Notes: generated by a model not told the origin, from the letters alone. Shown: positions 1-64,000, numbered from the stretch's first letter. The stretch: DNA of 64,000 nucleotides from an uncultured virus (IMG/VR IMGVR_UViG_3300043080_000080) (IMGVR_UViG_3300043080_000080), one strand, 5' to 3'. Numbers and translations are program-made.

Positions 1-3000
1 CTGAAGATTCATCTGATAATGTACAAGAACAAACTGTACTTCCTTACACATATTGGAGTGACCTTCAGGCTACTAATCTAACTACATTCAGCGATAAATT
101 AACCAATACTATCAATACCCCGTTACAGATTGTTGAGAATGTTGTTAATGCTGCTGCAGACTCTATGGATGATGTACAGTCTTGGATTGTTAATCGTCTT
201 AGTGCTGTTAGTGAATTCATTACTGATCCTACAGGAAAAATAATTGAATGGATTACTACAGATACTTCGACAACTAATAATAATCCTGGAACTACTAAAA
301 CCACTACTAATACTTCTAAAACATCTTCTGCTACTAAGGTTAAGACTAGCACTACATCTACATCTTCTTCTAGCAAGAAATCTAGTTCTAGCAGTAGTTC
401 TTCTACTGGATTGATCTCTAAAGTAAAGAGCTTCTTCTCTAACCTGTTTGGTACAGGAGCACAATATGGGATGGGCTATTCTAAACAGATTGACCCATCA
501 ATATCTTCTATTAGATTTAATGCTGGTGGAGATAGTGAATACCAAACTATTGGCGATTCTGGTTGTGGTCCTGCAGCGGCAGTAAATGCTCTAGAAGCTA
601 TGTATGGTAGAGGTTCTAATGTAGTAAGCGCAGCTCAGTATGCTATCTCTCGTGGTTATAAAGAGAGAAATGGAGGAACAATGCCTGGATTCTTCGGGGA
701 TTATTTCTCTAGAAATGGTTATGCTTCTCAGACCACATCTAATAAGAGTACATTAGCCACTAACATCAGAGCAGGATTACCTACAGTATTAATGGGTACA
801 GATTCTAATGGTGTATCTTCTAGAACTCCTTATGGAACCAGCCCTCACTACGTTACTGCAACAGGTGTTGATTCTAACGGCCATGTTATTATACAAGATC
901 CGGAGTCTAAGTATGATAACCAGCTCTATTCAATCAATGACGTTCTTAGTAAGACAAGCTTTGGTGTTTCTGCTATGGGCAAGTATGGTCGTGGTAGGCG
1001 TACTAGTCGTACTGTATTTGGACGTGGTAGGGATGTTCTCAACCAGGATCTTTGTACATGGGCAGATGTAACAGCAGATGAGCTCAATAGCTGGATGGCT
1101 TCTTACAGAAGGACCAATAGTCCATTCTTAGGAAATGGTGCTCTATTTATAGAGATTGCTAATTCCACTGGAATGGATCCTGTGTATATTATTGCTCATG
1201 CAGCAAATGAGTCTGGATGGGGCAACTCTAATTATGCTGTAAATAGAGGTAACTATTTTGGTATTGGAGCATTTGATTCTAACCCTGATGCTGCATATAC
1301 ATTTACCACAAGTTCTACTAATAGTAATTTCCATCCTGAAGGATTACTCCAGGGAGTACAATGGATAAAGAAGAACTACTATGACTATGGTCAGACAACT
1401 CTTTATCTATATAATAATCCACCAGATGGATGGCATAACTATTCTACTGGAAACTGGGATACTGTTATATCCATCATGAATTCTTGTTATAATAGTATCT
1501 CTGGTTACGACACTCGTAAGAAGTATAAGCATACTGGAGATGGTTCCACTAGCGTATCTTCTAGCTCTAGCACTTCTACTAATTATAGCTCTACTGGAAC
1601 TACAAGTTCAACGTCTTCTAGTGGTTCTACTGGACTTATTGGTACTCTTAGTAATTTACTTGCTAACTCTAGAATTGGTCAAGCATTCTATAAACTCATC
1701 GGAGTTAGCGATAGTACTTCTAATAATACCTCTTCTAATACTTCCAGCAGTAGTTCCACTACTTCTACTACGTCATCTACTAATTTAACCAATACGGGCA
1801 ATGCATCCTTCCCCAAGTATAATCTTACCGATGATCAGATCAATGGTATTGCTAATATAGTTGGTCATGAGCAAGGGACAGAAGCAGGTTGGCTTGCAGA
1901 GGCATCTCTTATGGCTAACCGTACAGATATTAAGGGAGATCAGTATGCTACTCCTGAAAACTTGGTTAAACAGGTTACAGGAGGTTGGTTCGCATATGGT
2001 AGTAGTAGGTACAAGACTAGAGAAAGAACAAACTCTGGAACTGTAAATGCTGTTAAGACTGCTATTGTTGAAGGTAAGAGAACTGTTCCTAGATATATAA
2101 ATGAGCATGACTATATTGGCGATCTTACATCTGTAACTACAAACGGCAAATCTATTAGTGCTAGCAATAGAAGTGGTTATGTACAGCACCAGACTAAGAT
2201 TAAGAATAAGTATGGCTCTACATATACATTCTATTCATTCCCAAGCCCCACCAGTGATCCATTTGGTTATACTGATGATTCTTATCGTACTAAATGGGGC
2301 GATAGCCATTATGGTACTGGTAAATTCGGACGCGGTAAAGAAGAGAATGCTTCCAAGGTATGGTGGTATCTGAAAAAGAATGGTATGTCTGATAATGGTG
2401 CCGCTGGCATCTTAGGAAATCTTGAAGCGGAATCTGGTATTAGCCCAACTAACCTTCAGAATTCGTATGAAACAATTCTTGGTTATACTGATGACTCTTA
2501 TACTCAGGCTGTAGACGATGGGACTTATACTAATTTTGCAGATGATTCTGCAGGATATGGTATTGCTCAGTTTACTTATAATGCATATAAGAAAGCATTG
2601 CTTGCTAGAGCTAAGAATAGAAACAAATCTATTGGTTCTCTGACTAACCAGACTGAGTATCTGACTGAGTATGTTAAGGGTAGTATGAGTAGCCTCTGGA
2701 ACTCTCTGCTTAATGCGTCTGATCCTTCTGCTGCCGCTACTTTATTCCTTACACAGTATGAAAAGCCCACTGACCAAAGTACTTCTGTTAAGAATTATAG
2801 AGGAAAATTGGCTAAAGCATGGTACACCAAGCTTACTGGCACTGAAGGAACCGAGTTGGATGATGCTGATACTACATCTTCTTCTGATAGTTCTACCGCT
2901 TCCGATAGTACAACTACAACAACTACTAATGCTGTAAGTTCTTCTACTGGATTGATTGGAACTCTTAGTGATTTGCTTACTAACTCTAGAGTTGGTCAAG

Positions 3001-4355
3001 CTTTCTACAAGCTTATAGGTGTTACTAATTCTAATAACACTACTACCTCTTCCACAAGCAGCACAAGTTATAGTGGTACCACAAGTAGTTCTGTTGATGC
3101 AAGTGGAGATGCGGCTGCATTGGTTAAGGTTGCCGAAAATGAGATTGGATATACAGAGAAAGCGTCTAATGCTAATCTTGATGATGCAACTGCCAATGCT
3201 GGTTCTAATGATTATACTAAGTATGGCGAGTATACTGGCGCTAATGGCGCTCCATGGTGTGCATCCTTTATATCATGGTGCGCTAATCAAGCTGGAATAA
3301 GTACTGATGTAATTCCTAAGACAGCAGCTGCCGCTACTCTTAGAAATGCTTCTTCTACCCATCCAACACCACAAAATGCAACTGCTGGAGATTTTATTAC
3401 TTACGACTATAGTAATGACGGTACAGTCGATCATGTTAGTTTGGTTGAAAGTAGAAATGACACTGGCCTTACTGCCATTGATGGTAACTGGAATAACAGG
3501 GTAGAAAGAGTAACGCATAAGTTTAGTGATGGTACTTCCACTTGGACTATTACTAGGCCTAATTATGCTAATACTATTAGAGATACATCTACTACTGAAG
3601 AGGCTGATACAATTTCTAATGTAGTTGATAAATCTAATACTACATCTTCTTCCATACTAGACAAAGCACTGTCTGTTGTAGGAACAACTGGTACAAAATC
3701 AACGTCCACCACTAGTACAAGCACTACAAAATCAACAGGCACAAATCTAAGAGATAGTAGCAATAGTAATTCTACTTTAGGATCTAATACTATTGGCTCA
3801 TCGCTTATAAATAAAGCTTCTGTTCTAGGAACTGGAGGAAACAACAATAAGCCGCTGGCAAGATTCGGTAGATTCAAGAATGCTACTAACGGTAGAGGCT
3901 CAATATACAGTGTGAAATATAATACTATCAGAGATGCATTTGGTAATATTATAGGTACTACTGAAACTAGTATTGAAGATCAGGAGATTGCTGCACAGCA
4001 TAGAGGCAACAGTGGTTATGGTCGTGGTACTGTACAGTATGGCATGGCTACAACTAGAGATTATAGCAATCTTATTGATTCTATTATCACAGTTCTCTAT
4101 ACTATCGCAGATAATACCGATAAGCTGAATGTAATTGTTACCATACTTAATAATAAGCTTGGTACTAATATTACATCTTCAGATGTAGCAGAAGCAACTA
4201 ACTCAAATTCAAGTTTGCTGAAAGAGAAATTACAGAGTACCCTTACAGGAAATGCTGTTTCTCAAGCTTCTAAATTAAATTCTATTGCTGATGAACTTGG
4301 AGATTCCTCCATAACCTCCATAATATCGGCAATGAATGCTATTGCATCTGAATAA
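1..4355 (+). CDS. C-terminal part of giant tail-associated multi-domain peptidoglycan hydrolase (tape-measure/tail lysin type): C39-like peptidase, GH73 glucosaminidase, SleB-like, phage tail lysozyme, CHAP
   Basis: Frame of ORF 165..4355 is open back to nt 3, so the gene starts before the window. Motifs: SGCGP...PHYV...IQDP (C39_2); AHAANESGWG..NYFGIGAFDSNP (GH73); IANIVGHEQG..EASLMANR (SleB-like); AAGILGNLEAESG..GYGIAQFT..YEKP (tail lysozyme); PWCASFISWC..DHVSLV..IDGN (CHAP); S/T-rich linkers. Confidence 0.85.
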   Translation, partial: EDSSDNVQEQTVLPYTYWSDLQATNLTTFSDKLTNTINTPLQIVENVVNAAADSMDDVQSWIVNRLSAVSEFITDPTGKIIEWITTDTSTTNNNPGTTKTTTNTSKTSSATKVKTSTTSTSSSSKKSSSSSSSSTGLISKVKSFFSNLFGTGAQYGMGYSKQIDPSISSIRFNAGGDSEYQTIGDSGCGPAAAVNALEAMYGRGSNVVSAAQYAISRGYKERNGGTMPGFFGDYFSRNGYASQTTSNKSTLATNIRAGLPTVLMGTDSNGVSSRTPYGTSPHYVTATGVDSNGHVIIQDPESKYDNQLYSINDVLSKTSFGVSAMGKYGRGRRTSRTVFGRGRDVLNQDLCTWADVTADELNSWMASYRRTNSPFLGNGALFIEIANSTGMDPVYIIAHAANESGWGNSNYAVNRGNYFGIGAFDSNPDAAYTFTTSSTNSNFHPEGLLQGVQWIKKNYYDYGQTTLYLYNNPPDGWHNYSTGNWDTVISIMNSCYNSISGYDTRKKYKHTGDGSTSVSSSSSTSTNYSSTGTTSSTSSSGSTGLIGTLSNLLANSRIGQAFYKLIGVSDSTSNNTSSNTSSSSSTTSTTSSTNLTNTGNASFPKYNLTDDQINGIANIVGHEQGTEAGWLAEASLMANRTDIKGDQYATPENLVKQVTGGWFAYGSSRYKTRERTNSGTVNAVKTAIVEGKRTVPRYINEHDYIGDLTSVTTNGKSISASNRSGYVQHQTKIKNKYGSTYTFYSFPSPTSDPFGYTDDSYRTKWGDSHYGTGKFGRGKEENASKVWWYLKKNGMSDNGAAGILGNLEAESGISPTNLQNSYETILGYTDDSYTQAVDDGTYTNFADDSAGYGIAQFTYNAYKKALLARAKNRNKSIGSLTNQTEYLTEYVKGSMSSLWNSLLNASDPSAAATLFLTQYEKPTDQSTSVKNYRGKLAKAWYTKLTGTEGTELDDADTTSSSDSSTASDSTTTTTTNAVSSSTGLIGTLSDLLTNSRVGQAFYKLIGVTNSNNTTTSSTSSTSYSGTTSSSVDASGDAAALVKVAENEIGYTEKASNANLDDATANAGSNDYTKYGEYTGANGAPWCASFISWCANQAGISTDVIPKTAAAATLRNASSTHPTPQNATAGDFITYDYSNDGTVDHVSLVESRNDTGLTAIDGNWNNRVERVTHKFSDGTSTWTITRPNYANTIRDTSTTEEADTISNVVDKSNTTSSSILDKALSVVGTTGTKSTSTTSTSTTKSTGTNLRDSSNSNSTLGSNTIGSSLINKASVLGTGGNNNKPLARFGRFKNATNGRGSIYSVKYNTIRDAFGNIIGTTETSIEDQEIAAQHRGNSGYGRGTVQYGMATTRDYSNLIDSIITVLYTIADNTDKLNVIVTILNNKLGTNITSSDVAEATNSNSSLLKEKLQSTLTGNAVSQASKLNSIADELGDSSITSIISAMNAIASE
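1626..3023 (+). repeat. Intragenic 27-aa duplicated segment (1626-1706 and 2943-3023)
   Basis: STGLIGTLSNLLANSRIGQAFYKLIGV vs STGLIGTLSDLLTNSRVGQAFYKLIGV, 24/27 identical. Confidence 0.9.
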
Positions 4356-4361
4356 AATAAT

Positions 4362-4385
4362 GGGTGGGTCAGAAATGACCCACCC
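4362..4385 (+). terminator. Hairpin terminator, GAAA loop
   Basis: GGGTGGGTCA-GAAA-TGACCCACCC just after stop of tail lysin. Confidence 0.75.
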
Positions 4386-4425
4386 TACATACTAATAAAA
4401 ATCACTATATCCGGAGGTGGATTAT

Positions 4426-6456
4426 ATGGCTAAAACAGAAGTACAGAATAACCTTCTGTATTTACTATATGGTGGAAGTGGTGGATCTATAAGCTGTGAT
4501 TTTGATGGCTACACAACTGTATCTGGCCGCCATGAGGGTATAGACTGTGTTAAATCAGAAGGATCTGATATATACGCCATAAGCAGTGGCACAATTATAT
4601 CTGTAACCAGACCAGCATCTTCTAGTTCAACATCAACACTATTTGTGTATGATTCTACAAATGATAAAACTGTGTGCTATATGCACTCTAATTTTGATAG
4701 TAATCTTGCTGTAGGACAAACTATTACAGCTGGAACTCATATTGGTACTGAAGGGGCAAATGGTAATGTAACAGGGCCACATACGCATGTAGAAGTACTT
4801 AACGGTAAAAGGGCTTATGCGTCTAAATCTGTTAACGATAGCACATTAGATAACTCAGACCCGTATACAACGTATTGGAATGGATTATTATCTAATGGTG
4901 TTACTGGAGTTACATTCACTGATAGTTCTGGTAGTAGTAGTTCTACTAGCATAAATTTAGATGATGGTATAGAGGTTTCTGATTGGTCGGTTGATGATTC
5001 ATTTACTCAATCATATCTTATATCTAATCCTACGGAAGAAGAGTACACTAATAATTTATCATCGTCTCTTAGAATAACAGATATCCGTGGTATCTTAGGA
5101 GTTCCTCATCAATTCTTACCGTCAGCAGATGCTAGAATTAGTACAGCTTCAGGAGCCGGAGATGTTGGTGATCTAGGCAGAGTATATACAGATAAAATTA
5201 TCAAACAGATTCCATTATTACTTATAACTCCAGGAACTCCGCAATTCATGGCAGGTTACTCAAAAGATCAGAAAGCTACAGCTATTGCTAATCTATTTCC
5301 AGATGGTGGTACAGAAGACGATCTTGACTCATTGGTTAATGATACTTCTGGCAAGTACTATACATTAAAATTTGCTTATACTGATTATTATGAGTATCTT
5401 AATGAGATGCTGCGTTCTGCAGCTATCCTATTAGAGATAGAGGATTTTGAAATAGAATCTGGAAAAAAGCTTGGATCTTATAACTGGATGAACCATACTA
5501 CTAGCGGTGGAGATGATACTGAAACTACCATATTTGGTTCATCTGGATTATCTGCTTTTCTTGGGCCATACGCTGGATGCATTGCAGCATACGCAGACTG
5601 TGGTAATACGGTAGATGATTCCTTTAGAAATGATACATCCAATTCTCAGCTAGCTTCGGCTATTAATAGTCTATCAGATCAAGGTAGAGAGTTAAACTTC
5701 TTGATTGGTAATGTAGGTGGCCAAGCAGGATTAAAGTTAGACGCATTAGCAGGTGGTTTAGGAGTAGACGCTGCTGTTAGCACTGTAGCCGACGGAATAG
5801 ACTCTCTGTTAGGAAATAATAATATCTTCTCTAATATTCTTAATAAAACTTCTACTATACTTGCGGGTGGTAGAATGGTATTCCCAAAGATATGGTCAGA
5901 GTCATCATTCTCTAGATCTTATGGAGTTAAGATGAAATTAGTATCTCCATCTGGAGATAAGGTTTCTGTATTCTTGAATATATTAGTACCAATATACCAC
6001 ATATTAGCACTCACATTACCAAGACAATCAGAAGGTCAGACATACTTTTCACCATTCTTAGTTCGTGCATACTCTAAGTCTTTATTCAACGTAGATATGG
6101 GATTGATAACAAACTTATCTATATCTAAAGGCGCAGAAGGAGAATGGACTCAAGATGGCTTACCAACAGTAGCAGATGTATCTTTTGATATTGAAGATCT
6201 ATATGACAACATGTTTATGTCATCTGCAGCCGCTCAGGGTACATTTACCGGAATAATGAGTAATATTACTGAACTTGATTATATTGCTAACTCATGTGGT
6301 GTTAATATAAACGACCATGAAATAGCAAGAACCATTCAGCTATATACTGCATTGACAGCTGGATCTATTAAGGATAGAATCCAGATCGGAATATTTGGTA
6401 AGATACAACAGTGGTGCAGCCAGAAGATACAAAACATATTCGGTATGTTTTCTTAA
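4426..6456 (+). CDS. M23 peptidase fused to virion/baseplate structural domain
   Basis: HEGID...YMH...TGPHTHVE is the M23 motif set; C-terminal part (GLITNLSISKG..WT.DGLP..DVSF.IEDLY) resembles tube/baseplate proteins; GGAGG RBS favours ATG 4426. Confidence 0.7.
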   Translation: MAKTEVQNNLLYLLYGGSGGSISCDFDGYTTVSGRHEGIDCVKSEGSDIYAISSGTIISVTRPASSSSTSTLFVYDSTNDKTVCYMHSNFDSNLAVGQTITAGTHIGTEGANGNVTGPHTHVEVLNGKRAYASKSVNDSTLDNSDPYTTYWNGLLSNGVTGVTFTDSSGSSSSTSINLDDGIEVSDWSVDDSFTQSYLISNPTEEEYTNNLSSSLRITDIRGILGVPHQFLPSADARISTASGAGDVGDLGRVYTDKIIKQIPLLLITPGTPQFMAGYSKDQKATAIANLFPDGGTEDDLDSLVNDTSGKYYTLKFAYTDYYEYLNEMLRSAAILLEIEDFEIESGKKLGSYNWMNHTTSGGDDTETTIFGSSGLSAFLGPYAGCIAAYADCGNTVDDSFRNDTSNSQLASAINSLSDQGRELNFLIGNVGGQAGLKLDALAGGLGVDAAVSTVADGIDSLLGNNNIFSNILNKTSTILAGGRMVFPKIWSESSFSRSYGVKMKLVSPSGDKVSVFLNILVPIYHILALTLPRQSEGQTYFSPFLVRAYSKSLFNVDMGLITNLSISKGAEGEWTQDGLPTVADVSFDIEDLYDNMFMSSAAAQGTFTGIMSNITELDYIANSCGVNINDHEIARTIQLYTALTAGSIKDRIQIGIFGKIQQWCSQKIQNIFGMFS

Positions 6457-6502
6457 ACAATTGATATGCCAAGCACATTGGTATAAAGATTGAGGTGAAC
6501 AA

Positions 6503-7249
6503 ATGAAGAATAGAAAACAAAAAATGTTGGACTACCAAGAGAAGTATGGTAGTATACCAAAAGATTATATAGATAGACTACAATACTTATATGATACTCT
6601 AAAGATAGATGACACTAAATCTGATGAGATTCTATCTGCTAGAGAAGCATTTATAAATTCTACATATTATGAAACTATAAGAATGGTATTCTATGAAGTA
6701 CCAGAATATACTCCTAGACCGAGAGCTAGACTAATCAACAAGGCAGGAATTATAAATGCTGCAACTGGAAATAATAGTTTTATTCAAGTCTATTCTATTA
6801 CAGGTAGACAGAATAGAGAATATATGAAAATGTATACTCAGCAGAATCTTGGAGAATTGGAAGGATTACTTTGTACTCCATGCGATATAGAGTATAATGT
6901 ATATTTCCCAACGCCATCTTATTATAATAAGACTCAAGTATTTCTAGCAGAGATTGGTTTAGATAGGCCATTAACTAAACCGGACTTTGATAATATAGAG
7001 AAATCTTATGCAGATTCATTCACGGGTAATATATGGATAGATGATATAGTTGTAGTAGACGCGAGCTTCCATAAATACTATTCTATATTACCCAGAGTAG
7101 AAATCAATCTAAAATATGCAAACCATGTTTACAACGTACATCAGTATAAAGCCATGACCAATCGAAAGGACTTTACCACCGAAATGCATCTTCAATATTT
7201 CGGAGGTAAGTCTAATGATTCTACGTCAAATAGCCGAAGCCAAAATTGA
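6503..7249 (+). CDS. rusA: RusA-family Holliday junction resolvase
   Basis: PRPR, KPDFDNIEK...D...IWIDD..VV, KYYS..PRVEI motifs. Confidence 0.85.
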   Translation: MKNRKQKMLDYQEKYGSIPKDYIDRLQYLYDTLKIDDTKSDEILSAREAFINSTYYETIRMVFYEVPEYTPRPRARLINKAGIINAATGNNSFIQVYSITGRQNREYMKMYTQQNLGELEGLLCTPCDIEYNVYFPTPSYYNKTQVFLAEIGLDRPLTKPDFDNIEKSYADSFTGNIWIDDIVVVDASFHKYYSILPRVEINLKYANHVYNVHQYKAMTNRKDFTTEMHLQYFGGKSNDSTSNSRSQN

Positions 7250-7490
7250 GATGCTAGATAAAGAGCCTGCTATATTAAAAGATCTTATCCAGGGATATGA
7301 TACTGATCTTACTGTAATTGATAACGATGATAGGACGCTCAATATTAAATCTACTGGAGATATTCACGATCATATACAGGCTATTAATAATGCTATGCAT
7401 GATTGGCTTGGCAGGGATTTAGTATTTCCCATTCAGTTGATCTATGAGACTTTCTACATAGATCGAAATACATGTTTAATTAAAGTATAA
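7215..7490 (+). CDS. hypothetical protein
   Basis: GGAGG RBS, ORF followed by terminator. Confidence 0.65.
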   Translation: MILRQIAEAKIEMLDKEPAILKDLIQGYDTDLTVIDNDDRTLNIKSTGDIHDHIQAINNAMHDWLGRDLVFPIQLIYETFYIDRNTCLIKV

Positions 7491-7491
7491 A

Positions 7492-7541
7492 AATCACAAG
7501 AGTCCCCCATGGGAGCAATCCCATGGGGCTCTTGCGTGATT
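7492..7541. terminator. Bidirectional hairpin between convergent genes
   Basis: CCCCATGGGA-GCAA-TCCCATGGGG with extended AATCAC..GTGATT arms. Confidence 0.75.
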
Positions 7542-7563
7542 CAAATATATTAAACTAACTATA

Positions 7564-8586
7564 TTAGAGGCCCTTTAAATACTCATTAATGAATGCTTCA
7601 TTCACATTAACCATGCGGGTTGTATTTACCATCTCTAACATAGTGTAGATAAGCGTGGTACTGTCTACAATAGATTCCATGTCTACTGTAGATTCATTCA
7701 TATACTGTGCCTTATAAGAATCATCTGTTAATACTTTACGAGTTAAAGCTTCAACCATGATATTGAATACATTCTTAGGTCTGCTAAGCTTCATCTCATT
7801 AATCTTACGTTTAGCCATCATGGAGTACTCCTCAGCGAGAGTATCAGCATGACCAGGATCGCTATCGTCAGAGGTATCAATACTAGCAATCTTTTCCTTT
7901 GCCTGATTGATAATATCCTCGTACTCCATCTTAGCATAAGAGTTGCTATCTACAAATTGCTGGATGGCATCTGCCACTCTGTCCTTAATGAGCTTAGAAG
8001 CGTCATCACAATCAAGATCATCAAGCTCATTATAAAAGTCATCCTTAATTGTAGTAGACAACTTATACTCTTTAGCCTCACCAGGCTTAGAAGCATCTAC
8101 ATACTTACCCTCACAGCTAGTAAGGGAAGTACAATCCTCAAGCACTTTATTATAATACTTCATAGTGATTCTAGCCATCTCAGACAGAAGCATACTGCGA
8201 GTAGAGAAGTCATTTACTAAATTACCAGCGCCATTCTCATGAACAAATCTATTCACGAGATTACGAGCGATATTTCTATCTCTTCTTGTCATAGGAGCGG
8301 CAGTAGATTCTCTATAGAGCTTCATAATACACTCAGACAGAAATGCTTCTTTTACATTCTGTAAGAACTCAGAGCGATTCTTAGAATCCTTAACCTGTTC
8401 ATTAATATAACCCTGCATTTTGGAAGCATGCTCTTCAAGAGCTCTATCTGCAGCGGCCTGCTCACGAACAGTCTTCTCTTGCTCTTCAGCATATAATTCC
8501 ATTTTATGTTCAAGAACCATCTTGTTGAGCTCTGTAGCGCTGAGTCTCATATTCTTAGATGGTACATTCATTGTACTGTAAACCAT
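7564..8586 (-). CDS. putative virion/head-associated protein (helical)
   Basis: 340-aa ORF, AGGAGG RBS, late-type motif at 8608-8619, xES/xEA sites. Confidence 0.55.
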   Translation of the reverse strand: MVYSTMNVPSKNMRLSATELNKMVLEHKMELYAEEQEKTVREQAAADRALEEHASKMQGYINEQVKDSKNRSEFLQNVKEAFLSECIMKLYRESTAAPMTRRDRNIARNLVNRFVHENGAGNLVNDFSTRSMLLSEMARITMKYYNKVLEDCTSLTSCEGKYVDASKPGEAKEYKLSTTIKDDFYNELDDLDCDDASKLIKDRVADAIQQFVDSNSYAKMEYEDIINQAKEKIASIDTSDDSDPGHADTLAEEYSMMAKRKINEMKLSRPKNVFNIMVEALTRKVLTDDSYKAQYMNESTVDMESIVDSTTLIYTMLEMVNTTRMVNVNEAFINEYLKGL

Positions 8587-8627
8587 TTCGGATACCTCCT
8601 TTATACTTAATGGAATGTTTTATCTTA

Positions 8628-11600
8628 TTAATATACGGTGATTCCTATATTGGGAACATTGGTTCCATCTCTTAAGGTTTCTACATTTAAGAACTCTGGG
8701 CATATATCTGCATCTACTGTAGAATCGAGGTATAAATGCTGGCAAGAAGAGCCATAGCCATTTACATCCATGAACTCAAAATATACCAACTGTTCTCTAT
8801 AGTTATTAGTAATCAATGTAATTACATTCGGTATATGAAGTTCATTTACTTCATTAATATCCTCTATGTATTCCTTTACATCGTTTATAATATTATCAGT
8901 AATATACTTATCTGCAGAGGATTCTGCCTCAAGAGCAAACTTAAAGTTCAATGCTACATTGTCGATATAGTTGATACACTTAGCTGTATCAGCAATCTTA
9001 ACCCAGCCTTCATAGGGAGATGTAATATAACCCCATTGACCTTTAATCTTAGTAATCTTAATCTGAGTAGAATACGGTATTGTAGCAACAAGAGCATCCT
9101 TATCATCTTCGTCCACAGTAGAGCTAAGAACTTTAAGCTCTTTTACCGCTACAGTAGCCTTATAGTTTGTAGAGGAGGGTATATCATAATAGAAGGTTCT
9201 AGATGGGCCAAACGTATTAAAGAATTTAAGATCGATATCAAATGTATCCTCTAATACGTATAAGCACTCTGTAATGTATTTACGTCTTTCATCTAGATAG
9301 AAGATATAGTCCTGCATTGCATCTTCTGTACTGAAATACCCATTCATAACCATTGGTACTCTGTACATCTTATAGTCATAATAATAAGTATTATTCTCAT
9401 TGGTTAAATACACAGGCTTATATTCTGTATACTCATTGCCAAGACTATCAGTTCTTTTTGTTTCTGTATAGACTGGATTACCATTCTCATCAGTCTTTTG
9501 AACCATTACTACACTAACAGTACTTCTCATCATCGGAGAATAATCTTGATAGAAATCTAATCCGCCATCTACAGCCATTACATTACACACAGAATATCTA
9601 GAGAGATCTACAAAGCTATAGGAATCTATAGCAGCAATTACATCTTCATCTTTAAGAATAATATTTTGTACAAACTCAGAGTTCTTATTATTTCTAAGAT
9701 ACCTAAGAATTGCTACATTAGTTTCTTGGTCGTTGTTATTATATTTCTTAACCTCATCAAGATATGCTGAGTTGGATCTAATTATACTAACGATAGAAAC
9801 TTGAGAACCATCTTTAGTTAAATAGATCTCATTATTAAGGAACGCATCAACAACATCATCTCTGTTAGGAATAAGAGATTCTATCTCTGTTCTATTACCG
9901 ATACCATCTTCACCGTATAGAACAATCTCTTCAGTCTCTGCTGTGACTGTAGTACCATTGATTACATCGCCTTCTTTAGTACCAAAGTCTGCCATGATAA
10001 ATACTTTAGCATAAGTATTGCTATTCATATAACCATGGGAGCTCTCTATAGTAGTCTTTGGTTGCAGTGCTTCAGGTTTAGCATTATAGATTCCAGTGAT
10101 ATTGATTCTATTATTAAGATCCATTACATCATCTGTACCCATAACGAATCTAAATGTATAAACGCCACCACTGAATTCGGTTAGTTCTCCTTCAATGTAA
10201 CGATATGGATTAGTGCTAGTATCATCAGCATACATAACCATTATGACTTTAATACGCACATCATCAAATACTACATCTCCATTAGCATCTTTATGGCTAA
10301 TGACTAAATTATAATCTCCCGTATTATTCTGAGCAATATCCATAGTCATTATGTACTTATTATCATATAGAGATCCATACTCAGATATAAACTGTCGCTT
10401 CCAGTTCATATTGGTAGCAATGAATTGTAGATCTGAATCTGTATTAATAGATGCAAATTGGAAAGTCTTATTCTCATCCATTAGTGTCATAAGATACGAA
10501 GTAATCAGATCATCATCAACAGAAATAAGAAATGGAGAGATATATTCAAATACTCTTACCAACTCACCATCTGCATTTGTAGTCATTGGATTCGGATATA
10601 GATCTTCATCTAATCCTTCTTCATACACTGGTGGTGTTACTGTAGCATAATCATTGTCTGTATCTGTACCATGGTCATAGTAATAGAACACTGTTCCTGG
10701 AGAGATAACCATATTGTTATTACCAGAGAAACCCTTAAAGTCTGACTGTGTTAGTTTTACATTAAGAGTATTTGTTGGTACAATGTATCCATCTTTCTTC
10801 ATAAGAAGATAAGCATAATACATTCTTTCAAATTGGTTATCTCTTTTCTTCTTGAAGTACAGCTTGCACTCATAGTCATCAACAGAGTTAAAGAAGTTCT
10901 CTAAATCTGTGGTATTAATGATTGCTCCTCTGGAGGATGCTTCTCTAGGAATAATACGTCTAAGATCAGAAACAGATTTCTTATCTTTACCACCATTAGA
11001 GATACCATTCATCAGAGGATAGATGTAAGCATACATACCTGCGTAGTCATTATAAGTATCACTACGTAATGCTGTTCTAAAACTATCGGTATATGTAAAA
11101 TTACCATTAGATCCTTGACAGAGTTTTATATTTACTTTAACCTCGGCATTCAATCCTGGTACATAAGAATCTCTACTGAATAGAATACGAATAGTGTACT
11201 CATCCAAGAATTCATAATAGCACCAGTAGTCATCATCAACAGAGTTATCCAATAGTCCAGCATATACCGGAGTTAAATGAATTGTATTGCCACCCTCTGT
11301 TACATCTACATCAAATGCTGCTAACTGATCTTCAAATTCAAATGTAACAGCTTTATTCTCAATGGAGTTATTTGTAAGAATACTCTTAGTCACTTCAACC
11401 ATAGAAACCTGATGAAGTCTAGCAGAGAATGCTACATAATCTCTATTGTCTAATGTAGTTTGAATTACTGTAGTGATATATGGATTTGTTATATCTGATA
11501 TAGGATTAGCCTGCCGGATGGTAGAAGTACCCTCTTCAAACAAATCATACATCGCTGTGTACACATATTTACCCTGAGGGTTACGAATTCTATTGATGAT

Positions 11601-12047
11601 TACATCATAATCAAAATGGAATTCATAGTCTCCAATATAGATGGGGACTTTACTATCGAGAATGAACTTACCACGACCAGAAACATCAGACTTCTCTACA
11701 AAGTTCTGCTCTAAATATGTTAGAGGTAGATATATCATCATAGTCATAGATGCCGGTTTAGCATATATATCTGTGATGCTGAGATTCATAGCATGGTTAA
11801 TTACATTCTTAGTGAATTTAGCCCTTGTGGGTATTGCTTCATTAGAAGTCTCTGCCGATACTATAAGAGTATTCTGTAATGACTGAGAGAACATCTCGTT
11901 CATGTAACCAAAGATGCCGACCATTGAGTTGGTTTCATCAACATCTGGTACAACATCAGCACGAACTTGATCTAAGAATTCAGATACTTCATATATATCA
12001 GAGCTAAGAGTTTTAGAGCTTCCTGTGTTTGTATTTGTAGTAGCCAT
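8628..12047 (-). CDS. putative baseplate wedge protein (T4 gp6/J-like) with SH3b-like insert
   Basis: ~1140 aa; A....VINHA..L and GG.DK.S..DLR..IP....SRG.I....DLE patterns typical of wedge proteins; structural gene context. Confidence 0.65.
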   Translation of the reverse strand: MATTNTNTGSSKTLSSDIYEVSEFLDQVRADVVPDVDETNSMVGIFGYMNEMFSQSLQNTLIVSAETSNEAIPTRAKFTKNVINHAMNLSITDIYAKPASMTMMIYLPLTYLEQNFVEKSDVSGRGKFILDSKVPIYIGDYEFHFDYDVIINRIRNPQGKYVYTAMYDLFEEGTSTIRQANPISDITNPYITTVIQTTLDNRDYVAFSARLHQVSMVEVTKSILTNNSIENKAVTFEFEDQLAAFDVDVTEGGNTIHLTPVYAGLLDNSVDDDYWCYYEFLDEYTIRILFSRDSYVPGLNAEVKVNIKLCQGSNGNFTYTDSFRTALRSDTYNDYAGMYAYIYPLMNGISNGGKDKKSVSDLRRIIPREASSRGAIINTTDLENFFNSVDDYECKLYFKKKRDNQFERMYYAYLLMKKDGYIVPTNTLNVKLTQSDFKGFSGNNNMVISPGTVFYYYDHGTDTDNDYATVTPPVYEEGLDEDLYPNPMTTNADGELVRVFEYISPFLISVDDDLITSYLMTLMDENKTFQFASINTDSDLQFIATNMNWKRQFISEYGSLYDNKYIMTMDIAQNNTGDYNLVISHKDANGDVVFDDVRIKVIMVMYADDTSTNPYRYIEGELTEFSGGVYTFRFVMGTDDVMDLNNRINITGIYNAKPEALQPKTTIESSHGYMNSNTYAKVFIMADFGTKEGDVINGTTVTAETEEIVLYGEDGIGNRTEIESLIPNRDDVVDAFLNNEIYLTKDGSQVSIVSIIRSNSAYLDEVKKYNNNDQETNVAILRYLRNNKNSEFVQNIILKDEDVIAAIDSYSFVDLSRYSVCNVMAVDGGLDFYQDYSPMMRSTVSVVMVQKTDENGNPVYTETKRTDSLGNEYTEYKPVYLTNENNTYYYDYKMYRVPMVMNGYFSTEDAMQDYIFYLDERRKYITECLYVLEDTFDIDLKFFNTFGPSRTFYYDIPSSTNYKATVAVKELKVLSSTVDEDDKDALVATIPYSTQIKITKIKGQWGYITSPYEGWVKIADTAKCINYIDNVALNFKFALEAESSADKYITDNIINDVKEYIEDINEVNELHIPNVITLITNNYREQLVYFEFMDVNGYGSSCQHLYLDSTVDADICPEFLNVETLRDGTNVPNIGITVY

Positions 12048-12065
12048 GCGCAACTCCTTTCTAAT

Positions 12066-13343
12066 TTATTCGGCCCATTTTAAGAAATAATCATATTTTA
12101 ATCCTCTGCGAGCAACTCGCTTTCCATATGTTGGATCAGATTGGCTTGCACGTAAAACTGTAGGGAATCTAGCCCATTCATTATTTACTATGAAATCCTC
12201 ATCATGTATAGGCATATACCCATTCTTTCTTGCTGCATTTGATGCTGTAGTAGATATACCAACTCTATTAAATTCTTGCAATATATAAGGATTCATATCT
12301 TCAACAAATTGAGCATGCATAGATACAGAGTATTTTAATCTATCATCAGAAAACTCTGCAGCATCGGATCTAGGAACGTCTTTAAAGTAACACCCAGTGA
12401 GTTTAGCGTAATATAATAGAGTCTCGCCATCCGAACCTACAATGAATTTATATATAGAGAACTGCTCTGGGATTATATGATTAATAATGTATTCTTCTTT
12501 TGGTTCACAGTTCCCAAGCTTAAGCATCCTCATATATTCATCATATGCTTTCAATGCCGAATATACTTCTAGTTGTGGAGTATCATAGAAAGACAATGTA
12601 AAGTCATAACCATTATCTGACTTAAGGGAATGACCTCTATAAGATATTGTAGTTCCCATTACGTTAGGAGTTGCCTCCTGTGATTCTGAATCTATTCCTG
12701 GCATATCTAATTTGGATGCTGCCATATTGGTGAATAGAGGCATAAAATTAATTCCACTACCATCTTCTATGTGCTGAAACTGAGTTAGCACCCATGGGTT
12801 ACGATTCGCTAAATCGGCAATAAATCCATTATCCGCAACGCCATCTTGTAATCCTGAAGAGTTAAGAGTATTTACATCTTTGAATATATTAAGATCTGGT
12901 CTTGTAAAAAACAGAAATTCTCTAGTCGCTCTATCATAGTCATATGGATTGACCCATCCATATCTGTAGAAATGGTTATAGTACCATCCGTCTTGTTTCT
13001 GTTTGGTTTTTGATAGCAGGCCATTATTACTAAGAGTTTTATCTAACTCTTGTATTGTAAAAGATCTATCAACTCCATATTTTCCTGTGGCATCATAGCT
13101 TAAAGTATCTCCATCACTACCATTATATAATGGAGTAAGCGTACTTGCAGTTGAATTAGCAGTACTACCGTCGGCAGTACCATTAGTATTTTCTACATAA
13201 CTAGTAGAAGTTGTAGTTTTAGTAGTTTTTGCTGCTGCTAAAACCGTGTCTGTATCTGCAATTCTCTGAGTAGCCAATTCTTCAAGCCTTCGACGCGATC
13301 TCATTCTATTAGGGTTATAACCTATTTCTTCTTCAGCCACCAT
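12066..13343 (-). CDS. putative tail tube/baseplate structural protein
   Basis: FFTRPDLN, FTLSFYDT, IYKFIV..DG..LLYYAKLTGCYF..VP pattern resembling jumbo-phage tube-fold proteins; late-type motif 13371-13382. Confidence 0.55.
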   Translation of the reverse strand: MVAEEEIGYNPNRMRSRRRLEELATQRIADTDTVLAAAKTTKTTTSTSYVENTNGTADGSTANSTASTLTPLYNGSDGDTLSYDATGKYGVDRSFTIQELDKTLSNNGLLSKTKQKQDGWYYNHFYRYGWVNPYDYDRATREFLFFTRPDLNIFKDVNTLNSSGLQDGVADNGFIADLANRNPWVLTQFQHIEDGSGINFMPLFTNMAASKLDMPGIDSESQEATPNVMGTTISYRGHSLKSDNGYDFTLSFYDTPQLEVYSALKAYDEYMRMLKLGNCEPKEEYIINHIIPEQFSIYKFIVGSDGETLLYYAKLTGCYFKDVPRSDAAEFSDDRLKYSVSMHAQFVEDMNPYILQEFNRVGISTTASNAARKNGYMPIHDEDFIVNNEWARFPTVLRASQSDPTYGKRVARRGLKYDYFLKWAE

Positions 13344-13460
13344 TATAGTTCACCTCCAGTTATATAGTTTTATTTGAATGTTTCAGGGATGCTTTTTAAC
13401 CCCAGTATAAACGCAGTTGCGATAGTATAATTACTATATCCACTTTATTTTTTGCTATAA

Positions 13461-13472
13461 AACATACTAGTA
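13461..13472 (+). promoter_or_regulatory. Late-type phage promoter AACA-N6-TA(A) (representative of 17 sites)
   Basis: AACA-TACTAG-TAA upstream of AAAGGAGG RBS; same spacing at many other gene starts. Confidence 0.7.
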
Positions 13473-13498
13473 AAACTTAGAAAGGAGGACTGGTATGT

Positions 13499-15028
13499 AT
13501 GAACAAATACGAAATGCTTCATGAGACTGTATTGAGAGATGTAGTCGATGCTATTGAGTATGGTAAAATAATTAAAGATTCAGATAAAAATGATTATAAT
13601 AATATACTTAAGGGACGCCAAGGGCATGTTGGATCTATTGCTAAGCGTACATCGAATCTTATTCTTGTATTTCCAGTTCTAGTTTCATCTTCTCTTAGTA
13701 TAAAGACTGCTAATATTATCTCTAAAGCTATAGAGCGTAAATGCGTCGCTCTATTACAGATTCTTTTCTCTGCTATAAGCTTAACAGAGTCTAGAGATCT
13801 GTTTGGTTATATTAAGCAGATTCATAGTAATTTAGGTACATCTGTAGATCTTGATTCTTTTATTACAATACTTGACGGCATGGTTCAGGAAGGAGCTATA
13901 AATGTATTAGATACTAATACATATGAAGCTGTTAAAGAAGATTTACTCAATATCAATTTCCATCTTGATGAATCATTTAATGAAACTGCTATCACTGAGT
14001 ATACTTCCAAGTATAATACTTCTACTGGAAATACATCTATTGTATTAACAGAAGCACCTGGTAAAGATAGACCTGTATCTGATCTTAAGATGAGAAATGA
14101 TTTGCTTCATGCTTTACGTAATGATCTTCGTAATCAGGATAAAAGATTCTCTAACGACATGAAAAATCAGAATAAGACATTCTCTAATGACATGAAGAAT
14201 CTCTCTAATGACATGAAGAACCAGAATAAATCGTTCTCTAATGACATGAAGAATCAGACCAAAGCAATAAATGATATTGGAAATAGAATTGATAAATACA
14301 ACGCAAATAGAGCTAACGATGCGGCTGCAAATTTTGCTCAAGATCGTGTAGACTATTTCCGTCATCAATTACTTCCTCAGGATGTACAGAAGTCTAATGA
14401 GTTAATGCCTACATTGATGGCTGTTAACTTTACTACATATGATGCCGAGTCTGGATTCAAGCATACTCAGACAGGTGTAGTTGGTGTTAAGGCTAAAGTA
14501 TATCCTGTAGATAGCATGGAGATTGTAAATCGTCTTAGTACTAAATATACAGATTCAAATAGTTTCTTTAAATTAATACAGGCTTCTACTAGAGAGATTT
14601 CGTTCTTTAAGGATTTTGTATTTGGCGTAAACAAAGCTAAGCTGGATGCAATTGAAGTAGCGCGTAACTCTGGTAGTGCTAGAATATTCAAGCTGTTAGA
14701 AAGACGTGCTGCAAAAAATAGAGTTGCTTCTTTGTTAAAGAAGAACGACGCATCTCCCATTACTTCATTGGTAGTCTCTGAACAAGAGGTTGAATATCTT
14801 AAGAAGTATAACAACACTGATATTGAAAATAGACAAGTCGCTAAGACTATACTTGTTAATTTTAATTTAATGGATATAGTTATTGCTGATGAGACTATTG
14901 AAGTAGCAAAGTTCATGTACGATGATGATACTACTGGATTTGAGAATTTGACTTTTGACGCTCTTGAGAGAGAATCAAAGGATAACTCGTATAAGAAAGT
15001 CTTGAATCTATTAAGTAAAGTTCGTTAA
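13499..15028 (+). CDS. virion structural (inner head-type) protein with coiled-coil repeat insert
   Basis: 509-aa ORF, strong RBS, LDES/LTEA sites, SNDMKN repeats. Confidence 0.6.
   Translation: MNKYEMLHETVLRDVVDAIEYGKIIKDSDKNDYNNILKGRQGHVGSIAKRTSNLILVFPVLVSSSLSIKTANIISKAIERKCVALLQILFSAISLTESRDLFGYIKQIHSNLGTSVDLDSFITILDGMVQEGAINVLDTNTYEAVKEDLLNINFHLDESFNETAITEYTSKYNTSTGNTSIVLTEAPGKDRPVSDLKMRNDLLHALRNDLRNQDKRFSNDMKNQNKTFSNDMKNLSNDMKNQNKSFSNDMKNQTKAINDIGNRIDKYNANRANDAAANFAQDRVDYFRHQLLPQDVQKSNELMPTLMAVNFTTYDAESGFKHTQTGVVGVKAKVYPVDSMEIVNRLSTKYTDSNSFFKLIQASTREISFFKDFVFGVNKAKLDAIEVARNSGSARIFKLLERRAAKNRVASLLKKNDASPITSLVVSEQEVEYLKKYNNTDIENRQVAKTILVNFNLMDIVIADETIEVAKFMYDDDTTGFENLTFDALERESKDNSYKKVLNLLSKVR
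14118..14260 (+). repeat. In-frame 33/21-bp tandem repeats (FSNDMKNQNK)
   Basis: TCTAA(C/T)GACATGAA(A/G)AA repeated four times. Confidence 0.9.
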
Positions 15029-15034
15029 TGAAGG

Positions 15035-16174
15035 GTGGGTAGAAGGTTGTATACGTATATTAGAAGTGAAGAGCCTAGAAAGACTAGATTTACCGGATAT
15101 ATGGTAGATGACTCTATAAATATAAATGAGTTTGATTATAGCTCTATATATAGAGCCAAAGAGTTTACAGAGGCTATGAATACTTATTTTGATACTGGAG
15201 ACGAGCAAACAAGATGTGTTCTTCTTGCAGTAAACGAAGCAGATCAAGCAAGTGTTATGACATCGCTGTCTAGCAAACTGTATAGCTATATAGTAGATAA
15301 GGTTGACGATATAGATTTCGGTACTATTCCTAGATCTAAGGGCGATATTACTAAGATCGGTAATTATGAACAGTTGAGAGACTGTATAAACATCATGGTT
15401 GAGGTAATGCATAATTATAAGCAACCTACAACTTCAATAGAGACTGTTCAGATTGCTTTGCAAAATATGATAGATCGTAAAGATCTATTTACAAAGGCAT
15501 TCAAAATGAATGTAGAATTACCGATGATTATGTATAATACTCTGGCTCTGTCTATAGTATCATCTGTATCGTATTTGATAAGTTCTTGTATCGAATTTAT
15601 TAAGCTTCCAGATGACTCTGGGTATGAAATCGCTTTAAACAAAGTAGCCGTGGCAAAATCTAAAGAGCATGTTCTATTTAAAGATCTTGAATCTTTTAAC
15701 AAGTGCTGTGAAAAAGGCGATTTTGATAAGGCTATGAATTATGTAATTATTCAAAGTTCATCTAAGCGATTAATGAAAGAGGCTGGGCCTATCGCTATGG
15801 CCGCTGGAGCTGCAATTGTTGTTATAGCAGCATTGATTATGATTATCCATATAATCAGAGAGCTTATATATTACTTCTACTATTCTAGAGTTAAACTGTC
15901 TGACTACTTTACTGCTCAATCTGCTTTATTAACAATGAATGCATATAATATTGAGAACAACTTGGCTAGGGATGATAAATCTAGAAAGTCAATCGCTACT
16001 AAGCAGAGAAAGTACGCCGATATGTTTACTAAGATCTCTAATAAACTTCAAGTGGCTGATAAAGTAGCGTCAGTAAAAACTGCTAATGATATGAAAGCTG
16101 CTAGCAAAGAGAAGTACAACATAAAGGACGTAGTTGACACAATACCGGACTCTGCTAACTCTACGTTGTTTTAA
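15035..16174 (+). CDS. virion protein with a hydrophobic helix
   Basis: LMKEA followed by GPIAMAAGAAIVVIAALIMIIHII; start codon uncertain. Confidence 0.55.
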   Translation: MGRRLYTYIRSEEPRKTRFTGYMVDDSININEFDYSSIYRAKEFTEAMNTYFDTGDEQTRCVLLAVNEADQASVMTSLSSKLYSYIVDKVDDIDFGTIPRSKGDITKIGNYEQLRDCINIMVEVMHNYKQPTTSIETVQIALQNMIDRKDLFTKAFKMNVELPMIMYNTLALSIVSSVSYLISSCIEFIKLPDDSGYEIALNKVAVAKSKEHVLFKDLESFNKCCEKGDFDKAMNYVIIQSSSKRLMKEAGPIAMAAGAAIVVIAALIMIIHIIRELIYYFYYSRVKLSDYFTAQSALLTMNAYNIENNLARDDKSRKSIATKQRKYADMFTKISNKLQVADKVASVKTANDMKAASKEKYNIKDVVDTIPDSANSTLF

Positions 16175-16271
16175 TTTAGTAACATCTAATTAAATTATAA
16201 GTGGATTATAATTTAACCATTTTTAATTAATTCTAGAAAAATAACTTTCTTTAAAGGAGGGCGTCTATATC

Positions 16272-17480
16272 ATGATCTTTGATGTAGCTACAAATTATGG
16301 TTATAGAGAATCATCCAGCGTTTTAGCTGGATCTCCTGCATACGCACTGGTAGAGTCTGCCAGAAATGACTACGCATTGTTCAACGCAATACTTGAGTGC
16401 GATGCAAGAGAGGTTGCTATGTATAATAGTGACTATGTTAATGAGTCTGCAATTGATGCTTTTAATGAAAACGTGGTAACTAATGTTTTCAAAAAGATTG
16501 CTGATTTTTTCAGATGGTTAGGTGGAAAAATCAAAGAGATCTTTAATAAGATCAAAGGATGGTTTACTAAAAATGCAGCTAATGATAATTCTGTCGCTAA
16601 GTCATTAACTAACGCATTTGATAAGTTTAAAGGTAATAATTATCCTACGATTGAAGTAAAAACTAAACTTTCTAACAAGTATGAAGAGTCCACTATTGCC
16701 GATGATGTAAAGGATTTCCGGTATGAAGTTGATGTACTTAAGTTTATTGGTGATCACTTAGATGATGGCATTGAAGGTAGCGCAATGTTTTTGGAAATAT
16801 TCGATACGGCCGCTACTAATATAGATGAATTCAAAGAAGCGTATAAGAAAAAGTTCTATGGCGATGAAAGAACTATTACATACGTTTGTAATAGAAGTAT
16901 TGTGGAGCAAACAGCATCGTACCTTGTTAAGGGAACTAAATCTGAAGTTAAAAACTTAGACTTCACCGCTAAAAGAATTGAAACTTATTGCAACAAAGAA
17001 GCAGACTCCATTAACAAAAGAGCAAAAGATAATCCTTCTGAAAAAGATTATGCTACAGTTGCAACTAAATTTATTACTAATTATAAGACGTGTATTTTGT
17101 ACGTTGTATCAGTAATGAAGCAAGTAGTTGAGGATTACTACAAAGTAAGTAAAGCAGCTGCTTTGAAGATGATTTCTGCTCTTAATAATGGTGGCAGCAA
17201 AAACGAGGCAGCATACATTTACGCCGAAGCAGATGTTCAGGATGAGGTTGATGGCGTTATTGGCAACGCTATTGATGGGGCTGCTGGAACTGAGATCGAA
17301 GACTTATCCATGGCTGATAGTGATTTAGGTTCTTATACTAATGACCCCGATAAGCTTACTTATGCCCCCGATAGCTATACTAGCGATTATCTTGGCGCTG
17401 ATAGCCTTGATGGTAGCGTTCGTGCCAACATCCGTGGTACTACAGAGGAATCTGCTATCTTGAGCTCAATGCTTTACTAA
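16272..17480 (+). CDS. putative inner head protein (phiKZ internal-protein-like)
   Basis: Acidic N-terminal region with RES/VES/NES then amphipathic helix VFKKIADFFRWLGGKIKEIFNKIKGWF; late motif 16181-16192. Confidence 0.6.
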   Translation: MIFDVATNYGYRESSSVLAGSPAYALVESARNDYALFNAILECDAREVAMYNSDYVNESAIDAFNENVVTNVFKKIADFFRWLGGKIKEIFNKIKGWFTKNAANDNSVAKSLTNAFDKFKGNNYPTIEVKTKLSNKYEESTIADDVKDFRYEVDVLKFIGDHLDDGIEGSAMFLEIFDTAATNIDEFKEAYKKKFYGDERTITYVCNRSIVEQTASYLVKGTKSEVKNLDFTAKRIETYCNKEADSINKRAKDNPSEKDYATVATKFITNYKTCILYVVSVMKQVVEDYYKVSKAAALKMISALNNGGSKNEAAYIYAEADVQDEVDGVIGNAIDGAAGTEIEDLSMADSDLGSYTNDPDKLTYAPDSYTSDYLGADSLDGSVRANIRGTTEESAILSSMLY

Positions 17481-17503
17481 TTTAGATAGGAGGATTACCA
17501 GTT

Positions 17504-18577
17504 ATGATTTTCAGTGTTACAGAATCTGCTCAGATTAATGATGCTATGATTGCGGGCGTTGCTCCTTCTCCTTATAGCGCAAACCTTGAGGGTGCTCTTA
17601 TGCATGTGTATGAGCTTGAAGAGAGCTACAATACCATGATGGCTTCCATCGGTCTGTCTGAGCTTAAGTATTATAATGAATATGGCGATAGCTTATTCGT
17701 TTGTGAGGCTGGTGCTCTGTCCAGCGCCATCGATAAGGTTATTACTTTCTTAAAGAAGGTTAAGGATACCATCGTATCCATCTTCAATAAGTTTGTGGCA
17801 TTTATGCGTGATAATGCCGCAAGCAACAAAATGTTTGTTAAGACTCATAAGTCTAAGCTGGAGAACATCAATACTTATATTGTTAAAGATGAGTCTAAAA
17901 TGTATAGTTATTCTGGTCTTGATAATGCTATCTCTGATCTGGATAATGCTGACTTCTACAATGATGTCGCTGGAGACTTAAGCAATATTGATTCTAGATC
18001 TCAATATAGTGGCGGTGTTCGTTCCAAAGAGGACATTGAGAAGAGAGTTGCTGAGGCCAGAGGCTCTATTGCAGGGGTTAATGGCAGCCTTTCTGAAGAG
18101 GAAATGGTTAATGAGATCACTAACCGTTGTAAGGGCAATAAGATCAGCGGTTCTTATAGTGTTTCCAAGCAGCTTGAGTATATCACCAACATGTCTAACG
18201 ACATCAAGAAGGCTAAGAAGTCTTGCAATGAGATTACTAAGAAGATCGATGAGCAGATCAACAAGCTGCGTAAGCTTCCCAGATATGTAAAGGCTAAGGC
18301 TGGCGACGATAAGACAGAGAAAGACGATGACACCAAGAAGGCAGAGAATGATAACATCAACTCTGTTGGATTCACCATCACTGCTCTGAAGAATATCTCT
18401 TCTGCTGTTACTGCAGCTTATGGTGTTATCATCACTTCTCTCAGAGGCCGTTCTGCTACGGCTAGAAAGATCTGCACCATGGCTATCAAGGCTGAGTCTA
18501 AGAATGAGGCTGCTTACTACTATGAATATGCGGATGAAAGCGTAGACGATCTCTTTGATTCTGTCTCTATTTACTAA
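17504..18577 (+). CDS. putative inner head protein, paralog
   Basis: TES...CEA then AIDKVITFLKKVKDTIVSIFNKF; shares SKNEAAY with previous gene. Confidence 0.6.
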   Translation: MIFSVTESAQINDAMIAGVAPSPYSANLEGALMHVYELEESYNTMMASIGLSELKYYNEYGDSLFVCEAGALSSAIDKVITFLKKVKDTIVSIFNKFVAFMRDNAASNKMFVKTHKSKLENINTYIVKDESKMYSYSGLDNAISDLDNADFYNDVAGDLSNIDSRSQYSGGVRSKEDIEKRVAEARGSIAGVNGSLSEEEMVNEITNRCKGNKISGSYSVSKQLEYITNMSNDIKKAKKSCNEITKKIDEQINKLRKLPRYVKAKAGDDKTEKDDDTKKAENDNINSVGFTITALKNISSAVTAAYGVIITSLRGRSATARKICTMAIKAESKNEAAYYYEYADESVDDLFDSVSIY

Positions 18578-18619
18578 TATACAGACGGCATATATTACCA
18601 TCAATAAGTAATTAAATTT

Positions 18620-18650
18620 ATAGTGGAGATGGACTTTCCATCTCCACTAT
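18620..18650 (+). terminator. Hairpin terminator
   Basis: ATAGTGGAGATGGA-CTT-TCCATCTCCACTAT followed by TTATTT. Confidence 0.75.
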
Positions 18651-18732
18651 TTATTTGCTTTATAATCCAATATAAACCAGTATAAACGCCACAGGGTAAC
18701 ATTTAAGTAAATTTATTATAGGAGGTATTTAA

Positions 18733-19866
18733 ATGGATAGTACTTCTGAGCTGTACCCTACTAACTCTTTTATTTCAACTAGTTTTGATGTACTTAAAGT
18801 AGATGGAGTTGAAGATCCATCAATAAATGTAAATAGTTTATCTAGTTTTGAATTTGAGGAATCATATTTCTCAAATGCAGTTTCATTTATAACAGAGTGT
18901 AGTACAGAGCATAGTCTTGCTAAACAAAAGCTGTATACTTCTATTGCAGAAGCAAAGACTATTGGAACTGTTCTTGAAGGTTACTCTGATTATTTCTCTA
19001 AAGTAAAGATTATAATTGATAAGTTCTTGAAGTTCTTAAAAGCATTATGTGATAGAGCTGTAAGTACTATTAGTAATCTTATTAGATCTGATAAGAATTT
19101 ATTAGTTAATAAAAAAGAGTTTGAAAAATTCAAAGGCCAAATAGAAATAAGCGGCTATGAGTATACGTTTACAGATTCAGTACCGAATGCTAATGCCGCA
19201 TATGAGTATATGTATTCCATCTTTGATGATGTGATGTTTAGCATGAAGAATGGTAATATTACCGATGTATCTACAACGCTTCAAGGTAATAGTTTAGAGA
19301 AGGATTTTGCTAAATTTAGAGGAACAGTATTAAGCATGCCAAATAAATCTATTGCTGTATCTGATTTTGCTTCTGAGTTATTTAAAGTCTATAGAAATAA
19401 TAAGTCTGATACATCCACTATTATTGCAGATCCTTCATATATTAAAATGGTTTCTGAAAGATACTTCGATATTAGTGCAATGAAGAGAAGTATTAACGCT
19501 CAGTATAGAAGTGTTAAAGACGCTTATAATAAACTCGAAAAAGAATTAGAGGCTATCATTGGTACTAATAGCGAGCTTAATGTATCTAGATTACTAGACT
19601 CTATTCCATCAAATAGATACAGAAATGCAGATATAAATACAGAGCTTCTTGGAACATCGATATCTGCAGATGTAATGAGCAAGCTTGATATTTACACCAA
19701 AATGAAGGTTATGCAAATTGAGGGATATTCTAATATTCATACACTAGCATATTCTGCTAAATTAGATGCTCTTAAAGAATGCACAATCCAAGATAGAAAT
19801 ACATTATACCAAGCATTGCTTACTATGAAAGTAACTAAAGAATCTTGCTTCTTTGGAGGCTACTAA
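18733..19866 (+). CDS. putative inner head protein, paralog
   Basis: LEG then YFSKVKIIIDKFLKFLKAL amphipathic helix; late motif 18698-18709. Confidence 0.55.
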   Translation: MDSTSELYPTNSFISTSFDVLKVDGVEDPSINVNSLSSFEFEESYFSNAVSFITECSTEHSLAKQKLYTSIAEAKTIGTVLEGYSDYFSKVKIIIDKFLKFLKALCDRAVSTISNLIRSDKNLLVNKKEFEKFKGQIEISGYEYTFTDSVPNANAAYEYMYSIFDDVMFSMKNGNITDVSTTLQGNSLEKDFAKFRGTVLSMPNKSIAVSDFASELFKVYRNNKSDTSTIIADPSYIKMVSERYFDISAMKRSINAQYRSVKDAYNKLEKELEAIIGTNSELNVSRLLDSIPSNRYRNADINTELLGTSISADVMSKLDIYTKMKVMQIEGYSNIHTLAYSAKLDALKECTIQDRNTLYQALLTMKVTKESCFFGGY

Positions 19867-19868
19867 TT

Positions 19869-20306
19869 ATGGTTCTGAATTTAGAATATTATGACAGCAC
19901 TAGAGAACACCAGCACAAAGCAATAATGGAGTCATCTGTAGAAGATTCTGTAAATCAGTGTATGAAAAAATATGATAAAATAAAAAATTCAGATGACCCA
20001 AACACAATAAAATCATGGATGAAGTATGCTCTTCAGATTACTATACCATCAATAGCAGTTGCAGCTGCAGGAGGGGAAGGACTTGCAATTGTAATAGCAG
20101 CTTTTATGGCACTTTTAGGAAGACCTGGAACTAAAATTAGAAATAAAAATTATTTGCTTATGCTAGAAAATGAAATAAATGAATGTATTGATAAAGTGGA
20201 AAGAGACAAAAAAGCTACAGATAAGCAAAAGCTGCAAGCCGTATCACAATTAAAAAAATTAAAATATAATGTTCATATGGAATTACACGCACTTGGTTGT
20301 CTGTAA
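19869..20306 (+). CDS. small membrane-hairpin virion protein (paralog A)
   Basis: GGAGG RBS before ATG 19869; MVLNLEYY..IMES leader; hydrophobic hairpin ending LLGRPG. Confidence 0.6.
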   Translation: MVLNLEYYDSTREHQHKAIMESSVEDSVNQCMKKYDKIKNSDDPNTIKSWMKYALQITIPSIAVAAAGGEGLAIVIAAFMALLGRPGTKIRNKNYLLMLENEINECIDKVERDKKATDKQKLQAVSQLKKLKYNVHMELHALGCL

Positions 20307-20335
20307 ATAAGTCACAAAAAAGGAGACGAGTATTA

Positions 20336-20845
20336 ATGGTTTTAAATTTAGAGTATTACAGTGATGATGAGGGCGTTCGTAACCGCGTGCTTATAGAGTC
20401 AGCATTAGACGATATAGAAAAACACAGATATAAATATAAGCAAATTAAAGACTCAAATAATGAGAGTGAATTACGATCATGGATAGTATATTCTTTGAAT
20501 GTAATTATACCACTTGCACTTGATATTGGGCTTTCATTATCTGGATCCTACCTAGCTGGTATATGGGCAGAGGTATATGCTATATACGCCATACTTATAG
20601 GCAGACCTGGTTCAGTTAACCATAAATTAGCTCACATGTATATGCTTTATAACAACGTCAACAAATCTATTAGGAAAGTAGAAAAAGATAAAAGAGCTAA
20701 CGCTAAAGAAAAACAAAAAGCATTATCTGATTTGCGTAAATTTAGAGCTAAAGTAGAGAAAGATGTGAAAGACCTTAGTTATAGGTCTGATGAGTTAGGA
20801 GCTTCCGCTATGGTAAAGAGGGAGAGTGCAAGGTACATATGGTAA
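20336..20845 (+). CDS. small membrane-hairpin virion protein (paralog B)
   Basis: AAGGAG RBS before ATG 20336; MVLNLEYY..LIES leader; LIGRPG; aligns with previous gene. Confidence 0.6.
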   Translation: MVLNLEYYSDDEGVRNRVLIESALDDIEKHRYKYKQIKDSNNESELRSWIVYSLNVIIPLALDIGLSLSGSYLAGIWAEVYAIYAILIGRPGSVNHKLAHMYMLYNNVNKSIRKVEKDKRANAKEKQKALSDLRKFRAKVEKDVKDLSYRSDELGASAMVKRESARYIW

Positions 20846-22074
20846 ATGCTGTACATAATAGCATATATGAGTATGCTGCTTGCTATGAGAGTTATATCCA
20901 AGCAAGAATAGAGAATGATAATGCTTTAGTAGAACATATCCATCAATATATCCCTGTAGCGGAATCTGTTGCTTCTGATAAAAGAAAAAATAGAGCTAAA
21001 GATGCATGGGATAGCTTTGTTGCATTTGTAGAGAAGATGATGGGTAAGTTTACAGAAGCAATATCTAATAAGTTCTTATTTAATAAATCGTATCTTGAAA
21101 AATATAAAGATATAATTTTAAACAAGAAGCCTAAACATATAGCCTTTAGTTTCAATGGAGATTATAATGTAGCAATTAAACGCTGTATGAATTCTCAAAT
21201 ACCTGTATTTGATTATGAGACACATGCAGCGATGCTTTCAGATACAGATAAATCTGATTCTGAAATTGTAAAAGCAATACTTCCTAACGGTAATGATTTT
21301 ACATATGATCAGAATGCTTCATTATCAGATCAGCTCAAGACTTATTTTCTCGGAGCAGAAAATAATAAAAAGACTGAAGGATATTTTGATACTACTAATG
21401 CTTTAAACTGGACTGACATGTATAACTATTGCTATAATGCTAAAAAGATTACAGAAGTCAGTAACAAAGATAAGCAGTATCTTACCCAGTCTACTAACGC
21501 AATTATGCGAGCATGTAATGACCAGATAAGAAATGCTGGAACTAATACCACTACTAAATCAACAAATGCCGCCGAGCCTGCTGAAAATGGAGGCGGTAAA
21601 GATACCACTGTTACTGGCGATGCTGATAAGAAAGAGAGTGTTATCTATAGTGGTAAGCATATGTATTTCTTTGAGACCGATGGTGATAATAAAACCCAAG
21701 ATAGCTCTGCCACTGGATCTGCAGACAGCTCTAAGACTGCAACTAGTTCAAATCTAACAATAGATACGGATGCAGCGTCTAAAACGTCGTCTTACGCTAA
21801 CAGAGACAAGGTTACTGACGAAACTAAGCAAAAGAACGCTGATGCCGCTACTGCAGCCGGTGAAACTACTAAAAACATGGATACACTCACTGCTAGATGG
21901 ATAAAGATATGTAAAGCTATTATCTCAGCTAAGCTTACAGTATTACAGAAGTTGAACAGTGATTTCATGACTATGATCAGAGCTCATGTTAGATCGTATG
22001 TTGGTGATGATGAAAAGAAAGTAGAGACTTCTAAAGAAGCAGAACCCCCAACAAACTATGGTAAAAAGAAATAA
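20839..22074 (+). CDS. putative inner head protein, paralog
   Basis: VAES then AWDSFVAFVEKMMGKFTEAI amphipathic helix. Confidence 0.55.
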   Translation: MVNAVHNSIYEYAACYESYIQARIENDNALVEHIHQYIPVAESVASDKRKNRAKDAWDSFVAFVEKMMGKFTEAISNKFLFNKSYLEKYKDIILNKKPKHIAFSFNGDYNVAIKRCMNSQIPVFDYETHAAMLSDTDKSDSEIVKAILPNGNDFTYDQNASLSDQLKTYFLGAENNKKTEGYFDTTNALNWTDMYNYCYNAKKITEVSNKDKQYLTQSTNAIMRACNDQIRNAGTNTTTKSTNAAEPAENGGGKDTTVTGDADKKESVIYSGKHMYFFETDGDNKTQDSSATGSADSSKTATSSNLTIDTDAASKTSSYANRDKVTDETKQKNADAATAAGETTKNMDTLTARWIKICKAIISAKLTVLQKLNSDFMTMIRAHVRSYVGDDEKKVETSKEAEPPTNYGKKK

Positions 22075-22116
22075 GGCAACGACAATACTGATCAAAATGG
22101 AAATAAAAAATAAGAT

Positions 22117-22148
22117 TATACCCACAGGGAGTAATCCCTGTGGGTATA
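22117..22148 (+). terminator. Hairpin terminator, GTAA loop
   Basis: TATACCCACAGGGA-GTAA-TCCCTGTGGGTATA then TTATTT. Confidence 0.75.
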
Positions 22149-22209
22149 TTATTTCAAATTATACATGCGTGGACTTAAAAGTAATTTTACTTTAATGGGA
22201 GGAATCATA

Positions 22210-23067
22210 ATGAGCACTAATCTTATGGATAAATACTTTAAAACTATCGTTTGTAATGTAGAGCGTAATGGAACAAAAGATATTAACCCAAGACCAAAAT
22301 ATGAAGACGGTACTCCAGCGCATACATATTCAATTAATCATGCAACCATGACTTTCGATTTATCTAAGGGAGAATTCCCGGCTCTTACTTTAAGACCGAT
22401 TGCATTTAAATCTTCTATTAAAGAAATTCTATGGATTTATAAAGATCAATCTAACGATCTTAAATTGCTAAGAGATAAATATGGTGTTCATTGGTGGGAC
22501 CAATGGGCATTAGATGACGATACTATTGGGCAGTGTTATGGTGCTTCTGTAAGAAGACATCATTTAATGGATAATCTTTTAGATGGATTAGAGAAAGAAC
22601 CAGATGGAAGAAGGCATATTATGTCTCTTTGGCAAGATGAAGACTTTAAAGAACCCCATGCACTAAAGCCATGCTGTTTTATGACTATATGGAATATCCG
22701 TCATGAAGAAGACGGAGATTATTTAGATATGATGATGATTCAAAGATCTTGTGATTTCATGCTTGCAGGATCTACATCAAACCAGGTTCAGTATGCTACA
22801 TTGTTGTGCATGGTTGCTCACCATCTGGGAATTACTCCCGGTAAGTATACATGGGTCGGAGATAACGTGCAAATCTATGATAGGCATTTTGCTCAGGCTA
22901 ACGAGATGCTTAGTAGAAAGCTCATACCGTGTGAGTGTTATATTAAGATTAATCCAGAAAAGAAAACCTTCTGGGATATTGATGTAGATGATATTGAACT
23001 TATTGGTTATCCTTTATCTACCGTAAAAGAGGTTAATCCTCAGCTTAAGTTTGATATTGGTATTTAA
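22210..23067 (+). CDS. thyA: thymidylate synthase ThyA
   Basis: EILWIY, WDQW, GRRHIMSLW, LKPCC (catalytic Cys), QRSCD, N..QY; GGAGG RBS before ATG 22210. Confidence 0.95.
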   Translation: MSTNLMDKYFKTIVCNVERNGTKDINPRPKYEDGTPAHTYSINHATMTFDLSKGEFPALTLRPIAFKSSIKEILWIYKDQSNDLKLLRDKYGVHWWDQWALDDDTIGQCYGASVRRHHLMDNLLDGLEKEPDGRRHIMSLWQDEDFKEPHALKPCCFMTIWNIRHEEDGDYLDMMMIQRSCDFMLAGSTSNQVQYATLLCMVAHHLGITPGKYTWVGDNVQIYDRHFAQANEMLSRKLIPCECYIKINPEKKTFWDIDVDDIELIGYPLSTVKEVNPQLKFDIGI

Positions 23068-23081
23068 TACATATTAGAGGA

Positions 23082-24074
23082 GTGATGGTGATGAAATTAT
23101 TATCAAAGCTTTTCCATAATAACACTAGTAAAGATAATAAAACTAAAATTAAATCAGATGATGATTTTCTAAATACTCAAGTTCTTATCAATGGTATAAA
23201 TAATTTTGTAATTCTTATTTCATTTACTGAAAATTATTTCCATGATATGATTGAGTTTCTTGCGGTGTGTACAGATATAAATAAGAATGAGGTTCTATGG
23301 CATGGCGATGTAAAATACGTTCATACATCTTATGATGAAGAAACCGATAATAAAGATACCCATGATGATACAATCTATATAGTTCATAATCGGTATTATT
23401 TATTAATCGGTGGGGATGATAGTTTCTATAGACATCTGTTTAGATATTCAGATAATCTAGCAAATTCTATATTAATGGCTCTTATTCCTGAGATTGTTGA
23501 GAATAGAGATCCATCGTGGTATAAAGATCTTATCAATGATAAAGTAATCGTGGATAAATTTAAGCACGTAAATTCTTATGATCAATATTATGGGGATATA
23601 GAATCCCCCGATAAATTATATAAGTACGCAGATGCTAAACTATTGATGAGCAAATTGCCAGATTGCTTTACAATATACGATATACTGCCAATTATTTGGT
23701 TTAAAGATGTGTATGAATCTTACGCATATAAGAACGTATACAATCTTATGTGCAAAACCGTAACAGCATATGTAGTTAATAAATTAGCCTATAGACATCA
23801 ATTAGATATGCTCAATACAATACTTGGTGGTTTGATAGATAATATCACATATGATACTTTGGTATACTTAACGGGGCCAAAGTATAAAATAGAGTATGGA
23901 GAAGCAATGCCTGGAGATGTAACGGATGAATCTCTAGATGAACTATTTAGACAGAAGTACGAATCTGTTGGTGTATTTAAATCTAATGACGTAGAATACA
24001 CTGATATAGACGAGACATTATCAGATGAGCCAGTATATGATGGTAACACAAATACCCCCGAAGGAGATGTTTAG
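23082..24074 (+). CDS. hypothetical protein
   Basis: 330-aa ORF with GAGGAG RBS between thyA and dut. Confidence 0.65.
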   Translation: MMVMKLLSKLFHNNTSKDNKTKIKSDDDFLNTQVLINGINNFVILISFTENYFHDMIEFLAVCTDINKNEVLWHGDVKYVHTSYDEETDNKDTHDDTIYIVHNRYYLLIGGDDSFYRHLFRYSDNLANSILMALIPEIVENRDPSWYKDLINDKVIVDKFKHVNSYDQYYGDIESPDKLYKYADAKLLMSKLPDCFTIYDILPIIWFKDVYESYAYKNVYNLMCKTVTAYVVNKLAYRHQLDMLNTILGGLIDNITYDTLVYLTGPKYKIEYGEAMPGDVTDESLDELFRQKYESVGVFKSNDVEYTDIDETLSDEPVYDGNTNTPEGDV

Positions 24075-24079
24075 TAATT

Positions 24080-24838
24080 ATGGAAACCAATGTTAGAACA
24101 GTAGTAGAACCAACGTATAGCATGATTAATGAAATAGATGCTACATGCAAGATATTGGCAAACCAAGTAGCAGGCATTAAGAATGATGCAAAATACTCTA
24201 CAGCAATGATTGGTGCATTAGACAAACGGCTAGACAATTATAAAGAGGAAGCCGAAGCTAAATATACCACCATTAGTAATCGCGATGAGTTAATCCGTAT
24301 TCATTACATATCTGATGAGATCCCTGAGATTAAGCTTAAAGAATCTGGTGACTGGGTTGATCTATATGCTAGCGAGGATGTTATTATCCCTGTCAATCAG
24401 CAGAAGATGGTTCCTCTAGGAATATCTATGTGCTTACCATGTGGTTATGAGGCTTATATTGTTCCTAGAAGTTCTACATTTAAGAACTATGGAATTATCA
24501 TGACGAACCACCATGGTATTGTAGATTCTTCTTACTGTGGTACTAATGACCAATGGATGTTTTCAGCATATTGTCTGTCCCCCAAAGAAGATGGACTATA
24601 TATTGACGAGTCTGATTCTTGGTTATTTGGTTTTCTTGCTGATAGACCGTGGGGGCAGTGGATTCTACGCCATTTCTGTAGGTCTAAGTATAACGCCCAT
24701 AGATATAGCATGGTTCACAAGGGCGATAGAATCTGCCAATTCAGAATTCAAGAGCATATGCCCGCTGTCAAGTTTATGAAGGTTTCTGAATTAAGCGAAA
24801 TTGATCGTGGAGGATTTGGTTCTACCGGAGTGCGTTAA
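24080..24838 (+). CDS. dut: trimeric dUTPase with N-terminal extension
   Basis: GDWVDL, PRSS, GIVDSSYCG, KGDRICQF, RGGFGSTG (motifs I-V). Confidence 0.93.
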   Translation: METNVRTVVEPTYSMINEIDATCKILANQVAGIKNDAKYSTAMIGALDKRLDNYKEEAEAKYTTISNRDELIRIHYISDEIPEIKLKESGDWVDLYASEDVIIPVNQQKMVPLGISMCLPCGYEAYIVPRSSTFKNYGIIMTNHHGIVDSSYCGTNDQWMFSAYCLSPKEDGLYIDESDSWLFGFLADRPWGQWILRHFCRSKYNAHRYSMVHKGDRICQFRIQEHMPAVKFMKVSELSEIDRGGFGSTGVR

Positions 24839-24870
24839 TTACGCTAACTCAACATTTATGTAAACTGGAG

Positions 24871-25629
24871 GTGTTTTCAGGTATGATGAATGTTGAATTA
24901 ATGAATAAGGTTGATAATATATACCCCGATGGGGAAATGTCTATAATTGATATTCCAGAGATGCCATATTTCGATCAAGAGCAATATGATCTAATGGATG
25001 ATAAAGACTTCAAGCATTATATCTCTGATTTAGAGAGAAATGTAAGAACTTCTTTTGAGTATAGAGCTCTCATTAGTTATCTAAAGAATACTGAAGGTAT
25101 GGATGAGTGCTCATTCTTAGAGAATGTATCTTCTAGAGATAATAAGAAAGTTTCTATTGAGCTTCATCACTCTCCATTAACATTATTTGATATTTGTATG
25201 GCCGTATTTAAGAAACGTCAAGCAAACCATGAGGATGTCAATATAAATGCTGTTGCTGAAGAAGTAATATGGTTGCACTATGCTGGATGGGTCGGATTAA
25301 TTCCTCTATCCGCTACAGTACATGATATGGTTCATAATCAATATTTGTTTGTACCTACAGATGTTGTTAGAGGGAACTATAGAGCATTTGTAGAAGCTTA
25401 CTATAATTATATTGATCCTGAGACTTTAGATTGTATAGATAATGCAGAACAGGCTACGAAAGAGTATAACAATAAACAGATGGAGATTTTTAATAACCAT
25501 AAGCTCTATGTTAATGCTCATGGTTCTTATAATCTCTCTGGTAAGAATGATGCTCAATCTGCAATTAGACAACATATTACAGATCTTAAATCTGGTAGAA
25601 AAGTCATGTGTAATATAGTTCAAAAATAA
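24871..25629 (+). CDS. HNH-like protein
   Basis: ECSF..IELHH...LIPLSATVHDMVH resembles HNH core; late motif 24851-24862; start may be ATG 24883. Confidence 0.5.
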   Translation: MFSGMMNVELMNKVDNIYPDGEMSIIDIPEMPYFDQEQYDLMDDKDFKHYISDLERNVRTSFEYRALISYLKNTEGMDECSFLENVSSRDNKKVSIELHHSPLTLFDICMAVFKKRQANHEDVNINAVAEEVIWLHYAGWVGLIPLSATVHDMVHNQYLFVPTDVVRGNYRAFVEAYYNYIDPETLDCIDNAEQATKEYNNKQMEIFNNHKLYVNAHGSYNLSGKNDAQSAIRQHITDLKSGRKVMCNIVQK

Positions 25630-25729
25630 TACATAATCCCTGGTAGGATGCCCTACCAGGGGTATTTTTGCCCTTATATTTAGTAATGAAATGTAACATT
25701 TTAGTAAATTACTTAAAGGAGGTAATTTT

Positions 25730-26275
25730 ATGCCGTTCGTTAAAGATTCTATGTCCTTACTTATAGAATCTGCAGACATTGATCTTAAGAATAGTATGGA
25801 TATGGTAGTCCGAGAGAGTACCGTACTTTCCACATATGCTAGTCTTGAATCTGTATCTAGTCCTGTCGTGTATACTGCAGAGATGGTACCTGTAGTGTGC
25901 GTAGACGAGGAGTATTATACAGAGATGAGTTTTCTGCATCCTTACATGGAATCTAATGGTATCAGAAATATTGCTGACGCATTAGACAATGTTGCTTACG
26001 TTAATGGGTTAAGTGAGAATGCTGTTGGATTGCTTATTGAATCTGATCAGTATGTCACTGATGCTATTAATGAGGCTATAGATTCTGGTTCTGAGAAGAA
26101 GAAAAAGAAGGCTATCTCTAAGGTTAACAAATCTAATAAGATTGTTGATAAACTTAAGAATGCCGGAATTAAAGTAAAGAAGAAATTCAGCAAAGAACCT
26201 AAGAAGAAGTGCGATGAAGAGTGCACTGAAACCGAGTGTGGAACCAACGAATGTGGTTCCCAGAAATGTAGATAA
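25730..26275 (+). CDS. putative head-associated protein, Lys-rich with Cys/Glu tail
   Basis: AAAGGAGG RBS, late motif 25695-25706, repeated IES/RES/LES/MES sites. Confidence 0.55.
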   Translation: MPFVKDSMSLLIESADIDLKNSMDMVVRESTVLSTYASLESVSSPVVYTAEMVPVVCVDEEYYTEMSFLHPYMESNGIRNIADALDNVAYVNGLSENAVGLLIESDQYVTDAINEAIDSGSEKKKKKAISKVNKSNKIVDKLKNAGIKVKKKFSKEPKKKCDEECTETECGTNECGSQKCR

Positions 26276-26289
26276 GTAGGGTACTTGGT

Positions 26290-26805
26290 ATGGTTCTTAC
26301 TTTTTATTATGATGAATCTTATGTTAATTATCCTAGTTATCATTACAATAATGACCCAGAATTATTCGACGATGCTTATGAGAGAAATTTTTATAGCAAC
26401 CGCCAAAACAGACAATTTACCCCTTTAACTGTTACTGAAGTGCCAGGTGTTAATACCGATGCATTAGAGCGTAGGGTTGATGAAGTTGGGTCTAAGATAT
26501 CTAGTAAGTTTTGGCAAGCTGGACATCATAATAACCCGCAAAGGGATTTCCCATTTAAATGTTATAGGATTGTAAATGGGTTTGAGTTTGATATTAAAAA
26601 ATACAGAGAACTTGTGTTATCCCACCTTAATGGGGCAGAAAAACGCAATTTTAAAGTATACCAATATAACTTTCAGAAAAAGAATCGTAGATATTCTACT
26701 ATAATCATAACAGCAAATGGTAATGTTAAAGCCATATATCTAATGATTTATGAAGAACCAAAAACATGGAGAAATATTAGATTAACTAATGATTTACTTA
26801 AATAA
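26290..26805 (+). CDS. hypothetical protein with MVL..Y..ES leader
   Basis: MVLTFYYDES N-terminus resembles neighbours' leaders. Confidence 0.6.
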   Translation: MVLTFYYDESYVNYPSYHYNNDPELFDDAYERNFYSNRQNRQFTPLTVTEVPGVNTDALERRVDEVGSKISSKFWQAGHHNNPQRDFPFKCYRIVNGFEFDIKKYRELVLSHLNGAEKRNFKVYQYNFQKKNRRYSTIIITANGNVKAIYLMIYEEPKTWRNIRLTNDLLK

Positions 26806-26831
26806 TTATATTATATAAAGGAGCGATACCT

Positions 26832-27277
26832 ATGGTACTTGATGTATATACCCCCCCCCCCTAATTATGAATGAGGCTAGAACTGCCGAAGAATATAAGC
26901 GTCAAAAATATGCAGAAAAGCGTAAAGAAACTGCTAAAGAGCGTAATAGAGATAATAGAAGATACTACTACTCTGCTGGCAGTACGCCTGCCGGTATACC
27001 TGGTATGGAGAATAATTATTTCACCGCTAATGGTGGTAAAAATAAAAAAGATGCTAACAAAAATCACACCTGGGGTAAGCATTATAGAATGCGCGATAAA
27101 ACTGAGGATAAAAAAATACAAGCTGATGGTTATAGAACTATAGCTCGTGCTGATATTATAGATCACAAATTTAAAAATAGACAAGATAAAGCTGCTGCTT
27201 ATGATGCGGCAAATCGTCATAACAGACGGCACCCAGATCGTAAGCTTGAATCTGGTATCTTTGGTGTAACTTACTAA
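26832..27277 (+). pseudogene. basic internal-protein-like cassette 1, out of frame at C11 tract (phase OFF)
   Basis: AAAGGAG RBS, ATG 26832 GTA CTT GAT GTA TAT A-C11-TAA gives MVLDVYTPPP*; C9 or C12 would fuse to ORF 26867..27277. Confidence 0.8.
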
Positions 27278-27986
27278 ACTAATTTAAAGGAGAAATTACT
27301 ATGGTATTAGATGTATATACCCCCCCCCTGGAGATGTATAATGAGGAATATTATTTAGATGAGGCTAGAACCGCTGCTGAATATAGAAGCCAGAAAGCTA
27401 GATCTGCTAGAGATGCAGAACGAGCAGAAGATAAGCGTTTTAAAAACAGATACGTACATGACGGTGAGGATTTTGATAACAGAATAGGAGTAAATGACGA
27501 TAACGGGTTTAGATCAAGCAACAGAAACGGCAGATCCAAAACCAAGGCCGCTTCTGATTCGATTTCAAATTCTAGAAAACGCTCTAAGGTTAACGCGACA
27601 TGTTACAGACCATCTGATGGTTTTGACAGTATGATGTTGGCCAAAGATGTAGCTGCAAAACGTGTTAGAAGTAATAAAAATGCTAACTATGCTTCAGATG
27701 CAGTAGATCGTCATAATCGTAGACACCCTAATAGTTCTGTTAAATCAATATACCTTGATGCAGATGATAAAACAATAAGATCTGGATCTGGTATAAGTTC
27801 TTATGAGGCGCTTGACGGAATAGTGGCAGCCAGCGGACGTCACGATGCTAAAAAATCAAGAGAGCATATAGAGCGTAAAGCTAAATCTAAGCATGAATCT
27901 GCCGGAACTGGTATCTTTGGTGTAACTTACTAAAATAAATTTAAAGGAGAAATTACTATGGTACTTGATGTATATACCCCCCCCCT
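27252..27986 (+). repeat. ~78-bp direct junction repeats (27252-27329 and 27908-27986)
   Basis: CTGGTATCTTTGGTGTAACTTACTAAA..AATTTAAAGGAGAAATTACTATGGTA.T.GATGTATATAC9 occurs twice, near-identical. Confidence 0.9.
27301..27933 (+). CDS. basic internal-protein-like cassette 2 (C9, in frame)
   Basis: MVLDVYTPPL..DEARTAAEY...RHNRRHP...HESAGTGIFGVTY; AAAGGAG RBS. Confidence 0.85.
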   Translation: MVLDVYTPPLEMYNEEYYLDEARTAAEYRSQKARSARDAERAEDKRFKNRYVHDGEDFDNRIGVNDDNGFRSSNRNGRSKTKAASDSISNSRKRSKVNATCYRPSDGFDSMMLAKDVAAKRVRSNKNANYASDAVDRHNRRHPNSSVKSIYLDADDKTIRSGSGISSYEALDGIVAASGRHDAKKSREHIERKAKSKHESAGTGIFGVTY

Positions 27987-28371
27987 AATTATGAATGAAG
28001 CACGTACTGCTGATTAATACGCTCGCCAAAAATACGCAGAAAATCGTAAAGAAACTACTAAACAGCGTAATAGGGATAAAAGAAGGTATCAAACTGTTAA
28101 TGACAATTTAATGTCTGGAAAACCTCTTACTACTGTAAAGACTTCAAATTACTTTGACGCTGCAGATAAGAATAAAAAAGAGTATGATTATGATGAGTAT
28201 AAAAAAGCAGCTAGAGATAAGACCGGTGGTTCAAATACCTACTTTAGCAGAAAATACAAATCAAAATCAGATGCTGCTTATGCAGATGATGCTATATGGC
28301 GTCACAATAGACGCCACCCAGATCGTAAGCTCGAATCTGCTGGTACTGGGATCTTTGGTGTAAAATACTAA
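27958..28371 (+). pseudogene. basic internal-protein-like cassette 3 (C9 in frame, premature TAA at 28015-28017)
   Basis: MVLDVYTPPLIMNEARTAD*YARQKYAENRKE.. continues in frame into ORF 28111..28371; paralogs have GAA at the stop position. Confidence 0.8.
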
Positions 28372-28375
28372 AACT

Positions 28376-28407
28376 AACATCCTCTAGGGTTGCCCCTAGA
28401 GGATGTT
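28376..28407. terminator. Bidirectional hairpin terminator
   Basis: AACATCCTCTAGGG-TTGC-CCCTAGAGGATGTT between convergent genes. Confidence 0.8.
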
Positions 28408-28417
28408 TTATTGCTAA

Positions 28418-29659
28418 TCAATATCCAGTACTTATAGTGGCGTCGCTAGAATTTTCAATTTTACGCATATTTATCATTGTGGTTAATAGATAGCTATCGT
28501 CTTCTCTAGTTAAACATTCTCTCTTGTGAGTTAGTAAGTATTCTCCATTATTATCTTGATAACGATCTATGTTATGAACAGTGAATCTTTTATTAATAGT
28601 AAATACATCCATATCTAAATCAGCCTTGGTAAAGAATAGATATATATTACTAGCGTTCTCTTCACTCTCTAAATTATAGATCATATTAGTATTATCATTA
28701 TATAACCGGATATTAGAAGTTTTGCTAGTGGAGTAAGAAGCATTATTATTTAAATCTTTAGTACTTACACCGGTAGATGTAACACCACGAATCTTATTCT
28801 TACTCTTATTAGCGATAGTGTTATCATACACGCTAGAGTTAGCATAGTTTATATACACATGGTATAGCTCATTGTCTTTATCTATCGCTGTACCGACACT
28901 ATAAGCATCACTATCGTCTATATCTTTAATATCTACCAATACAGATGTGTACAACTCATTATCTTTAGCGGTTGCTCTACCGGAAGAACTAATTAAGTAT
29001 GTAAAAGAGAAATCCTGATAGAATCTATATGGAGTATAATAGAATACTCTAACAGAGTTCAGATACTTTAATGCTTTATTAACAGATTCTTTTACTGGCA
29101 TTATTACTCGATCTAGAGTATCACTAAATGAGAACGGTTCTATAATTATATTAGGCATATCTTGTAAGCAATATTTAGCACAGTCGAATATAGTATTATT
29201 GGTTACATTCAGCTCCAACATCTGTTTATTTCTATTAATCATATTAATAGACAATAAACCCAAAGTGATTTGTCTAAATGTATTTCCAAGATTCTCTTCC
29301 ATGGTTGTTTCATTATAATCTATAGGGTCATTCTTATTAACATCATCCGGTAAAAAGTAAGTGAATTTATCTCTAAATACTTCTATCTCTTGTTTAGTCT
29401 CTGTTAAGTCATCATACTTATACACTGCTATTAGCATGAGATTATCATTGATATTCAATATCATATCATCTAATAGTTTACGATCTAATGATAGATTAGC
29501 ATACAGTATAGGCATACAATGATCATCATAATTATGATCTATTACTAAAAACTTAATACATTCTGTTATTATCTCTGTATTCTCACCATTTACTGTATCT
29601 ATGTAAGTCATTTCTACTTTATATCTAAATTGAGTATATACAAGATTCTCGTCAGCCAT
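28418..29659 (-). CDS. putative virion structural (baseplate hub-like) protein
   Basis: 413 aa, beta-rich pattern, C-terminal GEYLLTHK..; late motif 29686-29697; function inferred only. Confidence 0.4.
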   Translation of the reverse strand: MADENLVYTQFRYKVEMTYIDTVNGENTEIITECIKFLVIDHNYDDHCMPILYANLSLDRKLLDDMILNINDNLMLIAVYKYDDLTETKQEIEVFRDKFTYFLPDDVNKNDPIDYNETTMEENLGNTFRQITLGLLSINMINRNKQMLELNVTNNTIFDCAKYCLQDMPNIIIEPFSFSDTLDRVIMPVKESVNKALKYLNSVRVFYYTPYRFYQDFSFTYLISSSGRATAKDNELYTSVLVDIKDIDDSDAYSVGTAIDKDNELYHVYINYANSSVYDNTIANKSKNKIRGVTSTGVSTKDLNNNASYSTSKTSNIRLYNDNTNMIYNLESEENASNIYLFFTKADLDMDVFTINKRFTVHNIDRYQDNNGEYLLTHKRECLTREDDSYLLTTMINMRKIENSSDATISTGY

Positions 29660-29742
29660 ATTACATAAACACCTCTCATTCTATTTAATTCTATGTAATA
29701 AAGCCAAAAAAAGACATGGGGTTGCCCCCATGCCTATATTAT

Positions 29743-30084
29743 TTAGATATTGATTGTCTCTCCTGTTGGCTCCACCATGATATTTTGGCAGTCTGTTTCT
29801 ACAATGCTATGAACAGTGCCATTTGTTTTCCCTGTAACTTTGAAGAACATATCTAAAGCCGCAATCTCTGTTCTTGCTACAATAGCAATAGGATTCTTAT
29901 TTATAGTAACACCATTATTAGTTTCCATTTCACATACTATATACATATAACAGTGTCTAAGAAATCCAGTATCATTAGATCTCATATATCCAATGACTCT
30001 ATTATCAGAGAAGCCCTTAAATTCTTCACTTGCCAATGTTACAAGAGAGCTCGGTAGTTTATAGACGAACTGAATATACTGCAT
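29743..30084 (-). CDS. hypothetical protein
   Basis: GGGAGG RBS, ORF. Confidence 0.65.
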   Translation of the reverse strand: MQYIQFVYKLPSSLVTLASEEFKGFSDNRVIGYMRSNDTGFLRHCYMYIVCEMETNNGVTINKNPIAIVARTEIAALDMFFKVTGKTNGTVHSIVETDCQNIMVEPTGETINI

Positions 30085-30097
30085 TCACATAACCTCC

Positions 30098-31168
30098 CTA
30101 TAGATTGTTTAAGTCTAGAGGATTATCAATAAAGTATTTATTGTTAATCTCCCGTACAGCATTGGGATCGCTTAGATTAATATACCAGCTTATGTCTTTA
30201 GACTCCGCTGTTGAATTATAAATCCCATACTGAGTAATTAAATCCACAGCTCTAAACCGCAGATTAAACATATTGAAATCAATATAATCACTAATACCAT
30301 CTAGAGCATTATATAGATAACCAATATCGCTATTATAATCATTCATGATCTTTCCATTGACTATTGCTTCAGATAGCATCTTAAACGCAGAGCTTGTATT
30401 CATTACTGTATTCAAACCATTGTCTGGCATCCCTGTCATTGCTATTACAGCGCTTAACAGCTTAGGATTAACCATATCAAATCTCTCTAAAGTTTTATTT
30501 CCAGATATCTTGCTGAAGTAGTCTCTGTATATATGCTGCTTATAAACTACATATGATAAGTCATTACCATCATGCTTCTTAGGTCTAAAGATTACAGCAT
30601 TATCTACCATTGCAGGAATCTGGTAAGCATATTTAGATTTGGTTATTACCACTGCAGGAATGTTAGGGTTAGCCATGATGTTGCCAAACGTAAACATAGA
30701 GAAATCTGTTGTTCTATAAACATAATATACATCATAGATATATCCACATAGGATTGTTATAAGACGTAATTGAGAGCTAATAACAGCATGACTATTGGTA
30801 TAGTTTAGCATATCTATATGAGAATCACTACCGAACTGAGGAATAAACTGTTTATGCTGGATAGATATATTCTCTCCATACACTAAATAGATTCTAGTCC
30901 GTAGTCTATGTCTAGACCAAAAGTACCCTCTAATATGAGCAGCCATATTAATTACAGATGATACAACAACATATTTCTTATCGGAGTATACATTGTTCTT
31001 ATATATAGGCTTAAGCATATCATACAGGTCAATATATACATCTACTATATCACCATTAATATTAGCCAACGCTTCATTACACAGTTCATATAGTCTGCTA
31101 TATCTGATATAATATGAGAGTAATAACTTATCTAGATTTACTCTACGGTCATCAGTCATATTATTCAT
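30098..31168 (-). CDS. hypothetical protein, possibly PIN/5'-nuclease-like fold
   Basis: VDVYIDL N-terminal strand and IYLVYG pattern; weak resemblance only. Confidence 0.4.
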   Translation of the reverse strand: MNNMTDDRRVNLDKLLLSYYIRYSRLYELCNEALANINGDIVDVYIDLYDMLKPIYKNNVYSDKKYVVVSSVINMAAHIRGYFWSRHRLRTRIYLVYGENISIQHKQFIPQFGSDSHIDMLNYTNSHAVISSQLRLITILCGYIYDVYYVYRTTDFSMFTFGNIMANPNIPAVVITKSKYAYQIPAMVDNAVIFRPKKHDGNDLSYVVYKQHIYRDYFSKISGNKTLERFDMVNPKLLSAVIAMTGMPDNGLNTVMNTSSAFKMLSEAIVNGKIMNDYNSDIGYLYNALDGISDYIDFNMFNLRFRAVDLITQYGIYNSTAESKDISWYINLSDPNAVREINNKYFIDNPLDLNNL

Positions 31169-31180
31169 AAATATTCATCC

Positions 31181-31564
31181 TTAAATTTCAGATCCAAATA
31201 ACTCGCTAGGATCGTAGTATTCTTCAGACCCATCATCGGATTCCTCAGTATTACCAATATCATCTAATGAATTATCATAATCAGTTCTAGATTTAATAGC
31301 TTTAATCAACCTAGCAGTGTTACCGTATCCATTTTCGACTAAAACGCCTGTAAGCTCATCAGCACCTTCGTCAGATAGCCCAATACCCTTCATGGCGCGC
31401 TCATTTCCATCTTGATAAGACCATTTGCGAAGATCTAATTTTGATGGTCTACCATTCCAACTAATTTTACGAAGATTAATAGAAGTATTAGCACCTTCCT
31501 CGATAATGAAATCAAAGTTTGGTTCGCACTCCATAGTAAACTCTTTATCTTTATTCCATGCCAT
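31181..31564 (-). CDS. YdbC/PC4-like ssDNA-binding protein with acidic tail
   Basis: LRKISWNGRPSKLDLRKW...MKGIGLSDE matches YdbC pattern; AGGAGG RBS before ATG 31564. Confidence 0.8.
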   Translation of the reverse strand: MAWNKDKEFTMECEPNFDFIIEEGANTSINLRKISWNGRPSKLDLRKWSYQDGNERAMKGIGLSDEGADELTGVLVENGYGNTARLIKAIKSRTDYDNSLDDIGNTEESDDGSEEYYDPSELFGSEI

Positions 31565-31687
31565 ATTATTTTTCCTCCTATATATGGTATTATTACTTTT
31601 ATAGTATATGCCCAAATTATTTTTTAAAAAATAAAATCCATATCATAGAGATTTACTGGCGGGCCATAAAGACCCGCCATATATTTT

Positions 31688-31909
31688 TTAATCTAAAAGC
31701 TTTCCAAGAAGATACATAATGAAACTAATCAAAAGTATAACCACTATGACTTTAAATACAAATAATATCAAAGGGTATACGATTGATCCAAATGTAATTA
31801 CTAGAAAAGCAGCAACTGCAATAACAGATACTACACTTAAAATTATAGAGTTTGTTTTTGCAGCTACCATTGAGCATAGTGCTACAATAATAAGTAATAA
31901 AAATTGCAT
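31688..31909 (-). CDS. small membrane protein
   Basis: 73 aa almost entirely hydrophobic; GAGG RBS. Confidence 0.65.
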   Translation of the reverse strand: MQFLLLIIVALCSMVAAKTNSIILSVVSVIAVAAFLVITFGSIVYPLILFVFKVIVVILLISFIMYLLGKLLD

Positions 31910-31918
31910 TTTAATCCT

Positions 31919-32245
31919 CTAAAGAATTTCTTCTTTTACGTACTCTCTATTGTTATAGATAGCATCATAGATTACGAATAGATCATTAGTCTTATATGCT
32001 CCAGCAACACTAAGAACTGTTATGCATGCTTCTGGATATTTGATAACTCCATCATTGTCTGCTAGAGACGTAAACTTATTTAATACATCTACGATTTCTT
32101 CTTTTCCTCTGGATACATTGACTATAGTGATTGGCTCTTTGTTTTCTCTGGTAGGCTCAATCTTAGTTTCTGTAACCATAAATTCATACCCTGAGTCTAC
32201 ACAATCTTGCATTATTTCTATTGCTCTATCTTTCTTAGTAGACAT
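31919..32245 (-). CDS. hypothetical protein
   Basis: GGAGG RBS precedes internal MSTKK start of ORF 31919..32302. Confidence 0.6.
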   Translation of the reverse strand: MSTKKDRAIEIMQDCVDSGYEFMVTETKIEPTRENKEPITIVNVSRGKEEIVDVLNKFTSLADNDGVIKYPEACITVLSVAGAYKTNDLFVIYDAIYNNREYVKEEIL

Positions 32246-32405
32246 GGCTAAAATCCTCCAAAAATTAAAATGGGTGGGGCGGGAACTAATGTCCCGCCCC
32301 ATATATTAAGGCCGTAAAAATGCAATGAAGTTATAGTCTATTGAAGTTGTATATTTGACAGGATGATGAGAGATGAATCACTATGGATTCGGGTTGGCCT
32401 TAATA

Positions 32406-33284
32406 TTAATAATAAACCAGACCAGCATTGTAGATCATCTGAGGATTCTCACGAGCTACATAAGTCTGGACTGCACCAACATCAAACTGGTTGATATTGA
32501 TAATGTGGTTGGTGGGAGTAATGCTGCTGATATAATGGACCTCGTATCTTGCGGGTACAGTGGTGTTCTCATACTCGCCATCGCCATTAATCTCAGAGCT
32601 AATCACCATGCGATTACCATACAGCTTAGAAAGCACACGATGCAGATCGAGGCCCTCAAGACGTACAGCAATACGATCTCCCCCACGATAATAAGGATCT
32701 CTGTAAGCACTTACAGGAATCGGTACCTGGGAGATATGGGAATCCCACTTCTTGGCATCAGTATACTTGTTGGCTTTAGCTCCGCCACACATAAACTCTG
32801 CCAGAAGCATCTTTGTCTCGGCATTCAGCGTGTAAGCCTTATTGTTTACACGATTCTGAATGATCTGGTTCTTGGCAAAGAAGCTGTTAGCTCCAGTTGC
32901 GCAAGTAAGACCAACCAGATTGGTGATCTTTCCAGAGGGGCACTTCTCAGTGTTCTGCTCGAACAGAAGCTCAAGCTTGAAGTTACCCTTAGGATCGATG
33001 TTGATTGCAGCACCAAGCAGATCATGGAACGTAGCTCCGAATGCTGCGTGAATCTTGCTTGCCAGCTCTGCAGTGGTGGTTCTGTTCACCTTACCAAAAC
33101 TGACAAATGTGGTAGGAGCCCAATCAAGAGCCGAGCCCTTCTTGAGCTGTCCAACCATGTCGGACTTTGCCTCTCCACCATTACCGGTAGGAGCAGGGGT
33201 GTTGTAATTAGGAGTAACCTCTTCAGCAGGCTCTTCCGTAATTACCACGTTGTTGATGTTGTTGTCGATTTCATAGGATGCCAT
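32406..33284 (-). CDS. hypothetical protein, highly-expressed codon usage
   Basis: AGGAGG RBS, early-type motif 33347-33364, AAC/ATC/AAG-rich codons. Confidence 0.75.
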   Translation of the reverse strand: MASYEIDNNINNVVITEEPAEEVTPNYNTPAPTGNGGEAKSDMVGQLKKGSALDWAPTTFVSFGKVNRTTTAELASKIHAAFGATFHDLLGAAINIDPKGNFKLELLFEQNTEKCPSGKITNLVGLTCATGANSFFAKNQIIQNRVNNKAYTLNAETKMLLAEFMCGGAKANKYTDAKKWDSHISQVPIPVSAYRDPYYRGGDRIAVRLEGLDLHRVLSKLYGNRMVISSEINGDGEYENTTVPARYEVHYISSITPTNHIININQFDVGAVQTYVARENPQMIYNAGLVYY

Positions 33285-33346
33285 ATCGCAATCCCTCCTA
33301 TAAAATAAATATTATATAAATCAGGAACTAATCATTCCTGTCTATA

Positions 33347-33364
33347 CACGTCTATAATATGCAA
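33347..33364 (-). promoter_or_regulatory. Early-type phage promoter YATATTATA-N3-GTG (representative)
   Basis: TTGCATATTATAGACGTG; near-identical copies at 40199, 43210, 47984, 59204, 62004. Confidence 0.7.
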
Positions 33365-33371
33365 TTATATT

Positions 33372-34310
33372 TTAGTTTACTGGTCTGTAATTTTTTACTT
33401 TCATAGCCTTGGCAATATCCTCATCAATAACATAATCTCCAATTACTTCATATGCCACAAGATAAATTGTCTGAGATTCATCAGAGATCATGATATGTTT
33501 AAGTGATACAATCTTGCTAACGTCAATGTCTTTGCCATACTTGATTACTTTAACAATGTGGATATACTGTCTAATCATATCCTCAATGAATTTACGATGC
33601 TCTTCGGTAAGAATAATAGATCCAGTAGAATCTACATTATTAGGATCAATCATAATAGATGTCTGAGCAATATTAAAAATCTCTCTATACCTGATAATGA
33701 AATCATTGTTAACGAGAAGGTCTTTAAGATTATCCACATAACCAATGATGGTAGGATGCATTGCATTATTAGACTTAATCATGCTAAGCTGAGCATTAAT
33801 TCTCTTCATGACCACCGGAGAGATAGCATTTATAATTGTATCAATAGTATCATCTACATAGATAGCCATAGATGCTGTATAGCTAATCTCTTTGAATGTA
33901 AAGTAATCTACAATAGATCCACCCATTGCTGTATCTGTGGTAACGCAATCTCCAACATAGATATTTCCATGAGTATCATACATGTTCTTGAATCCATTGT
34001 AAGCACATTGATTACAAATCAAATCTGGCGTATTGCTATTTGCTGCAAGATTGGTTGTCTTATTGATACATACATACACATCAGAATCTTTAGCAGAATC
34101 TACATCTGTAATCATAAGATTCATTAATGCATCTGCATTGAGCTTAACGTATTTATTATTCAATTCTTCTACAGCAATTTTTGCCGTATCAGAAGGGTCA
34201 TCTTGGTTCTTCAAAAGAACAGTATCCTCATTAATATATCTAATGAGTCTATAGATTTTTAAATCATCTCCGTCATAGATTTGATATCTATAACCTGTAA
34301 TAATATTCAT
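33372..34310 (-). CDS. hypothetical protein
   Basis: GGAGG RBS before MNIITGY. Confidence 0.7.
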   Translation of the reverse strand: MNIITGYRYQIYDGDDLKIYRLIRYINEDTVLLKNQDDPSDTAKIAVEELNNKYVKLNADALMNLMITDVDSAKDSDVYVCINKTTNLAANSNTPDLICNQCAYNGFKNMYDTHGNIYVGDCVTTDTAMGGSIVDYFTFKEISYTASMAIYVDDTIDTIINAISPVVMKRINAQLSMIKSNNAMHPTIIGYVDNLKDLLVNNDFIIRYREIFNIAQTSIMIDPNNVDSTGSIILTEEHRKFIEDMIRQYIHIVKVIKYGKDIDVSKIVSLKHIMISDESQTIYLVAYEVIGDYVIDEDIAKAMKVKNYRPVN

Positions 34311-34511
34311 ATAAAATTCCTCCATAAATTAAAATCATATTATTTAAATGCTAATTGTATTTTTATTCCATACATTATGAACATATATGTGTACTGGATG
34401 TAGGTATGTTTTTGTAATTCTTTATTTGTTCACCTCGTAAATGAGAACCTGGTAGGAATTATCCTACCAGGGATCTCATGTCGCAATTATAATATATTAC
34501 TGTATTTGAAT

Positions 34512-35459
34512 TTAGACTTCCGCTGGAATAGCCGTTTTTCTATAGAACTGAGTAGTCTTATAATAATCACTGAAAGAGAAGTTTGGATCTAGAGTTGTAA
34601 TTATGCCTAAGTATTTACTGAAATCGCTTAGAGCTTTGGCTCTAATCTTCATATTGGTTTCTTTATTATCTAAGAAATCATTGTGATACATCTTACGCCC
34701 TAATACATACTGGATATAAAACAGCCTAGCAAGATCATACTTCATATACTCTATATCATTAGCTCCAGTATACCCACTTAATCTATTTGCAGAAGAAGTA
34801 TACTCATCTCCATAATTAACACTTGGATTACTAATGAGAATATCTATCTCTGTAGACTCAGATATATTAGTCTGATAATCACTAGGGTTAATCAATGGTT
34901 GAGCAAACATAACCTCTGTATTATCTGTTTTATCATTCATAGCCATATATCTCTTTGCCGCATTGAGCTGAGAGTCTGCATTATATTCTATTTCTGGGTT
35001 CCATCCTAAGTCTACTAGATTTTGTTTAATCTGATCTAATTCGGGGCCACTCTGAGTATGCTGGGCTCTGTTCTGTAATTCTCCAATACGTTGAGCCCAT
35101 GTCTTACCGCTTCTAGATTTATGGCTATCTGATAGCTGAACTGACATATTCTCTCCAAAGTAATCTTTATAGCTTTCAGTTCCAGATTTAGCATAATAAT
35201 CTTTAAGCTCTGATACTTCTTGTTCTGTAAAGAATGGGCATTCTATTCCATATGTAAAAGTTTGAGATTCAATACTATTCTCAATGATGTATTTCTCATA
35301 TGCAGATAGATGTGCTTCTGTTATAGCAGAATGATTACAGCTATTTTTAAGTCTAGTGTATTCTTCCATTACAGTATCTACAGATGGTTTACTATATAGA
35401 TTAATATCCATAGGATATCGCTCTTTAAATGATTCTATCATTTGCTCTACTGTATCCAT
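34512..35459 (-). CDS. hypothetical (possibly head-packaged) protein
   Basis: GGAGG RBS; IES/TEA/TES/SES sites. Confidence 0.6.
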   Translation of the reverse strand: MDTVEQMIESFKERYPMDINLYSKPSVDTVMEEYTRLKNSCNHSAITEAHLSAYEKYIIENSIESQTFTYGIECPFFTEQEVSELKDYYAKSGTESYKDYFGENMSVQLSDSHKSRSGKTWAQRIGELQNRAQHTQSGPELDQIKQNLVDLGWNPEIEYNADSQLNAAKRYMAMNDKTDNTEVMFAQPLINPSDYQTNISESTEIDILISNPSVNYGDEYTSSANRLSGYTGANDIEYMKYDLARLFYIQYVLGRKMYHNDFLDNKETNMKIRAKALSDFSKYLGIITTLDPNFSFSDYYKTTQFYRKTAIPAEV

Positions 35460-35528
35460 ATAAATTCCTCCAATCTATTTTGTATATTGTAGTGGATGGT
35501 TAATTCCATCCACTACAACTTTAACTCG

Positions 35529-38087
35529 TTAAAGTATTGATTTAATCATTGCTTCTGTAAGCATAGATGTAGTTCCTACAGAACCAGATCTCTTCTTAGT
35601 AAGAGTACTATAGAAATACAATCCATCATAATCTTCTCTAATAGATATATCTCCATGCTTATTATACTTGCTAAGAAACGGTACTTTATCTGAATAAGCA
35701 CTTTCTACTACAGGAGTCCAGAAAGCTCCTAGGCCAATAGATTCTAAATACTTATCTTTCATAGTAGCCATCTCTGTGATAATACTCTCTGTAACAGAAC
35801 TGAAATCAACCTTCTTAAATAGGGGGTCAAAATCAATTTGATCTTCACACAGCATAGGCTTATTCGCTAATGCAGTATAAAATACAGTATTATCTACAGT
35901 CTTACCAGATTTATAGAACTCATTTAGTTTCTTAAGATAAGTCTTATCTCCAATGAATTCATATGCTTCAATAGTACAGCCCTTAAATCTATCAGAAGAT
36001 ACAACCTCAAGCTTAGCATCTTCATTAACTACAAGATATTTATCTGAGATTATATCTGGAGATAAAGCATACTGCTTTGTATCTATAGTGGAGTTATACC
36101 CACTGCCAACTTTAAGGATAAATGGTTTATTAACTCCAATAATAGGATTACATGAAGCCATACTCCATTCAGATATGCATGGAGTTAATACATCTTCATC
36201 TGCATCATATTCTATAGGGTACTGAATTAACCATTCATAGTTTGCGTTCTGATATACATTTAATTTACCAATCGGTATATGATCATTATTTCTATTACTC
36301 TCTATGAATGCATAAACCTCTATAGGTTCATCATCATTAAGCTTATTAGATTCACAGAGCTCATATACCGCATAATCTAATGTATCGCCATAATAACATT
36401 CACGCATATCAGATGGATTACGTTGTGTAGAGCAAATCCATGGGCCTAACTGATTTACATGAACGCTTTCTAATTGTATTCCTGTATTGATTAAAATAGT
36501 ATTGTTAGCATCTGAAGGAATATTGAAGTTATCACTCATTAGATCATTAAGCACTTCATTATCAAACAAGATTCCATTCAATCCACAATCATTAGCGGCA
36601 ATTACATTCTCTGCTTTATCATCAATGAATGCACACTTGCTTGGGTCTAGATTATACTTATTGATTAACTCATTATATATTCTTACATCCGGCTTGGAAT
36701 AATTAGATTCAAAATTAAACATTCCTCCATCGAATTTGGAAGTCAATGGGGTAAACACATCTTGTTGCATAGTGTATGTAGAATATGCCCAGTTTGATAA
36801 GTAGTATATGGAATATCCTTTAGCTCTCATAATCTTTAACAGACTGTAAGTGAATGGATATGGATATACGGCTCCAGCAATAACATTAAATATCTCATCT
36901 ACATGCTGGGCATAGTTCTCTGGAGCCATACTAATAAATAGCTCTTTTGCTTGATCTACATTGCATTTTACATATCTAGGTTCATCTAATTTAGGGAAGA
37001 ACTCTTCCTCTAGGAATGCAGCAATCTGTTTTGCTAAATAGTTTGGTACTTGAAGTCCTGTAATAATAGCATGGTTAGTATTTGTATCTATAAGAGTACC
37101 GCCAAAATCAAATATTACCGTATTGATTCCCTCAGGAATAATATCAGATACAGACTCATTCAGGTATCTATAAACTTGAGTAGTTTTAGGAATTGCTAAA
37201 TCATACTTTTTAGCAGCATCATTAATTCTCTTAGCAAGAGATTTCTTCTTATCTTCACTCGCATGGCCAAATAGTCTAATAGCAGATTTAACATGCTGCT
37301 CTGTATCTAGAGGGAATTTACGTTCATCGGGAATACCAAATGCCGAATCTGGTAAATCTGATCTCTTAGTTTCAGAAAAGATCTTATGTCTAAGAACACT
37401 GAGCTTATCCGTTGGATCAATAATCTCTGCACTCTCGCCATACCCATAATTCCAATTATATTCATTATTCTTAGTGAGTTCATCAAAATGATCTGCAACA
37501 TACTTTAGAGTTGTAGGCTTATTATCATAGAAGTATGGATATACATTTACATTCTTAGATCCATCTGATGTATTATATTTAGTGATGTTATGGATATGAC
37601 CATGAATATTGATATAGTCATCTGGTTGTGTATCCATTCTAATTGGCCTGTGAGTAAACACATAATTCTTCCATCTGATTTCTTCCATAACGAAATCAAA
37701 TCCGCATTTGGCATAATATTCTTGACCTAAATACTGGTCATGGTTTCCTAGAATTAGAACCTTATGGCCTGGTATAGAAGCCATAATCTCTGCTGATTCC
37801 TTTTGATCTTTCTCATTAGCGTATCTATAAGATATATCTCCTAGATACATGAACACATCATTGCTAGATATATTGGCTTTACACCATTTTACTATATCAT
37901 TTACGTTAACAAAATTTCTTTCTTTCTTATAATGGGCTTTAAAAATATGCCAGTCTGAGGTTAAGAATATCTTAGATGAATCTGTAGCATCAAGCAAACT
38001 CTCTACGTTATCATAGAGAGTATTATCATCTGGTAATGCTAAAGTAAAAGCATCTTCGCTATATTGGCCTATAGTATCATTCCTCAT
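35529..38087 (-). CDS. multidomain protein: calcineurin-like metallophosphoesterase + DUF6582-like + HAD phosphatase + C-terminal domains
   Basis: SDWH, LGD, GNHD, THRP, IHGHIH (MPP); LPDSAFGIPDERKFPLD..HVKSAI..F; IFDFGGTL, LSN, KPD..IY, FIDD..NV.AA..GL.GI (HAD). Confidence 0.85.
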   Translation of the reverse strand: MRNDTIGQYSEDAFTLALPDDNTLYDNVESLLDATDSSKIFLTSDWHIFKAHYKKERNFVNVNDIVKWCKANISSNDVFMYLGDISYRYANEKDQKESAEIMASIPGHKVLILGNHDQYLGQEYYAKCGFDFVMEEIRWKNYVFTHRPIRMDTQPDDYINIHGHIHNITKYNTSDGSKNVNVYPYFYDNKPTTLKYVADHFDELTKNNEYNWNYGYGESAEIIDPTDKLSVLRHKIFSETKRSDLPDSAFGIPDERKFPLDTEQHVKSAIRLFGHASEDKKKSLAKRINDAAKKYDLAIPKTTQVYRYLNESVSDIIPEGINTVIFDFGGTLIDTNTNHAIITGLQVPNYLAKQIAAFLEEEFFPKLDEPRYVKCNVDQAKELFISMAPENYAQHVDEIFNVIAGAVYPYPFTYSLLKIMRAKGYSIYYLSNWAYSTYTMQQDVFTPLTSKFDGGMFNFESNYSKPDVRIYNELINKYNLDPSKCAFIDDKAENVIAANDCGLNGILFDNEVLNDLMSDNFNIPSDANNTILINTGIQLESVHVNQLGPWICSTQRNPSDMRECYYGDTLDYAVYELCESNKLNDDEPIEVYAFIESNRNNDHIPIGKLNVYQNANYEWLIQYPIEYDADEDVLTPCISEWSMASCNPIIGVNKPFILKVGSGYNSTIDTKQYALSPDIISDKYLVVNEDAKLEVVSSDRFKGCTIEAYEFIGDKTYLKKLNEFYKSGKTVDNTVFYTALANKPMLCEDQIDFDPLFKKVDFSSVTESIITEMATMKDKYLESIGLGAFWTPVVESAYSDKVPFLSKYNKHGDISIREDYDGLYFYSTLTKKRSGSVGTTSMLTEAMIKSIL

Positions 38088-38166
38088 GAACTAAGCCTCC
38101 TTTCGATAATCTTACTTATCTGTCCAGGATTAGCAAAATAAAACAAAAAATAATAGATTGACAAAG

Positions 38167-38196
38167 TATAGAGGATGGATTGCTCCATCCTCTATA
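38167..38196 (-). terminator. Hairpin terminator, GCAA loop on minus strand
   Basis: TATAGAGGATGGA-TTGC-TCCATCCTCTATA. Confidence 0.75.
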
Positions 38197-38206
38197 AATT
38201 GCTTCA

Positions 38207-40168
38207 TTAGAAATTACTTGCTCTAACAATCAAGTCTCCATGCCTGATATGAGTACTTCCATCAGATGAAGTATACGCGGTATAGGAATAAACGCAGATG
38301 GTTTTATCTGTTTTTGCTCCAACCAACTTCTTCTGCAGCTCCCAATACAGCTCGTATGCATCTTGAATGGACGTTGCGATATATGCTTCTTTTCTTTTCA
38401 TAGAGCGCTTATTACTGCCTGCTGGCTTATCATATGTCAGATCTACGACAGTATATATCGTATCTCCCTTATAATTCTGCATATCGCATTTGTATGCGTA
38501 TGTTGCATTGTATCTCTGCGCGATGTATGCAGCGCATGGGTGAAGTTTGATATACAACTCATCGCCCCAAATCTGTTGAGACTCATACTTACCAATCTCA
38601 GCATGGTAATGTTTTAGTACAAGATTGATATTCAGATCATGGCAGACTTTAATTACAGCTGCAAGACAAGACGACATACCAGTTACATAAAGCTCAACAG
38701 CATTATTGACATTGGCCTCATAGTTGATGACGTTCGACTTCAGATAGCTATAGGCTTTTCTACACTGCCAATCGTAGTCGTACATTTGATATCTTGAAAG
38801 CGTGGGATAGATATAATCAGTTACAGGCATATCATGTCTGTCAGAACAAAGGCCGCATTTGAACGTAACAGTGTTGGTAATGCTAGTAATCGCTGGAGAT
38901 TTCTCTTCAACCTCAGCATCTTGTTTAACTTCTTCAGTTACCGTCTCTTGAACTGTTGGAACCTCTGCTTGCACAATCTTTTCATTTGAATCCTGGATTT
39001 CTGTTTTTGGTTCATCTTTCTTCTCAGGTTCAATCTGATTATCGCTTTTGTTCTGAGCAGATTTAAGCTGTTTGTTAACATCATTGAAGATTTTATTTGT
39101 CTGCCTCTTATTCAGCCCAAGCTCTTTAGCAACCTCTTCATTAGACATACCAGCATACTTATTACAATATCTATTGACCGTAGAGAGCGAATAACCAGTA
39201 AGATTAGATATGGATCTCAAAGTACATCCGGTATTACGCATCAAAATGAGTTTGTATACTTCTTGCTTTAGCAAGGCGGCAGTGCTTTTTAATTTATTCG
39301 CATTCTTATCAATACTATTATACTCATTTATAGTATCTTTAGACACGTTAAGAACACGTATAAGCCTAGCTTCACTATGGCCTTCATATGTTTTTATTAT
39401 TTTTACTACACTATCATCGCATTTTCCGGTATGATCGCAAATACTGCTTACAGTATAGCCAGCGTTACGCATGGCTATTATAGCATAAATATCCTTATTG
39501 GTAATCGATCCGTACCCAACTTGCACTGCATTATCAAAATCGTATTCCTCTACGATCTTATTAGCTTCAGCAATTTGATCCTCTGTCAATGCCAGTTTCT
39601 TAGCAATCCCGTCAATAGTCAAATCGGCATTAGCATTAACATATCTTAAAATAGTTTTGCGATCCATACCAAAGCTTCTATGCAGAGTAGTATAGTTAAT
39701 GTTATAATCTCTATTCAATGTTAGGACTGCAAATAGTTGTACTGGGTCAACACGAGCTCTTGTTACTTTAGCTTTAGGCATTTCTTTTTCTTCCATGATA
39801 AACTCATATACTCCTTTGATTTTATTATGCTTAATCTTAATAGAACTAAAGTTAGCACTATTAGGATCAATGTCTGGCATAGCAGATGCAACAAGATGAT
39901 TAATCACATACTGCATATACTCATTCCTTGTTCCGTACTCGTTTGCTACTACAAGCTGTACTTCGTCAACGCTTGCAGAGTTTAATGATTGTACCGCCTG
40001 CATGATTTTTATTTTTGCGGATACTGCGGATCTGGCTTCTGCTTTATCTAAATTGTACTTTCTGATCAATGTGGCTCTTGTCATGCCGTCCATTACATCA
40101 TAAAGTACTTGTTCTTTTTTCTCTGAAGCATTAGAGAATGTTACTCCAAAGATATTGAATGGTACCAT
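38207..40168 (-). CDS. multi-HTH protein with C-terminal Rossmann/CARF-like domain
   Basis: Repeated HTH-like units (MRNAGYTVSSICDHTG, MRNTGCTLRSISNLTGYSLSTVNRY); GLCSDRH.MP...LYVTGMSSCLAAVIKVC...L.HY...Y..Q domain; early motifs upstream. Confidence 0.6.
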   Translation of the reverse strand: MVPFNIFGVTFSNASEKKEQVLYDVMDGMTRATLIRKYNLDKAEARSAVSAKIKIMQAVQSLNSASVDEVQLVVANEYGTRNEYMQYVINHLVASAMPDIDPNSANFSSIKIKHNKIKGVYEFIMEEKEMPKAKVTRARVDPVQLFAVLTLNRDYNINYTTLHRSFGMDRKTILRYVNANADLTIDGIAKKLALTEDQIAEANKIVEEYDFDNAVQVGYGSITNKDIYAIIAMRNAGYTVSSICDHTGKCDDSVVKIIKTYEGHSEARLIRVLNVSKDTINEYNSIDKNANKLKSTAALLKQEVYKLILMRNTGCTLRSISNLTGYSLSTVNRYCNKYAGMSNEEVAKELGLNKRQTNKIFNDVNKQLKSAQNKSDNQIEPEKKDEPKTEIQDSNEKIVQAEVPTVQETVTEEVKQDAEVEEKSPAITSITNTVTFKCGLCSDRHDMPVTDYIYPTLSRYQMYDYDWQCRKAYSYLKSNVINYEANVNNAVELYVTGMSSCLAAVIKVCHDLNINLVLKHYHAEIGKYESQQIWGDELYIKLHPCAAYIAQRYNATYAYKCDMQNYKGDTIYTVVDLTYDKPAGSNKRSMKRKEAYIATSIQDAYELYWELQKKLVGAKTDKTICVYSYTAYTSSDGSTHIRHGDLIVRASNF

Positions 40169-40372
40169 TTTTACTTTCCTCCTTTACGTTTACAGGTACA
40201 CGTTTATAATATATCATTAAAAGTAATTTTTATAACACGTACCCTTATTGTTAAGTCATTGCCTCTGTAATATGCAATAATCTCCAATTACAAAAAAATA
40301 TAGGGAGGCCGTTAAGCCTCCCTATACTAATTATAGAAATTATGCAGCATTGCTTTCATTATTTAAATTAAA

Positions 40373-41848
40373 TTAATCCTTCTTATTATCCTTGGCCATC
40401 TTTGCAGCAAAATAATTGCGGAATGCTGTAACCGACTTTTCTTCTAATTTATAACCATCCCAATAGTTTGATAGGTGAATCGATGCATATATGAGCCTGC
40501 CTAGCTTACTTTTTACATTAATTTTACTATTTCTTTTAGCGGCACGTATTTCACTTATTAGCATAGATGTACCTTTTATATAAACTGCATAATCATCAAT
40601 ATCGCTTGGTTTTATATAGGAGTAAATCCATATACCTTCCAGAGCGAATTTCTTATTTTTATGAGTCTTTGAATAACTAATAGCATATTTGACAAATGAT
40701 CTAATTAATTGCGCTTGATATGTATTATAAACATCTGTGGTTCTCCATTTCGTATCTTGCTGCCATTCTTGAGGGGACTTATATCTAAATTGTTTTCCAG
40801 GGCCTTTAAAATATGATGGTATTAATTCGCCTGTATCTTTTAATTCATCATCAGATAAATACATATTGAATACCACGCGATCTAGCTCACAATGCTCAAC
40901 ATTATCTTTAGCCATACTTTTGCCCATAGTGGTTTTACCAGAACCAGAATGTCCAGTAATAAAGCATAAGTTTATCTCACCAGAATCAAATTTATCTTTG
41001 TTGTAATAAAGATCTTCTTCATTAAAAATCTTACTTTCTTGTAATACATCCATGCAAGCAGTATCAGAGATAACAGCTTCATTAATCTTATAAGTTTTAG
41101 TAACATCGCCCTCAAGAAGTTTCTTCTTAATATCCATGAAGATTTCTAATAACTGAGCAAAATTATTGTCAGTTAATCTAATATAGTTGTATTCACCCAT
41201 GCTGGTAATTAATCTTTCCTTCTCTATGGTCTTTTCTCTAGAAGCTCTCATAGATGGGGAGTCCTTTTGGTTCTTATTTTCTCCTCCATCTTTGACCTCG
41301 ATGATTAGATTATAGGGAATATAATAAAAGTCTGTAATATAGAAATGCTTTTGACCGTTATAAGTATACTCCAGTGTAGGCCCAGGGCTAAGAATATCTT
41401 TAGAAGAAATCTGCATTACTGTATCCATAAACTCTAAGCATTTCTTCTCATAAGAACCGGTGTACATTACATCTCCACCATCAGAGAATTTATATGTACC
41501 AGAGATAGATCTATGAGATAACATAAGCTTCTGTTGTTCTGGATCTTCTAAGATATTATAGGTTCCTTTAACACGAAGCATATTCTTCTTGTATTCCTCT
41601 CTCATATGCTCTTTGCATTTAGGATTACCACATAATACATCATATCTTCCAGTCTTCTCATTCCATCCTGTTGGTTTACCGCATACTCTGCATTTACCGC
41701 TATCAACTTTATTAACCTGGTTGTATACTACTCTAGCAGCACTATACCCCTGAGGAATCATCTCAGAGTGTTTCTTCTCTATATGGGAAATCAAATCAGC
41801 ACGGGTATATCTATTATCACAGTATTGGCATTTATATTTCTTAGGCAT
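40373..41848 (-). CDS. C2H2 zinc finger + TnsA/T4-gp4-like PD-(D/E)XK nuclease + P-loop kinase-like fusion
   Basis: CQYC..H..KH; CRVC..C..C; YTGSYEK..D..HFYITDF..IIEVKD; GHSGSGKT. Confidence 0.7.
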   Translation of the reverse strand: MPKKYKCQYCDNRYTRADLISHIEKKHSEMIPQGYSAARVVYNQVNKVDSGKCRVCGKPTGWNEKTGRYDVLCGNPKCKEHMREEYKKNMLRVKGTYNILEDPEQQKLMLSHRSISGTYKFSDGGDVMYTGSYEKKCLEFMDTVMQISSKDILSPGPTLEYTYNGQKHFYITDFYYIPYNLIIEVKDGGENKNQKDSPSMRASREKTIEKERLITSMGEYNYIRLTDNNFAQLLEIFMDIKKKLLEGDVTKTYKINEAVISDTACMDVLQESKIFNEEDLYYNKDKFDSGEINLCFITGHSGSGKTTMGKSMAKDNVEHCELDRVVFNMYLSDDELKDTGELIPSYFKGPGKQFRYKSPQEWQQDTKWRTTDVYNTYQAQLIRSFVKYAISYSKTHKNKKFALEGIWIYSYIKPSDIDDYAVYIKGTSMLISEIRAAKRNSKINVKSKLGRLIYASIHLSNYWDGYKLEEKSVTAFRNYFAAKMAKDNKKD

Positions 41849-41982
41849 ATCATTTACCCTCCTATAGTATAATTACTTACTTGTCCTATTTAGGCCAAAA
41901 AATAATATGGCTTATACCACTTACTTTGGGGAGGTTCAAGCCTCCCCAAAATATGTGATAAGCGATAAATCTTATTTACCTC

Positions 41983-42321
41983 CTAGCATGATAGAAATGT
42001 CATTACGGCATTCACGAAAAATGCAGATGCGTAATTGCTGTAATTATTTTCTTTGCCATAGTTGCGTATTCCTTCTACATCAGAAGATGTGCGTACTGCA
42101 TTATATGCAGTGTAGTACAATAGTTGAGTTACGCTGGCCGCCCTAACAGATACGTCAGGATCATTCCTAACATCACCTGGGAAATTCACTATGAATGTAT
42201 TGAATTGAATGAGCCGAACTATAACTGCTGTTTGCTTTGCTTTTTTGTCATAGTAGACACAATGCGTTATTCGTAATGCCCGCATCATGTCTTCCATCTG
42301 CCTGAACGTCAAGGCAGTCAT
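41983..42321 (-). CDS. hypothetical protein
   Basis: GGAGGGG RBS. Confidence 0.6.
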   Translation of the reverse strand: MTALTFRQMEDMMRALRITHCVYYDKKAKQTAVIVRLIQFNTFIVNFPGDVRNDPDVSVRAASVTQLLYYTAYNAVRTSSDVEGIRNYGKENNYSNYASAFFVNAVMTFLSC

Positions 42322-42374
42322 TCTTTAAACATCCCCCTCCATTTTAAACGTGGGGTAAGGGTAAGGATTACTCC

Positions 42375-42878
42375 TTACCCTTTGGACTGATTGCACTTAT
42401 TGATGACGTGCTCAAGCTGAAGCTCACGGATCTTGTGGCCTGCGACAGCGCACATAGCATAGCCAGCGATGCAACTAACGGCTGCAACGGTATAGCTGTA
42501 CAGCTTTTCGGAATTGATATACCGAATGCCTTTGAGAACCTTTTCTTCCTTCTCCTCTGTGGTGTTCTTGCCGAGGCATTCCTGCTTGAAATCAGACGCA
42601 GGATCATAGGAAGTGGGATCATTATCCTTCTTGGGGGCGGTCTTGGGCTCGTCGTCGATATCGCTGAACTTCACGTTGTTATCGCAATCCTTGATAGCAT
42701 CGGCCATGAAATTCTTAAGATTATCAACGCTGGTATCATCGTCGTCCAGCTTGATGGTATTGCTCTTGGCAATGATGTCGGACATGCAACCCTCAAGGGC
42801 GCTGAGGTCGGTTCTTGCAGATGCGATGTAGGTCTTCACGGTGCCGTTGATGTCAGAAATGATAGAATTGGTTTTCAT
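42375..42878 (-). CDS. hypothetical protein with C-terminal hydrophobic helix
   Basis: AGGAGG RBS; YTVAAVSCIAGYAMCAVAG. Confidence 0.7.
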   Translation of the reverse strand: MKTNSIISDINGTVKTYIASARTDLSALEGCMSDIIAKSNTIKLDDDDTSVDNLKNFMADAIKDCDNNVKFSDIDDEPKTAPKKDNDPTSYDPASDFKQECLGKNTTEEKEEKVLKGIRYINSEKLYSYTVAAVSCIAGYAMCAVAGHKIRELQLEHVINKCNQSKG

Positions 42879-42936
42879 AATTTTTTCCTCCTAAAATTTG
42901 TATTGTGGTTTTTGGTTGATGGCGGATTGGTTTACT

Positions 42937-43155
42937 TCAGAATGGTGAGCTCAGGATCGCCGTTCTTATCGGTTTCGTCTTCGACGACGATAGCCTTAAA
43001 ATCAGCGATCTTGTCATTGACATCATCGTCACCAACGATGTCAATTGCGGTCGGAGTCTTGTCCATGTACGTACGTCCAAACAGGTAGCCGCCAGCGTAG
43101 GAAAGAGCGATGCCACTGCGTATGCGTTGATGATCTTCTTTGTTGTTGCCTTCAT
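42937..43155 (-). CDS. small protein with N-terminal hydrophobic segment
   Basis: GGAGG RBS before MKATTKKIIN..; early motif 43210-43227. Confidence 0.65.
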   Translation of the reverse strand: MKATTKKIINAYAVASLFPTLAATCLDVRTWTRLRPQLTSLVTMMSMTRSLILRLSSSKTKPIRTAILSSPF

Positions 43156-43280
43156 GATATTTACCTCCAAATAAAATTAATATATTTTGTATCAATCATT
43201 ATCTTGATACACGTATATATTATGCAATCGATTTTGTAAACTTTTACCGCTAGAACTTATTAGTAATCAAATACGAATAT

Positions 43281-43367
43281 GCCGGTATGATGGAATAGGC
43301 AGACATCGCGGACTTAAAATCCGCTGGTAGTAATACCGTTCCGGTTCGAGCCCGGATACCGGCACCA
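43281..43367 (+). tRNA. trnL: tRNA-Leu (anticodon UAA) with encoded CCA
   Basis: GCCGGTA/TACCGGC acceptor stem, GCGGA-CTTAAAA-TCCGC anticodon arm, long variable arm, GGTTCGAG T-loop, 3' ACCA. Confidence 0.95.
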
Positions 43368-43397
43368 TTTTAATTTTTAAAGAGGAGGGGTTATATC

Positions 43398-43778
43398 TTG
43401 GAAGCCCATCTCTTATCATTAAATAGCTTCAATCGTCCGAAAGTATTATCGGCGAATGACGCTGCTTATACTAATCTTATTTATCTTATCATGCTAACCA
43501 AAGGAAAGTATCAAAGTCACCCAAATATGGGAGTAGGAATCAGAGAACGGTATCGTCATAGTAACGATACCAATATGCTTATTACTCTCAGGCAAGATAT
43601 TAGAGATCAAATAGAACAATATCTTCCTGAAATAACAGTCATTGACGTTTCATTCAAAATCACCAACCATGTTCTAGGTATCATTATTGATACCACCTCA
43701 GGAGCTTATGTATTAGCTTACAACTCAGATACAGAAGGAATAGAAGCAGGAGCTTCTTATGTTCTTGATGATTTGTAA
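43398..43778 (+). CDS. gp25-like baseplate wedge subunit
   Basis: KGKYQSHPNMGVGI...I..QIEQYLP matches GPW/gp25 pattern; TTG start with GGAGG. Confidence 0.7.
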   Translation: MEAHLLSLNSFNRPKVLSANDAAYTNLIYLIMLTKGKYQSHPNMGVGIRERYRHSNDTNMLITLRQDIRDQIEQYLPEITVIDVSFKITNHVLGIIIDTTSGAYVLAYNSDTEGIEAGASYVLDDL

Positions 43779-43806
43779 TAAATTACTATAGGAGGAATAA
43801 ACCACT

Positions 43807-45507
43807 ATGGCAAAAGAGATTACACTTGAGGATCTTGCGAATTCTGTTACTCCTAATACTAAAGCAGAAACTAAAGCAAGTCCTACTACAACCGAAGAAA
43901 ATGTAACACCAACCCCTAAGCATAACGATAATATCAAAGCCGGAGGTGTAGTTGATCCTCACACTCTTGGCGCTCATCTTAGAGATGTAAATCATCTCCC
44001 TGATCCTAACCATATTGAAACTGTAGATGCTCCGTTGGTTAAAAGCGCATTTGAAGCTATGGACAGAACTCTTGCAGAAAAGAAGAAGTTCATGGATGAG
44101 AATGTCGTTCCTGTTATTATGAAGAATGCTGAAGAAATGGCTACAGCTAGAGAACTTGGCCAAGATGTATTTAATGAGAAGATGCCTGACAGAGAGGAAG
44201 ATTCTGATGAGAATATTCCTGAGACTGTAAACTATCCTGTTAATAATGATTATGACCCTATTGATGAGGAAGATGAAGAAGTGGAACAAGCCCCAGTAAT
44301 TAACTACCAGCCAGTAGAAGAAAAGACAGATAGAACTACAGCAACTGTTAATGAGCCTACAACAACTACTGTTACTAAGATGGAACCTGTAGAGGTTGAA
44401 GAGGATGATCTTGATGCTCTCATGAAGGACCTTGATTCTGCCGATAAAGAGCTTAGTTCTACATCAGATGATGAAGAAGAGAGCTTTGAGGAAGTACGTG
44501 AGCGTTTCAAGGAGAGCCTTGATACTGTTAAGGTTGCTCGCGATCCTATCGACTTCTCCAAATTCAAAATTAGTAAGAATGTAATTTCTAGTGCCGCTAT
44601 TCTTGCTGGTGCTGGAACTCCTGTAACTGTAAAGACAGCAGACTGGGCTCTCTATCATACTGGAAGAAGCATGACTTTCTCTGAGTGTAGAGGCCCTGAA
44701 CTGGATGCTCTGTATAAGAATATTCGCAATGCTAATGGAGTTAATAGCGTTATTCTTCCTTTGAGATTTATCCATGAACATGTTGTGGATGCTAATAAGC
44801 CTTCCTTTGAGGCATGGTGCAAGCTTATCCGTACTGAGGATCTTGAGTCTCTATATTTTGGTATGTATAAAGCTTGCTATGGAGATGCTAACTTGCTGGC
44901 TAGAGCTTGCAGTGGTAAGGATGGTTGCAAGAAGAGCTCTCTGATTGATACTGATATCAATAAGATGGTTAAGTTTGCAGATGACGAAACAGAGAAGAAG
45001 TTTAAGGCTATTCTCAATAGAGATACCACCACTGAGAGCACCAGTGTTACTTCTACTATGCTTCAGATTTCTGATGACTTTGCTATCTCTTATAGCGTTC
45101 CCACACTGTATAGCACGTTTGTACAGTATGCTACTCTTAAAGAAGAGATTACAAATAAGTATTCAGATACTCTTAATACAATGGCATATATTGATGGTTT
45201 CTTCAAGATCAACCATGAAACCATGAGCCTTGATCCTATCGCAATTAAAGAATATCCTAATAATCTTAACAAGACTGTCATTTCTCGTCTTAAGGTTTAT
45301 AATAGTATCCTTAAGACATTGAGCAGTGACCAGTATAACATCCTGATGGCAAAGCTTAGCAACATTTCTGATGATACTAAGATTACTTATGTATATCCTG
45401 AGGCTGTTTGTCCTGAATGTGGGGCCACTATCCCTGAAGAAGAGATTGACTCCATGATTGGCCTCCTTTTTACCAGAGCTCGGTTGGTCCAAATCAAGAG
45501 TTTATAA
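43807..45507 (+). CDS. baseplate hub/tail assembly chaperone (T4 gp26/gp51-like) with acidic N-terminus
   Basis: Internal C..C and C-terminal CPECG...LLF; adjacent to gp25-like gene. Confidence 0.55.
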   Translation: MAKEITLEDLANSVTPNTKAETKASPTTTEENVTPTPKHNDNIKAGGVVDPHTLGAHLRDVNHLPDPNHIETVDAPLVKSAFEAMDRTLAEKKKFMDENVVPVIMKNAEEMATARELGQDVFNEKMPDREEDSDENIPETVNYPVNNDYDPIDEEDEEVEQAPVINYQPVEEKTDRTTATVNEPTTTTVTKMEPVEVEEDDLDALMKDLDSADKELSSTSDDEEESFEEVRERFKESLDTVKVARDPIDFSKFKISKNVISSAAILAGAGTPVTVKTADWALYHTGRSMTFSECRGPELDALYKNIRNANGVNSVILPLRFIHEHVVDANKPSFEAWCKLIRTEDLESLYFGMYKACYGDANLLARACSGKDGCKKSSLIDTDINKMVKFADDETEKKFKAILNRDTTTESTSVTSTMLQISDDFAISYSVPTLYSTFVQYATLKEEITNKYSDTLNTMAYIDGFFKINHETMSLDPIAIKEYPNNLNKTVISRLKVYNSILKTLSSDQYNILMAKLSNISDDTKITYVYPEAVCPECGATIPEEEIDSMIGLLFTRARLVQIKSL

Positions 45508-45692
45508 ATAAATTAGAGACAATCTCAAGCTATTACAGAAGAACCATATCTCTGTTTGAGCTTAGACAAATGCCTTTAAGTGATATAAATACTCTCTATA
45601 AGATCGCCGAGGAACGGGAAAAATCTAAGCAATCTAAAGAGCAACATGATGCTGAAGTATTAGAAGATGAAATGGAGGAAGCAGTAACCTAA
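45450..45692 (+). CDS. -1 frame ORF, probable frameshift extension of the chaperone (absent from ORF track)
   Basis: -1 frame open 45450-45692: ..FINKLETISSYYRRTISLFELRQMPLSDINTLYKIAEE..; no RBS; stop overlaps next ATG (TAATG). Confidence 0.55.
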   Translation, partial: LHDWPPFYQSSVGPNQEFINKLETISSYYRRTISLFELRQMPLSDINTLYKIAEEREKSKQSKEQHDAEVLEDEMEEAVT

Positions 45693-45997
45693 TGGATAAT
45701 TTAGAGTTTGCTAAAAGTATATCTGCTGAAAAACTCGCCGAAATCTTCAAAGACTTCTTTGAACAGCATATGGCCGTATATGAAATGCTTAAGGGTGTTG
45801 AGTTTATTGCTTTAAACAGTGTAGATATAGATACTGCTTCTATCATCTATTCGGTTAAGGTCTTAGATAATAATTCTAAAGATGAATTAGCACGTAAACT
45901 TGAAAGCACAAGTGGGTTATTGAGCATATATGGCCATACGTATAAACCATCAATCTTTATGAATGGTGATTTATTATGCATCACGATTAACAAATAA
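45692..45997 (+). CDS. hypothetical protein
   Basis: GGAGG RBS, followed by hairpin 46003-46026. Confidence 0.7.
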   Translation: MDNLEFAKSISAEKLAEIFKDFFEQHMAVYEMLKGVEFIALNSVDIDTASIIYSVKVLDNNSKDELARKLESTSGLLSIYGHTYKPSIFMNGDLLCITINK

Positions 45998-46081
45998 ATA
46001 TCGCCAGGGGATTAAATTCCCCTGGCATATCATTCGCTTAATTTGACATAGAATTAATAATTTGAAGGGAGGATACATTGT

Positions 46082-47725
46082 ATGGCCGATAGGCATTTTA
46101 ATATAGAACAGCTTAACCAAGAGCGTTTAGTTAAAGAGAATGAACTAAAACAAGTAACAAATCCTATTATGTTTAACTCTAACTCTGGAGCTACATCAGA
46201 TGGATTACTTAGTAATGAGATATTCGGTATTACTAAAGATGAGAGATCAGGTATATTTGCTTACTTAGATCTAGAGGAGTATTTTATCCAGCCGTACTAC
46301 TATAAGATATGGCTTAGGATAGATAAGAATCTCAGAGGATGTGTTTATGAGACACAAAACTTCACCATCAGTAAAGATGGCTATTTAGTTCCAGATGACT
46401 CTGGTGAGACTGGTATTAAATTCTTACGCAAGAATATAGATAAGATTAAATTTAAGCAGACTAAGAAAGATAACTTTCTTAAAGCACTAATGGATGGAAA
46501 AAAGAATAACAATCTATTTACTAAGAAATTTGTTATTATTCCTCCATACTATAGAGACGTAAATAATAATGGCGGTAAAGTAGGCGTTGGTGAGGTAAAC
46601 AAACTCTATATCGCTATAATCAATAATGTAAAAGCATTGGCTTCATCTAATGACTATGGATTAGATATGGCTGGCGGCATTAGAGGAAAGATTCAAGATA
46701 ATCTATTGGAGGTTTATAACTGGTTTACTGTCGGTAAAACTACTAATGGAGAAGAGCATACTGGGTCTGGTATCTTTAAGAAGATGGGCGCTCAGCGTAG
46801 AAGTGTAATGGCTAAGACTACAGACTACGCTGCTAGATTAGTCCTATCAGCTCCAAATATAAACGTAGATAGACAGTCTGATCTTATGGTAGATATGAAC
46901 TACTCATCTATTCCTCTATCAGCAACATGCGTTATTGCCTATCCATTTATGATCTATCAGCTTAGACAGTTGTTCAATAATGAATTTGGTGGTAAAGTAT
47001 CTTATTCATATATTGAAGATGCTGAACTAAAGACCGTTACTCTTAATGAACCTATGCTTGAGTTCTCTGATGATAGGTTTGATAAAGAGCTTAATGAATA
47101 TATACATGGATATGCTAACAGATTTAAAGCAATAGAAGTTCCCAATAAAGAGGGTAAGACAGTCCATATGACTTTCAAGGGCTATTCTATTACAGAAGAA
47201 GAATATGCTGCCGGAAAAAGAGAATCAGAGATGTTTATTGAGAGAGATATGACATGGATGGATATTTTCTATATCTGCGCATGTGCTGCAACTCAGGATA
47301 AAATGGTAATGATTACTCGTTATCCTGTAGATTCTTATTTTAACCAGCTATATACGGGAATCCATGTAGCTTCCACTATAGAGACAGAACCTATGGTTAT
47401 CAATGGAGTATTCTATAAGTGGTATCCTAAAATACGCCAAACAGATATCGGTAAAGATACTTCTAATAAATTTATTGATACTTGTTCTATTGCTAATCCA
47501 TACTGCGGAATGATGAATGCGGATTATGATGGAGACACCGTTACAGTAAAAATGGCTTACTCAGTCGAGGCAAATACTGAGTTGAAGAACTATATAAATT
47601 CCAAATCGCAATTTATAAATCTTTCCGGTACAAATGGGCGTACTGCTGGAAATGAGGCTATTCAAGCTATGTATAACCTCACATTAGTACTCCCTGGAAC
47701 TAAACTAGATCCTGTAGAAATGTAA
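46082..47725 (+). CDS. rpoC: phage multisubunit RNA polymerase beta-prime N/middle subunit with catalytic motif
   Basis: DGLLSNEIFG, IIPPYYRD, RRSVMAKTTDYAARLVL, TRYP, NADYDGD. Confidence 0.92.
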   Translation: MADRHFNIEQLNQERLVKENELKQVTNPIMFNSNSGATSDGLLSNEIFGITKDERSGIFAYLDLEEYFIQPYYYKIWLRIDKNLRGCVYETQNFTISKDGYLVPDDSGETGIKFLRKNIDKIKFKQTKKDNFLKALMDGKKNNNLFTKKFVIIPPYYRDVNNNGGKVGVGEVNKLYIAIINNVKALASSNDYGLDMAGGIRGKIQDNLLEVYNWFTVGKTTNGEEHTGSGIFKKMGAQRRSVMAKTTDYAARLVLSAPNINVDRQSDLMVDMNYSSIPLSATCVIAYPFMIYQLRQLFNNEFGGKVSYSYIEDAELKTVTLNEPMLEFSDDRFDKELNEYIHGYANRFKAIEVPNKEGKTVHMTFKGYSITEEEYAAGKRESEMFIERDMTWMDIFYICACAATQDKMVMITRYPVDSYFNQLYTGIHVASTIETEPMVINGVFYKWYPKIRQTDIGKDTSNKFIDTCSIANPYCGMMNADYDGDTVTVKMAYSVEANTELKNYINSKSQFINLSGTNGRTAGNEAIQAMYNLTLVLPGTKLDPVEM

Positions 47726-47752
47726 CAAAAAAATAATATATAAGACGCAAGC

Positions 47753-47781
47753 CTACCCAGACGGAATCTCCGTCTGGGTAG
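47753..47781. terminator. Bidirectional hairpin
   Basis: CTACCCAGACGGA-ATC-TCCGTCTGGGTAG. Confidence 0.75.
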
Positions 47782-48017
47782 TTCTGCAGTTTTAGTGCAT
47801 GATTTGTTTTAGACATCCTTGTTCTTTTTGCCATTGGCCACTTAGTATAATATACACTACAGAATTAGATAAGGAAGTTAATCATGCGACACACCAATGA
47901 ACATCTCATCCATGGTCGCCAACCTCCTTTCGAGCTTGTGCACATATGAGGAATAATCTAATTAATATAACTTAACTCATATGCACTATTATAATATGCA
48001 ATTATACTAAATTGGAA

Positions 48018-48506
48018 TTACACTGATACGTTCTCAAGATCTACAGTTGCTACAGTCTCATCTATTGTTTCTGCGGTGACTGTCTCGCCAGGAGCATCAG
48101 TAACAGTAGGCTCTTCTTCAGTCTTAGTGGCATCTTCAGGCTCAGAAGTAGTCTGCTCTGTAGTATTGTTATTCTTATAACTGTTCTTAAACTTATTATG
48201 ACGATTCTTCTTATCATGTCTATCATAATAGTTATTAAACTTCTTTTCCTCAGGAGCCTTAGATGTTTCTACAGGTTTATCCTCTGCTTTATGTTCCTCA
48301 GGCTTAGCGTAGTTATCAGTATTATAATTCATAAGGGTAAGAGTAATAGTCTTACCGTTAGGAAGAATTTCCTCCACTGCAGCTCTAGCCATAATGCAAG
48401 CGCGAATCTCTGTATCGGATTTAGTTACTTTACGAACAGTAGTTCTAATAGGGGGATTAACTGCAGTAACAGGATATACAGGATAGATATTAACTAACTT
48501 ATTCAT
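48018..48506 (-). CDS. hypothetical protein, low-complexity C-terminus
   Basis: GGAGG RBS. Confidence 0.7.
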   Translation of the reverse strand: MNKLVNIYPVYPVTAVNPPIRTTVRKVTKSDTEIRACIMARAAVEEILPNGKTITLTLMNYNTDNYAKPEEHKAEDKPVETSKAPEEKKFNNYYDRHDKKNRHNKFKNSYKNNNTTEQTTSEPEDATKTEEEPTVTDAPGETVTAETIDETVATVDLENVSV

Positions 48507-48518
48507 TGTTTACCTCCA

Positions 48519-49202
48519 TTAGTAAATAATATCGTCATCATCATCGTCGTCTTCTACATCATCAAGATATACATCCATTGCATCTGCCTCATCATTACGA
48601 GCAAGATCTACAACATCATCTAACTCTTCATCCTGATCGACGGTATCATTAACGACATCATACTCGATATAATCAACATCATCATCGTCGTCATCGTCAT
48701 CTGTCTCATACACAGTAGCATCCTCATGAGCCATAAAATGATCTCCACCAAAATACTCGCTAGGGTTCATCTTAGGAAGTGCTACATGGTGATGACCATA
48801 CTCAGGAGCCTTCATATGATGATCATGAGGATGAGGGGGCTCAGGCTCAGGTTTACAGCAAGGCTTAGGAGGCTCTGGTTCATGGTGAGGTGGTTCAGGC
48901 TCATGATGGTGAGGATGATCATCATGTACAGGATGGGGAGGCGTAGGAGTACAATGACAATCATTATGAGGAGGCTGAGGGGCAGGCTTAGGCGGAGGGC
49001 AGGGAGAAATCTTATCAATATGACGATCCATAGGAATGTCATACCCTGTATCATAATCCTCAGGATTAAGAGCTACAATATAGACATCACTAAGCTCACT
49101 AGGATCTGTTCCCTTACGAACTTCCTCTTTAGCAGCTTGCTCAATTTCTTCAATTTCATTTTCTGATAATAATTCAATAGGTGAAAATACGAGATCATCC
49201 AT
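48519..49202 (-). CDS. His/Pro/Cys-rich, Asp-rich low-complexity protein
   Basis: AAGGAGG RBS; HHEPEPP repeats; poly-D tracts. Confidence 0.7.
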   Translation of the reverse strand: MDDLVFSPIELLSENEIEEIEQAAKEEVRKGTDPSELSDVYIVALNPEDYDTGYDIPMDRHIDKISPCPPPKPAPQPPHNDCHCTPTPPHPVHDDHPHHHEPEPPHHEPEPPKPCCKPEPEPPHPHDHHMKAPEYGHHHVALPKMNPSEYFGGDHFMAHEDATVYETDDDDDDDDVDYIEYDVVNDTVDQDEELDDVVDLARNDEADAMDVYLDDVEDDDDDDDIIY

Positions 49203-49229
49203 AGTGTATTACCTCCTTGGAAATTTTAA

Positions 49230-49445
49230 TTATAATTCAAAGTCATCGAAATAAGTTCCAAAAATATCATTAGGGTCATCATCAGATACATAAAGGATAG
49301 AATCATCATCAAATATACCCTTTACTGGATCTGGAGCCATAATGTCATTTGCTGCATCCATATCTTCTATATAGATAGTAGCTCTATCTTCCTCAACCAT
49401 TTCTGTAAGAAACAGTTGTTCAATAGCGGTTCTATACACACCCAC
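49230..49445 (-). CDS. small acidic protein
   Basis: GGGAGG RBS, GTG start. Confidence 0.6.
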   Translation of the reverse strand: MGVYRTAIEQLFLTEMVEEDRATIYIEDMDAANDIMAPDPVKGIFDDDSILYVSDDDPNDIFGTYFDDFEL

Positions 49446-49459
49446 TTATAATACCTCCC

Positions 49460-50701
49460 TCAAGTAGTGGTACTCGTAGTATCCTCTGTAACAGTACTAT
49501 TATCAAGCAAATCAGAAGCATATTGTTCCATGCAATAGATAGCAAATGGAATCAGATAATACAACTCTGAATTGCTCATAAAGTCTACATGATTAATCTG
49601 TTTTAATATATCAGACGTAATAGATTCTCCATTGAAATAACCAATGATGATATTCTTTAATACGTTATCAGTCTGCTCATTATCCCTAACCTTTTGCATA
49701 AATGCGGGATCATCAAATATATCAATAAGATGAAATTTAGGATGGATGTTGTCATACCTCATTACATAATAATCTTGAGGATACGCGTATAATAGAGATA
49801 GCCTCTGCTGGCATAACTCTAGATTACCAATATGACGACATTCATGTTTCTCAGAATCTTTATCCTCTAATGCAGAGAAGAATGATCTATCATAATCTAT
49901 GCCAAATGTATTTGATAAATATACTTGCTGGTCTAGGTGTATATAATTAGTAGCTCCATCTAAGACATTGTTTCTTATTAAAAACTCAATCAGGAATGGA
50001 TCATATACATTTAAAATACCATTTCTAACGTATGAGAAAGATTGAATTCTGGCATTATAAAATAACTGGATATAGTAATCCTTAAGCATTACAGTGTATC
50101 GCTCAATCTCAGATACTTCAGAAGAAGTACTCTCTTCAATCAAACAACCGTAATTACTACCATAATTATCAATAGAGAAATTATATGTCTTTACTACTTG
50201 AGGTTCTATATGCTCTACTCCATCTGTAGAGTTAAGAGAATAGTTTATCCTATATAGAGTAGCCCCAGTATCAAGCATATTAGGATTAACAGATGTTACT
50301 TTGAATAGATACTTCTCTCCTAGAGTTTCTAGAACAAAGAAATCATATGGGTAAGGAATTATAGTCTTAGGAAGAACTATGGCGTCTCCCTGAACGTCAG
50401 ATCCTTCAAGACCAAAATCACTAATCTCTAATGCTGGTTCTATTTTATTTACTCCATATAAACAGAATCCATTTATCTTGTTATATCTCAATGGACTTTC
50501 TGGAGATATCTCTGCATAGTTACCTCTAGTGGATTCATCCAGTGTAGTCATGGTAGTATTTAAATTATAGTATGTTGCTTTAGATACACTAGCATTATTA
50601 AACAAATAATACGGGTTGTTATACAATGACTTAGTATTGTCTAATAACAAGCTAGGCATCTGGTTCTTCATACTAGAAGTCTTAATAAATCTACCTGCCA
50701 T
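49460..50701 (-). CDS. putative virion structural (neck/head-tail type) protein
   Basis: AAAGGAGG RBS, late motif 50727-50738, IIPYP.DFF pattern; inference. Confidence 0.45.
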   Translation of the reverse strand: MAGRFIKTSSMKNQMPSLLLDNTKSLYNNPYYLFNNASVSKATYYNLNTTMTTLDESTRGNYAEISPESPLRYNKINGFCLYGVNKIEPALEISDFGLEGSDVQGDAIVLPKTIIPYPYDFFVLETLGEKYLFKVTSVNPNMLDTGATLYRINYSLNSTDGVEHIEPQVVKTYNFSIDNYGSNYGCLIEESTSSEVSEIERYTVMLKDYYIQLFYNARIQSFSYVRNGILNVYDPFLIEFLIRNNVLDGATNYIHLDQQVYLSNTFGIDYDRSFFSALEDKDSEKHECRHIGNLELCQQRLSLLYAYPQDYYVMRYDNIHPKFHLIDIFDDPAFMQKVRDNEQTDNVLKNIIIGYFNGESITSDILKQINHVDFMSNSELYYLIPFAIYCMEQYASDLLDNSTVTEDTTSTTT

Positions 50702-50807
50702 GTAAATCCTCCTTTCTTGCGGTATTTACTCTGATGTTGCGAAATAGCATGTTTGAGCAAAAAATAAAAACAAGATTGGATGGAGGGCGATTGCTCGCCC
50801 TCCGTCA

Positions 50808-51860
50808 TTACTCTCGTATTACTCTAAAAGAATCTGTTATTCTATTTGATGGAACTCCGTAATCTTTCTCTCCATTAAATGTATTCCTATGAATATAGAT
50901 ATCTGTAGGGAGCATTCTTATATTCCTTAAGACTTTAAAATTAAATTCATTATCAGAAACATCTTTGTCAGGATAGAAATGAACCTCATAGTTGATTATT
51001 CCTGTCTCTAATAATACAAATTCTAATGCTTGGGAATATGATTTACCACCACATGCAATATAAATACTCTGTTTAGGATCTCCATTATTGAGATTAAAGA
51101 ATATAGAGAGTATATCAAACTGTCCTTCAGCAATGTGTATCCTCACTGGCGTTGTATCTAATACATCAACCTGTGAAGGTATAACATAGAAGTTCTTAGC
51201 ATCATCTGGTTTATTGACCAGACTATAATTGATATATCTCTTGTTGATGGATTGATGAAGCTCTACATCAAAACACTTGCGCATACCGCAGTATGAGTTA
51301 TCATAGGATATAAACCCAATGAAGTATTTATCTAGAGCATCACATATTAGTTTATGCCTAGTGAGTTCTAGATTGTTAGTTTGAATAATATCGTATAGGT
51401 TTAAGAATATCTTTACGGATGCCAAATCAGCATACGTAAGATTAAGCCCTAAGCGGTTATTGATGTAATCAAGCTTAGATTGATTAGTTGGTTCTTTTCT
51501 AATAAGATTCCATCTAAGAGGGTAGATGTTAATCTTCTTTAGAGATTTGTACTTTGGTAACGCTAGTACTTCTCTATTGTGTTTAATAACCTCTACTAGA
51601 ATATTACTATCAGAACAACCAATCTTTCTAAGAAGACTATCATCCACTAGTCCATGGGCTGAGCATCGCTTACAATGGTACAACGATAATTCATCTTGAG
51701 ACTGTGGTACGCTCATATAGAAATGAGCATGTCTTGGATTAGATGAATCTCCACAGAATCTACATCTTAGAACTACTTCTTTTCCTCCAGAAGCACTCTT
51801 AGCATTTGGATCTATGGTCTTTACCATATTGATAAAGCTTTGCCCTACAAGATTAAACAT
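50808..51860 (-). CDS. DNA primase (Zn-binding + TOPRIM)
   Basis: RCRFCGDS..H...YHCKRC; IAEGQFD; YPDKD; KDYG. Confidence 0.85.
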   Translation of the reverse strand: MFNLVGQSFINMVKTIDPNAKSASGGKEVVLRCRFCGDSSNPRHAHFYMSVPQSQDELSLYHCKRCSAHGLVDDSLLRKIGCSDSNILVEVIKHNREVLALPKYKSLKKINIYPLRWNLIRKEPTNQSKLDYINNRLGLNLTYADLASVKIFLNLYDIIQTNNLELTRHKLICDALDKYFIGFISYDNSYCGMRKCFDVELHQSINKRYINYSLVNKPDDAKNFYVIPSQVDVLDTTPVRIHIAEGQFDILSIFFNLNNGDPKQSIYIACGGKSYSQALEFVLLETGIINYEVHFYPDKDVSDNEFNFKVLRNIRMLPTDIYIHRNTFNGEKDYGVPSNRITDSFRVIRE

Positions 51861-52996
51861 TAATCATCACTACTTTTTGGTTTAGTTTTCTTTGTTTTTG
51901 GAGACTCAAAATCATCTCTTATCTGAGCTTTATACCAATCTTCCATCCATGAATATCCTGTTACTTTAGCTTCAGATGATAACAATGGTTTTCTAATGTC
52001 AATAGTGTCGCCCTTGTCAAAGATGCAAGTCTTAGTCTGGAATCCTGCAGCGTGGATATGACCTCCGCCGCCAAGATTATCAATCTTACCAAATATTTTA
52101 GCAAGATATGCGCAATCAACATCCTTCTCTGTAGCACTGAAGATACTGTACTTCCAGATATGATTATTGGTGTGTATAAATGATAGTACAAAATCATATT
52201 TGTTAATTAGATCTCCAAATACTAGAGAGTTACCACGGACATTCATCGCAAACCCAATATAAGCTCTATCTTGAACATCATCGACAACCTGTACAGGGAA
52301 TCCACATGCTTTAACGCTCTTCAAGTTTGTAGTAGCATTATATTCCTGTACTTTAGAGCCAGTATCGATCATGCGGGCAATGAACTCTGCCTCTTTTTTC
52401 TGCTCATCATCCCCATACATGAAGATATTGAAGCATATATCATTGAATACTTGAGTGCGGAAGAAGTTCTTTGCCGTATACTGTAAACCATTGATACCAT
52501 AATCGAAAGCTATAGTGTCAGGCATATTCATCTTCCAGCAATCATAAGAGTCAATATACTTGACCACCTCTGGAATTACGATAGGATTTATATTCTTGAT
52601 AAGTTTGTCATAGATGAACTGATACGACAGGTACGTAGCGCAATAAGATGTATCAATCTTATAGTGGAAGTTCTCTAGCCTAATGCTATCAACCATGATT
52701 AGTTTATCAAGAACATCAACAGATGTTGCATGATGGTCAATCCAATACACTTCATAACCACCATTGATCAGATCCTTGAAGTATTTGAGATTATCCTCAG
52801 AAGAGAAGGAGTAATCTACGAATACCACAATATCATCTTTATAGATCTTCTCATTCAGATGAGCTCTGTAATCGATCTCGTGCATGAAATACATGGATAC
52901 ATCATCACGATACCGGTTAAAATACTCGTACCATAATCCTCCGGATGCTCTACCATCCAGATCGTTGTGATGAAAAATATGAACTGCCTTTGCCAT
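51860..52996 (-). CDS. DHH/DHHA1 phosphoesterase
   Basis: HHNDLDG, VDYS, WIDHH, GGGGHIHAAGF. Confidence 0.92.
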   Translation of the reverse strand: MAKAVHIFHHNDLDGRASGGLWYEYFNRYRDDVSMYFMHEIDYRAHLNEKIYKDDIVVFVDYSFSSEDNLKYFKDLINGGYEVYWIDHHATSVDVLDKLIMVDSIRLENFHYKIDTSYCATYLSYQFIYDKLIKNINPIVIPEVVKYIDSYDCWKMNMPDTIAFDYGINGLQYTAKNFFRTQVFNDICFNIFMYGDDEQKKEAEFIARMIDTGSKVQEYNATTNLKSVKACGFPVQVVDDVQDRAYIGFAMNVRGNSLVFGDLINKYDFVLSFIHTNNHIWKYSIFSATEKDVDCAYLAKIFGKIDNLGGGGHIHAAGFQTKTCIFDKGDTIDIRKPLLSSEAKVTGYSWMEDWYKAQIRDDFESPKTKKTKPKSSDD

Positions 52997-52998
52997 TT

Positions 52999-53298
52999 TT
53001 ACTTTTCCTCCTTAAGTGTTACATTGTTAGATTGATTTGGATAGCCTATATGAAGATCTACACCTACAGCAGATGCATATCTTATAAGACTTCTTAGCGT
53101 TGGAGAGGATTTCTCTCCATTCTCGATATTCGAGATACATGATTCTGATAAACCAGTAATCTCGCTTAACTGTTTCTGAGTAATATGCTTTGCTTTTCTT
53201 GCATCTGCAAGTTGCATTCTCAGTAGTTTGTCTGCTATCATTACATCAGTATTGCTTACTGATGGTAATTTAGACGTTACATTTGTTTTAACGCTCAT
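52999..53298 (-). CDS. XRE-family HTH regulator
   Basis: ARKAKHITQKQLSEITGLSESCISNIENG..SPTL; GGAGG RBS before MSVKTN. Confidence 0.9.
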   Translation of the reverse strand: MSVKTNVTSKLPSVSNTDVMIADKLLRMQLADARKAKHITQKQLSEITGLSESCISNIENGEKSSPTLRSLIRYASAVGVDLHIGYPNQSNNVTLKEEK

Positions 53299-53365
53299 AT
53301 ATTTTCCTCCAAAACTTCCGCCAGGTGAGCATGACACTCACCTGGCGAGGGTGTAGTTTTAGTAT

Positions 53366-54934
53366 TTAAATATTAGAAATGAAGAACATGAGCTCTTCAT
53401 TAATAATGTCATTAATCATTGGGACTTGTACACCATCAAACTGTCCTGGTTGTCCGGCTGCTTCATCCCAATCAATAATCTCAAATGTTGAAGATATAAT
53501 AGTCCCGATAAAGTCCCAAATCCTCTGCTCTATCTTTGGATTATTATACTTTTGCTTAATCTGCTCATACAAAGATGAGTTCTCAATCCTGATTGTATCC
53601 TTCTTGTTTATAATCTTTCTACTTGCGGTTCTGATAACCTTGGAAGAAATTATATATGGAAGAATAGTCATTCCAGATTTGAGAAGAATTCTCTTAGCTG
53701 CAATGACTAGTTTAATATAATCAGTTTGATTCTTAATAGAGTTTATAGTGATAGGATCACCAAACTCTTTATCATACAGATAGCCAATAAGTTGACGCTG
53801 AAGACTGTTGATTACAGGCGACCCATCCCTCGTGAGTCTTTTTCTGTAATGCTCAATTTCTTCATCGCTAAATGGGCCGTACATTTGCTCGATCTTACGT
53901 ACGGTTTGTTCTGCTGCTACTTTGTTCATCATAGCCAAAGCTTCATCGCGCTTATTGAGTCTAGCCTCATAACGGTCATACTCGGAGTTCTGATCTTCAT
54001 CCCTACGAGAAGAGCTAAGTTTAGAGAAACTAAATTCATACGCAATGTCAGTAACTTTATATCTTAAGCACTGACGATTACTAAAGTAGTTAAAATTAAT
54101 GATATTATTATTGTAGCTGTACTTGGGCATAATCTGCAATATAATATCACATACCGAATCTTTAGTGTGTGTTGTAGGATTATTTCCCCGAATTTGATTC
54201 TTCTCCCACAACATACGGTCAGGATTCTTTGATTTATTAACAACGCTCAGCGCTGTTTCATAAATCTTGTTGTAGATGTCTATGCCTCTCTCCTGCTTGT
54301 ACTTAGTATTGCACATATCAAACAGCCTAAGCATGAATCTCTGTATATCTGCAGACTGTCTGATTCCGTGGATATACATATAGTGCGTTGCTAACGGAAT
54401 ATACATATTCATCAGCAAACTAATTTCGTACAGTATCTTTGCATGTCTATCATTAAACTGCAAGTTTGGAGTCTTATTATTGTTAGAGCTAAGGCTCATC
54501 AAATAATTATCCTCAACAAAACGAGATACGTAACGAGTGATGTTTAAATTCCTAATGATGTATCTATTCACGTCATCCATGAAACTGTCTATGGAGTAAG
54601 CCTGAAAACGGTCTATGGATAATTTTATGTGGTATAGCACCATTAGAAGTTCTTTGTCTGTGTCGTAAAACTTCTCAAAATAATTCAGATAACGACAGAT
54701 ATGGAATCTCGTTTCGTCTGAATTATAAGAGCGTTTTGTGTTCATAGCAAAATAGTTTAAAGAACTCTGTTCTTCATCACCATTGCAGAAGAAATCTGTA
54801 AATGGTAAAATTATTTCGCCTCTTACATTCCTGAATATTCTTTCTTTTTCATCTATCGGATTTTGCTCAGTGTCCCACTCGTCAACTGGTATGTGGTTGC
54901 TTTTGTCAACGAGTTGTATCATTAATTTTGCCAC
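53366..54934 (-). CDS. candidate RNAP promoter-specificity subunit (AR9 gp226/phiKZ gp68-like)
   Basis: 522-aa helical protein two genes from the chaperonin, as recalled for AR9 g226/g228; no homology search done. Confidence 0.45.
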   Translation of the reverse strand: MAKLMIQLVDKSNHIPVDEWDTEQNPIDEKERIFRNVRGEIILPFTDFFCNGDEEQSSLNYFAMNTKRSYNSDETRFHICRYLNYFEKFYDTDKELLMVLYHIKLSIDRFQAYSIDSFMDDVNRYIIRNLNITRYVSRFVEDNYLMSLSSNNNKTPNLQFNDRHAKILYEISLLMNMYIPLATHYMYIHGIRQSADIQRFMLRLFDMCNTKYKQERGIDIYNKIYETALSVVNKSKNPDRMLWEKNQIRGNNPTTHTKDSVCDIILQIMPKYSYNNNIINFNYFSNRQCLRYKVTDIAYEFSFSKLSSSRRDEDQNSEYDRYEARLNKRDEALAMMNKVAAEQTVRKIEQMYGPFSDEEIEHYRKRLTRDGSPVINSLQRQLIGYLYDKEFGDPITINSIKNQTDYIKLVIAAKRILLKSGMTILPYIISSKVIRTASRKIINKKDTIRIENSSLYEQIKQKYNNPKIEQRIWDFIGTIISSTFEIIDWDEAAGQPGQFDGVQVPMINDIINEELMFFISNI

Positions 54935-54987
54935 GAAGATAACCTCCTATCACCTGTCAGAACTATAACATACAACCAAAATAGAAT

Positions 54988-55788
54988 TTACGTCTTTTTC
55001 TTCATAGAAACTATTTTGGACTTCTTAACTGTCGAAGTTGTTTTAGTCTTGCCGGTAGTTTTGGTTTTCTTCGTTAGAGCGGCCTTAATAGATTGCTTAG
55101 CTGAAACACCTGGATTACGCTTCGCCTCTTTAGCTTTAAGCTCTTCTGCTTTCTGCTTACGCTTCTCAGCTTCAAGCTTCTCCCCGGCTTGTTGGCGAGC
55201 GACAATCTTTTCATCCGCAGGGGTAATCATTCTTAATAGGTCTTTCTTGACATACTTGGTCGATAGTCTATCAAGAGTAAGCCTACTAAACAATCCATAC
55301 TTCTCCATAGTTAGATAAGCAAAGTACAGAGACTTAACATACCAAACTTGGTTTTGTGGATTTCTGGTCTTTGCTTCTTTCTTCAGAGCTGTTTTACTCA
55401 TTACAGGAGCTAAATCATCAATGAATAAACCATTCTCTTTGAAAGAATGAGCAAATGTATAAACGAACGATGGATCATTTGAATAAAATCCAACAGCATA
55501 GGATCTAAGTATAGACCCACTTTTCTTACTTCCTACAGTAGTGTATAGACGTACTACCACATCATAATAGAATTTATCTATCGTCTCCGATGGAATTTTC
55601 ATGTAGATATAGTAGGAATCTGTTTTGTCTCCAGATTTAAACACTTTGAAATCAATCTTACCCTGTTCTCGTAATAAGATCTTATCAAACTTTTGCCTAT
55701 ACATTTCTTTATACATTTTTCGAGCTGATATCACAGACCCTCCAGAAGGATTATCTATGTATTTATCAAAGCTCATACCATCAGCCAT
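54988..55788 (-). CDS. hypothetical protein with Lys-rich tail
   Basis: 266-aa ORF, AGGTGG RBS. Confidence 0.7.
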   Translation of the reverse strand: MADGMSFDKYIDNPSGGSVISARKMYKEMYRQKFDKILLREQGKIDFKVFKSGDKTDSYYIYMKIPSETIDKFYYDVVVRLYTTVGSKKSGSILRSYAVGFYSNDPSFVYTFAHSFKENGLFIDDLAPVMSKTALKKEAKTRNPQNQVWYVKSLYFAYLTMEKYGLFSRLTLDRLSTKYVKKDLLRMITPADEKIVARQQAGEKLEAEKRKQKAEELKAKEAKRNPGVSAKQSIKAALTKKTKTTGKTKTTSTVKKSKIVSMKKKT

Positions 55789-55854
55789 AATTAAACACCC
55801 ACCTATCTAAGGATATATACTGCCACATATTACCTTTGAATTACTACTGCCAAC

Positions 55855-57558
55855 TTACTTTGCGTCAATGTACTGATTATGGGCAGGAGTCTGCACAAGG
55901 TACTGGTTGCAAGTAAACATGAGTGTTAGGATTCTATTAATAGTCTCAAGAATAACAATGTCAGACTTAATAGAAGACTTGACTGTGAAGTCATAATCCA
56001 TAGTACGGATGTTCAACGGGCAACCTTCAGTATACATGATTTCAAGGAAGGTTTCCAAGTCATTTTCTGTTGGGCAAGTAAAACTATAAAGAATTCCCAT
56101 AAGCTTGTTATAGGCATTCTTCAAGATAGGAATGATAGGGTTATTAGAGGATTCAATGCTATATAGATATCTCCATGCCATATAGTTAGCGCCATAGCCA
56201 ACACCATTAGTTGCAGCGCTCCTACAGTTAAGCACGGCATCTTCAACAGATGCTTTGAGGTTATTACGATCTGCCAATGTAATACCACCAATTAAGAAAT
56301 CTACCATATTGCCTTTGAATGAATATAGTCTACGCTTAGTCCTAGCAATCTGCTCAATACCTGCATTATCGGTAGTGGCCTTTTCAACTTGAGTCTCAAG
56401 ATAATTAAGCATAGTGTTATACAAATCTGAGTAAGACCCATCCTCGTTAAACATCTTAGCCGGATTAATAATCTTAGTCTTAAGCTGATCCGACTGAACT
56501 AACTCTGCAGAACCACAGAAGTCACAGACTGTCTCTATAGTTGGAGCTAATCCCTTTTCTACATCCTGAGCTTGAAGATCAGGATTGATATACTTCTTGA
56601 TAAATGGAGCTCCACACATTTTGGCAATATCCTCATATAGATAATACTGAGTAATGTCAGTAACCATCAACAGAGGAACTTGCCCTGGATACGCATTCAT
56701 AAGCTTAACTATAGATTCAAAATAAGAGCTAGTATCTGGAGAGATTGCTCTACCAAAAATTACAGTAGGTACAGGATTACTATTAGAACCCTGAGTGTAA
56801 TGCTGTAGGATATTGGTATAGAGAATCTTATCCAACAGAGATAACATTTCTGGTGTATCTATAGGGTCATTGAAGCAATAGATCTTAGGATTACGAATGC
56901 TAGCTCTGTTCTTTTCTTTCTCATTAACAAAGCATATATCTGTGAATCCTGTCTCTAACACCATACCATCATACTCTTTTACAAGATTATCTACCTCATT
57001 GGAGATACCTACATCAATCAGTACATCCATTCCAAATTTCTCATAGATGTTTCTGATGATCGCAGCTACATCCTCATTGTTATTGGTAGAAATCAATGCA
57101 ATGTCATAGATGTCATCCAATGTGCATTCTTTAGCCTGAGATTTAACTGCTTCGCTTACTTCAGCAACAGCTTCATTAAACAGGGCAATCACATCAGACG
57201 GGGGAAGATCTTTAATACTCTCGTCTTCGCAAAGAGCATCAAAGATAGTCTTACAGAGAATGATGGCAGAAGTGGTTCCGTCGCCAACTTCCTTAACAAT
57301 CTCCCTTGTAAGATCTGTAAGAAGATCTTGTACAGATCTCTCAATAGGATTAATGAACAGGATATTCTTTACAATGGTATGACCATCCTTAGTGTACTCA
57401 ATAGAGATATTCACACCATTCTTATCCATGTTCTTAACGATAGCCGTTGAAGATCCCTTAGGACCAAACGACTTTGTAAGGGATTCAGAAATTATACCAA
57501 GCGTATCCTTCTGGATCTGCCTCACCTTCTGTTCCGGAACTATGTTCGAGTAAATCAT
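55855..57558 (-). CDS. groEL: phage GroEL-like chaperonin
   Basis: SFGPKG, TKDGHTI, VGDGTTSA, EDAV...RSA, GVGYGA; start MIYSN (57558) or 57603. Confidence 0.9.
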   Translation of the reverse strand: MIYSNIVPEQKVRQIQKDTLGIISESLTKSFGPKGSSTAIVKNMDKNGVNISIEYTKDGHTIVKNILFINPIERSVQDLLTDLTREIVKEVGDGTTSAIILCKTIFDALCEDESIKDLPPSDVIALFNEAVAEVSEAVKSQAKECTLDDIYDIALISTNNNEDVAAIIRNIYEKFGMDVLIDVGISNEVDNLVKEYDGMVLETGFTDICFVNEKEKNRASIRNPKIYCFNDPIDTPEMLSLLDKILYTNILQHYTQGSNSNPVPTVIFGRAISPDTSSYFESIVKLMNAYPGQVPLLMVTDITQYYLYEDIAKMCGAPFIKKYINPDLQAQDVEKGLAPTIETVCDFCGSAELVQSDQLKTKIINPAKMFNEDGSYSDLYNTMLNYLETQVEKATTDNAGIEQIARTKRRLYSFKGNMVDFLIGGITLADRNNLKASVEDAVLNCRSAATNGVGYGANYMAWRYLYSIESSNNPIIPILKNAYNKLMGILYSFTCPTENDLETFLEIMYTEGCPLNIRTMDYDFTVKSSIKSDIVILETINRILTLMFTCNQYLVQTPAHNQYIDAK

Positions 57559-58258
57559 CTTGTTTGTCAACTCCTTCTTCAATAAGTTCTTCTTCTTTTT
57601 CATAAGTATAAAAATACTTAATCTTAGTAAATAAATCCATCAGCTTGATATGATTAAGATCTGCATATAATACCGATAATGGTATATTGATAGCATTCTT
57701 ATCATGCTCGAAGTTGAATTTAGCATTAGCAATATAAATATGCTTACCCTCTATGTGACCATACTTGATAGCGTCCATATAGTACTTAAGATATATTGCC
57801 GTAAACTGAGATAAGTCTATCTTTTTCCTATCGGGTTCTACTATCACATTTGATCTACATCCTAAATGCAATAAATATTGTTTCTGATCTTCTGTATCAC
57901 AACGTACAGTAATACTAACTGAAGAGGCATTATCTAAGAATGTGTTCAGTAAATAGAATGTATCGTATAATGTAGAAAAGTATCTTAGCATATCATCTTG
58001 GGTTTCAAGCAATGTTTTATACACTGGATCACTATCTACTTCAGGCATTATTACAGTCAATGGATTTATCTGCTTACGGTATAGAAATAGCTTGTTGATT
58101 TCAGTATCATCCTCCATAGAGATAATACTTTTATCAACGTATGGTGAATTAGAAAATTTTGATTTTACGTATCTAAACATGGCGATATCGTAATTAACCA
58201 AAAAATTATACTCAACTAAGAGTTCGTTATCATATTTGCCATCTTTATTCCGCATCAT
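57485..58258 (-). CDS. hypothetical protein
   Basis: 257-aa ORF in operon; 3' end overlaps chaperonin start. Confidence 0.65.
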   Translation of the reverse strand: MMRNKDGKYDNELLVEYNFLVNYDIAMFRYVKSKFSNSPYVDKSIISMEDDTEINKLFLYRKQINPLTVIMPEVDSDPVYKTLLETQDDMLRYFSTLYDTFYLLNTFLDNASSVSITVRCDTEDQKQYLLHLGCRSNVIVEPDRKKIDLSQFTAIYLKYYMDAIKYGHIEGKHIYIANAKFNFEHDKNAINIPLSVLYADLNHIKLMDLFTKIKYFYTYEKEEELIEEGVDKQDDLLEHSSGTEGEADPEGYAWYNF

Positions 58259-58313
58259 AGATGTAGCCCTCTAGTCCTTCTATGGGAGGTGTGTAAAACA
58301 CCTCCCTAGAATC

Positions 58314-59108
58314 TTACATGTTTTCAGCAATGCTGTCGAAAGATGCTGTCTCATACTCCTTTGGAATTCCATTCATACCACCATTGGAGCTGGAGTACAA
58401 AGATGAATTCCCTGAGGGAGCGAGGAATGTCTTGCTGTTGAACGGCTTAGAGCTAGTAGTTGTCTGAACGCCAACCTTTTCAGCAATGGCACGAATCTGC
58501 TCATACTGATAATTGCGCTTATACATACTTGCCTCCATGACGCTTGCAGCAACAGCATAAGAAGATGCTCTATAATACTCATCAAGAGTCATAACAAAAG
58601 TATCCAGCTCAATATCGCCGAAGATCTGAGAAGAATACTGACCATCGCTATAGTTGTATGCAGCAGAATAGGCATCTCTCTTAGTCTCATAGATAATCTC
58701 ATTTACATTACCAGACTCATCAGCATAGCTAATGGAAATGCAATAAGCATTAGAGCCATACTCACGTCCATTAGAAACTTTGAGAAGACCATTCTTAAGT
58801 TCGATGCATACATTCTTGATAGTGTCATCTTCCTGCATCTGCTTAATCATGTGTGAAAGCATATGAGCTTTCGTGTTAGATACATACACAGATACCTGAT
58901 TATCCGTATCGTATGTTGCGTATGTGTCGTTGCTTCCAGCGTTATTACGCAATGCAATACTGACCTTCATAATCTTATTGAAATAAGAGATAGAAAGTCT
59001 AGAAGCCATAATCCCAGATTCTGAATTAGAGAAAGTAATACTGGAAAAAGTGGTGTTTGTCGGTTGCTTGTCATTGTTGTTGTAGTTCCTCAATGCCAAA
59101 TCGCTCAT
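58314..59108 (-). CDS. hypothetical protein (first gene of replication/transcription operon)
   Basis: 264-aa ORF; early motif 59204-59220 and late motif 59128-59139 upstream. Confidence 0.7.
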   Translation of the reverse strand: MSDLALRNYNNNDKQPTNTTFSSITFSNSESGIMASRLSISYFNKIMKVSIALRNNAGSNDTYATYDTDNQVSVYVSNTKAHMLSHMIKQMQEDDTIKNVCIELKNGLLKVSNGREYGSNAYCISISYADESGNVNEIIYETKRDAYSAAYNYSDGQYSSQIFGDIELDTFVMTLDEYYRASSYAVAASVMEASMYKRNYQYEQIRAIAEKVGVQTTTSSKPFNSKTFLAPSGNSSLYSSSNGGMNGIPKEYETASFDSIAENM

Positions 59109-59233
59109 CTCCTTGAATTATTTTGGTTACTACTTTGTTAGGTAGTGTGTAAAAAAGAATAAATCAATAGGAGAAGCTGCAAAGCCTCTCCTATTAATAT
59201 AATCACTTCTATAATATACGATTGAATGTGTAT

Positions 59234-60379
59234 TTACAGGTCAGGATACACAACCTGGATGAGAGAATCATAAGCATTACGAATTTCTTTTTTCTTTGCT
59301 GCTTGATCTCTTATATCATACATATCTTGGAGGATTCTATAAATCTCCTCACGCTCTTCATCTGATATGTCCTCTGTAAGATAATCCCTTAAAATAGCAA
59401 TATCTGTATTAAGAGTGCGAATGATATAAAGAAGATCACTCTCTGTATTAGCACAGCGTAATCTTAAGTTTAATTCATATACATCGTTCTTAACAGAACG
59501 AATACCCTTAGCTTTGAAGTCAGCGAATTTCTTAGAGAATCTATTCTTGATATTCTCAAATACTCCTTCAATTACAGGTTCATTCATATTATTAAGAATA
59601 TTAGCAGTAAACTTAAGCTCTCTCTTTTCTAACTCAGATGCCGTCATACTCTTTGCTTTGGTAAGAGTTCTAATAGCTGGAAGTCTACGAATACTAAATT
59701 CGCTATTAAGCCTCAATACCCATGCTAATGTAAGTAGTCTATCATCTACAGACTTATTGAGATATATATCAGATCTAGAGATCTTCTGAACAGCGCTCTG
59801 TAAATAAGCGCCATAACCACAATCAATGATGAAAGAATCAGCAATAATATCGTTATTGCCAATCTTAGAGAAGATAGAACCTACTTTAGCGATAGAATCC
59901 TTCATAGCATAGGCAAGAACTTCTCTATAACTTCTATTGGATTTCAAATTGAAACACTCATCGGATTTGGTAAAATAGATATCAATCTGCTTACGGACTT
60001 CATCAATGGTATCTGTATCATAAGCAATATGACCAACCTCATAGATGAGTAATGCTGTTAACTCTTTCTCGTCAAGCATAAGCATAGGATCAAAGAGTTT
60101 AGAATCAAACTCAACAAAATATCCTGCGGGAAGTGTAGTATCTGCATCCCCCATAATACCAATCATATCATTACCATTCATTGAAGGATAAACCTTAATA
60201 CCAAAGAACAGATTATCTGTATTGGTTGTATAAATAACGCTCTTGCAAGAGCTTTTAATAAAGAATTTATTTAACTCATCCTTAACCTTAGCGAGGGTAG
60301 AAGCCGTATGATCTTCGATCATAAGAGCCATTAACTTCTCTAATAGAGAAAAATCAAATGCTTCTGCTGTCTTTTCCAT
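59234..60379 (-). CDS. zincin-like protein with degenerate HExxH (YEVGH), head module
   Basis: ELTALLIYEVGH...IADSF...GYG..L.SA..KI; AAGGAG RBS before MEKTAE. Confidence 0.55.
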   Translation of the reverse strand: MEKTAEAFDFSLLEKLMALMIEDHTASTLAKVKDELNKFFIKSSCKSVIYTTNTDNLFFGIKVYPSMNGNDMIGIMGDADTTLPAGYFVEFDSKLFDPMLMLDEKELTALLIYEVGHIAYDTDTIDEVRKQIDIYFTKSDECFNLKSNRSYREVLAYAMKDSIAKVGSIFSKIGNNDIIADSFIIDCGYGAYLQSAVQKISRSDIYLNKSVDDRLLTLAWVLRLNSEFSIRRLPAIRTLTKAKSMTASELEKRELKFTANILNNMNEPVIEGVFENIKNRFSKKFADFKAKGIRSVKNDVYELNLRLRCANTESDLLYIIRTLNTDIAILRDYLTEDISDEEREEIYRILQDMYDIRDQAAKKKEIRNAYDSLIQVVYPDL

Positions 60380-60545
60380 TATCGCCATCTCCTTTAAGTT
60401 TATTTTCTGTAGGAACATTCTTCCCTAGGGTTGGATCCCAATGGGTAAATACAGATCCTAAATCATTCATTGGATACTTATTAGTATTCTCTTCTATATG
60501 AGAATCTGGAACATTCACTGTATTTCTAGTAACAATGTAAGGCAT
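60354..60545 (-). CDS. small hypothetical protein
   Basis: AAGGAGAGG RBS before MPYIVT; late motif 60569-60580. Confidence 0.55.
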   Translation of the reverse strand: MPYIVTRNTVNVPDSHIEENTNKYPMNDLGSVFTHWDPTLGKNVPTENKLKGDGDNGKDSRSI

Positions 60546-60641
60546 ATTAAACCTCTCCTTAATAGCTTTAATTAATTGTTCGGGAATAATACTTAAGGCC
60601 AAAAAATATAAGAGGAGGGTTTACACCCTCCTCTTAATCTA

Positions 60642-61196
60642 TTAAGACGCAAGATCTCTCCAATAATCAGTATTCTTAAATACTGCCCCATAAGTATCCT
60701 TATATCCGTAACCATTTAATTGATACAATCCTAATCTGAGATTAGCACTGCAATTAGTATAAACCAAAAGTTCACCAGCGGCTATACTCATTTCTTGGTC
60801 ATTCATGCCCACATTTGAGATATACTGACCAATGTTATATACTGAATCAATATACCACACCAATACTGTTTTATCCTCTTCATCGCCATAATTAATAACA
60901 TAATCTACTTTAGGCCAATAAACTCCAGTATCTTCATTATAATCTACCAATGTTTTATAGTAGAAATGAATCTTTGCTGCATTGACTTTAGACATATCGG
61001 CTATAGCGTCGATATACTTATACATGGCATAGAGATCATCTACTACGTCATTAATCGTATACTTATATTTAAGCAATACACTTTTTCTAAATTTTTCAGG
61101 GAGTTTATCCCATTCTGTGTCTCTAAATTCTCTAAGACAATCCTCTGTCTTAACAATAAGTTTTGCTACTTGGTTTCTGTCAATTCTCATTTGCAT
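60642..61196 (-). CDS. hypothetical protein
   Basis: AGGAGG RBS; hairpin 60609-60636 downstream. Confidence 0.7.
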   Translation of the reverse strand: MQMRIDRNQVAKLIVKTEDCLREFRDTEWDKLPEKFRKSVLLKYKYTINDVVDDLYAMYKYIDAIADMSKVNAAKIHFYYKTLVDYNEDTGVYWPKVDYVINYGDEEDKTVLVWYIDSVYNIGQYISNVGMNDQEMSIAAGELLVYTNCSANLRLGLYQLNGYGYKDTYGAVFKNTDYWRDLAS

Positions 61197-61237
61197 TAGC
61201 CTCCTAGAAAGTGCTGGAATATATTTTTAGTGTTTGG

Positions 61238-61804
61238 TCAAAACACTAATTCCTCTGTTGATATGTCTTGAGCTATAATAATCTTCTGTATATCTTCTGA
61301 TGATAGTATATATTTCCCCACGCTAGGCCGGTCTTTCGCTAGCACTTTAACTATATCAGGAAGATAAACATTCTTTCTTAACGCCTTCCCAAGCTTATTA
61401 TTATAGCATTGAATTAAAAGAAATATAATACGATTAGAATCTCTTCTACTAACTCCAGTATCCATATAATTATTCAGCTCAAATACAAAGCGCATATAAT
61501 GCAGGAACCTTTCAAAATGGATACTTGGTAAATCTCTATACTCTAACCCACACGATTTAGATAAAGCCCTATATATAAACTCTGCTCTATCGGACAGAGA
61601 ATAATCAAGTTCAGGAATACAGTAGTATTCCATTAATTCAAACGCAGAATTATATGCGTTATGTATATATGAACTGCACTCTAAGAACGCCCCTAATCTA
61701 TCTTCAGCATAATCATCCATTGTTATATGGGTTACAGCTTCTAGATTATCATGAATATTCTTAAAGTGTTTATTAATTTCCTCGTACTCTAAGCATCTCG
61801 TAAT
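61238..61804 (-). CDS. hypothetical protein, possible ATT start
   Basis: Frame of 61238..61720 stays open to ATT 61804, which follows GAGGTG. Confidence 0.55.
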   Translation of the reverse strand: MTRCLEYEEINKHFKNIHDNLEAVTHITMDDYAEDRLGAFLECSSYIHNAYNSAFELMEYYCIPELDYSLSDRAEFIYRALSKSCGLEYRDLPSIHFERFLHYMRFVFELNNYMDTGVSRRDSNRIIFLLIQCYNNKLGKALRKNVYLPDIVKVLAKDRPSVGKYILSSEDIQKIIIAQDISTEELVF

Positions 61805-62069
61805 ACACCACCTCTAAAAAAATAATATAAGTAAAATTATACCAATATCCCCCTAAGGGGATATACACGGCATTAGCCACCCACTAGAAAGTATATAGAT
61901 TAATGCGCAAAAGAGTTTATGCGACGATTGTGGTTTGCGTTCTCTTTTTACGTATTAATTTTTATACTTCCTAGAGAGTTTACTAAACCTCTTTGTTACA
62001 CTTCATCTTTATAATATACAATTAAATTTGTACAGTTATACGGGTAGGTTTCCCTACCCGTATATTGTT

Positions 62070-62810
62070 TTAAAGATAGGCTTCGATACAAGCGGCGAGC
62101 TTCTTATTCCATGTGATATTATAACAAATATCAATGACAAGAGTTGCGTCAGGGAGATCAAGCCCAATGTCATAATAGAACTGGCTAACCAATTCGTAAA
62201 TAGATGTAATATCTCTGGCGCAATCCGTAGCATCTCTAAGCTCAAAACTAGCGCCAAGATTAGTAATGTAACGATACAAATCATCTAATCTACAAGCAAC
62301 ATTACATACGTTAATTAACAGCTCATTGCATTCAAGTCGCTTATTTGCATTAGCGTTTGCAGCATCATAATCATAGTATTTACCAAGAAGATCTAACACC
62401 ATTCCAATGATAAACATCTCTTCTTCTCTACCGAGTCTCTTAGCAATAGATGTATTACTACCCTTACCAACCTTTAAATCATACAATGTGCAATAGAAAA
62501 CTTCAGCGCTATGGTAATTATCACCAAGCTCACTATAGCTATCATTCTTAATCATCTTATCTGTAAAGATTTTATTACATGATGCCAGAAGATACTCAAA
62601 TACCTTATCAATATTGATTTTTACACTTGTGGCAAATGTAGGCCATGAAGAAGCAAGATCCTTAATTATTTTATTAGGGACTTTTTCTATACGAATAGTA
62701 CTGTTAGTAGTCTTGTCTTCATTAACTGCAATTTCGGGTGCACTAGTTGTAGTTTCATCTTCGGGAGGGGTATTGCTTTTAAACACTTTAAAATCGTCCA
62801 TTTTGTACAA
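62070..62810 (-). CDS. hypothetical protein
   Basis: AAAGGAG RBS; hairpin 62041-62060 downstream. Confidence 0.7.
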   Translation of the reverse strand: MYKMDDFKVFKSNTPPEDETTTSAPEIAVNEDKTTNSTIRIEKVPNKIIKDLASSWPTFATSVKINIDKVFEYLLASCNKIFTDKMIKNDSYSELGDNYHSAEVFYCTLYDLKVGKGSNTSIAKRLGREEEMFIIGMVLDLLGKYYDYDAANANANKRLECNELLINVCNVACRLDDLYRYITNLGASFELRDATDCARDITSIYELVSQFYYDIGLDLPDATLVIDICYNITWNKKLAACIEAYL

Positions 62811-62863
62811 CTCCTTTAACTAGATTATATAATTGTAATAGATATAGTAAAAAGCAAGTTTGC

Positions 62864-62887
62864 CCGGTAGGGATTTAACCCTACCGG
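62864..62887 (-). terminator. Hairpin terminator after capsid gene
   Basis: CCGGTAGGG-ATTTAA-CCCTACCGG. Confidence 0.7.
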
Positions 62888-62935
62888 ACAGATTACTTAT
62901 GAAAGGAGTTTCTTCAAATGGACAAAAAACAAACC

Positions 62936-64000
62936 TTAGAGCGTATTAGGAGTTGCCTCGTTCAGGCCAGTCTCAGGGTTGTAGTGAGTGTACACTGCAC
63001 CGAGATCGTTGTTGTTGTACTGCTTGCCAATAGGATCAACATTGGGCAGATGCTCACGCAGACCAGTGGGATTGGCAACCATCAGACGACCCTGCACAGG
63101 CTGATAAGCGAAGAACTTATAACGCTGGAATGCAGTCAGTGCGGGCAGGCTGGGATTCTCAGAATCACGGATCTCATTAGAGATATACATCTGATAATCA
63201 TACAGACGATAGACAATACGATTGGTGTTCTTGGGAATCAGCAGAACAATCAGGTTATCGTTTCCAAACAGCTTGTCGGAGCTGATGAAGTTGTAGACAC
63301 GCTTGTCGTTAGTAACAACAGTCTTCTTAAAGGTCAGCTCAACAGGGCCGAGGTTAGCGGGAGCCTGATAGGTATACTCAATAGGAGTGATCTGACGAAT
63401 AAGGCCGGGACGACCAAGGATGCAGATCTCCATGTTGGGATCACGAAGAACAGTCAGCAGGCCAGTGACAAACTGATCAAGAGTGTTCATAAAGGTCTTC
63501 TGCAGCCACTCCAGATGATCGCTATAGTAACCCTGGCGAGGAGCAAAGTCAACAGTCTTAGCAAGCTTATGATCATCATCAAGACGCTTGAAGGACTCAT
63601 CCAGCTCTCCCTTGAGATCGTCATCCTTAACATTCTCAAGAACGTCCTTAATCATGCTCATGTACTTAGTGACCTGGTTGATGCCATACAGAGCACCAAT
63701 GTCCTTAACTTCCTCAGGAGTGATGGGAATAGTAATACCATCATTCTCAGGAATCTGAACAAAGGTCGTACGCTCCTGCCACTCAACACGGTTAGTCTTG
63801 AGCATACGGCTAGAAGCATCATAACGAGCAGTCAGCTTAACAGCCTTGATACTGCCAGCACCAGAGTTAATGGTAAACATATTACCTTCCTGGGTAGCAA
63901 ACAGAGTATCAGCAAAGATATCGCCAGACTCAAGCTTGACATTTACAGGCTGAACGATGACGCGGTTAGCCTCACCATAGCCAGGAGTAAACTCAGCTCT
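62936..64000 (-). CDS. C-terminal part of probable major capsid protein
   Basis: Frame open to window end; strongest high-expression codon bias in window; pattern E.KD..ALY.I.Q..K.M..I..VL...KD resembles jumbo-phage HK97-fold capsids. Confidence 0.65.
   Translation of the reverse strand, partial: RAEFTPGYGEANRVIVQPVNVKLESGDIFADTLFATQEGNMFTINSGAGSIKAVKLTARYDASSRMLKTNRVEWQERTTFVQIPENDGITIPITPEEVKDIGALYGINQVTKYMSMIKDVLENVKDDDLKGELDESFKRLDDDHKLAKTVDFAPRQGYYSDHLEWLQKTFMNTLDQFVTGLLTVLRDPNMEICILGRPGLIRQITPIEYTYQAPANLGPVELTFKKTVVTNDKRVYNFISSDKLFGNDNLIVLLIPKNTNRIVYRLYDYQMYISNEIRDSENPSLPALTAFQRYKFFAYQPVQGRLMVANPTGLREHLPNVDPIGKQYNNNDLGAVYTHYNPETGLNEATPNTL

Follow-up and report, generated by a model that had tools for sequence, protein, structure and literature searches.

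The internal proteins of phage T4 are diverse and, in the available part of one account, have only the capsid-targeting sequence (CTS) in common (PMC3012670). T4 propeptides are 10–20 residues long, and Alt is cut at ITE-6 (PMC5694885, available part). The same source describes gp53 and gp54 of SPN3US as paralogs with identical N-termini. Together with the inner-body proteins of phiKZ, gp53 and gp54 belong to the abundant head-internal proteins of jumbo phages, and their propeptides are cleaved after Glu by the prohead protease (PMC5694885, PMC10052503). The portions of these two articles available to us describe no homopolymer switch for gp53, gp54, or the phiKZ inner-body proteins.

Hypermutable repeats have been described in other phage genes. 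The Fletchervirus phages of Campylobacter carry hypermutable polyG tracts (7–11 G) in receptor-binding genes (Sorensen et al. 2021, cited in 10.1101/2025.10.21.683753). In coliphages T2 and T4, contingency loci with polymerase slippage at simple repeats have been reported and related to bet-hedging against host defence (Gomez, Barrick and Waters 2025, 10.1101/2025.10.21.683753). As far as the available text of that study goes, the T2 and T4 loci are mostly short runs, and the threshold of the genome scan was a homopolymer of at least 6. Literature searches on such tracts listed no paper that describes this type of switch for a capsid-targeting leader or for internal proteins of jumbo phages. 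Here we describe three tandem paralogous genes of an uncultured virus in which C-runs lie inside a leader of putative CTS type.

The window, which is the whole 64-kb stretch of DNA analysed (IMG/VR IMGVR_UViG_3300043080_000080), comes from an uncultivated jumbo phage with a GC content of 36%. It contains split multisubunit RNA-polymerase genes, a GroEL-like gene, a dUTPase, and a thymidylate synthase, and it also codes for several virion structural protein families and a 1,396-aa multi-domain lysin. One RNA-polymerase subunit shares at best 32% identity (tblastn) with those of isolated phages (AR9/PBS1-like, Staphylococcus S6-like, Listeria LPJP1), 48% with the IMG/VR contigs G001 and G002, and 35% with the contig G003. 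The three paralogs are the last genes of a five-gene unit bounded by two terminator-like hairpins, one upstream at 25636..25663 (12 pairs, then a T-run) and one at the operon end at 28376..28407 (14 pairs, then a T-run); these and all other features given below are on the + strand. The operon is adjoined by the dUTPase and thymidylate synthase genes and not by head genes, which counts against a role of the paralogs as switched capsid cargo.

All three genes, at 26832, 27301, and 27958, open with ATG GTA YTW GAT GTA TAT A and then the C-run, as had been reported in the preliminary description. The runs are a C11 tract in copy 1 (26851..26861) and C9 tracts in copy 2 (27320..27328) and copy 3 (27977..27985), each beginning 19 nt on from the start codon. 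The 20-mer of the leader occurs three times in the window with up to 3 mismatches, against an expectation of 0.09. Each gene is preceded by the Shine-Dalgarno (SD) sequence AAGGAG, 8 nt before the leader ATG (26818..26823, 27287..27292, and 27944..27949 for copies 1, 2, and 3, respectively). The block formed by the SD, the leader, and the C-run is 78–93% identical between the copies, while the bodies can hardly be aligned at the DNA level.

The same description had called these the only C-runs of their kind in an AT-rich window, and this is borne out by a scan of both strands of the 64 kb, in which no other C or G run of at least 6 is present. The next longest C/G run is 5 and the longest A/T run is 7. 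Under an independent-base model, 0.011 C-runs and 0.009 G-runs of at least 9 are expected in the window. When the two strands are searched for C7, these three places alone are returned; the shuffle mean is 0.52, and the observed count is reached in none of 100 shuffles. For a contingency locus, a slip-prone homopolymer was defined as one of about 8 or more nucleotides in the 5' coding region or promoter, and the three tracts are of this kind. Codon usage also makes the runs unusual. In the 38 other ORFs (16,459 codons), CCC accounts for 35 of 436 proline codons (8%) and ACC for 137 of 1141 threonine codons (12%), and none of the five Pro-Pro pairs is spelled CCCCCC. The adjoining leucine codon differs synonymously (CTT vs TTA), yet copy 2 retains its C-run. 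The C-runs are thus kept against both codon and composition bias. Copies 1 and 3 have identical flanks and differ by two C residues, which means that the length of the tract has been altered at least once.

The three copies differ in their present state. The C11 tract of copy 1 has a 3n+2 length, which puts a TAA (26862–26864) in frame, so that the leader ORF (26832..26864) reads MVLDVYTPPP-stop and is uncoupled from the body. The body is a 136-aa ORF (26867..27277; P0004; MNEARTAEEY...RHNRRHPDRKLESGIFGVTY) in the -1 frame relative to the leader, and its ATG at 26867 lies 2 nt past the TAA. Both the uncoupling and the geometry for re-initiation are as the preliminary description had stated. 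It had also taken copies 2 and 3 to be in frame with C9. This is true of both tracts, but copy 3 is not open since its frame is broken by a single TAA at 28015..28017. Copy 2 (27301..27933; 210 aa; P0003), in which the tract codes for T-P-P-L, is the only intact leader-fused gene of the three, because copy 1 is uncoupled and copy 3 carries the nonsense codon. The leader-bearing form of copy 2 (P0003) has also been recovered from independent Logan assemblies. The product of copy 3 (27958..28371; P0005, P0006) as read is MVLDVYTPPLIMNEARTAD followed by the stop, and the frame beyond it is open to 28371. The sibling allele P0006, an intact copy 3 found on 5 contigs in the protein collection, has Glu at the position of the TAA. 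Copies 1 and 3 have a single lesion apiece and are otherwise open and conserved over the whole frame. All three paralogs terminate at TAA, and their calculated pI values of 9.1–10.0 agree with the earlier naming of them as basic proteins. Reassignment or suppression of the copy 3 stop has been considered and rejected: no suppressor tRNA is present in the window, where tRNA-Leu(UAA) is the sole tRNA, and translation table 11 leaves large ORFs open.

A related contig of 1,961 bp bears a comparable trio, composed of P0007 (called from MNE), P0002 (with a TPP leader in frame), and P0008 (with a leader without TPP). In P0008 the leader reads MVLDVYYLNEA, while it reads MVLDVY-TPPLIM-NEA in copies 1 and 3 and MVLDVY-TPPLEMYNEE-YYLDEA in copy 2. 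The leader of P0008 suggests that the C-run and the ATG were inserted into a canonical leader, and this segment looks like an insertion limited to these basic paralogs. The length of a gene call was also tried as a proxy for the tract phase and rejected, since the 199-aa JGI protein P0001 starts from the Met inside copy 2 even though the leader of this copy is in frame in the window.

A change in tract length toggles the reading frame open or closed. Reading the phases off the DNA, a 3n tract fuses the leader and the body in copies 1, 2, and 3. With a 3n+2 tract, copies 1 and 3 run straight into a TAA that lies 2 nt ahead of the ATG, and copy 2 stops after 9 codons. A 3n+1 tract gives P-N-Y-E-stop in copies 1 and 3, where the TGA (26872–26874 in copy 1) overlaps body codons 2–3, and a stop after 4 codons in copy 2. 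In the coordinates of copy 1, the off-phase stops of copies 1 and 3 (TAA 26862 or TGA 26872) are therefore at most 5 nt from the ATG at 26867. Since each off-phase of these two copies ends beside the internal ATG, re-initiation giving a leaderless product would be allowed.

The related phages likewise have few homopolymers of this kind. No C8 or G8 is present in G001 or G002. G003 has a single G9, close to a gene start on its 5' side, and the contig G004 has a single C10, which precedes the start of the family member L010 (MGFYNIILE|GQQAEEYK) by 46 nt. The G004 contig ends 56 nt from its C10, which suggests that tracts of this sort trouble assemblers. Tract-bearing related DNA was not found among isolated phages (megablast, tblastn), in IMG/VR (DNA pattern, protein patterns), in JGI metagenome contigs (protein patterns, DNA pattern), or in GTDB genome contigs. 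Six JGI loci that match the DNA pattern (L001–L006) have all been identified as chance matches.

None of the three copies matches Pfam or PHROGs. When 1.84 billion representatives were searched with a profile, 38 proteins matched at E ≤ 1e-3, and they delineate a family of small basic proteins of an uncultivated jumbo-phage clade. Thirty members have been aligned. P0001 and P0005, both fragments of genes in the window itself, were left out of the alignment together with P0009; the short fragments P0021, P0022, P0025, P0031, P0038, and P0039 and the long P0036 are also outside it. P0009 (759 aa, 12 matched stretches) is a low-complexity false positive. The lone PHROGs match among 27 scanned relatives, P0019 with phrog_20905 (E 0.0025), has been taken as chance. 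The ESM Atlas holds no usable match for the family, and a locus search with the family alignment A5 returned only the known G001 and G002 loci.

All 30 aligned members begin with a variable hydrophobic or aromatic peptide of about 6–20 residues. An invariant Glu closes this peptide in every case, with Ala next in 9 members and Gly in 21. The position two before this Glu is hydrophobic in all 30 (Leu/Ile in 22, Met in 4, Phe in 2, Tyr in 1, and Val in 1). Copies 1 and 3 have Met and not Leu/Ile at this position, which counts against a protease site. The junction is followed by a conserved helix, x-Q-A-E-E-Y-K-x-R-K, and then by a variable and basic middle with an identity of 29–36%, while the C-terminal motif D-A-x-x-R-H-x-R-R-H-P ... 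E-S-(G)-I-F is present in all 30. An AlphaFold2 model from the 30-row alignment (pLDDT 62, pTM 0.27) shows three helical stretches, with the remainder disordered. In IMG/VR relatives the module is part of a longer protein or polyprotein. L007 (4449–5417) contains two modules with an acidic linker between them that ends IIIE|GEQAEEY, and the gene after it has a homologous 58-residue acidic N-terminus ending ILVE|GEQAEAY. In L009, an IMG/VR relative, the module lies within a 642-aa protein. A constant, mature-looking start behind very different upstream peptides resembles a proteolytic maturation site.

The leader is not confined to the family. In G001 (207,861 bp), residues 2–7 of all SD-preceded ATG ORFs were grouped without prior bias, and the largest group has eight genes, starting MIYSLSE, MIYSLNE, MIYSITE (the module gene), MIYSINE, MIFRINE, MIYTVNE, MVVSITE, and MIYKLND. 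In a control with the grouping moved to four internal offsets, no group exceeds 3. Synonymous codon differences among the G001 leader genes point to a constraint on the peptide. In the window, MVL opens 37 of 2,981 ATG codons, and six of these are real gene starts, namely 19869, 20336, 26290, and the three copies. They follow the pattern MVL-x-hydrophobic-(E)Y and their codons differ synonymously. The gene at 19869..20306 (145 aa, MVLNLEYYDS) carries this house leader on an unrelated body, and its paralog at 20336..20845 (169 aa) starts MVLNLEYYSDDEG; neither has a Pfam match. The gene directly upstream of copy 1 (26290..26805; 171 aa; MVLTFYYDES) has the same type of leader on an unrelated body, lacks the C-run, and has no Pfam or PHROG match. 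The module family thus has the leader MIYSI.E in G001 but MVLDVY... in the window phage, which makes the leader specific to each phage.

A T4-type prohead protease is encoded in G001 (PF03420, Peptidase_S77; 54.4 bits vs a cut-off of 27), and none was found among the 52 ORFs of the window. Only the module protein among the eight G001 leader proteins has a match in the window, and four window proteins searched in G001 and G003 gave no match. In G003 the N-terminal grouping revealed no group of genes with a common leader, which counts against shared leaders. A promoter-like motif that precedes the family genes of G001 and G004 shows no enrichment in the window, where it has 3 matches with 1.06 expected, a number equalled or exceeded in 7 of 100 shuffles. 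The earlier proposal of a packaging leader that ends at E|A gains indirect support from the Glu-Ala/Gly junction of all 30 aligned members, the polyprotein junctions, the shared leaders, and the G001 protease. Based on its match to the T4 design (a shared short leader, propeptides of 10–20 residues, and the Alt cut at ITE-6), the house leader is most probably a T4-CTS-like targeting or propeptide signal, with packaging and cleavage presumed by analogy.

These observations can be accommodated in a mechanism that we put forward tentatively, as a real possibility, in which the C-runs would act as a switch of the contingency type, joining a CTS-like leader to each of three internal-protein-like paralogs or separating it from them; the cleavage, the packaging, the slippage in the population, and the benefit are parts that we infer. 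A strong ribosome-binding site followed by the house leader (MVL-x-hydrophobic-Y...) heads each paralog. The leader, ending in hydrophobic-x-Glu before Ala or Gly, would carry the protein into the prohead like the T4 CTS, and a T4-type prohead protease would then remove it. The C9–C11 run inside the leader would slip during replication. With a 3n tract the leader would be coupled to the body, and with a 3n+1 or 3n+2 tract the leader ORF would stop near the internal ATG, so that the off-phase paralog would be switched off or possibly made leaderless by re-initiation. By its frames, the present genome has copy 2 in the coupled state, copy 1 uncoupled by C11, and copy 3 coupled but killed by the nonsense codon. 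Homopolymer runs of 9–11 nt slip during replication, and the tracts are accordingly expected to vary in length. A more far-reaching version, which we consider unlikely, has the runs switching three ejected proteins independently between packaged and unpackaged or absent. One burst would then contain up to 8 types of virion by cargo, as a bet-hedge against host defences that the cargo blocks or triggers.

The lesion of copy 3 is a nonsense codon and not a change in the tract, and two of the three copies are defective. Both facts count against a switch, and given the copy 3 lesion plain decay fits as well as switching does. In passive decay, the tracts would be real and mutable and the paralogs redundant, and copies 1 and 3 would be null alleles on their way to being lost with no selected reversible switch. 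The two lesions being of different types (a frameshift and a nonsense codon) agrees with this, as do the highly variable middle of the proteins and the intact copy 3 allele on 5 other contigs, which indicates that nulls segregate in nature. Decay nevertheless leaves the retention of a C-run in three diverged copies, despite the 8% usage of CCC, to be explained; copies 1 and 3 are otherwise still fully open and conserved, and the restart ATG accompanies the C-run. We place this explanation on the unlikely side, though with an appreciable chance of being right. If the C11 of copy 1 were an assembly artefact, with a true length of C9 (or C12), all leaders would be in frame, with a C-run that serves just to encode Pro-Pro. 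Long G/C homopolymers are error-prone in sequencing, and the break of the G004 contig close to its C10 fits such an origin. The required error, however, is +2 and not +/-1, and the ORFs of 1396, 1141, and 852 aa in the window are intact. Furthermore, no other coding homopolymer of at least 6 occurs at the 8 gene junctions checked, meaning that the assembly shows no general homopolymer-error signature. An artefact would also leave the tracts as outliers without an explanation, and we regard it as distinctly unlikely.

Two further explanations concern copy 1 with its C11 tract. The ten codons of MVLDVYTPPP-stop could be a regulatory upstream ORF whose product (Pro-Pro-Pro and then the stop) stalls the ribosome and controls initiation at the ATG 2 nt further on, giving, as a fixed design, a leaderless and unpackaged copy 1. 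The order of the elements (a strong SD, a short ORF, TAA, 2 nt, and ATG) is what such a leader peptide would have, and termination is poor after C-terminal prolines. The copy-1-like P0007 of the related contig is moreover called from MNE, while its contig neighbour is called with the leader. Gene-call starts are unreliable, however, as seen with P0001 and the in-frame copy 2, and the internal ATG has no SD; a fixed upstream ORF is very improbable in our view. Programmed recoding would instead yield, at a set ratio, a fused copy 1 that is longer by one Pro; the ribosome would slip by -1 on C CCC CCC ahead of the TAA, or the RNA polymerase would stutter on the C-run. The copy 1 body is indeed in the -1 frame, and in formal terms the run makes an X XXY YYZ slippery site with the stop codon in the A site. 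On the other hand, no stable downstream structure is found relative to shuffles (z -0.16, +1.13, and +2.03 for copies 1, 2, and 3), and copies 2 and 3 carry the run yet need no shift, which makes recoding more improbable still. The contingency-type switch remains the best reading in our view.

If the tracts slip, a contingency switch would act on the sorting signal of virion cargo and not on a receptor-binding protein. The locus would then offer a simple natural system in which to ask about the role and the diversification of head-internal proteins in giant phages. Regardless of the switch, the analysis delineates a new family of small basic proteins with 38 matches and no Pfam or PHROG assignment. 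Also regardless of the switch, a phage-specific leader on unrelated genes gives a handle to predict packaged or ejected proteins from sequence alone. The house leader could perhaps be used to load foreign proteins into such capsids, as with the T4 CTS.

By comparison with T4, the paralogs resemble IPI, IPII, IPIII, and Alt in being small basic proteins with divergent bodies. As in the T4 proteins, a short N-terminal peptide alone is held in common, it ends in hydrophobic-x-Glu before Ala or Gly, and one leader is carried by several unrelated proteins of one phage, which are here putative cargo (PMC3012670, PMC5694885, in the parts available). An S77 prohead protease is a further likeness, found here in the nearest relative, G001. 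The window paralogs differ from the T4 internal proteins in having no sequence homology to them (no Pfam or PHROG match) and in being known from their genes alone. The leader sequence, MVLDVY... or MIYSI.E, is also unlike the T4 CTS, which to our knowledge contains no homopolymer tract.

The jumbo-phage proteins provide a second comparison. Like gp53 and gp54 of SPN3US, the window proteins are paralogs with a common N-terminus and diverged bodies (PMC5694885). In the available parts of the sources, the propeptides of SPN3US and phiKZ are mostly longer than 100 residues and have the motif A/S/G-x-E, unlike the short leaders here (PMC5694885, PMC10052503). The window family is also not homologous to the SPN3US and phiKZ proteins.

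With the polyG tracts of Fletchervirus, as far as the available citing text describes them, the locus shares G/C homopolymers of 9–11 nt in virion-associated genes (putatively so here), in which a change in length shifts the frame and would mix the progeny. The tracts differ from those in tail-fibre genes in lying in the leader of three tandem putative internal-protein paralogs and in having off-phases that end beside a restart ATG. The contingency loci of T2 and T4 are alike in concept, since slippage at simple repeats in phage genes is reported there and proposed here. In the available text on T2 and T4 the runs are mostly short, whereas here runs of 9–11 C, in a 36% GC genome whose C/G runs do not otherwise exceed 5, sit within a putative sorting signal. 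Taking the available parts of the cited sources together, phage contingency loci are already known from T2, T4, and Fletchervirus, and the new part is the placement in a CTS-like leader, the protein family, and the rule of a leader shared by unrelated genes.

The window generally avoids homopolymers: although its A+T content is 64%, the longest A run anywhere in it is at most 7 nucleotides and the longest T run at most 6. The shortness of the A and T runs at this base composition makes the three C-runs in the leaders of copies 1–3 even more conspicuous. G/C tracts have also been observed near gene starts in relatives. In the relative G004, a C10 run (positions 57–66 of locus L010) lies 56 nt from the contig end and 46 nt upstream of an ATG (position 112), and the gene behind it encodes a 293-aa member of the family. 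The run is immediately preceded by the motif TTTTAAAACCACTTT, which is also found upstream of family genes in the relative G001 (58568 and 59670). This C10 run may represent a second, promoter-proximal association of the family with a G/C tract, or it may mark an assembly break at the tract. In the 227-kb relative G003, a G9 run is present on the minus strand (about 1497–1505 of locus L011, G003 43107–43115). It is the only C or G run of at least 8 nucleotides in that relative. An ATG on the same strand begins a few nucleotides downstream of it, which puts the run at the position expected for a ribosome-binding site.

Copy 3 differs from its sibling allele P0006 at only two of the 126 codons that P0006 covers. 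Both differences are non-synonymous, a Glu-to-stop change (28015–28017) and a Lys-to-Asn change (codon 29 of copy 3). The final 86 residues of the two proteins are identical.

In G001 (L007, 4449–6254), two of the three modules are joined in a polyprotein, and the third is encoded by a gene of its own with a 58-residue acidic propeptide that is homologous to the inter-module linker of the polyprotein. In the window there are three separate genes. Some family members also carry a leader-like C-terminal tail, e.g., the family member P0010 (SIFKNINFLNE vs VIFNSINFIN). Together with the L007 arrangement, the resemblance of tail to leader suggests that the single genes are derived from a repeat polyprotein.

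The first gene of the operon (25730–26275, plus strand) encodes a 181-aa protein whose acidic half, which contains two LLIE|S motifs, precedes a stretch rich in Lys and then a Cys-rich tail, CDEECTETECGTNECGSQKC. No family hit was obtained for this protein, which may be a further head protein processed by a protease.

In G001, the IMG/VR contig that contains L007, MIYS(I/L)xE-like heptamers preceded by good ribosome-binding sites open eight otherwise unrelated genes, starting at 27177, 58629, 71036, 78269, 109629, and 117623 on the plus strand and at 81361 and 83429 on the minus strand. G001 also carries a T4-type Peptidase_S77 gene (183663–184139, minus strand). The shared leaders and the protease together provide a list of candidate packaged proteins for this uncultivated jumbo phage.

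Elsewhere in the window, plus-strand genes encode a 1,396-aa protein with C39-like peptidase, glucosaminidase, tail-lysozyme, and CHAP domains (165–4355) and, after it, an M23-peptidase virion protein of 679 aa (4417–6456). These two proteins are a cell-wall-degrading arsenal, of a kind typical of phages infecting Gram-positive hosts. A single tRNA-Leu(UAA) gene is located at 43281–43367 (plus strand). Among isolated phages, the closest relatives belong to the AR9/PBS1/S6 group, and these are uracil-DNA phages. Unlike them, the window phage probably makes thymine DNA, since it encodes a thymidylate synthase and a dUTPase-domain protein (22165–24838, plus strand).
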